A DNA stretch of 53,859 nucleotides, taken from the IMG/VR virus record IMGVR_UViG_3300036779_000164, positions 1-53,859 of that record. One strand, 5' to 3'. Below the pieces are notes generated by a model, which had not been told where the DNA came from, ran no database searches, and saw only the letters and a program-made list of their open reading frames with translations. The position numbers were made by a program, and so were the translations under genes. This DNA is from a virus. The number at the start of each line of letters is the position of its first letter. The stretch's first letter is position 1. Positions 1 to 53,859 of this stretch are shown here, piece by piece.

Positions 1-127
1 AATCTATGGTTTGTTGTACCTATTCCAACTCCTGCTCAATATTTCCGTGTTCGTGAAACAGGTGGTGCAACACTTAATGTTCAAGAACTTTTTTTTAATA
101 CTGTTATCCTTGATATTCCAATAACTC
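1..127. repeat. Terminal direct repeat, identical to 53733..53859 (assembly overlap or terminal redundancy)
   Basis: Compared base by base; all 127 nt match the last 127 nt of the window. Confidence 0.97.
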
Positions 128-510
128 GTATTTCTCGTGCTGAGTATATATTTCTTCCAAATAAAAATACATTGGGTAGACCTACAAGTTTTTATGTCGA
201 TCGATTAATTAATCCTATTGTTTATCTCTGGCCTACACCAACAGCACTTTATAACAATATGTTTTATACAAGAGTTCAATTGATTCAAGATATCGGTCAA
301 TTAACAAATAATCCTTATATTCCGCAAAGATTTTATGAAGCTTTTTGTGCAGGTGTTGCAGCAAAGCTGGCACTTAAGTACACACCTCAAAAATATGAAA
401 CCTTACAACAGCAAGCCGATAATACATTTAATATTGCTTCACACGAAGATACAGAACGAGTGCCACTTAGAATATATGGCGATTACACTCAAGGATGGAG
501 CAGATTATGA
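1..510 (+). CDS. C-terminal part of the junction-spanning gene (starts at ATG 53187): T7 gp11-like tail tubular/adaptor protein with a discoidin-like insertion
   Basis: The frame is open from base 1 (NLWFVVPIPTPAQYFRVRETGG...) to TGA 508-510. Bases 1-127 duplicate 53733-53859. The track ORF 172..510 (TTG start) is an internal fragment of this gene. Confidence 0.8.
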   Translation, partial: NLWFVVPIPTPAQYFRVRETGGATLNVQELFFNTVILDIPITRISRAEYIFLPNKNTLGRPTSFYVDRLINPIVYLWPTPTALYNNMFYTRVQLIQDIGQLTNNPYIPQRFYEAFCAGVAAKLALKYTPQKYETLQQQADNTFNIASHEDTERVPLRIYGDYTQGWSRL

Positions 511-923
511 GTTTTCGTCCAAAAGGTAAACACGTTCAAATTGATGTTAATTTTCCAGAAGGTCTTGGAATTTGTGATTATACAGGATTTGTCTTTAATC
601 ATAAAGATCTTGTTAAACAAATGGAATGGCGTGGAAATGGCTTAATTTGGACAGGATATATGGTTGGAAGACCTTACCTTGATGTACCGAATGAGCAATT
701 AAGACCACCTATTTTACCACCAGATCCTGTGCCACTCAGGTTACCAAGACCACAACAACCACAAACTATTTTTTGGAATATCAATCCATTTCCTAATTGG
801 AATCAATGTTCAACATATGAATTTATATGGGCTAATATTAGTGGATATGAAGATGGTATAGAAGCTAATTCTCCTGCTCAAAGATCTTCAGATTTATATA
901 ATTTTTATTGGGGATGGGCATGA
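507..923 (+). CDS. Tail-module protein of unknown function, Pro-rich middle region
   Basis: ATG 507 overlaps the upstream stop (ATGA) and has GGAG 6 nt upstream. Motif CDYTGF...EWRGNGLIWTG. Translationally coupled on both sides. Confidence 0.6.
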   Translation: MSFRPKGKHVQIDVNFPEGLGICDYTGFVFNHKDLVKQMEWRGNGLIWTGYMVGRPYLDVPNEQLRPPILPPDPVPLRLPRPQQPQTIFWNINPFPNWNQCSTYEFIWANISGYEDGIEANSPAQRSSDLYNFYWGWA

Positions 924-1303
924 CAAATCTAACAAATCAAACACAAGCTGCAACTTATCCAGATCTTATAACTACGACTAATAATGGTATGGGATTTACG
1001 AATGTTTTGGCGAATGTGCAAGATGGACTAGGAAATAATAGCCCCATGCAAATTGCAACAAATGCAATTAATTTTAATAGAGGGTTAGGTTCCTTTCAAC
1101 TTGATGGCACTGCAATCACCGCTACAGCAGCAAATATAAACTCAGTAACACAAACAAATCCTGTTTTCCCTGGAACATATGTTGTTATTCCTTCTCATAC
1201 AACTGCTGGGCGTCCTGGCGCTCCTGTTGCAGGTACGATGGGATTCAATACGACTACATCTATGATGGAATATTGGAATGGCGCCACTTGGATCAGTTTT
1301 TAA
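920..1303 (+). CDS. Small fibre-associated protein
   Basis: ATG 920 overlaps the upstream stop (ATGA); alternative starts at 908 and 914. The C-terminal motif GRPGAPVAGTMGFNTTTSMMEYWNGATW recurs in the neighbouring fibre proteins. Confidence 0.6.
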   Translation: MTNLTNQTQAATYPDLITTTNNGMGFTNVLANVQDGLGNNSPMQIATNAINFNRGLGSFQLDGTAITATAANINSVTQTNPVFPGTYVVIPSHTTAGRPGAPVAGTMGFNTTTSMMEYWNGATWISF

Positions 1304-1312
1304 GGAGTTAAC

Positions 1313-2470
1313 ATGGCAATTAATATAATTTCACCTGCAACTTTTACCACCAGTATTTTAATAGGTGATCCAGCTTTTACAAATAATGCTGGTCACGATT
1401 CAATACCTTTACTTACAAGAAGAAATGGTTCACCCGTTTCTGCTGCTATTGAAATTCAATCAACAGATAGTGCGTTATTAGTATCTCGTATGACCACTAC
1501 ACAAATGAATGCCATTCCTAATCCTACAAATGGAATGCTCATTTATAATACAACTGCTAATCAACTTTTCTCTTATACAGCAGGAATATGGGTTGGTGTA
1601 GCAGGAGGGGGTACAGGAACAGTTACAGGACCAGGAGTTTCTGTTGCTGGAGATATTGCTATCTTTGCTGATACGACTGGAAAAGTTATAGCAGATAGTG
1701 GTGTAGATATTATTCGAGTTCCAGTATTACAAAGTTTATTAAAACATAATTTATTAGATAAAAATAGTCCTATATTAGAAGTAACATTAGCAACTGGTAA
1801 TGAAATAGGTAATCTTAGTCATATTCGATTTATAAATGATGCTGGTCTAATTTTTGTTGATACTTTAATGCCGGTTGAATTTATTACAAATGATTTCGGA
1901 CCAAGCTCTCAAGTATGTTCCTTATTTACAGGAGATTTACCATCATCATCTACGACTCCTAGTGCTTTAGTTGAACTCCAATCAACAACTGGTGCTTTAC
2001 TCTTATCTAGAATGAATACAGCCCAGCAAAATGCATTACTAGTACCATCTGGATCTGCTGGTATGATTCTCTTTAATACAGATACAGATACTCTTAATTT
2101 TTATAATGGAACAAGTTGGATAGCAAGTGCTACAGGAACAGGAACAACATGGGTTGATGCATTTGTTACACCTGCCGTGATGGCGGCAAATACAAGTTAT
2201 GTTGCCGATAGTGCATCTCTTCTTACTTTTACACTCCCCACAACTTGTCCTTTTGGAACCATGTTTAATGTGACTGGAAAAGGTACTGGTGGATGGAAAA
2301 TCGCGCAAAATGCAGGCCAGCAAATCAATTTAGGAAATACGGCCACAACTTCTGGTGCAACAGGGTTTCTGGCCAGTACCAATACATTTGATAGCGTAAC
2401 ATTAGTATGTGTAGCAGCCAATACAGAATTTGTCGTTTATTCTTGTATTGGAAATATAACGATCAATTAG
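1313..2470 (+). CDS. Tail fibre-like protein
   Basis: GGAG upstream. Two copies of the SRMTT.Q.NA...G(M)L.YNT....L..Y..G.W motif. Gly/Thr-rich. The C-terminal ~105 aa are homologous to the C-terminus of 2481..3269. Confidence 0.7.
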   Translation: MAINIISPATFTTSILIGDPAFTNNAGHDSIPLLTRRNGSPVSAAIEIQSTDSALLVSRMTTTQMNAIPNPTNGMLIYNTTANQLFSYTAGIWVGVAGGGTGTVTGPGVSVAGDIAIFADTTGKVIADSGVDIIRVPVLQSLLKHNLLDKNSPILEVTLATGNEIGNLSHIRFINDAGLIFVDTLMPVEFITNDFGPSSQVCSLFTGDLPSSSTTPSALVELQSTTGALLLSRMNTAQQNALLVPSGSAGMILFNTDTDTLNFYNGTSWIASATGTGTTWVDAFVTPAVMAANTSYVADSASLLTFTLPTTCPFGTMFNVTGKGTGGWKIAQNAGQQINLGNTATTSGATGFLASTNTFDSVTLVCVAANTEFVVYSCIGNITIN

Positions 2471-2480
2471 GAGATTAAGG

Positions 2481-3269
2481 ATGGCTTCAAATAATGCGAT
2501 AAATGCCGGTACCTTTCCTGCATTACTTTTATCTAAAGGTGGAACTAATGCAAACTTAACAGCATCGAATGGTGGTATTTTTTACTCGACAGCTTCAGCA
2601 GGAGCTATTCTTGGAGGAACAGCAACTGCAAATCAAGCATTATTATCGGGATCTTCAACAACACCAGTTTGGTCAACAGCGACATATCCAGCTACAACAA
2701 CAATCAACCAGATTCTTTATTCATCTGCTGCTAATGTTATAACCGGTATAACGACAGCGAACAGTGCAACTTTATATACCACGACAACAGGTGTTCCTAC
2801 TATGACAGCAGCTATGACAAATGGTCAGCTGTTAATAGGATCAACAGGAGCCAATCCTGTTCTTGGAACATTGACTCAAGGGGCAAATATTACGATTACG
2901 AATGGTGCTGGATCAATTACGATTGCATCTTCAGCTATAGGTTTAACATATGTTAACCAGAATACCAGTTCAGTAACTTTAGCGCCTGATACAGCATATT
3001 ACATTAACAATGGCGCTAGTCTTGTTACAGCAACATTACCTGCTACAGCAGCTCAATTTGATACTTATATTATAATTGGGGGTTCATCAGGCGGATGGCA
3101 AATAAATGTAGGTTCAGGTCAAACAATTAATCTCAATTCATCTGCAACAACTACAAGTACAGGACATTTAGCATCAACATATCGATATAATTGTATTTAT
3201 GTAACTTGCATTATCGCTAATACAACCTTTGTTGCATTCAATGCTACAGGTGTAATTACAGTAGTTTAA
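2481..3269 (+). CDS. Tail fibre-like protein (shared N-module, alternative C-terminal domain)
   Basis: AGGAG upstream. Residues 20-131 are near-identical to residues 35-146 of 3292..5352. C-terminal domain (TLPATAAQFD...GGWQI...) is paralogous to that of 1313..2470. Confidence 0.7.
   Translation: MASNNAINAGTFPALLLSKGGTNANLTASNGGIFYSTASAGAILGGTATANQALLSGSSTTPVWSTATYPATTTINQILYSSAANVITGITTANSATLYTTTTGVPTMTAAMTNGQLLIGSTGANPVLGTLTQGANITITNGAGSITIASSAIGLTYVNQNTSSVTLAPDTAYYINNGASLVTATLPATAAQFDTYIIIGGSSGGWQINVGSGQTINLNSSATTTSTGHLASTYRYNCIYVTCIIANTTFVAFNATGVITVV
2538..2873 (+). repeat. Copy A of a ~336-bp fibre N-terminal module
   Basis: Encodes GGTNANLTASNGGIFYST..AGAIL.GTATA.Q..LSGSSTTP.WSTATYPATTTINQILYSSAAN.ITGITTANSATLYTTTTGVPT.TAAMTNGQLLIGSTGANPVLGTL, repeated at 3394..3729. 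Confidence 0.9.
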
Positions 3270-3291
3270 ATATTTAAAATGGAGATTTAAA

Positions 3292-5352
3292 ATGGCAACA
3301 CAATCTGCGGTAGACATAGGTTCAACAGCGGTTACAACCGTAGGTACCCTAACAACTGGTACATGGACTGCAACACCTGTTGCGCTGGCGTATGGTGGAA
3401 CCAATGCTAATTTAACAGCATCAAATGGCGGTATATTTTATTCAACAGGTTCTGCCGGTGCCATTCTCGCAGGAACGGCGACTGCACACCAAATTATATT
3501 ATCAGGTTCTTCTACCACTCCTGCTTGGTCTACAGCTACTTATCCGGCCACAACGACCATTAACCAAATTTTGTATTCTTCTGCAGCAAACACAATTACA
3601 GGCATAACGACAGCTAATAGCGCCACTCTTTATACTACCACAACTGGTGTACCGACATTTACAGCTGCTATGACAAACGGTCAGCTATTAATTGGATCAA
3701 CAGGCGCTAATCCTGTTCTTGGAACATTAAGTGCCGGAACAGGAATTTCTATTGCCAATACTGCTGGTACAATAACAATAACTAATTCAGCATCAGGACT
3801 GCCTACAATTACCACAAACTATCAAGTTTTAAATACAACTACTGGGACTGCTGCATGGTATAGCCATTATTATGATTCTGGTTCTTCTGCATTTAATTTA
3901 TTTGTTGGTAGTGGAAGCGGTAATGTCACTTTATCTGGATCAGCAGATTATGGATATGGAAATGGTGCGTTAAATAGCATCACTTCAGGATCAAATAATT
4001 GTGCTTATGGACAAAACAGTCTTTTTCATGAAACTACCGGAGGAACCAATTGCGCATTTGGAAACGGAGCCCTTGCTGCTCAGGTTGGTGTAAATGGTAA
4101 TAATGCATTTGGGTATCTCGCTGGTAATGCACTTAGTAGTGGGCAACAAAATAATACTTTTGGATTATCATCTCTTACAACTGAAACTACCGGAAATTTC
4201 AATAATGCTTTTGGCTCTAATGCTTTGACTACTCAAAATGGTGCTACTTCAAATAGCGCTTTTGGACATTCATCTGGCTCTGCACTTACTACAGGAGGAA
4301 ATAATAGTATTTTTGGGCATGTTGCTCTTTCTCATGAGACAACAGGTACATCAAATTGTGCATTTGGATATCAATCTCTTCTTGCTCAAGTTGGTGTAAC
4401 TGGAAATAGTGCATTTGGTTTTCAATCAGGTAAAGCTATTACATCTGGTACAGATAATTGTACTTTTGGATATAATAGTCTTTCTACAGAAACGACCGGA
4501 ACTGATAATTCTGTATTTGGTTATACAGCTGGCGCTACTCAAAATGGCGCAACAAACAATAGTATTTTTGGATCAAAAGCCGGAAATGCTATCACAACTG
4601 GCAGCAATAACTGTATGTTTGGTTATCAAGCGGGGTTATTATTTAATACAGGTTCATCAAATTGTGCTTTCGGGTATCAATCATTTTCAGCAGCATCTTC
4701 TTCAAGTGCTGGCAATACCTGTATTGGTTTTTCAACTGGATCAACTCGACTTTCATATACAAATTGTACCTTTTTAGGGAACGGCGCTGATTGCGGCGCA
4801 AATACTTTAAGTAATGCAACTGCAATAGGATATAATGCATCAGTTAATGTAAGTAATGCTCTTGTTTTAGGTCAGACTGGTACGGCAACAAACGTTGGCA
4901 TTGGTACTAATTCTCCAGTTAATATTTTGCATATCGTTGGTACATATCAACAAAAAGGAATAACATCAGGATATACTGGTACAGATAAAATTGAAGGTCA
5001 AGTCAGCGTTCAAACAACAAATGCTTCCGCTACAACTGTTTTAACTGTCCCCGTTGGAACGACAAATGATCCTTGTGTAGTTTGTCAAGTTTGGATTAAT
5101 TGTGTGTTATCAACTGGTGCTAGTGCTGCATATGCTTCATCAGTAGCATCAGCTTGGTATAATGGAACAACAACAGCAACTGTTGGTACAGCTCCTACAG
5201 TTACATTTACTACTACAGGAGCATTTGTTGTTGCAGCTACTTGGTCAGCATCAGGAAATAATCTTATTCTACAAGTGACAGGAATTATAGGAGATACCAT
5301 TAACTGGGTTGTTTCATATCAATATCATAAAGTTACAACTTCAACTGCATAG
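3292..5352 (+). CDS. Large tail fibre/adhesin-like protein with a 17-residue solenoid repeat array
   Basis: 686 aa. Shared N-module, then 14 consecutive 17-aa repeats ending N-x-x-(F/Y)-G. These are followed by ATAIGYNASVNVSNALVLG and NVGIGTNSPVNILHIVG motifs, reminiscent of YadA-head/fibre proteins. Confidence 0.75.
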   Translation: MATQSAVDIGSTAVTTVGTLTTGTWTATPVALAYGGTNANLTASNGGIFYSTGSAGAILAGTATAHQIILSGSSTTPAWSTATYPATTTINQILYSSAANTITGITTANSATLYTTTTGVPTFTAAMTNGQLLIGSTGANPVLGTLSAGTGISIANTAGTITITNSASGLPTITTNYQVLNTTTGTAAWYSHYYDSGSSAFNLFVGSGSGNVTLSGSADYGYGNGALNSITSGSNNCAYGQNSLFHETTGGTNCAFGNGALAAQVGVNGNNAFGYLAGNALSSGQQNNTFGLSSLTTETTGNFNNAFGSNALTTQNGATSNSAFGHSSGSALTTGGNNSIFGHVALSHETTGTSNCAFGYQSLLAQVGVTGNSAFGFQSGKAITSGTDNCTFGYNSLSTETTGTDNSVFGYTAGATQNGATNNSIFGSKAGNAITTGSNNCMFGYQAGLLFNTGSSNCAFGYQSFSAASSSSAGNTCIGFSTGSTRLSYTNCTFLGNGADCGANTLSNATAIGYNASVNVSNALVLGQTGTATNVGIGTNSPVNILHIVGTYQQKGITSGYTGTDKIEGQVSVQTTNASATTVLTVPVGTTNDPCVVCQVWINCVLSTGASAAYASSVASAWYNGTTTATVGTAPTVTFTTTGAFVVAATWSASGNNLILQVTGIIGDTINWVVSYQYHKVTTSTA
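3394..3729 (+). repeat. Copy B of the ~336-bp fibre N-terminal module
   Basis: Same peptide module as 2538..2873 with only a few substitutions. Confidence 0.9.
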
Positions 5353-5360
5353 GAGAAAGA

Positions 5361-5522
5361 ATGCCACTCATTAAAGGTAAAAAAGCATGTTCGAAAAAAG
5401 GAATATCGCAAAATATAAGTACGGAAGTTCATGCGGGAAAGCCACAAAAACAAGCTGTGGCAATCTCTTTTTCAAACTGTAGGCAGCAAAAGAAAAAGAA
5501 AAAAGCCAAAAGAGGTAAATAG
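5361..5522 (+). CDS. Small Lys-rich basic protein (53 aa), below the ORF-track size cutoff
   Basis: AGGAG at 5351-5355, ATG 5361, TAG 5520-5522. Peptide MPLIKGKKACSKKGISQNISTEVHAGKPQKQAVAISFSNCRQQKKKKKAKRGK. The GKPQKQAVAI motif resembles a widespread small basic protein family. It fills an otherwise empty gap. Confidence 0.6.
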   Translation: MPLIKGKKACSKKGISQNISTEVHAGKPQKQAVAISFSNCRQQKKKKKAKRGK

Positions 5523-5525
5523 TCC

Positions 5526-6161
5526 ATGCCTGCTATGACATATAATTCATTGGTAACACAAGTTCTAGATTATCTGGATCGTACAGATACAGATACGACA
5601 AATGAAGTGCCCAATTTTATATATCAAGCTCAGCAAAGAATATGTCGTGAATCAAAAAATATTGGTCTTGAACAATATGTAACAAGTTTTTTTATTCCAG
5701 GTACTCCAACTTATGCGAAACCAGCTCGTTGGCGCCGTACTTTATCATTTAAATTTGGATCAGGAGCAGGATTTAATACAGTTAATCAAATATATTTAAG
5801 ATCTTATGATTATATAAGAAATTATTGGAATAATCCAACAACTCAATCACCTCCTGTTTATTATTCAGATTATGGATATGATCATCTTTTTGTGGGACCA
5901 ACACCAGATCAAGCTTATCCTTTCGAATTTGCCTATTTAGAACTTCCTATTCCCTTAAGTGTCAATGTTCAAACCAATTGGCTCACAAATAATGTTCCAG
6001 ATGTACTCTTATATGCCACACTTTTAGAAGCCGTTGGCTTTCTTAAAAATGATGAAAGAGTTCCAGTTTGGACTTCTTATTATGATCGTGGTCTGCAAAG
6101 TCTTAATAATCAAGATAATCAAAGAGCCTTAGATCGCACAAGTAATAGAGATGCAGATTAG
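5526..6161 (+). CDS. Virion structural protein, possibly head-tail adaptor-like
   Basis: The N-terminal pattern LVTQVLDYLDRTD....VPNFIYQAQQRICRE resembles connector/adaptor N-termini. Located in the tail module. Confidence 0.45.
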   Translation: MPAMTYNSLVTQVLDYLDRTDTDTTNEVPNFIYQAQQRICRESKNIGLEQYVTSFFIPGTPTYAKPARWRRTLSFKFGSGAGFNTVNQIYLRSYDYIRNYWNNPTTQSPPVYYSDYGYDHLFVGPTPDQAYPFEFAYLELPIPLSVNVQTNWLTNNVPDVLLYATLLEAVGFLKNDERVPVWTSYYDRGLQSLNNQDNQRALDRTSNRDAD

Positions 6162-6169
6162 GGAGCAAT

Positions 6170-7696
6170 ATGCCAGCTGGAAAAATATACCCTATCGTTT
6201 CACAAGCTGGCATAAAAAGAGATGGCACTCCTTTTGCTAGTAGATTTTATACGAGTGGGCAATGGTGTCGATTCCAACGTGGCCTTGCACGTAAAATGGG
6301 AGGATATCAACAAATAGTAGGTGGATTGCCTAATATTCCAAGAGGAATTTTTGTATATCCAGCTCAAAATGCATCAAACTTCTTTATCAACATAGGAGAT
6401 TTCACTTCTCTTAATTATCAATTAATGGATCAATTTGGAAATGCAGCTGGGGGCTTAGTTAATAGAACTCCTGTTGGATTTGTTCCAGATGCCAATAATT
6501 TATGGCAATTCGATCAAATGTATAATATTGGAACAAATTCGAATGTTATCATTGCGCATGCAGCACCTAATTTAAGTTTTATCGGAAATAATGAAGCAAC
6601 ACCTATTTATTATGGGGATGCCTATGCTAATACACCTTTAATTCCAACAGGACAATCGGCCTCAGGTGGTGTTGCAGTCTTTCCACCTTATTTATTTTCT
6701 TTTGGTAATTCAGGACTTGTCCAAATATCAAATATAAATGATCCAACGACTATTTCTAATTCAGCTTTTGTTGCATCTCAAAAAATTGTAGCAGGAATGC
6801 CAACAAGAGGAGGTAATTCATCTCCCGCTGGTTTATTGTGGAGCTTAGATAGTGTTATAAGAGTAACAGCAGCAAACACAAATACTGGTTTACAATTTAA
6901 ATTTGATACAATTACGAATCAGAGCTCAATTTTATCAAGCAGATCAATTGTAGAATATGATGGATTATATTTCTGGGCAGGTATAGATAGATTCCTTGTT
7001 TATAACGGAATTGTTCAAGAAGTTCCAAATCAAATGAATCTTAATTATTTCTTCTATAATAATGGAACTACTGGATTAAATTATGCTCAACGCCAAAAAG
7101 TCTGGGCAATGAAAGTTCCACAATATGGGGAAATTTGGTGGTTTTATCCCAGTGGTGTAAATACAGAATGTAATAGAGCTATAATTTATAATAAAAGAGA
7201 AAATAGCTGGTATGATACGAATATTACTCGTGGATCAGGCTATTTTGAACAAGTATTTTCAGATCCAGTTTGGGCAGATAGTGTTGCTACAGGTGGAACT
7301 TATAGTATTTGGCAACATGAATCTGGAGTCGATCAAAATATAGGCGGAAATCTAACAGCGATTGATTCCTTTATTCAAACCTCATTTGCATCTTGGCCTG
7401 CAATTGATCCAGGTGGAGGATGGACAGGTACTGATCGTTGGCTTGATATATACAGATTTGAGCCAGATATGTTACAGAATGGTAATATGAACTTAACAAT
7501 TAATACGGTAGATTATGCAAGAGCAACGCCTGCGACTTATGGTCCTTTTACTTTTACTCCAACAGCAACAAAAGTTGATTTACGTGTACAAGGAAGACAA
7601 ATGAATTTGTTGTTTGATAGTAATACAGTTGGTGGTTTTTACGAAATTAACCAGACCTTATTATATTTCAGAACTGGAGATGCAAGGACAAGCTAA
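6170..7696 (+). CDS. Large tail structural protein (candidate nozzle / tail tubular B-like)
   Basis: 508 aa. N-terminal motif GIKRDGTPFASRFYTSGQWCRFQRGLARKMGGYQ. Position is between fibre genes and ejection-like proteins. The functional label is an inference. Confidence 0.45.
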   Translation: MPAGKIYPIVSQAGIKRDGTPFASRFYTSGQWCRFQRGLARKMGGYQQIVGGLPNIPRGIFVYPAQNASNFFINIGDFTSLNYQLMDQFGNAAGGLVNRTPVGFVPDANNLWQFDQMYNIGTNSNVIIAHAAPNLSFIGNNEATPIYYGDAYANTPLIPTGQSASGGVAVFPPYLFSFGNSGLVQISNINDPTTISNSAFVASQKIVAGMPTRGGNSSPAGLLWSLDSVIRVTAANTNTGLQFKFDTITNQSSILSSRSIVEYDGLYFWAGIDRFLVYNGIVQEVPNQMNLNYFFYNNGTTGLNYAQRQKVWAMKVPQYGEIWWFYPSGVNTECNRAIIYNKRENSWYDTNITRGSGYFEQVFSDPVWADSVATGGTYSIWQHESGVDQNIGGNLTAIDSFIQTSFASWPAIDPGGGWTGTDRWLDIYRFEPDMLQNGNMNLTINTVDYARATPATYGPFTFTPTATKVDLRVQGRQMNLLFDSNTVGGFYEINQTLLYFRTGDARTS

Positions 7697-7953
7697 TGAT
7701 ACTACCGATTGGAATTAATTTAAGAAATTGGGCTAACTCATTATTCGTTGATTTTCCTAATGATGATATTCCTATTTTAACTCAAGAAGCAAATTGGAAA
7801 GAATGGGGAAATCGACTCGTTCAAGGTGAATCCTTTTTTCGCAATAATGCACCTTCGACTGATATATATGGTGATTGGCAACCTTGGGCTAATCATGTAT
7901 TCTATGTTATGAATAATTCTAATGCTGATGGAAATGGAGAAACTAATGTTTAA
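7696..7953 (+). CDS. Small virion-module protein
   Basis: ATG overlaps the upstream stop (TAATG). 85 aa, Trp-rich. Confidence 0.5.
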   Translation: MILPIGINLRNWANSLFVDFPNDDIPILTQEANWKEWGNRLVQGESFFRNNAPSTDIYGDWQPWANHVFYVMNNSNADGNGETNV

Positions 7954-9577
7954 TCAAATGCCTATGTATTACGGTACGAGCCAAAATAATAGGATGCCAT
8001 CTTATTATGGTAATACAGGAGATACTCCAAATCAGATGCCTTATGCGTATGGAATGACGAATGAAAATCCATTACCCATGCAACCTTCTCCTATAAGCTC
8101 CTTACCTCCATTATTTCCGAGCATGCTGACGCCTCAATTAAATCCTCAAGCTCCATTTACATCTCAAAATCTGATGCAAGCACGCTATGCAGAAGGAGGA
8201 AGTGTTAGACCTCAAAATTTAAGTCAAATGGCTGAGTTAATAAGAGAAGAAGGTGATGAAGATGATTCAATCTTAGCTCATATTAATCCTGAAGAAGCTC
8301 ATGAACTCGCTCACAGTCATGGCATGGATGTTAATCCTCTAACTGGCTTACCTCAGTTCGGAAGATTTAGAAGAAAACTCAGACATTTTACTAAAAAACT
8401 CATCCATAAAGCAGTTCCAGTTGTAGGAGCTGTTTTAGGAAATACACTTTTGCCCGGTCTTGGAGCGCCAATTGGTGGAGCTCTTGCTAATGTTGTTAGG
8501 GCAAAAGTAGAACACAAAGACCCATTTAAAGCTGCTATGCGTGGAATGGGAGTTGGAGCTGGTTTAAGTTATGGTTTGCCTTTATTAGGTCAGGGGCTTT
8601 CATCATTAGGCGCAACAAATCTAGGAGCTGGATTATCTGCAATTGGAGCTGGACAATATGGACAAGGTTTAGGTGCTTTTCAACAAGCTATGGGTCCTAG
8701 TGCAGGGGCTATGCAAGGTGCACCAGGTGCTGCTGCAATGAAAGCTTTATCTCCTGCAGAAAGATTTCTTCAACAAGCCGCAAGACAAACAGCTGGAATG
8801 GGAGCTCGCTCATTATATCCTACTGGAGGTCTACCATCTAAAGAATCAGCCTTTGGTGATATACTTGGTAAAGGAGGGTTAAGCAACTTACTTCTACCTG
8901 CTGCGCTTCTTGGTACAGCTTTTAGAAAAGAGAAAATGAAACCTGCCTATGAACAACCATCTTTTGAAAATGTTCAGCAAATGATTGGACCGCAAGCATT
9001 GAGAAAGATGTATGGTCCAGAAGATATGCCAAATAGATTTTCTCCATTTACCAGAAAGAGACTTGAAGCTCCAGAATTAGAAGAAGAAATGGCAGGATTA
9101 AAACCTTATTCTTATTCTCCTTACTTTGAAGGATATTCAACAGGAGGACAAGTTGCTAGAGGTGGATTTATAACAGGCCATGACGGAGGCCAAGATGATA
9201 ATGTACATAGAGATCTTCCTGAAAATTCATTTATTATAAATGCAACTGCTGTTTCACATTTAGGAGATGGCAACAGTTTAGCTGGAGCCAAAAAGCTTGA
9301 TCATTTTTTCCATCATTTAAAACATCAACATGGATTAAGTGGATATCATATGCATGGAGGTGGAACAGCGCATAGAAAAATTGATGCGATGGTATCGGAT
9401 GGTGAATATGAAGTATCTCCAGAGCATGTTGCTTCATTGGGAAAGGGTGATCTGCATAAAGGTGTTAAAATGCTCAATAATTTACAAAAGAACGTTTTAT
9501 CTCATAAAGCTACAAAAAAATTACCTCCCAAAGCAAAAAGTTTATTTGTATATATGCAAAAAAGATCAGGAAGATAG
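7946..9577 (+). CDS. Internal virion/ejection-like protein
   Basis: GGAG 8 nt upstream of ATG 7946 (track start 7922). Gly-rich hydrophobic segments (VPVVGAVLGNTLLPGLGAPIGGALANVV). Motifs ILAHINPEEAHEL...NPLTGLPQF and DAMVSDGEYEVSPEHV are typical of podovirus internal proteins. Confidence 0.6.
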   Translation: MFNQMPMYYGTSQNNRMPSYYGNTGDTPNQMPYAYGMTNENPLPMQPSPISSLPPLFPSMLTPQLNPQAPFTSQNLMQARYAEGGSVRPQNLSQMAELIREEGDEDDSILAHINPEEAHELAHSHGMDVNPLTGLPQFGRFRRKLRHFTKKLIHKAVPVVGAVLGNTLLPGLGAPIGGALANVVRAKVEHKDPFKAAMRGMGVGAGLSYGLPLLGQGLSSLGATNLGAGLSAIGAGQYGQGLGAFQQAMGPSAGAMQGAPGAAAMKALSPAERFLQQAARQTAGMGARSLYPTGGLPSKESAFGDILGKGGLSNLLLPAALLGTAFRKEKMKPAYEQPSFENVQQMIGPQALRKMYGPEDMPNRFSPFTRKRLEAPELEEEMAGLKPYSYSPYFEGYSTGGQVARGGFITGHDGGQDDNVHRDLPENSFIINATAVSHLGDGNSLAGAKKLDHFFHHLKHQHGLSGYHMHGGGTAHRKIDAMVSDGEYEVSPEHVASLGKGDLHKGVKMLNNLQKNVLSHKATKKLPPKAKSLFVYMQKRSGR

Positions 9578-9587
9578 AGGATAAATT

Positions 9588-18790: not shown

Positions 18791-19627
18791 ATGGAAAACG
18801 AATCTAAAAAAATTAACGTCTATATAACTAAAAAACAGGACACAGAGAACATGCAAATTATACTACAACACGGGTTTATTACGTTTGTAAGAAGATATTG
18901 CAACCGTGATTTTGGAACGACTGAATTATTTAAAGAAACAATTCATGAATACTTTTTTTCGAAAAAAGAAATACCTATACAGAATTTTTCAGATTTGTCA
19001 AGATCTAAAAGTGATCTTGCTCTTTATGCTATTGAAGGAATTTTTTGTCCCACGAAAGATATCGTCAGACTACAGGCTGGCTTTATGGATAAAAGTGAAA
19101 TCGCCAATGTATCTTATGATGTGATTAAAAAAGAAGAAATAATCTTAGCGGTTAAGCTTTTCAGATTAATGCTCATGAAAATCGATATACCTTTGTATTT
19201 GTGTTATGAAAAAGGCGACTTTCCTAATCGTACAATGAATTCTTCAGAGATCTTTTTATATGAAGAAACATTTTATGAACTTCTAATGAACAATTTCGAA
19301 AAGACTATGAATGGAGCGTATATCAAATATGTGGAACTTGATCTTCAAAATGCTATGAACATTTTCTTTAAGCAATTTAATAAGGAAGATTCAGAATATC
19401 TTGGTTATAGACAGAATGAAGACATAGACTTGTTTTTTAAGCTCTTTATCGAAAAAGAAGTTGAAAACATTTTAAAGATTTTTCCTAATGATTCTGATTG
19501 GAACATGAAAGAAGAAGAAGATTGTAAAGTCTCTTTATATATTCAAAGAACCTATCATATACGGCAAACGAAAGTGAATAAGTATGTACTTCCAATGCTT
19601 GCTGATGTGAGAGCAAGGAACAACTAG
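18791..19627 (+). CDS. Hypothetical protein (278 aa) between int and the tRNA
   Basis: Long ORF with no recognisable motif. Confidence 0.55.
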   Translation: MENESKKINVYITKKQDTENMQIILQHGFITFVRRYCNRDFGTTELFKETIHEYFFSKKEIPIQNFSDLSRSKSDLALYAIEGIFCPTKDIVRLQAGFMDKSEIANVSYDVIKKEEIILAVKLFRLMLMKIDIPLYLCYEKGDFPNRTMNSSEIFLYEETFYELLMNNFEKTMNGAYIKYVELDLQNAMNIFFKQFNKEDSEYLGYRQNEDIDLFFKLFIEKEVENILKIFPNDSDWNMKEEEDCKVSLYIQRTYHIRQTKVNKYVLPMLADVRARNN

Positions 19628-19764
19628 TTTCCTAAGATTAACCCCCGCTACGCAGTGATTAACCTCTAGGTTATCTAAATTTAGACATAATTACAAAAAG
19701 TGATCGAATTAAAAACGAATGTATGATTTGCCACCAATCTACAGAGTCACTTGGCCTTTACGGT

Positions 19765-19798
19765 TGCTTCCTCTGAGAGGATTTGAACCCCTGTCTAC
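19765..19798 (-). other. tRNA-like 3' fragment (T-arm plus 3' acceptor strand); candidate attP core or integration scar
   Basis: Minus strand reads GTAGAC-AGGGG-TTCAAAT-CCTCT-CAGAGGA-A-GCA, i.e. a T-stem/loop consensus followed by a 7-nt acceptor strand. No matching 5' half lies upstream. Confidence 0.35.
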
Positions 19799-19889
19799 AT
19801 CTATTAATAATTCGATCAATTCAACAATATCATATGTATTTACAAAAAACAAGTCAATTTAATTCAGTTGCACGCAATTTGAGTGCAAC

Positions 19890-19973
19890 TGGTGGAGAAG
19901 GCAGGATTCGAACCTGCGTAGACGAATCGGCGGATTTACAGTCCGCTGCTTTTGACCACTCAGCCACTTCTCC
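19890..19973 (-). tRNA. tRNA-Tyr: tRNA-Tyr (anticodon GTA), type II with long variable arm, CCA encoded
   Basis: Minus strand: GGAGAAGTGGCTGAGTGGTCAAAAGCAGCGGACTGTAAATCCGCCGATTCGTCTACGCAGGTTCGAATCCTGCCTTCTCCACCA. Acceptor GGAGAAG/CTTCTCC, anticodon loop CTGTAAA, T-loop GGTTCGAATCC. Confidence 0.93.
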
Positions 19974-19990
19974 ATGATAATTTTATATAA

Positions 19991-20019
19991 TAAAAAAACC
20001 ACGAGGAGAACCCCGTGGT
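19991..20019 (-). terminator. Rho-independent terminator on the minus strand, just upstream of tRNA-Tyr
   Basis: Minus strand: ACCACGGGG-TTCT-CCTCGTGGT (9-bp stem, one mismatch) followed by T7. Confidence 0.7.
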
Positions 20020-20239
20020 AGTAGTATGATTATTAATCAAAAAAATTACTCTATTTACAGAAAGGCAAATCCGAAAAGGCAGCGATTTACATTCACCTTT
20101 AAACAATACCATTTCTCTTAATCTTTTCAATTAAATTTTTTTAATTGTTTTTTTTCGATACAAAAAATCTTTTTGATTCTTATTCCCTCCATTTTGTTCA
20201 TTTGGTTTAATTAGCCATAATTTATATGAAAGATATAAA

Positions 20240-20476
20240 ATGATAGAAAATGAAATAATAGAGAGCAAATTACCAGCAGATGCATTAGAAGCTATTGAGC
20301 TACATGAGAAGTTATTGAGTGTATTAGAAGTAGCCAACATATTAAGAGTATCCAGAGCCACACTTTGTAATTTTAGAAGAAAAAAAAATGGCCCACTTTA
20401 TGTGAAAATCGGTCGTGAATTTAAATATCCCGAGAAAAAATTATACGAATTTATAAATAAACAAGTCAACCTATAA
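20240..20476 (+). CDS. Small HTH DNA-binding protein (excisionase/AlpA- or Cro-like)
   Basis: LLSVLEVANILRVSRATLCNFRRKKNGPLYVKIGREFKY is a typical MerR/AlpA-type HTH. First gene of the rightward replication module. Confidence 0.7.
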   Translation: MIENEIIESKLPADALEAIELHEKLLSVLEVANILRVSRATLCNFRRKKNGPLYVKIGREFKYPEKKLYEFINKQVNL

Positions 20477-20505
20477 ATCAATTATTAATTAAAGGAAAAT
20501 AATAA

Positions 20506-20919
20506 ATGTTAATTTACCAATTTGATATGGATAAAGAAGATTTTTATAATCATGACTTATGTGATGATATTTCAAGAGATTTTGAAGATCAAATACTCAT
20601 TAGAACAATCGCTCTTGATATTTTAAGAAACTGGAATTCTTATCGCAAGTCTGGCCATGATATTATGTCAGAATTCTTATTCTCAATCGATGAATTATCG
20701 GATTTCTTTTATATACGCATTGATAAATATGATGAATTCAGAGAACTTCTCATAAAAGCTCATAAATTTTTTCAAAAGAAAAAAGATAAATATGGCTATG
20801 CCAATATATCTTATAAAATCTGCGGTACCATTTATTTTTGTGTTCCAAACTTATTAATCCAATGGCCACTTGTGGAACAAATTATTTTGCAAAGTGTTTA
20901 CTACACTCAAGAAAGATAA
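20506..20919 (+). CDS. Hypothetical protein
   Basis: 137-aa ORF with AAGGAAAA upstream, inside the replication operon. Confidence 0.5.
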   Translation: MLIYQFDMDKEDFYNHDLCDDISRDFEDQILIRTIALDILRNWNSYRKSGHDIMSEFLFSIDELSDFFYIRIDKYDEFRELLIKAHKFFQKKKDKYGYANISYKICGTIYFCVPNLLIQWPLVEQIILQSVYYTQER

Positions 20920-20925
20920 TAAATA

Positions 20926-21240
20926 ATGGATGATTTTAAGAGAATAAAATCTTTTGTTGAAGAAGGAATTTGTTCAACTGAATCTATTCTACATTTCTAT
21001 AATGAAATGAATAAAGTTGTAAATTGTTTTGAAAATATAAACAATCATCAAACTCCTATTCTTTTTTTGTTAGATGATTTGCTTATATATTTTCCAAATT
21101 TTCAAATAAGCGTCATGGATAATTATATGCGAAATAGAGGATTTAAAAAATTCCATGATGATTCAAAAGTATTTTATAAACTTTCTGATATTCTAGCTTG
21201 CTTTGATTTTATGTTTAAATCATCTGGTATCTCTAAATGA
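20926..21240 (+). CDS. Hypothetical protein
   Basis: 104-aa ORF. Its stop overlaps the start of the primase gene (ATGA). Confidence 0.5.
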   Translation: MDDFKRIKSFVEEGICSTESILHFYNEMNKVVNCFENINNHQTPILFLLDDLLIYFPNFQISVMDNYMRNRGFKKFHDDSKVFYKLSDILACFDFMFKSSGISK

Positions 21241-23522
21241 TCAGATACGATTATTTTCAAAGTGTAAAACATGTTTTACCAATTGCTCAATTTCAAACAT
21301 TTGAAGATTTTAGTAGTAAATTTATTGAGTTTGAAGTTATCGAAACAAAAAACGAACGTAATAAGTGTTTTTCATTTACACAATATTTTCCAGGTCTTAC
21401 TCGTGGAAAAGACAATATAGAATTTATAACTGGATTTGTTTTTGATTTTGATAATAAGGATTGTGAACCAATTAATCCCAAAGACATATTTGCAAAACTT
21501 GAAAATTTATCGATTGCTTATTTATGGTACCACACTTTTTCTCATGCAAAAGATAATTTAAGATGGCGTTTAATAATTCCTTTTGGAAGATTTGTTAAAT
21601 CTGATGAATGGGATGATATATATGATAGAGGATTAAATCTTATAGGAAATCCTCCAGGAATCGATCCAGTATGCCGTAAAACAGCACAAATCTATTTCTA
21701 CCCTTATCAACCTAGCCGACCCAATTCTCTGTTTATTGCAGAAAGTTTTAAAGGACATTTATTAGATCCAAATGATCTTGATAAACTTGAAATCAAAAAA
21801 CAAGAGATTATTACAATTCCAATCGAACCGTCGACTTATCCTAAACTTGGAAAAAAGCCGCTAGATGAGTTTGATAAAATAAAGGAAGCTTTAACCTATA
21901 TATCTCCAGATGTTGAATATTTAGAATGGGTTAAAGTTGGTATGGCTCTTAAAAGTGAGCTTGGAGAAGCAGGCGTTGATATATGGGATAACTGGTCGAA
22001 AAATGGTTTGAAATATGGTGGAAGAAAGGAAATCTTATATCGCTGGGCAACGTTTAATAGCCAAGGAGTAAATATCGGAAGTTTATATGCTCTTGCAAAA
22101 GAGAGAGGTTATAAGATTCCGAATCATTTAGCTGAAACCAAAACTCTCATTAAAACAACATATATTGATAAAGACATTTCCTTATATACAGAACCTGAAG
22201 AAGATGTCATTGATGCAGCGTTAAGCAAAATACAGCCTTTTATTTGTAGGGACATGTTTGATATCCCCGATAAAGTCTTAAAAGAACTTTATGAATGGAT
22301 TAATCAAACATCTTTTATTATCCAACCTATTTATTCAATTGCAACTGCCATATCAATTTTCGCTTTTTTGAAAAGAGATATAATTTGTAGTCCCACAAAT
22401 ATCAAAACAAATCTTTATATACTATCTATGGGTCCGAGTCGATCAGGAAAGAATAATGGCTTGGCGCGTATTTATCAAATTATGCAGAAATTAAAACTTG
22501 AGAATTTCGTAGTTTCAGGAATTGGTTCTCATCAAGGCCTTTTAAGACAAATGAATGAAAATAAAGGAGCTATCTTCATCACAAATGATGAAATCTCTTA
22601 TATGCTTGGTAATGTGCAAAATAAACAAGCAAGTTCACATGAAAAAAACATTGAACAAAAGTTATTATCTCTATATAATTGTAAATTTCAAACTACAGAT
22701 GCGATAAAAGGTGAAAAAATGGAAAAGATTTCTGATCCATTTCTTCATGTTTACAGCACCACAACTGAGCAAATTGTTAATATCTTAAAACCTCATTCAG
22801 CTACTTCAGGCTTATTGGCGCGTTTTTTAATTTTCCAAGTCACACCAGGAATGCCTTACATTGAAAATATTAATCCTTATGATGAAATACCTGCATCATT
22901 GCTTGAAGGACTCGGCGAAATACAAAAAGATTCCTTTAGAAAAGCGATATTTGAAGAAGAAGCGGCTCAATGGTTTAAGCAATTTCGAGAAAAAATCAGA
23001 CCGATTCAACAATTATTGAATAAAGAAAATACCCGAGTAGATTCACTTTTTGGCAATTTATCTGAACAAGCAACAAAATTATCTTTACTTACAACACCTT
23101 TTAAAAATCATATTCCTTTTAGTCATAACTCAAAAAATACTGTAGAGAAATGGCCATTTATACGGCTTGAAGATATTCAATGGGGAGTTGCAGTTGCTTT
23201 TCATTGCTTGAAGAATAACATTCAAATAGCTGCTCAATTTTCAGATAACTCACATGAAAAAGTCATTAAAAAGATAAAAGAGATGCTTAAAGCTAAAACA
23301 AAAGAAGGAAATTGGATTTCTAAATCTGATCTTTATAAGGCTATTAATTGCGAAGCAGGTCTATATGCTTTTGAGGGATATTTAAAGCTACTTTATGACG
23401 GAGGAGAAATTGATATTGAGAAAAATCAAAGAGCAAGAGGATTTAAAGTAAGATGGATCTCATCAAAAATAAGAAAAGAAATGGAAAAAAATAATGCGTT
23501 TGCTAAAGAAATAAAATTATAG
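21237..23522 (+). CDS. Bifunctional primase/helicase (prim-pol-like N-domain, PriCT-2-like domain, DUF3987/D5-like P-loop domain)
   Basis: FVFDFDNKD (acidic catalytic motif). EYLEWVKVGMALKSELGEAGVDIWDNWSK...GSLYALAKERGY (PriCT-like). Walker A SMGPSRSGKNNG and Walker B-like FITNDE. Confidence 0.8.
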   Translation: MIRYDYFQSVKHVLPIAQFQTFEDFSSKFIEFEVIETKNERNKCFSFTQYFPGLTRGKDNIEFITGFVFDFDNKDCEPINPKDIFAKLENLSIAYLWYHTFSHAKDNLRWRLIIPFGRFVKSDEWDDIYDRGLNLIGNPPGIDPVCRKTAQIYFYPYQPSRPNSLFIAESFKGHLLDPNDLDKLEIKKQEIITIPIEPSTYPKLGKKPLDEFDKIKEALTYISPDVEYLEWVKVGMALKSELGEAGVDIWDNWSKNGLKYGGRKEILYRWATFNSQGVNIGSLYALAKERGYKIPNHLAETKTLIKTTYIDKDISLYTEPEEDVIDAALSKIQPFICRDMFDIPDKVLKELYEWINQTSFIIQPIYSIATAISIFAFLKRDIICSPTNIKTNLYILSMGPSRSGKNNGLARIYQIMQKLKLENFVVSGIGSHQGLLRQMNENKGAIFITNDEISYMLGNVQNKQASSHEKNIEQKLLSLYNCKFQTTDAIKGEKMEKISDPFLHVYSTTTEQIVNILKPHSATSGLLARFLIFQVTPGMPYIENINPYDEIPASLLEGLGEIQKDSFRKAIFEEEAAQWFKQFREKIRPIQQLLNKENTRVDSLFGNLSEQATKLSLLTTPFKNHIPFSHNSKNTVEKWPFIRLEDIQWGVAVAFHCLKNNIQIAAQFSDNSHEKVIKKIKEMLKAKTKEGNWISKSDLYKAINCEAGLYAFEGYLKLLYDGGEIDIEKNQRARGFKVRWISSKIRKEMEKNNAFAKEIKL

Positions 23523-23534
23523 ATTGGAGATAAA

Positions 23535-24356
23535 ATGGTTGATTTTAAAAATGCTAAACCTGTATTTGATGTTGTGATGCCTAAAATGATTATTTATGGC
23601 ACTAATGGTATAGGTAAATCAAGATTTGCAATGCTTTCCCCAAATGCAATCTTTTTAGATTTCGATAAAAATCTAGGTCAGTACAAGGTTGTAACAAACA
23701 AGAGTGAAGGAATAAATTGTCCTTTAGAGAATTATCAACAAGTGATCGAATTTATTACTCTTCTTATAAATGAGCCTCATGATTTCAAAACAGTGATTAT
23801 TGATACTTTTAGTTCTCTTAATATGATCGTAGAAAATCAGGTAAAACTTGAGCGTAACATCATATCAGTTGGAGCTCTCCCTTTTGGTGAAGGATATCAT
23901 TACACAAAAGTATTGTGGGAACAGATATTAAGAAAATTAGATTATCTTTGGGAAAAAAGAAAAATGATGATTATTTTATTAGGTCATGATCAAATTAAAG
24001 AAATCAAAGATCCAATTAATGGTAATTATCATGGTTATGAAATAGCACTTAATGAAAAGATCATCACAATGTTCCGTCATTGGTGTTCTATTATGCTCTA
24101 TGCGACAAATGTTAAAAGATTTAGGGAAGAAAAAGGAAAATTTGGTAATGTAAATAAAAGACTTTCTGAATCAAAACGTCTTCTTTATACAGAAGGAGAT
24201 GAATTGTTTATTGCTAAAAATACTTATGATTTACCTCCAATTATTCCATTTGATAATGTAGAAGTTGCATGGGAAGTTTTTTATAATCATATTAAATCTT
24301 ATTACAATCCAAAAACTACATCTGAAACTAAAACTGAAACCAAAGGAGATAAATAA
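23535..24356 (+). CDS. Sak4-like / AAA_24-family RecA-type ATPase
   Basis: Walker A IYGTNGIGKS close to the N-terminus, Walker B VIIDT. Typical size and position ahead of a DUF669-like gene. Confidence 0.7.
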   Translation: MVDFKNAKPVFDVVMPKMIIYGTNGIGKSRFAMLSPNAIFLDFDKNLGQYKVVTNKSEGINCPLENYQQVIEFITLLINEPHDFKTVIIDTFSSLNMIVENQVKLERNIISVGALPFGEGYHYTKVLWEQILRKLDYLWEKRKMMIILLGHDQIKEIKDPINGNYHGYEIALNEKIITMFRHWCSIMLYATNVKRFREEKGKFGNVNKRLSESKRLLYTEGDELFIAKNTYDLPPIIPFDNVEVAWEVFYNHIKSYYNPKTTSETKTETKGDK

Positions 24357-24817
24357 TGACTTTTATAAGCTTTGCTAAAGAAGATGAATTTGATCCAAAT
24401 GATACTAAAAAAATAGGTGAGAATAAATTAATTGCACCAGGATCTTATACTGGAGAAATTACTGAAGCAAAAAATCTTGTTACAAAATTTGATTCAGAAG
24501 AAATATTTATCATAAAATGGAAGATAAAAGATCAAGAAATTAACAAAAGATTTAAGCTTTGGAATTCAACTGTCCGAACAAGAGTAAAAGCTCAACAAGA
24601 TCTTATCAATCTTTTAAAACTTCTAAACATCAATATCTTTTTCACAGATAACTCGATTGATTTTGATTCAGATGCTCTTATTGGCAAACAAGCAGGAATT
24701 ATCATCAATCAAGCAAAAGACGATAAAGATAGAGCTTATTCGTTTATTGAATCCTTCTATCCTTTAAATGATGAAAAGTCAGATAATAAAATCCTTGAAG
24801 ATACGATTGGATTTTAA
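24356..24817 (+). CDS. DUF669-like protein (candidate ssDNA-binding partner of Sak4)
   Basis: Start overlaps the upstream stop (TAATG). 153 aa. The synteny AAA_24 then small acidic protein is conserved in phages. The call rests on synteny only. Confidence 0.45.
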   Translation: MTFISFAKEDEFDPNDTKKIGENKLIAPGSYTGEITEAKNLVTKFDSEEIFIIKWKIKDQEINKRFKLWNSTVRTRVKAQQDLINLLKLLNINIFFTDNSIDFDSDALIGKQAGIIINQAKDDKDRAYSFIESFYPLNDEKSDNKILEDTIGF

Positions 24818-25531
24818 ATGCATAATCCTTTTCAAGATATCGATCAACGAATCTGGGAGAGTTTTGTTCATCAGCCACGAGAAAAGCGTAATTACATTGG
24901 TGCCTCCATTGTGGGGCATTCATGTGATCGCAGAATCTGGCTTGAATGGAAAGGATATGTAAATTCCAAAGAATATATAGAAAAAGAAAAATTGGGACAG
25001 AAATATGAAATATTTCATAGAGGTAAATTAGAAGAAGAAATCTTTATAAAAAAATTAGAAAAAATTGGATATACAGTAAAAGACAGACAAGCCGAATTCT
25101 CTTTATATGATGGAAAGCTCCAAGGCCATTGCGATGGTATTATTGTTGATGATCAAGGATTTGAATATATGTTTGAATTCAAAACAATGATGGAAACAAC
25201 TTTCAATAGTGTGAAAAAATGGAAATTAGAAAAAGCCCATATTCATTATTTATATCAAATTCAGCTTTATATGAATTTTATCAATTTTAAATCCGATCAA
25301 GAATGTAAAAAAGCTCTTATTATCTGTCAGAATAAGAATAAAGATTGGGAGAGATATCAAGAATTGCATAGATTGAATCCACAGATGATTCAAGGTGTCT
25401 TAGCGAAAATAGAACGTATCTTTTCTTATGAAGAGGATATGCCTGGTACCATATCACCTGCTGATAATCCTTCTTACATCTGTAAGATGTGTGAATACTT
25501 TAAATTTTGTTATCCGGAGGTAAAAGTGTGA
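24818..25531 (+). CDS. Cas4/RecB-like PD-(D/E)xK exonuclease with a four-Cys cluster
   Basis: GHCDGII...FEFKT (D...ExK), YQIQLY (QhxxY), Cys in GHSCDRR plus C-terminal CKMCEYFKFC (Cx2Cx5C). Confidence 0.8.
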   Translation: MHNPFQDIDQRIWESFVHQPREKRNYIGASIVGHSCDRRIWLEWKGYVNSKEYIEKEKLGQKYEIFHRGKLEEEIFIKKLEKIGYTVKDRQAEFSLYDGKLQGHCDGIIVDDQGFEYMFEFKTMMETTFNSVKKWKLEKAHIHYLYQIQLYMNFINFKSDQECKKALIICQNKNKDWERYQELHRLNPQMIQGVLAKIERIFSYEEDMPGTISPADNPSYICKMCEYFKFCYPEVKV

Positions 25532-25564
25532 TATTTATGTTACATATTGTTATTGGAGAAGTAA

Positions 25565-25996
25565 ATGACCTCTTTCAAACTTGATCTTATCAAACTTCTC
25601 ATTCCTTCGCGCAAAATTACAAATATAAAATTAAAGGAAGAAGATGCAATATGTGTACAATTTGCTAATTATCTTCGTGAAATTACTTTAGAGAAAAACT
25701 TTCCCTTTATATGGTTCCATGTACCAAATCAATTCGCAATATCTCGCCCAATTTTCGGCCTTAAACAATCGTGGATGGGTAGGATAGCCGGAATACCTGA
25801 TTATGTGTTCCTGGGTCATCGTAGCTTCGTTATGGAGTTTAAAAGCAAAACTGGACGCTTATCAGCTGTTCAACAGATTGTTCAAGTGTGGTGCGAAAAA
25901 GCAAATGTGCCATTTTATGTTGCGAGGAATTTTGAAGAAGGAAAAGAATTTGTTAATTCTGAATGGCAAAAATTAAACTTGAATTTACAAAAATAA
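25565..25996 (+). CDS. VRR-NUC domain nuclease
   Basis: GIPDYVFLGHRSFVMEFKSKTGRLSAVQ matches the VRR-NUC signature (PD...ExK...Q). Confidence 0.8.
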   Translation: MTSFKLDLIKLLIPSRKITNIKLKEEDAICVQFANYLREITLEKNFPFIWFHVPNQFAISRPIFGLKQSWMGRIAGIPDYVFLGHRSFVMEFKSKTGRLSAVQQIVQVWCEKANVPFYVARNFEEGKEFVNSEWQKLNLNLQK

Positions 25997-25998
25997 TT

Positions 25999-26469
25999 CT
26001 ATTCAATATCTAAATCTAATATATTTTTTACATCTAATTTTTCAGCTTTATCTTTTTTCTTTATATATTCTTTATATTTGTCCCACTCTTTATCAATGAG
26101 GAAAAGCTTTATATTATTTTTTTTATCTTTATGAATTAAAAATTTCTTACTCCATTTAAGTACTGTTTTAATACTTATTTCATATTTCTCAAGAACAATA
26201 CGTTTATGATATTTTTTAACTTCGTTATATTCTGTTACTATTTTTACTATAGTTTCATAACCATAATATATATTGTCTGCATTAATACCATATTTCTTTA
26301 ACAATCTTCTAAGATAATTTTTATCTAATCGCCTAAATTCAGCATATTCAGGAATAGACATATCCATACGAATAAATTCACTTATAACTGCGCGATCTTT
26401 TTTAATCTGGAAATTTTCAGATAAAATAAGATTAAATGTAGGAAAAAGATGTAATTTTTTTGTTGTCAT
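25999..26469 (-). CDS. Putative DNA-binding protein with two HTH-like segments; last gene of the leftward early arm
   Basis: IPEYAEFRRLDKNYLRRLLKKYGI and VLEKYEISIKTVLKWSKKF resemble HTH units. Converges on the VRR-NUC gene with a 2-nt gap. Confidence 0.45.
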   Translation of the reverse strand: MTTKKLHLFPTFNLILSENFQIKKDRAVISEFIRMDMSIPEYAEFRRLDKNYLRRLLKKYGINADNIYYGYETIVKIVTEYNEVKKYHKRIVLEKYEISIKTVLKWSKKFLIHKDKKNNIKLFLIDKEWDKYKEYIKKKDKAEKLDVKNILDLDIE

Positions 26470-26624
26470 TCTTAGAATAAGAATAATTAATGATAAAAGA
26501 AAATGAAAATTATTACAATTATTAAAATGATAGAAGAAAAGAAAATATTACTATACATTATATAATCAGCTATACATAAACTAGATAAATATTTTCTTAT
26601 CTTTTTTATCATAATATATCCTTT

Positions 26625-26858
26625 TTAATCTATTAAAACAGTTGATAATATCATTGATATACCTAACATAAAAGTCAACTGTAAAATAAGAATTGTTGTG
26701 ATATATATTCTTAGATTTTGAATATCAATTTTTATTTTATGCAATGAATCGTGAATATTTTGATCATGAGATTTAGATTCAATGATATCATACATCATGT
26801 AAAGTTTAGAATTTAACTTTTCTAAGAAATCAGCTTTAGTCTTACTATCTTTCTCCAT
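26625..26858 (-). CDS. Small tail-anchored membrane protein
   Basis: 77 aa with a C-terminal TM segment ITTILILQLTFMLGISMILSTVLI. GGAG upstream. Confidence 0.5.
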   Translation of the reverse strand: MEKDSKTKADFLEKLNSKLYMMYDIIESKSHDQNIHDSLHKIKIDIQNLRIYITTILILQLTFMLGISMILSTVLID

Positions 26859-26897
26859 TTACTCAACTCCCTGTATAAAGCTGCTATTTTTCCTCTT

Positions 26898-27119
26898 TTA
26901 ATGTATTTGTTTGTTAAAATTTGATATTATGGATGTCACGAGGTGATCATAGCCATATTGATATTTCCACTTATCCAAAATATCTTTATTTATATGATAA
27001 CTATTTATAATTGCATTAATAGAAGCGCCAGGCAATAGGGATTCTGCAACAATTAATTTTTTCTGACGATCTGAAAAACGTGTTGTTGTTTTTACGTATT
27101 TTTTAGGTTGGTTATTCAT
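26898..27119 (-). CDS. Small HTH protein (IS3/Tnp_1-like helix-turn-helix)
   Basis: RFSDRQKKLIVAESLLPGASINAIINSYHINKDILDKWKYQY follows the HTH_Tnp_1 pattern. Confidence 0.5.
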   Translation of the reverse strand: MNNQPKKYVKTTTRFSDRQKKLIVAESLLPGASINAIINSYHINKDILDKWKYQYGYDHLVTSIISNFNKQIH

Positions 27120-27369
27120 TTCTTCTTCCCTGACTAATTCGAATACGTTGAAACTTTATTTCCTCTAATTTCTTTTGTATTTCCATAATTTTATCATTCA
27201 AATGAACAATAGAATGAGCCATATGAATCATAGTAGGATATGCCCAAGATTTATTAAGTTCATCAATATCAAACAACTTAATTTCTTTAAGAAGGTCTAA
27301 CCATTTGAGTTCAAAATCTGTTAGTGTTCGATTGATATTTTTGATATCAAGTATTTCAATTGGTTCCAT
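27112..27369 (-). CDS. Hypothetical early protein
   Basis: 85-aa ORF that overlaps the downstream gene by 8 nt. Confidence 0.5.
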   Translation of the reverse strand: MEPIEILDIKNINRTLTDFELKWLDLLKEIKLFDIDELNKSWAYPTMIHMAHSIVHLNDKIMEIQKKLEEIKFQRIRISQGRRNE

Positions 27370-27427
27370 GTATGGAGTCCATTTAATTATTATTTATTGC
27401 ATATTTCTTTAGTCATGACGTTCTTTC

Positions 27428-27703
27428 TTAATTATTATTAATCGCATATATAAATTCTTTTGAAGGGAAAAGAGATTGAGTTAATATAATGTCAACCTCT
27501 TCATCTGATAAAGATCGCTGTTTCATATTCTGAAATATCTCAGTTAAAAGCATCGTATAGAAATGTCGGGGTGCAATACGAGATTTCTCTATTTCATTTA
27601 AATAGTTATTTATTGATCTTTGTAAATCTTTTTGTTGTAAAAACATAATATAACTATCCACTTGTTTCATAATTCTTTTTCTATATTTATAAAATGAAAT
27701 CAT
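27428..27703 (-). CDS. Hypothetical early protein (~90-aa family, distant member)
   Basis: 91 aa, same length and helical pattern as 30079/30361/31553. Similarity is weak. Confidence 0.5.
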   Translation of the reverse strand: MISFYKYRKRIMKQVDSYIMFLQQKDLQRSINNYLNEIEKSRIAPRHFYTMLLTEIFQNMKQRSLSDEEVDIILTQSLFPSKEFIYAINNN

Positions 27704-27735
27704 GATATCTCATTTGTTACTTTTAATTTAAAAAA

Positions 27736-27996
27736 TTACTTTTCATCAACTTTTATTTTCTTAAATTCATTAGAACAAATAATAATACGTTCTGTTATAA
27801 TTTTGATCAATTTTTTAATGGTATCAAAATTATCTTCTTCTTGATTAATTATATTTTTATGAACTGCATGAACTAACCGGCGAATTACATAAAATAAAAG
27901 TGTACCATAATTTTCAGCAGATGTCTTTTGATCTTTATCAATCTCATTACATATATAAGCCAAGCTAGATAAAGAATTTGCTCCTTCTAATTTCAT
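27736..27996 (-). CDS. Hypothetical early protein
   Basis: Strong RBS GGGAGG upstream of ATG 27996. The track ORF extends to 28071, but that hydrophobic N-extension lacks an RBS. Confidence 0.55.
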   Translation of the reverse strand: MKLEGANSLSSLAYICNEIDKDQKTSAENYGTLLFYVIRRLVHAVHKNIINQEEDNFDTIKKLIKIITERIIICSNEFKKIKVDEK

Positions 27997-28241
27997 ATTT
28001 TCCTCCCTTTTTATTATTAAGCCCCATAATGTACGCAATTTAAAGATAACAAATATATAAATTAAAATCAATTTAATTTATCAGAAATGGTTTATTTTAT
28101 TGAATTGATAATAGATAAAGAGAAAAGCGAAATGCCTTTATAATACATGTTCGGGACAAATCGGAGAATAATATTTAAAAGGTCTTACATTCGCTTAGAA
28201 AGATCATAAAAGATTATATGTGGAATTGTAAAGAAGGAATT

Positions 28242-28655
28242 TTATTCATTTTCACATTTCCACAAAAACTTCGCAAGTTTCTTACATTCAGAATGTATAA
28301 AATCAGCATCACAATAATTATCTTTTGCGTTAAAATCAACTAAATCATCAATTAGATCGCAATGAAAACCAACAGCCCATTTAGATTTATCGGTTTCATA
28401 ATAATTATCTTTAACAATCCATCCTAAATTTGAAAAAGCCGTCCAGATGTCGACCTTAAAGTTAAATTTTTGCTCTACAAAGGCTGCATTCAACCATCTT
28501 TTTTTAAATTTATCATATAAAGGATGACTTGTAGAAATAGGAACAACACATGTTAGACTTAAAGATTTTGGAAACTGAAGAATGTAATAACTATATCTTG
28601 TTTTTTCATCTATATATTGTTTACAAGAAGATTCATTTTGCCAATTTGGATTCAT
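28242..28655 (-). CDS. Hypothetical early protein (137 aa, Cys/Trp-rich)
   Basis: Long ORF within the operon; no recognisable motif. Confidence 0.55.
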   Translation of the reverse strand: MNPNWQNESSCKQYIDEKTRYSYYILQFPKSLSLTCVVPISTSHPLYDKFKKRWLNAAFVEQKFNFKVDIWTAFSNLGWIVKDNYYETDKSKWAVGFHCDLIDDLVDFNAKDNYCDADFIHSECKKLAKFLWKCENE

Positions 28656-28656
28656 A

Positions 28657-28827
28657 TTATATATTTCTCCAGATATGATCTTTTAATTTATATATATCTT
28701 CATGAATTTCATCTATTCTTCTATGAATAAAATATAAATATAATAATATAGCTAAACACAAAGCTTCAGTATGTTTTTGGAACGCTAATGCTATCACTAC
28801 TATCAAAAAACATATTGGTAAATACAT
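28657..28827 (-). CDS. Small membrane protein (56 aa), below the ORF-track cutoff
   Basis: MYLPICFLIVVIALAFQKHTEALCLAILLYLYFIHRRIDEIHEDIYKLKDHIWRNI. Exactly fills the gap between 28831..29073 and 28242..28655. Confidence 0.45.
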   Translation of the reverse strand: MYLPICFLIVVIALAFQKHTEALCLAILLYLYFIHRRIDEIHEDIYKLKDHIWRNI

Positions 28828-28830
28828 TTT

Positions 28831-29073
28831 CTATTCTCGTCCCACAAACACATTAATCGCATCTAAAATCGATTTAGTATTATCGGGAACTTTATATGTT
28901 GTGCCACGGCCTGATTCATATGTATTAAGTAACAAATTTAAACATTTTTTAGCTTCATAAGATGCACTAATCCAGTTGCATAAATGTATCAATGTTTTTT
29001 CTTTGGCTTGTTTTGCTTCTTCTAATGAAGTATTATATTTTTTTTCTAAATTTTCGTATTTATGATTGGTCAT
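28831..29073 (-). CDS. Hypothetical early protein
   Basis: 80-aa ORF within the operon. Confidence 0.5.
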   Translation of the reverse strand: MTNHKYENLEKKYNTSLEEAKQAKEKTLIHLCNWISASYEAKKCLNLLLNTYESGRGTTYKVPDNTKSILDAINVFVGRE

Positions 29074-29104
29074 AATAATTTTCTCTTTTTAATTTATTTA
29101 AATT

Positions 29105-29443
29105 TTAACAAACAAGATCTTTTCCTTGTTTAATTGGAGGAAACCATTCAATCTCAGTTACAGAATTAAACCAAAATGTCATTTCACGTGCATTAATTCT
29201 CATATTTCCTTTGGATATATTATTTTCTTTGCCATATTCACGAATTATAATATATAAAATCATAAATAATTTTTTCCACATGAAAAAAAATGATCTTTCT
29301 TCATTTTCATATTCATTAATTATTTTAATTAATTTATTTGCTATAACCAATTGATCTTTATTTGATAGTTTTTCATCAGAATAATTCATTTTCGATAAAT
29401 TTATTTTATCTAATGATCTTCCCTGTAAATCTAATATTATCAT
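29105..29443 (-). CDS. Hypothetical early protein
   Basis: 112-aa ORF whose start abuts the upstream stop. Confidence 0.5.
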   Translation of the reverse strand: MIILDLQGRSLDKINLSKMNYSDEKLSNKDQLVIANKLIKIINEYENEERSFFFMWKKLFMILYIIIREYGKENNISKGNMRINAREMTFWFNSVTEIEWFPPIKQGKDLVC

Positions 29444-29728
29444 TTATTGTTCTCCTTTTTTCCATTTTTTAGTTTTATTATCCCAAAATGTAATTGAAGT
29501 ATCTGTTATATTAATTTCATTTATTAATCTTTTTTGTAAATCAGTTAAATACTCAATATCTTTGTGAAACCTATCAATATTTGTTAAAAATAATTGATAA
29601 ATAAGACTATCTAAAATAGGACGTATACTATCAAGATGAAAATTTTTACTACCTTCATCATTTAATCGAGACTTTAATAATTTAATTGGATTAAAAGGGT
29701 CTTCCTCACCAATTTCTTCCCATTTCAT
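29444..29728 (-). CDS. Hypothetical early protein
   Basis: 94-aa ORF with AAGGAAAAGAAA upstream. Confidence 0.5.
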   Translation of the reverse strand: MKWEEIGEEDPFNPIKLLKSRLNDEGSKNFHLDSIRPILDSLIYQLFLTNIDRFHKDIEYLTDLQKRLINEINITDTSITFWDNKTKKWKKGEQ

Positions 29729-29746
29729 TTTTCTTTTCCTTTTTCC

Positions 29747-30076
29747 TTATTTTGTTTTCTTTTTTACAACTTCATATCCATATAACTCGCTAGTTTCTTT
29801 TACCAAAATTGTTTTATCGTAAATTTTATTAAATTTATCAATTATATATTTAAAAATATCTTCTTTACTTTTTTCCGAGTAATAACGCCCAGCATCATAT
29901 TTTTTCTTATAAACAATTTTAAAACATATATGTTCAAACAAAATATCCATTATTTTACTTTCAGCATCATAAAATGAAAGTTTATCAATTCTATTTAATA
30001 AATTTTGAACATCTTCTAAAAGTTGATCGTGTTCATTTTTAATTTGTTTACTTTTAAATATATTAAATATATTCAT
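29747..30076 (-). CDS. Hypothetical early protein, paralogue of 31242..31550
   Basis: N-terminus MNIFNIFKSK compares with MSIFNIYKKS. Same position 2 nt downstream of a ~90-aa family gene. Confidence 0.55.
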   Translation of the reverse strand: MNIFNIFKSKQIKNEHDQLLEDVQNLLNRIDKLSFYDAESKIMDILFEHICFKIVYKKKYDAGRYYSEKSKEDIFKYIIDKFNKIYDKTILVKETSELYGYEVVKKKTK

Positions 30077-30078
30077 TA

Positions 30079-30354
30079 TTATTCTCCTTTATCTTTATTT
30101 TCCAAACAATATTCATAATAACCTTTCATTTGAATTAATGTGGTATTTGATATTTGCTTTATTTCTTTTTCGGTAAAATCAGATTCTTTCATTGATAAAA
30201 AAGTATGATATAAAATTGCGATGTATTTATCTTTAATATCATAACCTTTTTCAGAAAATTTTATATTTAAAATATACTTAATTAATGCGCTGATGTTATC
30301 AGTCATTAAAACAAATGTTTTATCATCTTCACTTACAATAAAATTTTTACCCAT
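30079..30354 (-). CDS. ~90-aa family protein, copy A
   Basis: DKYIAILYHTFLSMKESDFTEKEIKQIS compares with DKYEIILFNTFLSMRDSDFTENEIRQIS in 31553..31825. Confidence 0.6.
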   Translation of the reverse strand: MGKNFIVSEDDKTFVLMTDNISALIKYILNIKFSEKGYDIKDKYIAILYHTFLSMKESDFTEKEIKQISNTTLIQMKGYYEYCLENKDKGE

Positions 30355-30360
30355 TCCATT

Positions 30361-30636
30361 TTACTCTTCTTTTTCAATTTCATTCTCATTATATTCATCT
30401 GAAAAGAGTTCATATGCGTCTTCTATAATATCATTGCTTACTTTTTTTATCTCATTTTTCTCGAAGCCTAACCACAACATAGCTGTATAAGTATGTAATA
30501 AAAGAATTTCATATTTGTCTTTATCATTAGATCTATCATCTTCAAAATGTATATTTTCAATAAAATTTAGAAAATTTTTTATATGATTATCTAATAAGTT
30601 ATAAATATAATCATTTATGCGTAAATTTTGTTCCAT
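30361..30636 (-). CDS. ~90-aa family protein, copy C
   Basis: DKDKYEILLLHTYTAMLWLGFEKNEIKKVSNDII aligns with copies A and B. Acidic C-terminal tail as in copy B. Confidence 0.6.
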   Translation of the reverse strand: MEQNLRINDYIYNLLDNHIKNFLNFIENIHFEDDRSNDKDKYEILLLHTYTAMLWLGFEKNEIKKVSNDIIEDAYELFSDEYNENEIEKEE

Positions 30637-30666
30637 TTTTTTTCTCTTTTATATTTTTAATTCATA

Positions 30667-30927
30667 TTAATCCATTAAAGTTGGAGAAACTTCAATTTCT
30701 TTATCTTTTACTATTTTTCCCCATAAATTTTCAAGTTCCATAATGAGAGTAAATTGTTGTGTTTTAAGTATCAAAGAACTTTCACGTTTCTCCCATTCAT
30801 TTAATAATGCACGAATAATTGTATATTCTGCTTCAGCTAAAGAAATTGCTTCATTGTCTGCAAATTCTTGTGCAAATTCACGAATATGTTCTTGTAATCC
30901 TTCATTTAAGTTCCATTTTTCAGTCAT
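30667..30927 (-). CDS. Hypothetical early protein, paralogue of the C-half of 37322..37783
   Basis: AEAEYTIIRALLNEW...TQQ...ELENLW compares with AEWEYLIIRFLMSHW...TQQ...IDELW. First gene downstream of promoter box copy 1. Confidence 0.6.
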   Translation of the reverse strand: MTEKWNLNEGLQEHIREFAQEFADNEAISLAEAEYTIIRALLNEWEKRESSLILKTQQFTLIMELENLWGKIVKDKEIEVSPTLMD

Positions 30928-30953
30928 AGTGATTCTCCTTTTTCTATATTTTT

Positions 30954-30982
30954 ACCTTACTAAAAAAACAAACTTAAGTCAA
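30954..30982 (-). promoter_or_regulatory. Early promoter, box copy 1 (TTGACTTAAGTTTGT, N17 spacing, TAAGGT)
   Basis: Minus strand: -35 TTGACT (30977-30982), 17-nt spacer, -10 TAAGGT (30954-30959). The 15-nt box is shared with 33119-33133 and 36887-36901. Confidence 0.65.
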
Positions 30983-31052
30983 TACTCTTTTGTAAATTAA
31001 CAGAAAATGATACATTAATTAAAATTTATTAAATTACAACAAAAGGGTGAAA

Positions 31053-31193
31053 ATGTCCCACAGTGAACTAGACATAGAAACTATCAATGCCCTTATAAAG
31101 TCCATAAAAACGCGTATAGAGCTGATTGAGAAATTAGTGAACGAAACTACCAAAGAGATTAGTTCCACTCATATGGGCTCATTTGGTGAATGA
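31053..31193 (+). CDS. Possible small ORF (46 aa) on the opposite strand inside the leftward arm
   Basis: AAGGGTGAAA RBS. Peptide MSHSELDIETINALIKSIKTRIELIEKLVNETTKEISSTHMGSFGE. Followed by the hairpin at 31204-31230. Confidence 0.35.
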   Translation: MSHSELDIETINALIKSIKTRIELIEKLVNETTKEISSTHMGSFGE

Positions 31194-31203
31194 ATGTTAA
31201 GAG

Positions 31204-31230
31204 GAACTGTCCGATCAAATCGGACAGTTC
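31204..31230. terminator. Perfect 12-bp hairpin between convergent ORFs (possible bidirectional terminator)
   Basis: GAACTGTCCGAT-CAA-ATCGGACAGTTC. There is no clear U-run on either side. Confidence 0.45.
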
Positions 31231-31241
31231 GAGTTATGTTC

Positions 31242-31550
31242 TTAATTCTGTTTACATTTATCTCCTAAACTTTGCATTCCAAAATAAGCTTGAATAACAT
31301 CATTTCCATCATCATTAAATTCCATTTTATAAATTAAATTTATATCTATAAATTTAAGTATTAACAAAGTTAATACTTCCTTTTGTTGTTCATTTAGTTG
31401 CAAATATAATTGATTTACATATATTTTTATATTGCAATTATCATTATAATGAAAAATATGATGAATATCTCTAAATAATTGTTTTTCTTCTTCATTATAT
31501 AGTATTTTCTTATATTTTTCTGACTTTTTATATATATTGAATATACTCAT
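31242..31550 (-). CDS. Hypothetical early protein, paralogue of 29747..30076
   Basis: MSIFNIYKKS N-terminus. Starts 2 nt after the stop of 31553..31825. Confidence 0.55.
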   Translation of the reverse strand: MSIFNIYKKSEKYKKILYNEEEKQLFRDIHHIFHYNDNCNIKIYVNQLYLQLNEQQKEVLTLLILKFIDINLIYKMEFNDDGNDVIQAYFGMQSLGDKCKQN

Positions 31551-31552
31551 TT

Positions 31553-31825
31553 TTATTCTTCTTCATTTTCAAGATCAAAATAGCTACTTGCATCTAATAA
31601 TATTTTATCTGAAATTTGTCTTATTTCATTTTCTGTAAAATCAGAATCCCTCATTGATAAAAAGGTATTAAACAAAATTATTTCATATTTATCTTCAATT
31701 TGAAAACAGCCACGATGATCTTTATCAAATTCGATATCTAAAATATAAGCAATAGCAGATTGTACATAAGTTACTGCCATATCAAAGATTATATCATTTT
31801 TATGTACAAATATGTTTTTAGTCAT
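31553..31825 (-). CDS. ~90-aa family protein, copy B
   Basis: See copy A. AGGAGAAGAAA RBS. Confidence 0.6.
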   Translation of the reverse strand: MTKNIFVHKNDIIFDMAVTYVQSAIAYILDIEFDKDHRGCFQIEDKYEIILFNTFLSMRDSDFTENEIRQISDKILLDASSYFDLENEEE

Positions 31826-31847
31826 TTTTCTTCTCCTTTTTGTCCTA

Positions 31848-32009
31848 TTAAATCACCAACCCAAACAGAAATTTAGCAATTGTGTACCACATTAAAACAA
31901 TCCCACAAACTATCCCTATAACAATTAGGCCTTTGTCCATTGATTTTCCTATATCCGTAAAGAAGATGAATATTAAGGTCAATCCTGCAATTGCTAAAAT
32001 GTATTCCAT
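31848..32009 (-). CDS. Small two-TM membrane protein (53 aa), below the ORF-track cutoff
   Basis: MEYILAIAGLTLIFIFFTDIGKSMDKGLIVIGIVCGIVLMWYTIAKFLFGLVI. Fills the gap between flanking genes. No clear SD. Confidence 0.4.
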   Translation of the reverse strand: MEYILAIAGLTLIFIFFTDIGKSMDKGLIVIGIVCGIVLMWYTIAKFLFGLVI

Positions 32010-32013
32010 TGGC

Positions 32014-32331
32014 TTAATTCGTTATCCATTCATGAAAAATCTTAATTAATTCATCTTCATTTAAATTTAATTTACGAAATTTGTTTAGCCATTTAAAATA
32101 TGCAAAAATGTGAGAAATGTTAACAAAATCATTAGCTATAATATATGAATTAACATAATAATCTTCTAAATGTTCAAGAAAACAAAGATAATCTGATTCT
32201 GGATTAAAATCTGCATCAAATTTTTCATTTAAATAATTATGAAATATATTTATACTTTTATAAAATGTTAATATTTTATAATTCATTTTAACCATTTTAT
32301 TTTCCTTTTTCATTGTATTAATTGGTTCCAC
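32014..32331 (-). CDS. Hypothetical early protein
   Basis: 105-aa ORF. An internal ATG at 32295 (MVKMNYK) has AAAGGAAA upstream and may be the real start. Confidence 0.5.
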   Translation of the reverse strand: MEPINTMKKENKMVKMNYKILTFYKSINIFHNYLNEKFDADFNPESDYLCFLEHLEDYYVNSYIIANDFVNISHIFAYFKWLNKFRKLNLNEDELIKIFHEWITN

Positions 32332-32342
32332 TTTTTCGTCCC

Positions 32343-32834
32343 TTATCTTTTCTGTTGCATTTTCTTAATTAAATCATATAATATGGGACTTCTTTCCTTA
32401 TCACTAATTAATAAATATTTCGTATTTATATCATTACTCCAGAAATTAGCTCTAATTTGGCTATATCTGTTAGCAAAGAAAAGAGTGATAGATGTAGGAA
32501 AATAAAATATTTCACTGTTTGTTAAAATAATTATGTTATTAACATAACTGCTTAAATCATCACCATTTTCTACATAATTAACGTTCTTATCATATCTTAA
32601 TTTTAGCTGTCTATCAGTTCTTATCGTCTTATATTTTTTATCCCAAGCTAAATTACTTATAATAACATTTATATAATATAAAGATCCTTCATTAGTACAT
32701 TTAATTGATATATTAGGATTTAGATAATCATCACTAACCATATATTGCATTAATCCTTTAATATTTTGTTCTAATTTAGTTTTTATTTCTTTAGGAGTCA
32801 TTTTTTTTCTCTCTTTTTTTAATTTTTGTTCCAC
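32343..32834 (-). CDS. Hypothetical early protein (163 aa)
   Basis: Long ORF within the operon; no recognisable motif. Confidence 0.55.
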   Translation of the reverse strand: MEQKLKKERKKMTPKEIKTKLEQNIKGLMQYMVSDDYLNPNISIKCTNEGSLYYINVIISNLAWDKKYKTIRTDRQLKLRYDKNVNYVENGDDLSSYVNNIIILTNSEIFYFPTSITLFFANRYSQIRANFWSNDINTKYLLISDKERSPILYDLIKKMQQKR

Positions 32835-32846
32835 TGTGTAAAGGGA

Positions 32847-33059
32847 TTATAGATATTGTCGTATATATTGCTGTGGCATATCAATTTTATGAGTTAATGC
32901 ATCAATCTTCTCATTTAACATTTTGTCTAGATCTTTGATAAACTGTTCTAATTGAACAATTTTGTTAGATAAATCATCTATTTTTGTATAGAGCTCATTT
33001 ATATGTTCCAGATTACCTTGTGCGATGAATCTGAGACCAGTGCTATCGTTATTAACCAT
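32847..33059 (-). CDS. Small coiled-coil early protein; first gene of the leftward arm
   Basis: AAAGGAGAAAA RBS. 70 aa with heptad-like Leu/Ile spacing. Confidence 0.55.
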   Translation of the reverse strand: MVNNDSTGLRFIAQGNLEHINELYTKIDDLSNKIVQLEQFIKDLDKMLNEKIDALTHKIDMPQQYIRQYL

Positions 33060-33104
33060 TAGTTTTCTCCTTTTTAATGCTAAGTCCCTATGACTTATAG
33101 GTTG

Positions 33105-33133
33105 ATCCTATCAAAAGGACAAACTTAAGTCAA
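33105..33133 (-). promoter_or_regulatory. Early promoter, box copy 2 (TTGACTTAAGTTTGT, N17 spacing, TAGGAT)
   Basis: Minus strand: -35 TTGACT (33128-33133), 17-nt spacer, -10 TAGGAT (33105-33110), about 45 nt upstream of ATG 33059. Confidence 0.65.
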
Positions 33134-33372
33134 ACTTATTTTTATTAAAATAGGAGAAGATTCGGCTAAGTTATTAAAATGATTAGGATAAAAGTTGGAG
33201 AAAAGTAAAATAAAGTGGAGATGAAGGAGATTGATTTAGGAAGAAGAAAGCACGGAAAAAAGAGATTGTTCCACAGGAAAGAAGAGAGAGAGTACCACAA
33301 ATATGCTTATTATCTGAATGAATAGAAGAGAAGAGGTAGCAGAAAAGTGTATCAAAACAACAGAGTAAACGC

Positions 33373-33426
33373 GAGAGATATGATATGGATAAAGCTAGGG
33401 AAGCGATAATGAGAATCATATCTCTC
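33373..33426. repeat. Perfect 12-bp inverted repeat with a 30-nt spacer in the ORF-free region
   Basis: GAGAGATATGAT (33373-33384) and ATCATATCTCTC (33415-33426). Confidence 0.85.
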
Positions 33427-33717
33427 ACACGTTTAATAACAGAAGAAAAATTAACCTACAAGAGTGAAAATAAATTTAAGCAAAAATTCGTTAGACTGTT
33501 TATATATGTAAATTCATATAAGTTAGAGATGATCTGCATAAATCCTACTTTGATAATCTTATCTTAATTAAAAGATAAAGGCCTTGTTAAAATAAGCTCT
33601 TTTCGTAAAATACGTAATTTACTAAGAGGAATAATTGTGGAAACATTGTCTAAGTGGAGCGAAGATTATTGACGCTTTTTAGGAGTCTAAGCGCCACACA
33701 AGATTGCGGGTTTAGTC

Positions 33718-34016
33718 GGGTGTTCGTTGTTAACGTAGTAGTGTTCGTAGATGACGAACCCGGACAAACTTTTTTTCTTATAAGTCTTATAAAATATATA
33801 TATATATAATAAAAAAAAATATAAAGTGTTCGTAGTAGTAAGTACAGAGTGAGATAAGCTATTGTTGACTTATTGGAATGAGATTTTGAGAGAAATTTGA
33901 CTAAATCGCACTGGCGACGAACATACAAACATAAATTGCCAAAATTTGTTGTTCATCTGCAAGGGTTTTGTTAAAAACTGTTCGAGAAGGCAAAAATAAC
34001 GAACTACTACGAACCC
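33718..34016. repeat. Iteron-like GTTCG(T/A) repeats in both orientations flanking a pure A/T tract
   Basis: TGTTCGTTG 33721; CGTAGTAGTGTTCGTAGATGACGAAC 33734-33759; GTGTTCGTAGTAGTA 33826-33840; CGACGAACAT 33915; CTGTTCGAG 33978; ACGAACTACTACGAACCC 33999-34016. An uninterrupted A/T run spans ~33783-33825 and includes (TA)n. Confidence 0.75.
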
Positions 34017-34143
34017 AAGCACTGTGGCTAAACTTTGGCCACAAAGTGAAGTTTAGCATGAATTTTAGGAATGTCAAGAGCTATTTTTGATATTTTTATA
34101 GCGTCTTTAGCGAAATCCGCCAAAATGAGACTGCTCAAACGAT

Positions 34144-34172
34144 ATCTTAAAATTTTTGTGACCTTTTTGCAA
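34144..34172 (-). promoter_or_regulatory. Orphan promoter-like element pointing into the ORF-free region
   Basis: Minus strand: TTGCAA (34167-34172), N17, TAAGAT (34144-34149). No credible ORF lies downstream of it. Confidence 0.35.
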
Positions 34173-34323
34173 CAGAAAAATGCATTATTTTTCATTTTTT
34201 TTAATTATTTTTAAAAATAATTTATTTTAGAGTTAACAAATTGATACCACAAATTATATATAAACAATAAAATCTAATACAGAAAAGACTTTCAAACTTT
34301 TTGCTATAATATATTTACTATTA

Positions 34324-34611
34324 TCACTCGCTGATGACGCTCAGAGGTGCTGTCTCTTCAGGATCCTGCAAATACTCAACCAAAGATTGCTTTACCGTCT
34401 GTGCATCAAGGCTATCATAGAAGCCCATTGTGGTGCTATCCTTCTCATACTGAAACGCAAAGGGCTCAACGTCAGTCACCACATCAGTATCAATAATCTT
34501 ACTATCTTCATTGAAGAAGATAACCATGCAGCCAGGGTATGGAACATGAAGGGCTTTAAGATGACCCTTGTCTATTAGGAACTGTATAAAGTCTAAGCTA
34601 TGATCTGGCAT
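34324..34611 (-). CDS. Hypothetical protein downstream of the terS-like gene
   Basis: 95-aa ORF, overlaps 34598..35158 by 14 nt. GC-richer composition, like the terminase genes. Confidence 0.55.
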   Translation of the reverse strand: MPDHSLDFIQFLIDKGHLKALHVPYPGCMVIFFNEDSKIIDTDVVTDVEPFAFQYEKDSTTMGFYDSLDAQTVKQSLVEYLQDPEETAPLSVISE

Positions 34612-35158
34612 TGTTTATCTCCTGTATGATTGGATCATCTGAATCAATCGGTTGTATCTCTGGCGCAACATCTGCTTCCATAACTGGCAGATCCACAGTG
34701 GGCTCATCCCCCTTTTCCAATTCGATTTTCTGGGATTCAATATCAGAGGAAATTTCTGAAGGGGGGGGAGGCGAATTTATAAGATGGGACTCTATTTCTA
34801 TGGCTTCGCCTAAAATTGTGTTCTTCTTTGCTTGCATCATCGCATCATACGACAACACCATCTTCATCAAATCATCCATGCTCATATTCCCAATTTCCGG
34901 ACCCTGGGTAGTTATTTGGAATTTCTGGGGGGCTTTCTCTATCACATAGTCTAACAATAGCGCCATGGCCCGCATATCGCCTTCTAGGGCCTTCGTCATC
35001 AAAACCCCTGTTAACGATTCCCAATTATCCTGAGCTGCCTCAACTAATTGCAGCGCAAGATCATTCTTGGCATACATCAGTTGTTTGAACACGTTGGTTT
35101 TTTTCAGGGTAACAGTAGGACGTCTGCCTCGTTTTGACGCACTTACGATTTCATTCAT
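34598..35158 (-). CDS. terS: Terminase small subunit-like protein
   Basis: N-terminal basic KRGRRPT segment followed by ALEGDMRAMALLLDYV, the pattern seen in many phage TerS families. Acidic, Pro-rich C-tail. Adjacent to terL but divergently transcribed. Confidence 0.5.
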   Translation of the reverse strand: MNEIVSASKRGRRPTVTLKKTNVFKQLMYAKNDLALQLVEAAQDNWESLTGVLMTKALEGDMRAMALLLDYVIEKAPQKFQITTQGPEIGNMSMDDLMKMVLSYDAMMQAKKNTILGEAIEIESHLINSPPPPSEISSDIESQKIELEKGDEPTVDLPVMEADVAPEIQPIDSDDPIIQEINNARS

Positions 35159-35194
35159 GTTTTATTCTCTTTTATCTAAACTTTTAAGCTAATT

Positions 35195-35232
35195 GTTGCA
35201 TTTTTGCAACAGTGTATTTATTCTCATATAAA
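35195..35232 (+). promoter_or_regulatory. Divergent terS/terL control region: 16-bp palindrome plus the terL promoter
   Basis: GTTGCA-TTTT-TGCAAC (35195-35210). TTGCAA (35204-35209), N17, TATAAA (35227-35232). The mirror TTGCAA can serve the leftward terS gene. Confidence 0.55.
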
Positions 35233-35256
35233 GCAATAAATAAAATAACAACTTAA

Positions 35257-36882
35257 ATGTCAGATATTGATTACACAGGTATACTCAACGAAATGGAAGA
35301 ATCACAACGTGAGACTTTCATGGCGCAAGTATTCAGTAAGATCAAGGATATCAAACGCTGTGAGATTTCTTACTATGACTTTGCCAAGCAAGCATGGCCA
35401 CAGATTGAAGGACAAGAGTTTAGGGATAACTGGCATATTGGAGCGATCAGTGAACATTTAGAGGCTTGCTCCAAGCGTCAGATCAAGAAGCTACTGATCA
35501 ACATTCCTCCCCGCTTTATGAAGAGCACGCTTGTAGGGGTCATGTGGCCTGCATGGACGTGGATCAACATTCCTCATGAGAAATTTCTTTATGCTTCCCA
35601 TGCAGCCTCTCTCTCATTTAGAGACTCTGTTAATTGCAGAAGATTGATTGCATCTCCGTGGTACCAAGAAAGATGGGGGAATAAATTTTCTCTAACAGGC
35701 GATCAAAATACCAAGGGTAGATTTAACAACACTGCTGGAGGGTACCGTATTGCCTCGAGCGTTGAGTCATCCTTAACGGGTGAAGGTGGATCGATCAGGG
35801 TGTTGGATGACCCTAATAACACCAACCAGATCTCTGATTTGATTTTAGACAATACGATTTTCTGGTTAACTTCCACTTGGTTTACGCGTAAGAACGATCC
35901 GGCAAATGACATCCTGGTTATTATCCAGCAAAGGATGAACGAGAAGGATGTCTCGGGTTACATCATCGAGCATGACACAAATGATGAATGGGTTAAACTT
36001 ATTCTACCTATGGAATATGAGGTACCGAGGAAAAGCAAGACTGTGGTACTCCCTTCTACCGAAGGTAAGAAATGGGAAGATCCCCGTATCTTTGAGGGCG
36101 AACTTCTATGGCCGAGCTTCTGGGATGAAGATAAGGTTGCTGAGGGTAAGCGAGAACTCGGTAATGAGTATGCAGTTGCCGGACAGTATCAGCAAAGACC
36201 AGCTCCAATTGGTGGCGGTTTTATCAAGAAGGATTGGTTTAAGATCTACAAGGAAGTTCGTCCTCCCCATCTGGATTATGTGATTCAATCTTGGGATACG
36301 GCTTTCTCGATTAAGGATTCAAGTGATTATTCAGCCTGTGTAACAATGGGAGTATTTTATGATCACATGAAGATTCCTAATTTAATCTTGTTGAATGCTT
36401 GGCGAGGGAGAGTTGATTATCCAGATCTGCGGAAACTAGCTCAGGAGTTTTACAGGGATTATCGCAGCAAAGGTTTGGGATCAGTTGAGGCTGATGGCCA
36501 GCATAGACCTCACATGGTTTTAATTGAGGATAAGGGATCAGGCATGTCTCTGGTGCAAGACTTTAGGAAAGCGGGAGTTCCGGTGATCGGATTTGATCCC
36601 CGCAAACATGGGGATAAGATCACTCGTGTACAAAAGGTATCACATCTAATACAAGCTGGCAGGGTTTGGGTTGCAGCTATTCCTCCAAGCTATAAGAGCT
36701 TGAGACAATCAGCCCAGTTGCTTGTGGAATGTTGCACGATGTTTCCTGCGGGGAAATCTAGGGATATTGTGGATGCGATGACACAGATTCTCATTCGCTT
36801 GAATTTGAGTGGTTGGATTAATAGTCCTTATGATGAAGACAGCGGTGATACATCGCTTAGAATGAAGAAGATATTTTACTAA
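35257..36882 (+). CDS. terL: Terminase large subunit
   Basis: Walker A-like LINIPPRFMKST, Walker B-like IRVLDDP. C-terminal nuclease region IQSWDTAFSIKDSSDYSACVTMGV ... LIEDKGSG ... DIVDAMTQ, typical of the Terminase_6/TIGR01630 type. Confidence 0.92.
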   Translation: MSDIDYTGILNEMEESQRETFMAQVFSKIKDIKRCEISYYDFAKQAWPQIEGQEFRDNWHIGAISEHLEACSKRQIKKLLINIPPRFMKSTLVGVMWPAWTWINIPHEKFLYASHAASLSFRDSVNCRRLIASPWYQERWGNKFSLTGDQNTKGRFNNTAGGYRIASSVESSLTGEGGSIRVLDDPNNTNQISDLILDNTIFWLTSTWFTRKNDPANDILVIIQQRMNEKDVSGYIIEHDTNDEWVKLILPMEYEVPRKSKTVVLPSTEGKKWEDPRIFEGELLWPSFWDEDKVAEGKRELGNEYAVAGQYQQRPAPIGGGFIKKDWFKIYKEVRPPHLDYVIQSWDTAFSIKDSSDYSACVTMGVFYDHMKIPNLILLNAWRGRVDYPDLRKLAQEFYRDYRSKGLGSVEADGQHRPHMVLIEDKGSGMSLVQDFRKAGVPVIGFDPRKHGDKITRVQKVSHLIQAGRVWVAAIPPSYKSLRQSAQLLVECCTMFPAGKSRDIVDAMTQILIRLNLSGWINSPYDEDSGDTSLRMKKIFY

Positions 36883-36886
36883 TCAA

Positions 36887-36915
36887 TTGATTTAAGTTTG
36901 TCCATGAGATAAGTT
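36887..36915 (+). promoter_or_regulatory. Early promoter, box copy 3 (TTGATTTAAGTTTGT, N17 spacing, TAAGTT)
   Basis: -35 TTGATT (36887-36892), 17-nt spacer, -10 TAAGTT (36910-36915). ATG 36923 is only 7 nt downstream, so the mRNA may be leaderless or nearly so. Confidence 0.6.
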
Positions 36916-36922
36916 CTTAGAG

Positions 36923-37111
36923 ATGAATAATAGATATGCATTTAATGAATTAAAGAGAAAGTATAGAGCAGAGCAAAAATTGTTTCACAGCTTGAAGGCT
37001 TTCTCTAATGTTTATTTTGAATTTGGTTTGCCAGCAGAGACGATTGCTTCTGTGGTGCAAAATAAAGTTGATGAATATATTAAGGAACATCTATGTCCGG
37101 AACTTAAATAA
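36923..37111 (+). CDS. Hypothetical early protein; first gene of the rightward AT-rich arm
   Basis: 62-aa ORF with no SD, sitting directly behind promoter box copy 3. Confidence 0.5.
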   Translation: MNNRYAFNELKRKYRAEQKLFHSLKAFSNVYFEFGLPAETIASVVQNKVDEYIKEHLCPELK

Positions 37112-37125
37112 AAAGGAGAACAAGA

Positions 37126-37305
37126 ATGACTGAAAAAATAGATGATGAAGAAAATAATACAGAATTAAGCTTTCTTGAAGAAATATCACGTTTGACTATT
37201 GAGATAGAATCAAATTATTTATGTCGAGAAACTATTCTTTCTGATATAAATAGATTGAGAAATATTATTGAAAAAAGAATTAAAATTATTATAGAGAATA
37301 AATAA
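37126..37305 (+). CDS. Small acidic/coiled-coil protein (59 aa), below the ORF-track cutoff
   Basis: AAAGGAGAA RBS at 37112-37120. Peptide MTEKIDDEENNTELSFLEEISRLTIEIESNYLCRETILSDINRLRNIIEKRIKIIIENK. TAA at 37303-37305. Confidence 0.55.
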   Translation: MTEKIDDEENNTELSFLEEISRLTIEIESNYLCRETILSDINRLRNIIEKRIKIIIENK

Positions 37306-37321
37306 CGGAGTAACTGACTAA

Positions 37322-37783
37322 ATGACTGAAATATTTACTATTAATATCAGCGACTATATACGAAAAGAAATGAGTAAAAATATAACAAATGAAATAGAAT
37401 CTGAAAATAACCAGAAAAAAAGTGAATTAATTAAATCTATTTGGCATGAAGAATATATACATGAAGAATTTAGTAAATTAATTCGTCCTTTTGTTACAAA
37501 TTTTGCAAATAAAATTTTAAAAAAATATGGCCAACAATTTGTGCACAAATTACCACATACTGAAAATAAAAGATCAGCTATCGCAGAATGGGAATATTTA
37601 ATAATCCGATTTTTAATGAGTCATTGGATTGAACATACTAAACAAAAAAAGGACTTATTTGGTACACAACAAGAAGAAATAATTCGATTGATCGATGAGT
37701 TATGGGATCAATATGGTGAAAATATATATAGAAATATTACAAATGAAATAGATTGTGAAAATTTTAATAAGGAAAAGCATTAA
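37322..37783 (+). CDS. Hypothetical early protein, paralogue of 30667..30927
   Basis: See 30667..30927. Also carries an internal duplication, NITNEIESEN near the N-terminus and NITNEIDCEN near the C-terminus. Confidence 0.6.
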   Translation: MTEIFTINISDYIRKEMSKNITNEIESENNQKKSELIKSIWHEEYIHEEFSKLIRPFVTNFANKILKKYGQQFVHKLPHTENKRSAIAEWEYLIIRFLMSHWIEHTKQKKDLFGTQQEEIIRLIDELWDQYGENIYRNITNEIDCENFNKEKH

Positions 37784-37794
37784 GAAGAATAAGA

Positions 37795-38106
37795 ATGATT
37801 AAAAGAAAAAAAATATCTGATAAAATAATAGAAGAAATAAATAATGATTTTGTTGAATTTCTTATGAAATGGATAAAAAAGGGTTATCCTGCTTTTTCCA
37901 ATTGTGGTGACGATGAAAGATCAATTGTGGGATGTCTTTTTGATTATTCTCATCATGTAACGGGAAATTGGATTCACAAATTACACATAGTAGAGAAAGA
38001 GATATATAAAGAGCAGGCTAAAGAATGGAATGATTTCTTTAAAGAATATGAAAGAAAAATGAAAGAAGATATTTTGAAATTAATAGATGAAAGAGACAAG
38101 AAATAA
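37795..38106 (+). CDS. Hypothetical early protein
   Basis: 103-aa ORF within the operon. Confidence 0.5.
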   Translation: MIKRKKISDKIIEEINNDFVEFLMKWIKKGYPAFSNCGDDERSIVGCLFDYSHHVTGNWIHKLHIVEKEIYKEQAKEWNDFFKEYERKMKEDILKLIDERDKK

Positions 38107-38439
38107 ATGAGACGTAATATTCGTAGAATAAGCACAGATAAATTAATGATCACCATTCCTAAGGCTTTTGCTGAACATCTGAATTACACCAGAGGCATGC
38201 CTATTTATATTTATGTGAAAAACAATTCTATGATTTTGAGTAAAAAGGAAAAGACGAATCCGAATCTTAAATTTGATTATTTTATCAAACGTAAGATAAT
38301 TGAAATGGGCAATTATGGCACTTTAGGTATTACAATTCCCATTAAGATTACGCTCTTGCTTGAGTATTATCCTGATCAGGAAATTGATATAGCTTTGGAT
38401 AAGGAAGATCTTTCTATTAACAAGTTATATGGGGCATGA
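38107..38439 (+). CDS. AbrB/MazE (SpoVT-AbrB)-like DNA-binding protein with two swapped-hairpin-like units
   Basis: LMITIPKAFAEHLNYTRGMPIYIYV and LGITIPIKITLLLEYYPDQEIDIAL both fit the (I/V)T(I/L)PK..... pattern of AbrB-type domains. Confidence 0.5.
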   Translation: MRRNIRRISTDKLMITIPKAFAEHLNYTRGMPIYIYVKNNSMILSKKEKTNPNLKFDYFIKRKIIEMGNYGTLGITIPIKITLLLEYYPDQEIDIALDKEDLSINKLYGA

Positions 38440-38716
38440 AATGGAACGTCTAGAAATAGAAGACCTTACAGATGAAGAAGTTGCAGATGTGGTAAAAGAA
38501 TTTATCCATGCATTTAATGTTAATATCGAAAAAGGATATAGAAATTATCAGATTTTAGATATCTGTCGTATGTTTTATATGAAAGAATTAATTGAAATGT
38601 TAGTTGCTGATAATGATAGTGAATCAGCGAAATCTGTTTTAAATGAATTATTAGAGATAAATAGAATACATGCAATGAATGCTATAGATATATATAGATC
38701 AAGTAAGTTAAATTAA
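38429..38716 (+). CDS. ~90-aa family protein (distant member) on the rightward arm
   Basis: NIEKGYRNYQILDI compares with FSEKGYDIKDKYIAIL in copy A. An alternative ATG at 38441 lies just after the upstream stop. Confidence 0.5.
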   Translation: MGHEMERLEIEDLTDEEVADVVKEFIHAFNVNIEKGYRNYQILDICRMFYMKELIEMLVADNDSESAKSVLNELLEINRIHAMNAIDIYRSSKLN

Positions 38717-38730
38717 TAGAAAGTATTTAC

Positions 38731-39045
38731 ATGAAATTTCACTTACATACTAATGAATCAGATAAGGATCGTATTGATAAACAGCATCAAATACTTAAAC
38801 GTTTTTCTGATATGATAGATTTATTGTATACAGATTTTGAAAATAACAATGATAATCGATTTATAATTCAACAATGTCTATTTCAAATAGTACTATCTAT
38901 GATTATACAAGATAGCGTGGTAAAATTAGATGAGGAAGAAAGAAAAATCAAAATTAATTATTTGGCTTCTGAGGTAAAAAGAGTTGCATTCAATTGGTTG
39001 AGAGACTTTAAAAAATTTAATAATCAGAATAAACAAAATCACTAA
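38731..39045 (+). CDS. Hypothetical early protein
   Basis: 104-aa ORF. Confidence 0.5.
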   Translation: MKFHLHTNESDKDRIDKQHQILKRFSDMIDLLYTDFENNNDNRFIIQQCLFQIVLSMIIQDSVVKLDEEERKIKINYLASEVKRVAFNWLRDFKKFNNQNKQNH

Positions 39046-39048
39046 ATC

Positions 39049-39432
39049 CTAATCCTTCAACACATATCTCTTAATCTTATCTGCAAAATCATCCATGGGT
39101 AAGCATTTGATTATTGTGGTACAAAATTTCTTCATATCTTGAATGAATTGCGGTTCTTCCTTGGTAAAACTAACCCATATTATAAAGGGAATAGGAAAGG
39201 TTTTTTCCTCCTCAAATGTTACAGGCTGAAAAACACTATTCTCATTTACCTTTTTCACGGTTAGCTTTTTTTTATGTAGAATAACAAAATAGTTCTTTTC
39301 CTCACTGTAAGCTAAGAGAAAGAATTTATCTTTATTTATGAGATTATTGATCTTTTCGTAAAGTTCATCGAAATTGATGGTAGGAATGGGTTCTATCTTT
39401 TTCTTTTTTGTTTTTCTTTTTATTTTTTCCAT
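39049..39432 (-). CDS. Hypothetical protein (lone leftward gene before the portal)
   Basis: 127-aa ORF with a Lys-rich N-terminus and GATGGGAAA upstream. Confidence 0.5.
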   Translation of the reverse strand: MEKIKRKTKKKKIEPIPTINFDELYEKINNLINKDKFFLLAYSEEKNYFVILHKKKLTVKKVNENSVFQPVTFEEEKTFPIPFIIWVSFTKEEPQFIQDMKKFCTTIIKCLPMDDFADKIKRYVLKD

Positions 39433-39464
39433 TTTCCCATCTCTATTTTATAATTAATTGTATT

Positions 39465-39492
39465 TTGCAAAAGAATATGCCATTTATATAAT
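39465..39492 (+). promoter_or_regulatory. Putative promoter of the portal operon
   Basis: TTGCAA (39465-39470), N16, TATAAT (39487-39492). Confidence 0.55.
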
Positions 39493-39582
39493 AATAGGTC
39501 AAATACAAATTTAACTTATATAAAATTATATTAAAATAAACAATAATCATAAAAATAAATAAGATAGACGAAAGCTGTTTAA

Positions 39583-41967
39583 ATGGCGCAATCTCCTTTC
39601 TTTATGGGTATGAACGAACAATCTGCAAATCCGATTATGCAGCAAAACATGGAGCTTCCTTTGCTTCCTCAAGAGGAAGCCGAAGATCTAACAGAAACAC
39701 CTGAATTTGAGATTCCACAAGATGCATTTAACGAGAACTTAGCTGATAAAGTTAAGGATTCCGTTTTATCAGGCATAGCTGCCAATATCATTACCGCCAT
39801 TGAGCAAGATAAAGAATCAAGAATGGAATGGGAACAGGCATATCTTAAAGGAATGAAGTATCTGGGATGGAAATTGGAAGATTTCAAAGATATTCCTTTT
39901 ATGTCTGCCTGTCGTGCATTTGATACAACTTTATCACAGGCCGTTATTACATTTTTTGCACGGGTTAGAGGTTATCTATTCCCCCGTTCTGGTCCGGCAG
40001 ATTTTAAAATTAAAGGGATTGAAACACCAGATGAGGAAAATCGCCGTATTAGACTTAAAGAATTTATGAATTATTATCTCAGTAATGAGGATAAGGATTA
40101 TGCGGCAGAAAATGATCGTTTGCTGATGTATCTTTCCATAATCGGATGCTGTTTTAGGAAAACCTATATCGATCCGATTAAAAAAATGCCGATAACACGG
40201 TTTATTGATCCTCAAGATCTAATCGTGAATAACAATTGCATCAGTTTACTCAGTTCTGATCGTATTACCCATAAGATAATGCTTTCAAAGCAGGAAATTA
40301 AATTACGTCAGTTATCAGGATATTATCGCGACATTGATCTTCCAGGTATCACACAACATTCTGATGATGAAGATAATACAGTTAAAGCTTTGCAATATAT
40401 GGAAGGTATTAATCTGAATGTATATGAAAAAAACAGTTTATATGAAGTTTATGAATCTCATGTTTATCTAGCTTTAGATGAATTTGATTATTTTGAAAAC
40501 AACTCTGAGAAAGTTTCCCTTCCTCTGCCTTATATTGTAACCATTTGTGTTCAAAATCAAACCGTATTATCTATTCGCCGTAATTGGAGAAAAGATGATC
40601 CACATTTTGGTAGAAGAGAATGTTTTACCCAGTGGAACTATCTACCTGGTTTAGGCCTATATGGTATGGGACTCACTCAATTAATCGGCTCTAACTCTGT
40701 TGTTCTAACATCCGTCTTAAGACAATTGGTTGATGCTGGAACCTTAAAGAATTTTCCTGGAGGATTGAAATCGAAGGGTCTTCGTATTGAAAATAATGAT
40801 AAAGCAATTGGACCATCAGAATTTCTAGATGTGGAAACAGGTGGTCTTCCCATCCGTGATGTCATTATGAATATGCCTTATGCTGGAGCAGATATTGTAC
40901 TTAAAGAATTGAGAAATGAGCTGATGACTCAAACTCAAATTCTAGCAGCTACATCAGAAAATCAAATTGTTGAAAATAACGTTAATGCACCTGTACAAAC
41001 GACACTTGCATTACTTGAGGTAGTTAATCGTACTCCTGGTGCTATCTTTGAAGGATTATATCGTTCGCTCAGTAATGAACTTGGAATTATGTATGATCTA
41101 TTTGGGGAAGTGTTACCCGATGAACCATATCCCTTTAAAGTACCCGGCCAAGAGCTTGCAATTATGCGAGCTGATTTTAATGATAAAATGCATATCATTC
41201 CTATCGCTGATCCACAAAATACAACACAATCGCAAAAGATATTTAAAGCAAAATATTTACAAGAAGCAGCAATTGCTATGCCTCAGTATTTTAATATCCG
41301 TGAGGTCTATAAACGCATGTTACAGGCCATGACTATCGATAATATAGATGATGTTCTTATACCTGCACCAGAGGAAGCTGTTCCTCTTGATCCGATTTCT
41401 GAAATTATGAATGCTATTGTTGGAAAACCGATAAAGGCCGCGATTTGGCAAGAACATGATGCACATATTGTTACAAAAACAGCAGCTTTAAATAATCTAG
41501 AGATTCTAAATGGTATGCAAGAAAATATGAGACATCAGTTTATAAATATAATCTCTGCAAATATCCAAGAACATGTCGCGATGAAATTATTAGTTGACAT
41601 GCAAATGAAGATGGGAATGCAAATGCCTGATATGCAAATGTTGCAAAACCCTGAAGTACAAAATCAGATTGCACTTCAGGCGGCTCAGATCGCTCAAGCT
41701 GAGATGCAAAGACAAGCAGAAGAACAAAAAGCAAATACGATTGATCCAAATGCCATAATGATGGCAGATATTGAGCAAAGAAGAGAAGCAGCTCATCTTA
41801 AAGATGAAGAAACTAAATTAAGAGCAAAAACAGATATTCATAAATCACAATTGAAATTTGAAACTGAAAAACTTAAGATGAAAACACAAAAAGAAATTTC
41901 TGAAGAAAAAAATCACAAAGAAGAAGTTATTGCGCATCTTAAACTTAAGAAACAAGGGCGCCATTAA
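39583..41967 (+). CDS. Portal protein with a long C-terminal helical (barrel-like) extension
   Basis: 794 aa. It is the first large gene of the head module after terL. The last ~150 aa are Q/E/K/M-rich coiled coil, as in P22-type portals. The call rests on size, position and this architecture. Confidence 0.65.
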   Translation: MAQSPFFMGMNEQSANPIMQQNMELPLLPQEEAEDLTETPEFEIPQDAFNENLADKVKDSVLSGIAANIITAIEQDKESRMEWEQAYLKGMKYLGWKLEDFKDIPFMSACRAFDTTLSQAVITFFARVRGYLFPRSGPADFKIKGIETPDEENRRIRLKEFMNYYLSNEDKDYAAENDRLLMYLSIIGCCFRKTYIDPIKKMPITRFIDPQDLIVNNNCISLLSSDRITHKIMLSKQEIKLRQLSGYYRDIDLPGITQHSDDEDNTVKALQYMEGINLNVYEKNSLYEVYESHVYLALDEFDYFENNSEKVSLPLPYIVTICVQNQTVLSIRRNWRKDDPHFGRRECFTQWNYLPGLGLYGMGLTQLIGSNSVVLTSVLRQLVDAGTLKNFPGGLKSKGLRIENNDKAIGPSEFLDVETGGLPIRDVIMNMPYAGADIVLKELRNELMTQTQILAATSENQIVENNVNAPVQTTLALLEVVNRTPGAIFEGLYRSLSNELGIMYDLFGEVLPDEPYPFKVPGQELAIMRADFNDKMHIIPIADPQNTTQSQKIFKAKYLQEAAIAMPQYFNIREVYKRMLQAMTIDNIDDVLIPAPEEAVPLDPISEIMNAIVGKPIKAAIWQEHDAHIVTKTAALNNLEILNGMQENMRHQFINIISANIQEHVAMKLLVDMQMKMGMQMPDMQMLQNPEVQNQIALQAAQIAQAEMQRQAEEQKANTIDPNAIMMADIEQRREAAHLKDEETKLRAKTDIHKSQLKFETEKLKMKTQKEISEEKNHKEEVIAHLKLKKQGRH

Positions 41968-41998
41968 ATAAAAATAAAAATCATATTAATTTTTATAA

Positions 41999-43171
41999 AT
42001 GAAAGGAATTGTTATGAAACAAGATTTTGATGAACAGCACTATTTTGCTGGATATCCTGGTGAAGACTCAATGAGAGAAAAAGCAAAGCGTTTAATGCTT
42101 GAAGAAATGATGACAACTGCGATGAATAAGCCTTCGAGTATCACAGCTCCAGGACGTGAGAAAATGCGTCTATATAAGGAAGGTGGGCATGTAAAGAAGC
42201 ATCATAAGCATTATCGTGATGAGCATAAGCACCATCACAAACATCATCATGGTCATCATGAAGGTGGAGAAATGCATCATCATGGACACCATCATCATGA
42301 TGGGGGAGATGTGCATGCTTATGAACATGAAGCAATCCATCCATTCCATGGAGAAGAAGCAAGACATCACTCCTCATATAAGCATGGTGGAGAAACACAC
42401 TCATATGAAAGAGGTCCAGGATATAAACATGGCGGAAAAGTACATCACAAACATCATCATGGCCATCATAGCCATCATGAACATCACGAACATCACGGTC
42501 ATCATGAGCATGGATCTAAGGAAAGGAAAAGGGCACACTTACATCATTTGCAAAGAGAAGGACTACATAAAACCGAGCATGCATTGGCAAAAGAAAGAAA
42601 GTTATCAGATGGTGGATATTTAATGCCACGTACGCATCCTAAAATGGGACATCATCCTGAAACACATCAACGGCAAACTTATCGTCAAGATTATGCTCCC
42701 AAGAATATAGAAGGTGGCCAATTAACCAATCTTCATATTCCAACGCCTAAATTGAATGTAGAAACGGTAAGAGAATATCAACATATGCACAAAGGAGGAC
42801 ATATGCACAAACCTTCACACCATAAAAAACATCACCACAGTCACCATAAAGTTAAAAGGGCAACAGGTGGTACGGTTTATGAACATGAAATGAGAGGCGT
42901 ACATCCTGCTTCTCATTTGACTAAAATAAATTATGAAAAAGATATGAAGGGAGTAAAGCCTGTTCATATCCCAAATATGGCAGGTAGTTCCAGAAAGAAT
43001 CCAGGAGCAATGGATGAATCCTTTGGTTCTGTTTTCCATAAAGGTGGAAAAGCTTGCAGAGGCGGTCATATGGCAAAAAAAATGGCAGCTGGAGGAGCCG
43101 GTAAAGTTCGTAAGGGAGTTGCCGATAAATTCGGTCGTCCCAATCTACATAAGTTAAAAATGGGATATTAG
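41999..43171 (+). CDS. Histidine-rich protein with repeated x-GG-x motifs
   Basis: Runs such as HHKHYRDEHKHHHKHHHGHHEGGEMHHHGHHHHDGG and HHKHHHGHHSHHEHHEHHGHHEHG. Twelve GG dipeptides, e.g. YKEGGHV, YKHGGET, YKHGGKV. Alternative ATG at 42014. Followed by a terminator. Confidence 0.7.
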   Translation: MKGIVMKQDFDEQHYFAGYPGEDSMREKAKRLMLEEMMTTAMNKPSSITAPGREKMRLYKEGGHVKKHHKHYRDEHKHHHKHHHGHHEGGEMHHHGHHHHDGGDVHAYEHEAIHPFHGEEARHHSSYKHGGETHSYERGPGYKHGGKVHHKHHHGHHSHHEHHEHHGHHEHGSKERKRAHLHHLQREGLHKTEHALAKERKLSDGGYLMPRTHPKMGHHPETHQRQTYRQDYAPKNIEGGQLTNLHIPTPKLNVETVREYQHMHKGGHMHKPSHHKKHHHSHHKVKRATGGTVYEHEMRGVHPASHLTKINYEKDMKGVKPVHIPNMAGSSRKNPGAMDESFGSVFHKGGKACRGGHMAKKMAAGGAGKVRKGVADKFGRPNLHKLKMGY

Positions 43172-43199
43172 TATATAGAATAATTATACTAAATTATAG

Positions 43200-43231
43200 A
43201 CGCCTGCCTAAAAAGCAGGCGTTTTCTTTTT
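43200..43231 (+). terminator. Rho-independent terminator after the His-rich gene
   Basis: ACGCCTGC-CTAAAAA-GCAGGCGT (8-bp stem) followed by TTTTCTTTTT. Confidence 0.8.
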
Positions 43232-43259
43232 ATATGTTGCAAAAATATCACTTTTAGTG

Positions 43260-43287
43260 TTGCATATTTGTTACACTTAGTTATAGT
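43260..43287 (+). promoter_or_regulatory. Putative promoter of the head-assembly operon
   Basis: TTGCAT (43260-43265), N16, TATAGT (43282-43287). Flanked by two further GTTGCAA boxes at 43236 and 43292. Confidence 0.5.
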
Positions 43288-43314
43288 TGAAGTTGCAAAG
43301 ATAAAAATTAATAA

Positions 43315-43509
43315 ATGATCAAATTTTACGAACTTATTTTACAACGCATTCGCGATCAACAAGATCAATACATTCATCGATTAACTAATGGATCTCTCCA
43401 AAATTTTGAAGATTACCGTGATTTAAGCGGAAAAGTATTCGGCTTAAAGCAAGCAGAAGAAATCATCAAAGATGTTTTCGCAGATATTCAAATGCCAAAC
43501 AAAAATTAG
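43315..43509 (+). CDS. Hypothetical protein
   Basis: 64-aa ORF, first in the operon. Confidence 0.45.
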   Translation: MIKFYELILQRIRDQQDQYIHRLTNGSLQNFEDYRDLSGKVFGLKQAEEIIKDVFADIQMPNKN

Positions 43510-43520
43510 AAAGCAAAAAT

Positions 43521-43955
43521 ATGGTTGATTCAACAACAAGTTTTATTGAACCCTTTGAAGAGCAAATAGCTAAAGATTTTATTCGAGAACAACTAGATTT
43601 TGAACCTCCAAAACCATGTGGATATTACATTTTAGTAAAACTTTATATTCGTCCTGAAGAAATGAAAACAATAACAACAGAAGATGGAAAAGAAGTGACT
43701 CTTTATGCACCTGATTCAGTACGTGCAGAAGATCGTTTTAGAACTTGTACTGCTCTTGTATTGGCTTTGGGGCCAGAATGTTATAAAGGAGAAAATTTTA
43801 AAGAATCAGGTCCATGGTGTAAAGCAGGAGATTGGGTTGTTATCCCGCGTAATGAAGGCACTCAAATTATGTATAACGAGCATGTCGTACATTTAATTCC
43901 CGATGACCGCATACTCATGGTCATTCCAGATCCCACGATTGTAAGACGATGTTAA
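43521..43955 (+). CDS. GroES/Cpn10-like co-chaperonin candidate
   Basis: YYILVKLY...EEMKT...LYAPDS.....CTALVLALGP....CKAGDWVVIPRNEGT......HLIPDDRILMVI parallels the GroES pattern (VIVK..E.KT..GI.LP......G.VLAVG......VKVGD.V.....G.........L....DILAV). Confidence 0.5.
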   Translation: MVDSTTSFIEPFEEQIAKDFIREQLDFEPPKPCGYYILVKLYIRPEEMKTITTEDGKEVTLYAPDSVRAEDRFRTCTALVLALGPECYKGENFKESGPWCKAGDWVVIPRNEGTQIMYNEHVVHLIPDDRILMVIPDPTIVRRC

Positions 43956-43975
43956 ATTAAAATGAAGGAAAAGAA

Positions 43976-44965
43976 ATGCAAGATACAGTGGAAAAAGACT
44001 TTTCACCTCATGTTGAAGAAATTGAACAAGCTCCAGAAGTTCAAAGTGAAATTCAAGAAGATATTCCGGAAAATGAACCGGCAGATAATGTGGAGCAAAA
44101 AGAAGAAGCTGAACAAGAATTTTCTGAGCAAGACACGTCAAAAGACTTAGATAAAAAATGGCGTGAACAAAAAAAGAAACTTTCAAAAATTCAACGAGAA
44201 AAACACCGTATTGCGGCTGAGGCAGAACAACTCAGAATTGAAAATGAAAATTTAAAGAAATTTAATCATACTTCGAATCAAGCATCTCAAACTCATTACG
44301 AAAATTCTTTAAAATTAAAGTTAGAACAAGCAAAAGAAAATAAAAGAAAAGCTCGAGAACTTAATGATATTGAAACTGAAATCATAGCTGATGAAGACTT
44401 GGCTTCTGTTGTAGCTGATATCCGATCAATGGAAAATTGGAAAGCTCAACAAATGATTCAACAATATGAAATTGAACAGAATCAAAAGCAAAATGCTGAA
44501 AGACAATCTCATTATGATGATTCTCATTATGAAACAAATGATCAAGCTGATCGTTGGATTAAACAAAATTCATGGTTTAATGAAAAATCCCCTCATTATG
44601 ATCCTGATAAAGCAGAAGATGTTTTAACTTATATAACGACATTAGATGCGAATTTAGCCAAGCAAGGTCGAGATGATGAATATTTCACGAAGACTTATTT
44701 CGATCGAATTAATAGTTATGCAAAACATTACGATCAACAACGATATGACACAAGACAACAAAGAATGTCTGCCATTCCAGAGGTAGCACCTGTGAGACGA
44801 ACATCTATGAGTAAACAAACTCAATTTGACAAGATGAATTTAACTGATGATGAAAAATTCATGGCTCGTAATTCTGGTGTATCAGAAGATGATTGGAAAA
44901 AAGCTAAAATTGAAGACATTAAAAAGCAAACTGAAAGAATGAAATTTCAAAATCCCATATATTAG
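43976..44965 (+). CDS. Scaffolding protein candidate (acidic N-terminus, long coiled coil)
   Basis: 329 aa, E/Q/K-rich helical sequence. Lies between the portal and capsid genes. Confidence 0.45.
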   Translation: MQDTVEKDFSPHVEEIEQAPEVQSEIQEDIPENEPADNVEQKEEAEQEFSEQDTSKDLDKKWREQKKKLSKIQREKHRIAAEAEQLRIENENLKKFNHTSNQASQTHYENSLKLKLEQAKENKRKARELNDIETEIIADEDLASVVADIRSMENWKAQQMIQQYEIEQNQKQNAERQSHYDDSHYETNDQADRWIKQNSWFNEKSPHYDPDKAEDVLTYITTLDANLAKQGRDDEYFTKTYFDRINSYAKHYDQQRYDTRQQRMSAIPEVAPVRRTSMSKQTQFDKMNLTDDEKFMARNSGVSEDDWKKAKIEDIKKQTERMKFQNPIY

Positions 44966-44975
44966 GAGAGAATAA

Positions 44976-45476
44976 ATGACGAATGACAAATCACGCATCG
45001 AAGATTCAAGATCAGTGGAAACAAGAGACGCTAATATTCGCAAACATTTAAGAATGGAATATCAAGATCCACTTTATTTTGATCCAGCAGATATACCTCC
45101 AGATGTTGAATACAGATGGATTAGAGAAAGTGTTTTAGGAAGACCTGATCCATCTCGACTTTCATCCATGAAAAGAAAAGGATGGGAACCTGTTCCTATT
45201 TCTCGTCATCCAGATCGTATGATAGATACTAATTCCTCACATTTACCATCTCATTTAAAAGGATGTATCTATCATGATGGACTTGTCGCTTGTGAACGAT
45301 TGAAAGTTTATTGTGATATGGAAAGAGAAAATGTGAATAAGGAAACTTATAAAACTCTTACAGGTACTCCTGGAACAGATCATCTTATGAGTGATCCAAT
45401 GATGCCGATGAAAGTTTATTTTAATGAGAACAGTATTTTGAAAACTGAAAGAAAAGGTTCTTTTGCAGATGACTAA
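44976..45476 (+). CDS. Conserved head-module protein of unknown function
   Basis: AGGAGAG RBS. Motif VEYRWIRESVLGRPDPSRLSSMKRKGWEPVP. Confidence 0.5.
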   Translation: MTNDKSRIEDSRSVETRDANIRKHLRMEYQDPLYFDPADIPPDVEYRWIRESVLGRPDPSRLSSMKRKGWEPVPISRHPDRMIDTNSSHLPSHLKGCIYHDGLVACERLKVYCDMERENVNKETYKTLTGTPGTDHLMSDPMMPMKVYFNENSILKTERKGSFADD

Positions 45477-45533
45477 TAGAGTGTTGCAAAAATACAACAT
45501 TTGATTCAAATTTTAATTAAATACAATTTAGAT

Positions 45534-45562
45534 TTGAACTTATTCCTTATATTTTTTAGATT
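45534..45562 (+). promoter_or_regulatory. Putative dedicated promoter of the porin gene
   Basis: TTGAAC (45534-45539), N17, TAGATT (45557-45562). AAGGGGAAA RBS before ATG 45601. Confidence 0.45.
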
Positions 45563-45600
45563 GCATATAATTAAATCCTTCATACAGAAAAGGGGAAACT

Positions 45601-46926
45601 ATGAAAAAACTAATTTTAGGAATATCTATTATCGCTTTCACGACATCTGTTTATGGTGATGCCACTGAATCTAAGCAGTCAGATGCACCAACTGTTGAGA
45701 AAAAAGAAATTAAGAAAGTCGAAGAATCAAATTTACTCGGATTTAAAATTTTTGGTGAAACATCGACAAATCATTATGTACATAGCATGAAGCGAAGAAA
45801 TGAGAATGAAGGTAAAGGCCGTGGAAATCATTTAGCCGTTGAAGATTCTCGTATTAATATCGAGGTTAAAGGAAATTATCTCGACCATGAGATTGGATTT
45901 CTAATTGGAATCACAGGTAATGCAAGTGAAGGAAATAATCCAATTGAAGAGAATAGAATAAAAATCAAAGGAAATTGGGGAACGATTCTTGCTGGTGATA
46001 CAAAGAGTGCATCAGATTTTATGAGTGCTGACACGAGCTATTTTTCTGGTGGAACTGGTGGTGTTCTTGGTAATTATAAAAATGTTATCAATGAAACAAC
46101 TGGAGCAATATTATCAACAGATCTCTTGCATAAATTTACTCCAAAAGATCAAACAAAGTTAATTTATGTTTCTCCAAATATATATGGATTTCAAGCTGCT
46201 TATAATTACATTCCCGATGGTGCGCATAAAGGTGAACAAAAATTAATGACTCATTCACCTACTTCAGCAGGACTTTCTACTATCTCTTCTGATAAGAAAT
46301 TAAGTGGCCAGAATTTGCATGAATTTGTCGTAAAATTTAATAAAAAAGACTTTTATAATGTTAATATCGATTGGTCTACTGCATTTATTACAGGAAAGAT
46401 GAGAAATCTGCAAAATTCATTTGCTATGATTTGCCAAAAAGAAAGAGTAGCCAGAGGATTAACAACAGATGCTTCAATTGAGCGTCATAATTTGTCCTCT
46501 TATTCAACAGGTCTGGTTTTATCATATAATGGATTTTCAATTGGTAGCGAATATGTAAATAACCGTAATTCAGGTCAGTTAAAAATCTTGAATAAGGCAA
46601 ATTTAGGTAAGATTTGGACATTGGGTTTAGGATATAATGATGATACCAATAGTATAAGCTTAGTATATCTAAACAGTAAGCGCCATTTGGGAAAGTTTGA
46701 GGAAACTCACTTCGGACATGCAAGAGCTGATAATTATGCTCTAACTTATGATCGCCATATTGTTTCAGGATTTACTTTATATGCTGAAGGTTTATTAGTG
46801 AATCATAGAAACTCAAATCAGAGCAATTTACAGAATTGGCACACTGCATTTAATGGATTTGATGGTGATGTTATTCATTCAAACAAAGGTAAAATTCTTA
46901 TTACTGGTGCTCGAATTAACTTCTAA
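45601..46926 (+). CDS. Outer-membrane beta-barrel porin-like protein (moron)
   Basis: Signal peptide MKKLILGISIIAFTTSVYG|D. Alternating amphipathic strands and Gly/Asn/Tyr-rich turns. C-terminal ...ITGARINF with a terminal Phe, typical of Gram-negative OMPs. Confidence 0.75.
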   Translation: MKKLILGISIIAFTTSVYGDATESKQSDAPTVEKKEIKKVEESNLLGFKIFGETSTNHYVHSMKRRNENEGKGRGNHLAVEDSRINIEVKGNYLDHEIGFLIGITGNASEGNNPIEENRIKIKGNWGTILAGDTKSASDFMSADTSYFSGGTGGVLGNYKNVINETTGAILSTDLLHKFTPKDQTKLIYVSPNIYGFQAAYNYIPDGAHKGEQKLMTHSPTSAGLSTISSDKKLSGQNLHEFVVKFNKKDFYNVNIDWSTAFITGKMRNLQNSFAMICQKERVARGLTTDASIERHNLSSYSTGLVLSYNGFSIGSEYVNNRNSGQLKILNKANLGKIWTLGLGYNDDTNSISLVYLNSKRHLGKFEETHFGHARADNYALTYDRHIVSGFTLYAEGLLVNHRNSNQSNLQNWHTAFNGFDGDVIHSNKGKILITGARINF

Positions 46927-46953
46927 TTTAATTATCTCAATTTAAACGATTTA

Positions 46954-46983
46954 AGAGCGGTTTTAATAGCCGCTCTTTTTTTA
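46954..46983 (+). terminator. Rho-independent terminator after the porin gene
   Basis: AGAGCGG-TTTTAATAG-CCGCTCT followed by T7. Confidence 0.85.
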
Positions 46984-47005
46984 TTTGCCTTTATGTGAAT
47001 CTGGT

Positions 47006-47037
47006 GTGATATTTATATCACGTGACATTTTTATCAC
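47006..47037. promoter_or_regulatory. Two abutting 16-bp palindromic operator-like sites overlapping a putative -10
   Basis: GTGATA-TTTA-TATCAC (47006-47021) directly followed by GTGACA-TTTT-TATCAC (47022-47037). Candidate promoter: TTGCCT 46985-46990, N17, GATATT 47008-47013. Confidence 0.6.
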
Positions 47038-47058
47038 ACCATTTCAGGCGAGGCAAGT

Positions 47059-48585
47059 ATGAGTTTTATTAATATCTTTGGTGGAACTACTGTTCAACCA
47101 GCTCTTATATCTTATTTGAGCATCAATCCTTTTACAGCAAATGTAACTTTAAGTTGGCCATCTCAATTCCAAGATGTAAATAATGTTGTAGCCAATATTA
47201 TTGATATAAATCCGAGTGTTGGTGGGTTATCCATAACTATGCCGGATGCAACTCAGACATCTGTGGGGCAAACTGTTATTTTTAATAATGTGGGGAATCA
47301 AACCGTTTCTATTCTGAATAATACAGGTGGTGGTATCACCACAATTGCTATGGGAAGTATATATTATATATATTTGATTGATAATACGACTGTAGCAGGA
47401 ACATGGCGTGTTATTCCTTTTGGGCTTGCTGTAGGAAGCGTTGTAACATCTGTTGCGGCTGTATCAGCTACAACACCGGCATTGACGATAGCAGGTAGTC
47501 CTATTACATCTACAGGTACATTTACATTTACTCTTGATGCAGATCTAGTTGCTTTAGATTCTTTTGCTGCGGGAACAGGAATTGCAGTTAGAACTGGTGC
47601 TGGCACGTGGGCTTTACGCAGTATTGTCGCTGGAACAGGCACTACAATAACAAATGGAAATGGTGTTGGAGGAAATCCTCAAATAGCCGTAAATACGAAT
47701 TTAACTTTAAGCAATTTAACTGTTGGTAATCTTAATCTTACAGGAAATACAATATCATCGACATCAGGAGTAATTAATATATTTCCTGCTGCTGGTCAAA
47801 GTTTATTATTAGGTTCAAATGTTTCTCATGTAACAATTGATACAAATAATAATATAACAAATGTTAATGCTATTACGGCTACAACCGGTAACATTACAAC
47901 TATAAATTCAACGACAGGAAATTTTGGCAATCTTTCGATTGCAGCAAATACTATATTATCAACTTCAGGAGTAATTAATATATTTCCTGTTGCAGGACAA
48001 AGTTTATTATTAGGTTCAAATGCTAGTCCTGTAACAATTGATACAAATGATAATATAACAAATGTTAATAAGATTACAGCTGTAACAGGAATGTTTGGAT
48101 TTCTTTCTAATTCAGGGAGTACAATATCATCAACATTAGGTGCAATTAATATATTTCCTGCTGCTGGTGCAAGTTTATTATTAGGTTCAAATGCTTCTCA
48201 TGTAACAATTGATACAAATAATAATATAACAAATGTCAATACGATTACAGCTGCTAATTATATAGCAACTACATCAATTTCGGCTACATTCAGTTTTGCG
48301 CCTATTGCTAGAGCATGGGTTTATTTTAATGGTACAACAGGAGTAATTACGAATTCATTTAATGTTACCAGTGTTACTGTAAATTCTACTGGAAGTTTTA
48401 CAGTAAATTTAACAAATCCTGCTCCTTATGTTAATTATATAGTTACTGGAAGTACCTTTGCAGTTCCTACTCTCACTATTCTTCAACTCGGTGCAATTTC
48501 TACAACTAATTTTATTTTACTAACTTTCAATGCAAGTAATGTTGCAACAACTCCCGGTGCTGTGAGTGCTGTAGCATTTTGGTAA
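47059..48585 (+). CDS. Fibre-like structural protein with three internal ~57-67-aa repeats
   Basis: 508 aa. The unit TI(S/L)ST.G.INIFP.AG.SLLLGSNAS.VTIDTN.NITNVN.ITA occurs three times. Confidence 0.7.
   Translation: MSFINIFGGTTVQPALISYLSINPFTANVTLSWPSQFQDVNNVVANIIDINPSVGGLSITMPDATQTSVGQTVIFNNVGNQTVSILNNTGGGITTIAMGSIYYIYLIDNTTVAGTWRVIPFGLAVGSVVTSVAAVSATTPALTIAGSPITSTGTFTFTLDADLVALDSFAAGTGIAVRTGAGTWALRSIVAGTGTTITNGNGVGGNPQIAVNTNLTLSNLTVGNLNLTGNTISSTSGVINIFPAAGQSLLLGSNVSHVTIDTNNNITNVNAITATTGNITTINSTTGNFGNLSIAANTILSTSGVINIFPVAGQSLLLGSNASPVTIDTNDNITNVNKITAVTGMFGFLSNSGSTISSTLGAINIFPAAGASLLLGSNASHVTIDTNNNITNVNTITAANYIATTSISATFSFAPIARAWVYFNGTTGVITNSFNVTSVTVNSTGSFTVNLTNPAPYVNYIVTGSTFAVPTLTILQLGAISTTNFILLTFNASNVATTPGAVSAVAFW
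47743..48258 (+). repeat. Three tandem intragenic repeats (spacing 201 and 171 bp)
   Basis: The core ...ATTAATATATTTCCTG...AGTTTATTATTAGGTTCAAATG...GTAACAATTGATACAAAT..TAATATAACAAATGT.AAT begins at 47764, 47965 and 48136. Confidence 0.9.
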
Positions 48586-48663
48586 TTTTTGATTAATTTA
48601 ACAATATTAACTATTATAACAATATAACATCTAAATTAATTTATAAAAATATCATTTTACTAG

Positions 48664-48692
48664 TTGACATCTCAAAAAACGAAGTAAATAAT
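48664..48692 (+). promoter_or_regulatory. Putative promoter of the capsid operon with a long 5' leader
   Basis: Consensus -35 TTGACA (48664-48669), N17, AATAAT (48687-48692). The ~140-nt leader contains an imperfect hairpin, TCGGACAG...CTGTCGGA. Confidence 0.45.
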
Positions 48693-48838
48693 TAAAATTA
48701 TAAAAAAAATAAGTCGGACAGAGACGAACAACTGTCGGATTTCAAATCTAGATTCCAACTCAATCTAATTTCCCAAGAGTGACATGTTTTAAATAATTTT
48801 GAGTACAGTTTTGTGACTCAATAACTGTGGAGATATTT

Positions 48839-49480
48839 ATGTCATACGGAACAAATGCGCCCTTTGGTTTAAGGCCAACATATATGTTAACTGGCGCTAC
48901 ATGGAACAATCAAACTTCTGATTATCAAATAATTTCTGCTTACGGAACAAGTTTATTTCAGGGTGATCCTGTAACTTTTTTGAATACTGGTGGTATCGGA
49001 ATTGCTGTCGGGGGTGCCTCTGGCAGTCAAGGACCAACTCTTGGAGTCTTTATGGGTTGCACTTATTTATTAAACGGATCTTATGTTTATGCACCTTATT
49101 GGCCTGCAGGAACAGTCCCAGATAATGCTACTAATGCAACGGCATTTGTCATTGATGATCCAAATGTTGTTTTTGATATACAAGTAGCATCAAATGCAGG
49201 TGCAATGAATCCAACGATTGTTCAAGCAAATATGGGTCTCAATGCAAACTTTGGTGTTGGTGGTGCTGGAAATCCAGCTGCTGGTTCTACTGTTACAGGG
49301 CAATCAGCCTATTACCTAATCTTTGAAACTCTTACTCCTGGTACTGGTGCTACGTTAAACCTCAAATTACTGAGATTTACCCCCAATCCTCTCAATGTTC
49401 CAGGAGCAAATTACAATAACGCGCTCGTCATTATCAATAATCACCAACTTAAGGGTGGTACTGGTACTGCTGGCGTTTAA
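48839..49480 (+). CDS. Capsid-associated protein (decoration/cement candidate)
   Basis: GGAG 6 nt upstream of ATG 48839 (track start is GTG 48827). 213 aa, Gly/Asn/Thr-rich beta-type sequence. Immediately precedes the major capsid gene. Confidence 0.45.
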   Translation: MSYGTNAPFGLRPTYMLTGATWNNQTSDYQIISAYGTSLFQGDPVTFLNTGGIGIAVGGASGSQGPTLGVFMGCTYLLNGSYVYAPYWPAGTVPDNATNATAFVIDDPNVVFDIQVASNAGAMNPTIVQANMGLNANFGVGGAGNPAAGSTVTGQSAYYLIFETLTPGTGATLNLKLLRFTPNPLNVPGANYNNALVIINNHQLKGGTGTAGV

Positions 49481-49500
49481 TTTAAACAGGAGATTATAAT

Positions 49501-50409
49501 ATGGCAATTAATACCGGTGCGATAGCCAATCTTTTACGGCCAGGTCTATCGGCAGTTTTCGGATCTTATCCGATGTATCCATCACAATGGTCAGAAATTT
49601 TTGATGTGTACGAATCAGACAAGGCAGTTGAAATCGAAGTCGAAATGAAAATGCTTGGGCTTGCTCAAATTCGTCCAGAAGGTTCTCAAACCGCAATGGA
49701 TACCATGGGGCAACGTATTATCACGAATTACCAACACAAATATATTGGATTAGGATTCGTAATTACTCGTCAAGCTATTATGGACAACCTATATAAGACA
49801 AGGTTTCCAATGATGGCAACAGCTCTTAGAGATGCATTGGCACAGACCAAGGAAATTCTAGGCGCTGCCGTTTTAAATAATGGCTTCAATGCTGGATTTC
49901 CCATAGGTGATGGTCAGCCTCTCTTTTCGACTGCACATCCAATTGATGGATCCACATTTGCGAATACATCCGCTGTTGCAGCAGATTTGAATGAAGCATC
50001 ATTAGAATCAGGCATTATCACGATTCAACAGTTTAAGAACCAAGCTGGATTGATCGTACAGACAAAGCCTAAGAAACTTATTGTTGCACCACAAAACCAA
50101 TTCGTGGCGGAAAGGCTTTTGGCCAGTTCGTTCAGGACAAATACTGCCAATAATGATATTAGCGCGATCTACAATGTGACAGCAATACCTGAGGGATATC
50201 GTGTTAACCAATTTCTAACCACAACGGCAGGCCAGGCTTGGTTTGTGCTCACAGACGCTCCTGACGGTTTTAAGCATTTCGTTCGTGAAAAAGTAGAAAC
50301 TGATGTCTACACCGATTTTTCAACCGACAACCTTCAAGCCAAGGCGATAGAGAGATATTCCTTCGGAGTATCAAACCCTCGCGCAGCTTACGGTAATGTC
50401 GGAGTATAG
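49501..50409 (+). CDS. Major capsid protein (HK97 fold, Mu gpT-like)
   Basis: AGGAG RBS. 302 aa. PSQWSEIF..., GQPLFSTAHPIDG and KKLIVAPQNQFVAERLL parallel conserved Mu gpT-type blocks (..QW..IA.., DGQNFFDTDHPV, LLVVP..L...A). Confidence 0.8.
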   Translation: MAINTGAIANLLRPGLSAVFGSYPMYPSQWSEIFDVYESDKAVEIEVEMKMLGLAQIRPEGSQTAMDTMGQRIITNYQHKYIGLGFVITRQAIMDNLYKTRFPMMATALRDALAQTKEILGAAVLNNGFNAGFPIGDGQPLFSTAHPIDGSTFANTSAVAADLNEASLESGIITIQQFKNQAGLIVQTKPKKLIVAPQNQFVAERLLASSFRTNTANNDISAIYNVTAIPEGYRVNQFLTTTAGQAWFVLTDAPDGFKHFVREKVETDVYTDFSTDNLQAKAIERYSFGVSNPRAAYGNVGV

Positions 50410-50441
50410 TATTGATAAATTTAAACAAGGTTAGGTAGCAT

Positions 50442-52052
50442 ATGTCTGTAACAGGACCAACAATGTTTACAACTAATCTGCTGATTGCAGATAGTAATTA
50501 TACCTTAAGTGGAACACAAGAAGTTCTTGTAAAACCTACAACTGTTGCATGCGGTATTGAATTACAATCGACATCAACTGCCCTTTGTATATCACGTTTA
50601 ACAGGTGCAGAAATTGCTGCATTAGCTGCTGCTGGCACTGCAACCAATGGTATGCTTGCTTACAATACAACCACGAATGCCTTTAACTATTATGTTAATG
50701 GCTCATGGACAGCTAGTTCTGGAGCTGGAACGATTACTACTCCTGGCGTGACAACTGTGAATGCAGTTGTGCTGTGGGGCAACACTGTTGGTACACAGCT
50801 TTTAAATTCAACTGTATTAATATCTGCTCTTGGAGCAATCACAGGCGTATTGGATATTGATAGTGCTAGTGGATTAGTTGGAGATCCTAGTTACGCTTTT
50901 ACAGCCAGTACAAGTACTGGTATGTGGAGTAGTGCAGCAAATACCGTTGATTTTTCTACAAATGGCTTGGAAGCATTGCAAATCTTACCTGTAGCATCCG
51001 CTGTTAATTGGCTTGCTATTAGCCCTTCTGCTACAAATACTCCTGTTCTTTTGTCTGCTCTTGGTACTGATACGAATATTGGTATTCGTCTCATTCCTCA
51101 GGGTACAGGTGGTGTGGTTGTTCCTGTTGGTACAGCTACTCATCCTGGAGTGGTATTTACCGGTAGTTTAACAACTGGTATGTTTTCGAGTGCAGCAAAT
51201 ACCGTTGATTTTGCAACAAATGGACTTGAAGCGCTACAAATTCTACCTGTAGCTTTGGCTGTTAACTGGTTAGCAGTAAGTCCATCAGCTACAACTACTC
51301 CCGTTCTTTTATCTGCTCTTGGAACAGATACAAATATTGGTATACAACTTGTTACTAAAGGAACTGGAAGTGTTATTGTGCCTAATGGTGCAGTTGCTAC
51401 TCCATCAATCGTATTTACTGGTAGTCCAACAACAGGCATGTTCAGAAGTGCTGCAAATACTATAGACTTTTCCACGAATGGTTTGGAAGCATTACAGATT
51501 CTACCTGTCGTTGCTGCTGTTAACTGGCTTGCTGTTAGTCCTTCTGCAACTACAACTCCTGTTCTCTTATCCGCTCTTGGTACTGATGGAAATATTGGAA
51601 TAGAATTTGTTACTAAAGGAACTGGTGGAGTAATACATCCCGTTGGTGCAGTTGGCACTCCTGGTATTACATTTGTTGGCGATTTAACATCTGGTTTATA
51701 TCATGTTGGAGCTGGTGTAATAGGTGCTTCAATATTAGGAACAGCAGTTGGACAATGGTCAGCCAAAGGTATTTCGATTGGTCAAACTGCAAATACGGAT
51801 GCAACTCCTCCAACTAATACAATATTTATTGCAAATGGTACACCTCCTGCTGGATCAGCGCCAGCTGATTCTATTGAAATATATTCAACTGATGCAGTCA
51901 GTAATGCTGCAACTGTTACTACTTTGGGACTTGCAGGAGAAGGTTCTCCAGCTGTAGCAATCGCTATTACAGCCGGAAATTTAACTCGCAGTATGCCAAT
52001 TGTAGTTAATGGCGTGACTTATTATATCCCATTGAGTTTGGTACAATCTTAA
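50442..52052 (+). CDS. Fibre-like protein with three 86-aa tandem domains, encoded directly after the capsid gene
   Basis: N-terminus is homologous to 1313..2470 (IELQSTSTALCISRLT....NGMLAYNTTTNAFNYYVNGSW). The unit P..(V/A)FTGS.TTGMF.SAANT.DF.TNGLEALQILPV..AVNWLAVSPSAT.TPVLLSALGTD.NIGI..V.KGTG.V occurs three times. Confidence 0.7.
   Translation: MSVTGPTMFTTNLLIADSNYTLSGTQEVLVKPTTVACGIELQSTSTALCISRLTGAEIAALAAAGTATNGMLAYNTTTNAFNYYVNGSWTASSGAGTITTPGVTTVNAVVLWGNTVGTQLLNSTVLISALGAITGVLDIDSASGLVGDPSYAFTASTSTGMWSSAANTVDFSTNGLEALQILPVASAVNWLAISPSATNTPVLLSALGTDTNIGIRLIPQGTGGVVVPVGTATHPGVVFTGSLTTGMFSSAANTVDFATNGLEALQILPVALAVNWLAVSPSATTTPVLLSALGTDTNIGIQLVTKGTGSVIVPNGAVATPSIVFTGSPTTGMFRSAANTIDFSTNGLEALQILPVVAAVNWLAVSPSATTTPVLLSALGTDGNIGIEFVTKGTGGVIHPVGAVGTPGITFVGDLTSGLYHVGAGVIGASILGTAVGQWSAKGISIGQTANTDATPPTNTIFIANGTPPAGSAPADSIEIYSTDAVSNAATVTTLGLAGEGSPAVAIAITAGNLTRSMPIVVNGVTYYIPLSLVQS
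50886..51659 (+). repeat. Three tandem 258-bp intragenic repeats
   Basis: Repeat units start at residues 149, 235 and 321. A degenerate fourth unit starts at residue 407. Confidence 0.9.
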
Positions 52053-52071
52053 CAACAAGAAAGGAAAGAAG

Positions 52072-52305
52072 ATGGATACAAATATAAGAGAAGCTAAATT
52101 GAAAGAGTTAGAAGATGATATTAATAAACAAAAAGAATATCATATAAAACTAAGTACAGAAATTGAGAAAGTATCAAGTAATATTAAAACATTGGATGGA
52201 GCAATTCAAGGTTTTAAACTTGCTATGCAAATGGAACAAGATGAACTCAAATCTTCTGATGCTCATAATACTGGAACCGTTACGGATATTGTTGAAAATA
52301 AATGA
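52072..52305 (+). CDS. Small coiled-coil protein
   Basis: AAGGAAAGAAG upstream. 77 aa, heptad-like. Confidence 0.5.
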   Translation: MDTNIREAKLKELEDDINKQKEYHIKLSTEIEKVSSNIKTLDGAIQGFKLAMQMEQDELKSSDAHNTGTVTDIVENK

Positions 52306-52976
52306 GACCTCGAGTTATTACCTGGCCTGTTGCTAGTGCTACTTCAATTTCTGCTCTACAAACACTAGCAGGGGCCGGTAACTTATTACTTAATGGTTCT
52401 TTAAATACTTCTGGTAATTACACTTCACACGTAACATATCCTGGATCATTAGCTATTCCACTCATTATTTTCTCAGGATATACAAGAACAATCACACTTA
52501 CTTCAACAAACAATCTCAGCGGTGTTAATTTTACAATTAATGGTATTTTAAATAATGCACCTCTTTCAGAAGTTTTAGCAGGTCCTAATAATAATACCGT
52601 AACATCTGTTAATGCATATGATGCTATCACTAGTATTTCAACAAATGCAGCCGCTGCTGCGGTATCTGCTGGTACCGGAACAACAGGCCGTACTGCATGG
52701 ATTAGTTTTGATTATGATATGCTTGTTCCTAATTATTCTGTTCAAGGAGTTGTTACAGCTACTACAATTAATTATACCTTATTTCTTACATTAGATGATC
52801 CCAATGTAGTTACAACTCCAACTGTTTTTTCACCAGTTATGGCATTAACAGGTGCGACAACGAGTCAATTTGCAAGTTTAACGAATCCCATAAATTATAT
52901 GAATATTACGATTAATTCATCAAATGCTACGGGAGCATTGGTTGCAACATTCTTACAACAAGGAATTGCATCATGA
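52302..52976 (+). CDS. Virion structural protein (beta-rich, Thr/Asn/Ala-rich)
   Basis: Start overlaps the upstream stop (ATGA). 224 aa. Confidence 0.5.
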   Translation: MRPRVITWPVASATSISALQTLAGAGNLLLNGSLNTSGNYTSHVTYPGSLAIPLIIFSGYTRTITLTSTNNLSGVNFTINGILNNAPLSEVLAGPNNNTVTSVNAYDAITSISTNAAAAAVSAGTGTTGRTAWISFDYDMLVPNYSVQGVVTATTINYTLFLTLDDPNVVTTPTVFSPVMALTGATTSQFASLTNPINYMNITINSSNATGALVATFLQQGIAS

Positions 52977-53176
52977 GTCGAGCAAAAAAGATGTTTATAC
53001 AAGGCGCTATAAAACATCCTGGTGCTTTGCATAAAGAATTACATGTACCAAAAGGAGAAAAGATTCCGGTTAAAAAATTAAAAAAAGCAACTCATTCCAA
53101 AAATCTTTTACTTAAGAGAAGAGCGATATTAGCGCAAACACTCCGTCATCTCCCAAGGCATCATGGACCACGGTAA
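52973..53176 (+). CDS. Small basic protein
   Basis: IKHPGALHKELHVPKGEKIPVKKLKKATHSKNLLLKRRAILAQTL resembles a widespread small basic phage/plasmid protein family. ATGA overlap with the upstream gene. Confidence 0.55.
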   Translation: MSRAKKMFIQGAIKHPGALHKELHVPKGEKIPVKKLKKATHSKNLLLKRRAILAQTLRHLPRHHGPR

Positions 53177-53186
53177 TGGGTAGAAT

Positions 53187-53859: not shown

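Follow-up and report, generated by a model that had tools for sequence, protein, structure and literature searches.

The alpha protein of phage P4 carries a primase, a helicase and a C-terminal winged-helix origin-binding domain in one polypeptide, and the P4 origin consists of short direct and inverted repeats located away from the gene, with a second cis site, crr. Short repeats also occur at packaging sites: at P1 pac, hexamer repeats flank the cut, and lambda cosB holds repeated terminase-binding sites. In SaPIs, the origins are built from short iterons that flank an AT-rich region and point in opposite directions (PMC9371898). Their reader is a self-loading Rep helicase, which acts through its winged helix and in some SaPIs is fused to a primase (PMC9371898).

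Here we describe a locus with a related layout in the window, that is, the whole stretch of 53,859 nucleotides that was analysed. An earlier note on this DNA had suggested a replication origin in the largest gene-free gap. The conservation test named there separates the two halves of that gap: the right half is conserved in close relatives and the left half is not. The comparative evidence favours the origin reading for the right half, 33718-34016, while the left half is excluded from it. Judged from sequence comparison, this core is in our opinion probably, if far from certainly, the replication origin of the phage.

The gene-free gap and its repeat core

The window represents a complete, circular genome of 53.7 kb from a temperate phage; the circular assembly has a 127-bp overlap, which is uninformative on packaging termini. 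Positions 33060-34323 are the longest ORF-poor stretch of the genome and the largest gap separating credible genes, and 33929-34323 is the largest stretch without any ORF of at least 60 aa. The long non-coding stretch claimed earlier is thus borne out: the ORFs in 33060-34323 are all without family support or conservation. Every sequence feature listed in the earlier note is present, most of them beyond chance expectation. All three plus-strand frames of the gap are stop-rich, its small ORFs are not conserved, and its 60-aa ORF, the sole small ORF tested, has no match in Pfam.

A blastn search of the gap against INPHARED phages gave no match. The TerL of the closest cultured relative is 45% identical, and TerL-based scans of genome and metagenome collections found no closer relatives than those already compared, and no host. 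By sequence comparison, the gap is made up of a conserved core in its right half (33718-34016) and a non-conserved left half (33134-33700). The core contains the following features.

33722-33761, plus strand: left iteron cluster, in a block 79% identical to the relative L010 over 128 bp
33722-33731, plus strand: left-cluster iteron GTTCGTTGTT
33734-33742, plus strand: left-cluster partial iteron CGTAGTAGT
33743-33752, plus strand: left-cluster iteron GTTCGTAGAT
33751-33759, minus strand: left-cluster inverted copy GTTCGTCAT
33765-33825, no strand: A/T-rich tract with (TA)n, the proposed DNA-unwinding element
33828-33839, plus strand: iteron GTTCGTAGTAGT, directly 3' of the A/T tract
33840-33997, no strand: spacer, about 160 bp, that includes two degenerate iteron-like copies and TTGAC-containing motifs
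33915-33922, minus strand: degenerate spacer copy GTTCGTCG
33980-33986, plus strand: degenerate spacer copy GTTCGAG
33998-34014, minus strand: right inverted iteron pair GTTCGTAGTAGTTCGTT, two TTCGT cores 10 bp apart

The core repeat is (G)TTCGTAGTA, about 10 bp long, with copies 9-11 bp apart. At least seven GTTCG-type repeats in both orientations had been reported before; we count eight copies with a TTCG core, from 33722 to 34014. The density of TTCGT, 7 per 320 bp, is the maximum of the genome (mean 0.56, sd 0.85). The iteron GTTCGTAGTAGT at 33828-33839 and its exact complement at 34003-34014, both pointed out earlier, are present, and the right iteron pair is 95% identical to L010 over 21 bp.

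Between the repeats, 33778-33825 is at least 95% A/T. The run of about 40 bp noted before corresponds to 33787-33825, 39 bp of pure A/T and the longest such run in the genome. In the window, the core tract is the only A/T tract in non-coding DNA that has flanking repeated G/C-containing 8-mers. The layout is thus left repeats, the A/T-(TA)n tract, one copy, about 160 bp and then inverted copies. The arrays are opposed across 60 bp of A/T-(TA)n and the 160-bp spacer, with at least two copies per side: plus-strand copies are at 33722, 33743 and 33828, and minus-strand copies at 33915, 33998 and 34003.

There is no second repeat cluster in the window. DnaA boxes in its gap are no better than one mismatch, and the two one-mismatch matches are near chance expectation. 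GC skew, a check proposed in the earlier note, has its cumulative minimum at about 33 kb; this minimum tracks a switch in gene orientation and is therefore confounded, so it is not used here as evidence for an origin.

The variable left half and the promoter-like sites

Outside the core, the region has a different character, with the following features.

33105-33133, minus strand: promoter-like TTGACT-17-(TG)TAGGAT from the promoter scan, marking the left boundary of the region
33180-33420, plus strand: purine-rich tract, lineage-specific and outside the conserved element
33368-33431, no strand: long hairpin, a perfect 12-bp stem extended by AAACG/CGTTT, with a 30-nt loop
34050-34077, minus strand: promoter-like TTGACA-16-(TG)CTAAACT, the best match of the region (10/12), with an extended -10
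34144-34172, minus strand: TTGCAA-N17-TAAGAT of the earlier note, a weak consensus match

The left half has no sequence conservation in the relatives, even in L010. Going by these alignments, it lies outside the proposed origin, as a variable slot that separates it from the early-left promoter (33105-33133). A 45-aa gene occupies this slot in some relatives: a plus-strand ORF of this length is common to L010 and L014 (E 3e-6). No homologue of it was found in the window or in L013, and the likeness of the 60-aa ORF of the window (33385-33567) to it is not significant.

As described earlier, the plus strand is purine-rich at 33180-33420; its 73.4% purine is the maximum among all 241-bp windows of the genome (mean 0.516, sd 0.062). 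As a compositional feature the tract is not conserved, as no comparable tract was found in the relatives. The idea that it binds Hfq through (ARN)n repeats was rejected, since there is no (ARN)n enrichment. The perfect 12-bp inverted repeat with a 30-nt spacer was also confirmed (33373-33384 and 33415-33426), and the hairpin built on it overlaps the start of the unsupported 60-aa ORF. The gap has two perfect 12-bp inverted repeats where 0.077 would be expected, and a count of two is reached in 1.6% of Markov resamples. Long hairpins, perfect or near-perfect but unrelated, are present in L010 and L014 in comparable places adjoining a small plus-strand ORF.

The site at 33105-33133 is a putative promoter for the early operon that runs leftward from 33059. 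The block around this site is conserved in L010 (85.7% over 42 bp), and the motif TTGACTTAAGTTT recurs at 30970-30982 on the minus strand and, with one mismatch, at 36887-36899 on the plus strand. On the other flank, the -35 and -10 of the site at 34077-34050 are common to L010 at 18-nt spacing, from reading the sequences, and are not recognisable in L013 or L014. Leftward transcription from this site into the iteron and A/T element might contribute to transcriptional activation of the origin. The orphan promoter proposed before, at 34144-34172, exists as a sequence; however, it matches the consensus at 8/12 positions by our own count, is absent from the promoter-scan list and has no counterpart in L010 by eye. 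Judged on these matches, it is probably non-functional.

Related elements and alternative functions

The same motif and layout are found in the syntenic gap of four independent relatives: L010, L013 and L014, whose TerL is 89%, 70% and 60% identical to that of the window, and L130, whose primase is 65% identical. In these four the gap outside the core is unalignable. The (TA)n tract lies between the repeats at the same position in every related element examined, and a spacer of about 70-160 bp is present in all relatives. A single copy in the same orientation directly follows the A/T tract in L010, L013, L132, L017, L136 and L139. Inverted arrays on the right side are shared by L010 and L013; L132 and L017 also have them, built from another motif.

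Further away, in L017, L132 and L134 (TerL 58%, primase 48% identical), the architecture is kept and the repeat is GTTTAGCCTG / CAGGCTAAAC. In more distant relatives that encode the primase-helicase family of the window, the layout is retained and the repeats have other sequences. The element adjoins a DUF5681/TerS-like gene in two of three lineages, the window type and the L136 type. A 17-mer scan of viral contigs also returned L015 and L016, which have single isolated matches without a cluster and were judged to be chance. L140 and L141 (primase 46-49%) were left out, as the retrieved stretch ends before the expected position of the element.

A natural change of the repeat is seen between L136 and L139, whose primase is 29% identical to that of the window and where this architecture is located 3 kb ahead of the primase gene, on its upstream side. 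The array orientation relative to the A/T tract in L136 is, in our reading, opposite to that of the window. In both genomes a perfect DnaA box, TTATCCACA, adjoins the first repeat, and both have a separate Rep_3 origin with 22-bp tandem iterons flanked by perfect DnaA boxes. The flanks of the element are about 95% identical by eye between the two, but all of the approximately nine repeat copies have changed in concert, from AAGTATTCGTA to AATGTTACGTA. The DUF5681/TerS-like proteins of the pair are 99% identical (1 of 124 residues differs). Their primases are identical over residues 370-735 and diverge in the N-terminal/PriCT-2 part and at about 10 positions of the C-terminal domain. Other proteins differ as well (AAA_24 79%, Rep_3 86%), so the co-variation of repeat and primase is not exclusive; co-variation between repeat and primase specificity is based on few independent pairs. 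L136 and L139 form a natural switched pair for mapping which primase domain would read the repeats.

On the right, the gap is followed by a putative small terminase gene and by the TerL gene.

34598-35158, minus strand: 186-aa DUF5681-like protein, candidate small terminase, with a weak DUF5681 match (E 1.2e-3)
35257-36882: TerL, with a Terminase_6C nuclease domain

The earlier note had placed the region next to terS/terL. A candidate TerS does adjoin it; however, this protein is DUF5681-like, divergent and transcribed in the opposite direction to TerL. Two homologues from a profile search, P0161 and P0162, pass the Pfam cut-off for DUF5681, and a homologue adjoins TerL in all relatives; gene position suggests that the protein is a small terminase. 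Its AlphaFold model is all-helical and of low confidence (pLDDT 56), too poor for a fold search. The protein has no sequence match in PDB and does not resemble the TerS annotated in Roseobacter phage CRP-901. Neither NCBIfam nor tblastn, run with P0162 against the phage collection, was informative.

If the element were a packaging site (pac or cos), the DUF5681-like small terminase would bind the repeats around a central cleavage region, where packaging would start. The neighbourhood fits this: the element is 300-600 bp from the DUF5681-like gene, which adjoins TerL, and the L136/L139 element is just upstream of a leftward string of genes (a 70-aa gene, DUF5681 ... TerL). The Terminase_6C domain of TerL is of a type associated with headful packaging, and P1 pac and lambda cosB also have short repeats flanking a central site near terminase genes. 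However, unlike at pac and cosB, repeats of the kind described here can change without a change in the TerS-like protein, and the element can lie far from the terminase: in L017, 4.5 kb and eight genes separate it from those for the TerS-like protein and TerL. The L136/L139 pair provides an indirect test, in which every repeat copy differs beside a nearly unchanged DUF5681 protein. Conversely, L014 keeps the motif with a TerS-like protein that is only 24% identical and without the basic N-terminus. Pac and cos sites are not known for long tracts of pure A/T with (TA)n or for a DnaA box like the one beside the array of L136 and L139, and the small-terminase role of DUF5681 is suggested only by gene position. 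The cos/pac reading of the earlier note is thus possible but disfavoured, being weakened by the distance in L017 and by the repeat switch, and we regard it as unlikely. Still less probable is that the repeats are operators through which a phage regulator controls the early-left (33105-33133) and 34077-34050 promoters, for instance in a lysis-lysogeny switch. The leftward early operon always starts downstream of the element, promoter-like sites are found on both flanks, and the early-left operon of the relatives encodes several small HTH proteins. No candidate regulator that co-varies with the repeats was found. In the window the repeats are 600-900 bp from the early promoter. They are non-palindromic, at least eight in number, helically phased and flank a 39-bp pure A/T run, a layout typical of origins and not of operators; the DnaA box in L136 and L139 also speaks against transcriptional control.

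The proposal of a long non-coding transcript, structured or regulatory and made either as a purine-rich plus-strand RNA or as a leftward RNA from 34077-34050, perhaps linked to Hfq, fares worst and appears very improbable. The plus strand has a composition resembling the sense strand of this genome at 33134-33460, 33368-33431 forms a strong hairpin, the fold of the core beats that of shuffled sequences on either strand (z about -3.8 to -3.9), and the phage encodes an Hfq homologue (16378-16665). However, Rfam 15, a check named in the earlier note, gives no match for the region at the gathering score or even at E<=10, a scan that returned two hits at chance level; the only Rfam 15 match of the window is a tRNA-Tyr at 19893-19973. 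The left half has no fold advantage over shuffles (z -0.66) and is not conserved in any relative. In the core, the fold signal comes from the inverted repeats: the RNAalifold consensus is -0.87 kcal/mol, with no covariation or compensatory change, and the repeats of L013 have another order and orientation than those of the window, so that no single RNA structure could fit both. In addition, (ARN)n content is not enriched and there is no canonical terminator. With no Rfam match, no conserved fold and a left half that is unstructured and unconserved, the transcript idea is not upheld.

A candidate initiator and the known systems

For a replication origin, the reading that we prefer, the window encodes a candidate protein to read the repeats, melt the origin and load the helicase.

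21237-23522, plus strand: primase-helicase, 761 aa, with AEP primase, PriCT-2, AAA+ ATPase and C-terminal winged helix

The Pfam matches of this protein are PriCT_2 and DUF3987. Its AlphaFold model (pLDDT 80.7) has a helix-helix-helix-beta-hairpin at 672-740 that is winged-helix-like, and Foldseek matches the model to MCM, ORC/Cdc6 and RuvB AAA+ proteins and to AEP PrimPols. No sequence similarity to solved Rep structures was detected. From this model, the phage is predicted to encode an initiator-helicase with a winged-helix DNA-binding domain.

In the family of the window, the last 60 residues of the primase are 31-59% identical inside the GTTCGTAG class, and 23-26% identical between this class and four primases sharing another C-terminal sequence. 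In comparison, residues 641-700 are 60-73% identical across both C-terminal classes. By these alignments each iteron class has its own version of the C-terminal 60 residues, where carriage of the other repeat is confirmed for two of the four primases with the different C-terminus (P0128 and P0129).

By analogy with SaPI Rep/PriRep and P4 alpha, we infer a mechanism in which the 761-aa primase-helicase would bind the repeats via its C-terminal winged helix and possibly the PriCT-2 region. It would assemble on both sides of the A/T tract and then melt it, load itself as the replicative helicase and prime through the AEP domain.

More speculative, and on balance rather unlikely, is a wider reading in which the iteron, (TA)n, iteron cassette would be the general origin architecture of a broad, uncharacterised AEP-PriCT-2-AAA+-winged-helix family in phages and phage-plasmid-like elements, with its specificity re-programmed by concerted replacement of the repeats. 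The determinant might then lie at least partly in the variable AEP/PriCT-2 N-terminal part, and not in the C-terminal winged helix alone, because this is the most diverged segment of the primase in the L136/L139 switch. The same site might also be the start of packaging, because it is recurrently found beside the DUF5681 protein.

If the core is indeed the origin, it provides an origin and a candidate initiator for uncultured low-GC temperate phages without a characterised relative. Opposed arrays of repeats of about 10 bp around (TA)n would then be a signature for finding origins in elements with a PriCT-2/DUF3987 primase-helicase. Iteron origins with A/T-rich unwinding elements are textbook knowledge, so this would be no new kind of biology; what is new is the sequence version.

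The iteron plasmids of the Rep_3/RepA type (pPS10, R6K, F) have iterons and an A/T-rich unwinding element, often with DnaA boxes. However, their iterons are 17-22-bp direct tandem repeats beside rep, whereas the window has repeats of about 10 bp in opposed arrays, and no Rep_3 protein was found among the window proteins scanned. With P4 the window shares the combined primase, helicase and winged helix and the direct and inverted repeats distant from the gene; the end of the primase gene (23522) and the start of the element (33718) are about 10 kb apart. P4 differs in having crr as a second site and a different octamer, while the window is without a second repeat cluster. Further, alpha is of another primase/helicase family composition; the likeness to P4 is one of analogy.

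The SaPI origin is located immediately downstream of rep, unlike the element of the window with its 10-kb distance from the primase gene. The repeats of the window are also longer, about 10 bp against 5-6 bp in SaPIs, and an additional spacer of 160 bp sets one array apart from the A/T tract. In spite of these differences, opposed short repeats around a central A/T-rich region are found in both, and the primase-helicase of the window has the same order of primase, AAA+ and winged helix.

Genome context and features of the gap

The sequence is a complete circular phage genome with a 127-bp overlap common to both ends, and the phage is temperate. This overlap, an exact direct repeat at the termini (1-127 and 53733-53859), stems from assembly; it indicates that the genome measures 53,732 bp and is circular or circularly permuted. 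Over the two stretches fetched (~21.8 kb), a Logan contig from SRR11832737 has the identical sequence. No close cultured relative was found: in the phage collection, the best match to the large terminase (TerL) belongs to Roseobacter phage CRP-901 and shares 45% identity. The main landmarks are:

17170-18435, tyrosine integrase
19890-19973, tRNA-Tyr
21237-23522, primase-helicase of 761 aa (PriCT_2 and DUF3987), followed by AAA_24 and then a YqaJ/Cas4-like nuclease
ending at 33059 (-), long leftward operon of small genes
34324-35158 (-), two leftward genes
35257-36882, TerL, followed by portal and head genes

An Hfq homologue is encoded near the integrase (16378-16665, -; Pfam Hfq, 72 bits), and at the same position in four relatives (L129, L132, L140 and L141). 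A leftward gene pair (13788-16225, -), located between tail genes and integrase, may be a moron or defence cargo; it encodes a 525-aa P-loop NTPase with weak STAND/AAA matches together with an FkbM-type methyltransferase.

All the features that the earlier note described in the gap are present in the sequence. Between 33060 and 34323 no ORF has family support or conservation. The plus-strand segment 33180-33420 (241 bp) is 73.4% purine, the maximum of the genome, and the perfect 12-bp inverted repeat at 33373-33426 was confirmed; the 1.26-kb gap holds two such repeats versus 0.077 expected, and 1.6% of resamples reach two. The TTCGT core reaches a density of 7 in 320 bp, where the genome averages 0.56 (sd 0.85), and 33787-33825 is the longest pure A/T stretch in the genome. 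The proposed leftward promoter at 34144-34172 exists as sequence but its match is below threshold; positions 34077-34050 hold a promoter-like site, also leftward, that matches better.

Two further elements were observed. The motif TTGACTTAAGTTT, probably a phage-specific promoter or operator, is found at the starts of three transcription units, at 33121-33133 (-), 30970-30982 (-) and, with one mismatch and directly past the TerL stop, 36887-36899 (+); a similar copy follows TerL in the relative L010 (5499-5530). At 34194-34229, immediately downstream of a 95-aa gene, 36 bp of pure A/T make up the genome's second-longest such run, which contains a 12-bp palindrome (AATTATTTTTAA / TTAAAAATAATT). 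The run may serve in place of a terminator or as a bent-DNA site, and a comparison by eye with L010 showed no conservation.

Conservation among relatives

Relatives were found in metagenomes through TerL and primase homologues, and their contigs were fetched. A gene-free gap of 1-1.9 kb is seen at the same place in every relative with 60-89% TerL identity (L010/L011/L012, L013 and L014) as well as in L130 (primase 65%), bounded by the leftward early operon and by the leftward gene or genes diverging from TerL. Three blocks of the gap can be aligned: 42 bp around the early-left promoter (33109-33150), 128 bp at 33718-33840 with 79% identity to L010, and 21 bp at 34005-34025. The conserved core of the window is built as follows:

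33722 and 33743 (+), GTTCGT(A/T)G repeats
33751-33759 (-), one inverted repeat copy
33765-33825, A/T-(TA)n tract
33828 (+), single copy of GTTCGTAGTAGT
between the 33828 copy and 33998, spacer of ~160 bp with two degenerate repeat copies
33998-34014 (-), two overlapping inverted copies

The same motif, (G/A)TTCGTAGTA, is placed around a (TA)n tract in L010, L013, L014 and L130, often with another TTCGT at a distance of 9-11 bp; each element has between five and thirteen copies of the TTCG core. In the 1.3 Mb of loci fetched, clustering of the motif is limited to these syntenic gaps, with the exception of a weak cluster in L040 (three copies, all one-mismatch matches).

From 33150 to 33700 nothing aligns to the relatives, L010 included, and we treat the left half (33134-33700) as a variable slot outside the conserved element. 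In L010 and L014 it carries a homologous 45-aa plus-strand ORF with strong hairpins on both sides (L010:1569-1757 and L014:7921-8058, both +; consensus ...EAI..I..SI...L...L..V....S..G.FG[DE]*), uncalled as a gene. This ORF is absent from L013 and from the window, where nothing can be aligned to it; the window instead has its own hairpin and the purine-rich tract, which lacks a counterpart in relatives, a fold signal and coding support.

Repeat replacement and the candidate reader

The architecture is also found with other repeats. In L017, L132 and L134 (TerL 58%, primase 48%) the repeat is GTTTAGCCTG / CAGGCTAAAC, and the order is repeats, a 50-bp (TA)n tract, one repeat, a ~100-bp spacer and three or four inverted repeats. 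A general detector of A/T tracts flanked by repeated G/C-containing 8-mers picked only this element and one coding repeat in the window. It also detected elements of this type in L136 and L139, where the primases share only 29% identity with that of the window.

L136 and L139 are ~89% identical over most of their length. The flanks of their elements (L136:4840-5260 and L139:6548-6970) are near-identical and include a perfect DnaA box, TTATCCACA, which adjoins the first repeat, yet all of the roughly nine repeat copies have changed alike, AAGTATTCGTA versus AATGTTACGTA. This concerted replacement would be a natural specificity switch. The adjoining DUF5681 protein is 99% identical (1 of 124 residues differs), so it does not read the repeats; nor does the Rep_3 initiator, since it has a separate origin of its own in which DnaA boxes flank 22-bp tandem iterons. 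In the primase, residues 370-735 are 100% identical, but the AEP/PriCT-2 part is 66-84% identical and the last 50 residues contain about ten substitutions. On these sequence comparisons the primase is the best remaining candidate, although AAA_24 (79%) differs too, as do other proteins. These IMG/VR 'viral' contigs encode a Rep_3 initiator with a classical origin, a RepA_C protein, a primase-helicase, TerL and an MFS transporter (L136:14752-16000, L136:18734-19639, L139:17242-18500), and look like multi-replicon phage-plasmid-like elements.

In the primase family of the window, members of the GTTCGTAG class are 31-59% identical over the last 60 residues, versus 23-26% against four primases with another common C-terminal sequence; for two of these four the other repeat was confirmed. 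The 60 residues ahead of these are 60-73% identical throughout the family.

RNA, packaging and replication

The earlier note had offered an origin, a packaging site or a non-coding RNA. For the last we found no support. On either strand the core does give a more stable fold than shuffled sequence (z about -3.8 to -3.9), an effect of the inverted repeats as such; a consensus fold computed for four relatives yields next to no energy (-0.87 kcal/mol) and no compensatory change in the repeat 'pairs', and repeat order and orientation in L013 are unlike those of the window. The left half shows no such advantage over shuffles (z -0.66), and Rfam gave no match. The core is very unlikely to be an RNA.

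A packaging signal would be natural next to a small terminase gene, and the neighbouring 186-aa protein (34598-35158, -) is plausibly one because of its position by TerL. Its DUF5681 match is weak (E 1.2e-3), its family profile retrieves proteins above Pfam's DUF5681 threshold, and its homologues adjoin TerL in every relative; in L139 the DUF5681 gene and TerL are co-oriented, with an invertase and a transposase inserted in between. However, the repeats of L136 and L139 switch while DUF5681 does not, and L014 keeps the motif with a TerS-like protein that shares only 24% identity and is missing the basic N-terminus. Further, the L017 element adjoins the start of the leftward early operon, with eight rightward genes (4.5 kb) between it and the TerS-like gene and TerL. 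Packaging is thus an unlikely, minority reading.

The origin reading is the one favoured by these comparisons: the core, 33718-34016, is rather probably the replication origin of the phage, a new sequence of the known type in which iterons flank an A/T-rich unwinding element, and it would probably be served by the phage's own primase-helicase. No solved structure matches that protein by sequence. In its AlphaFold model (pLDDT 80.7) an AEP fold at the N-terminus is followed by a helical PriCT-2 region and an AAA+ module, and residues 672-740 form a C-terminal helix-helix-helix-beta-hairpin unit; the best Foldseek matches to the N-terminus are the cyanophage S-2L and ASFV PrimPols, and those to the C-terminal half are MCM subunits, ORC/Cdc6 and RuvB. 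In SaPIs the Rep helicase, primase-fused in some islands, loads itself and uses its C-terminal winged helix to read short iterons, which flank an AT-rich region and are oppositely oriented on its two sides (PMC9371898). The domain order of the window's primase-helicase fits this description of SaPI replication.
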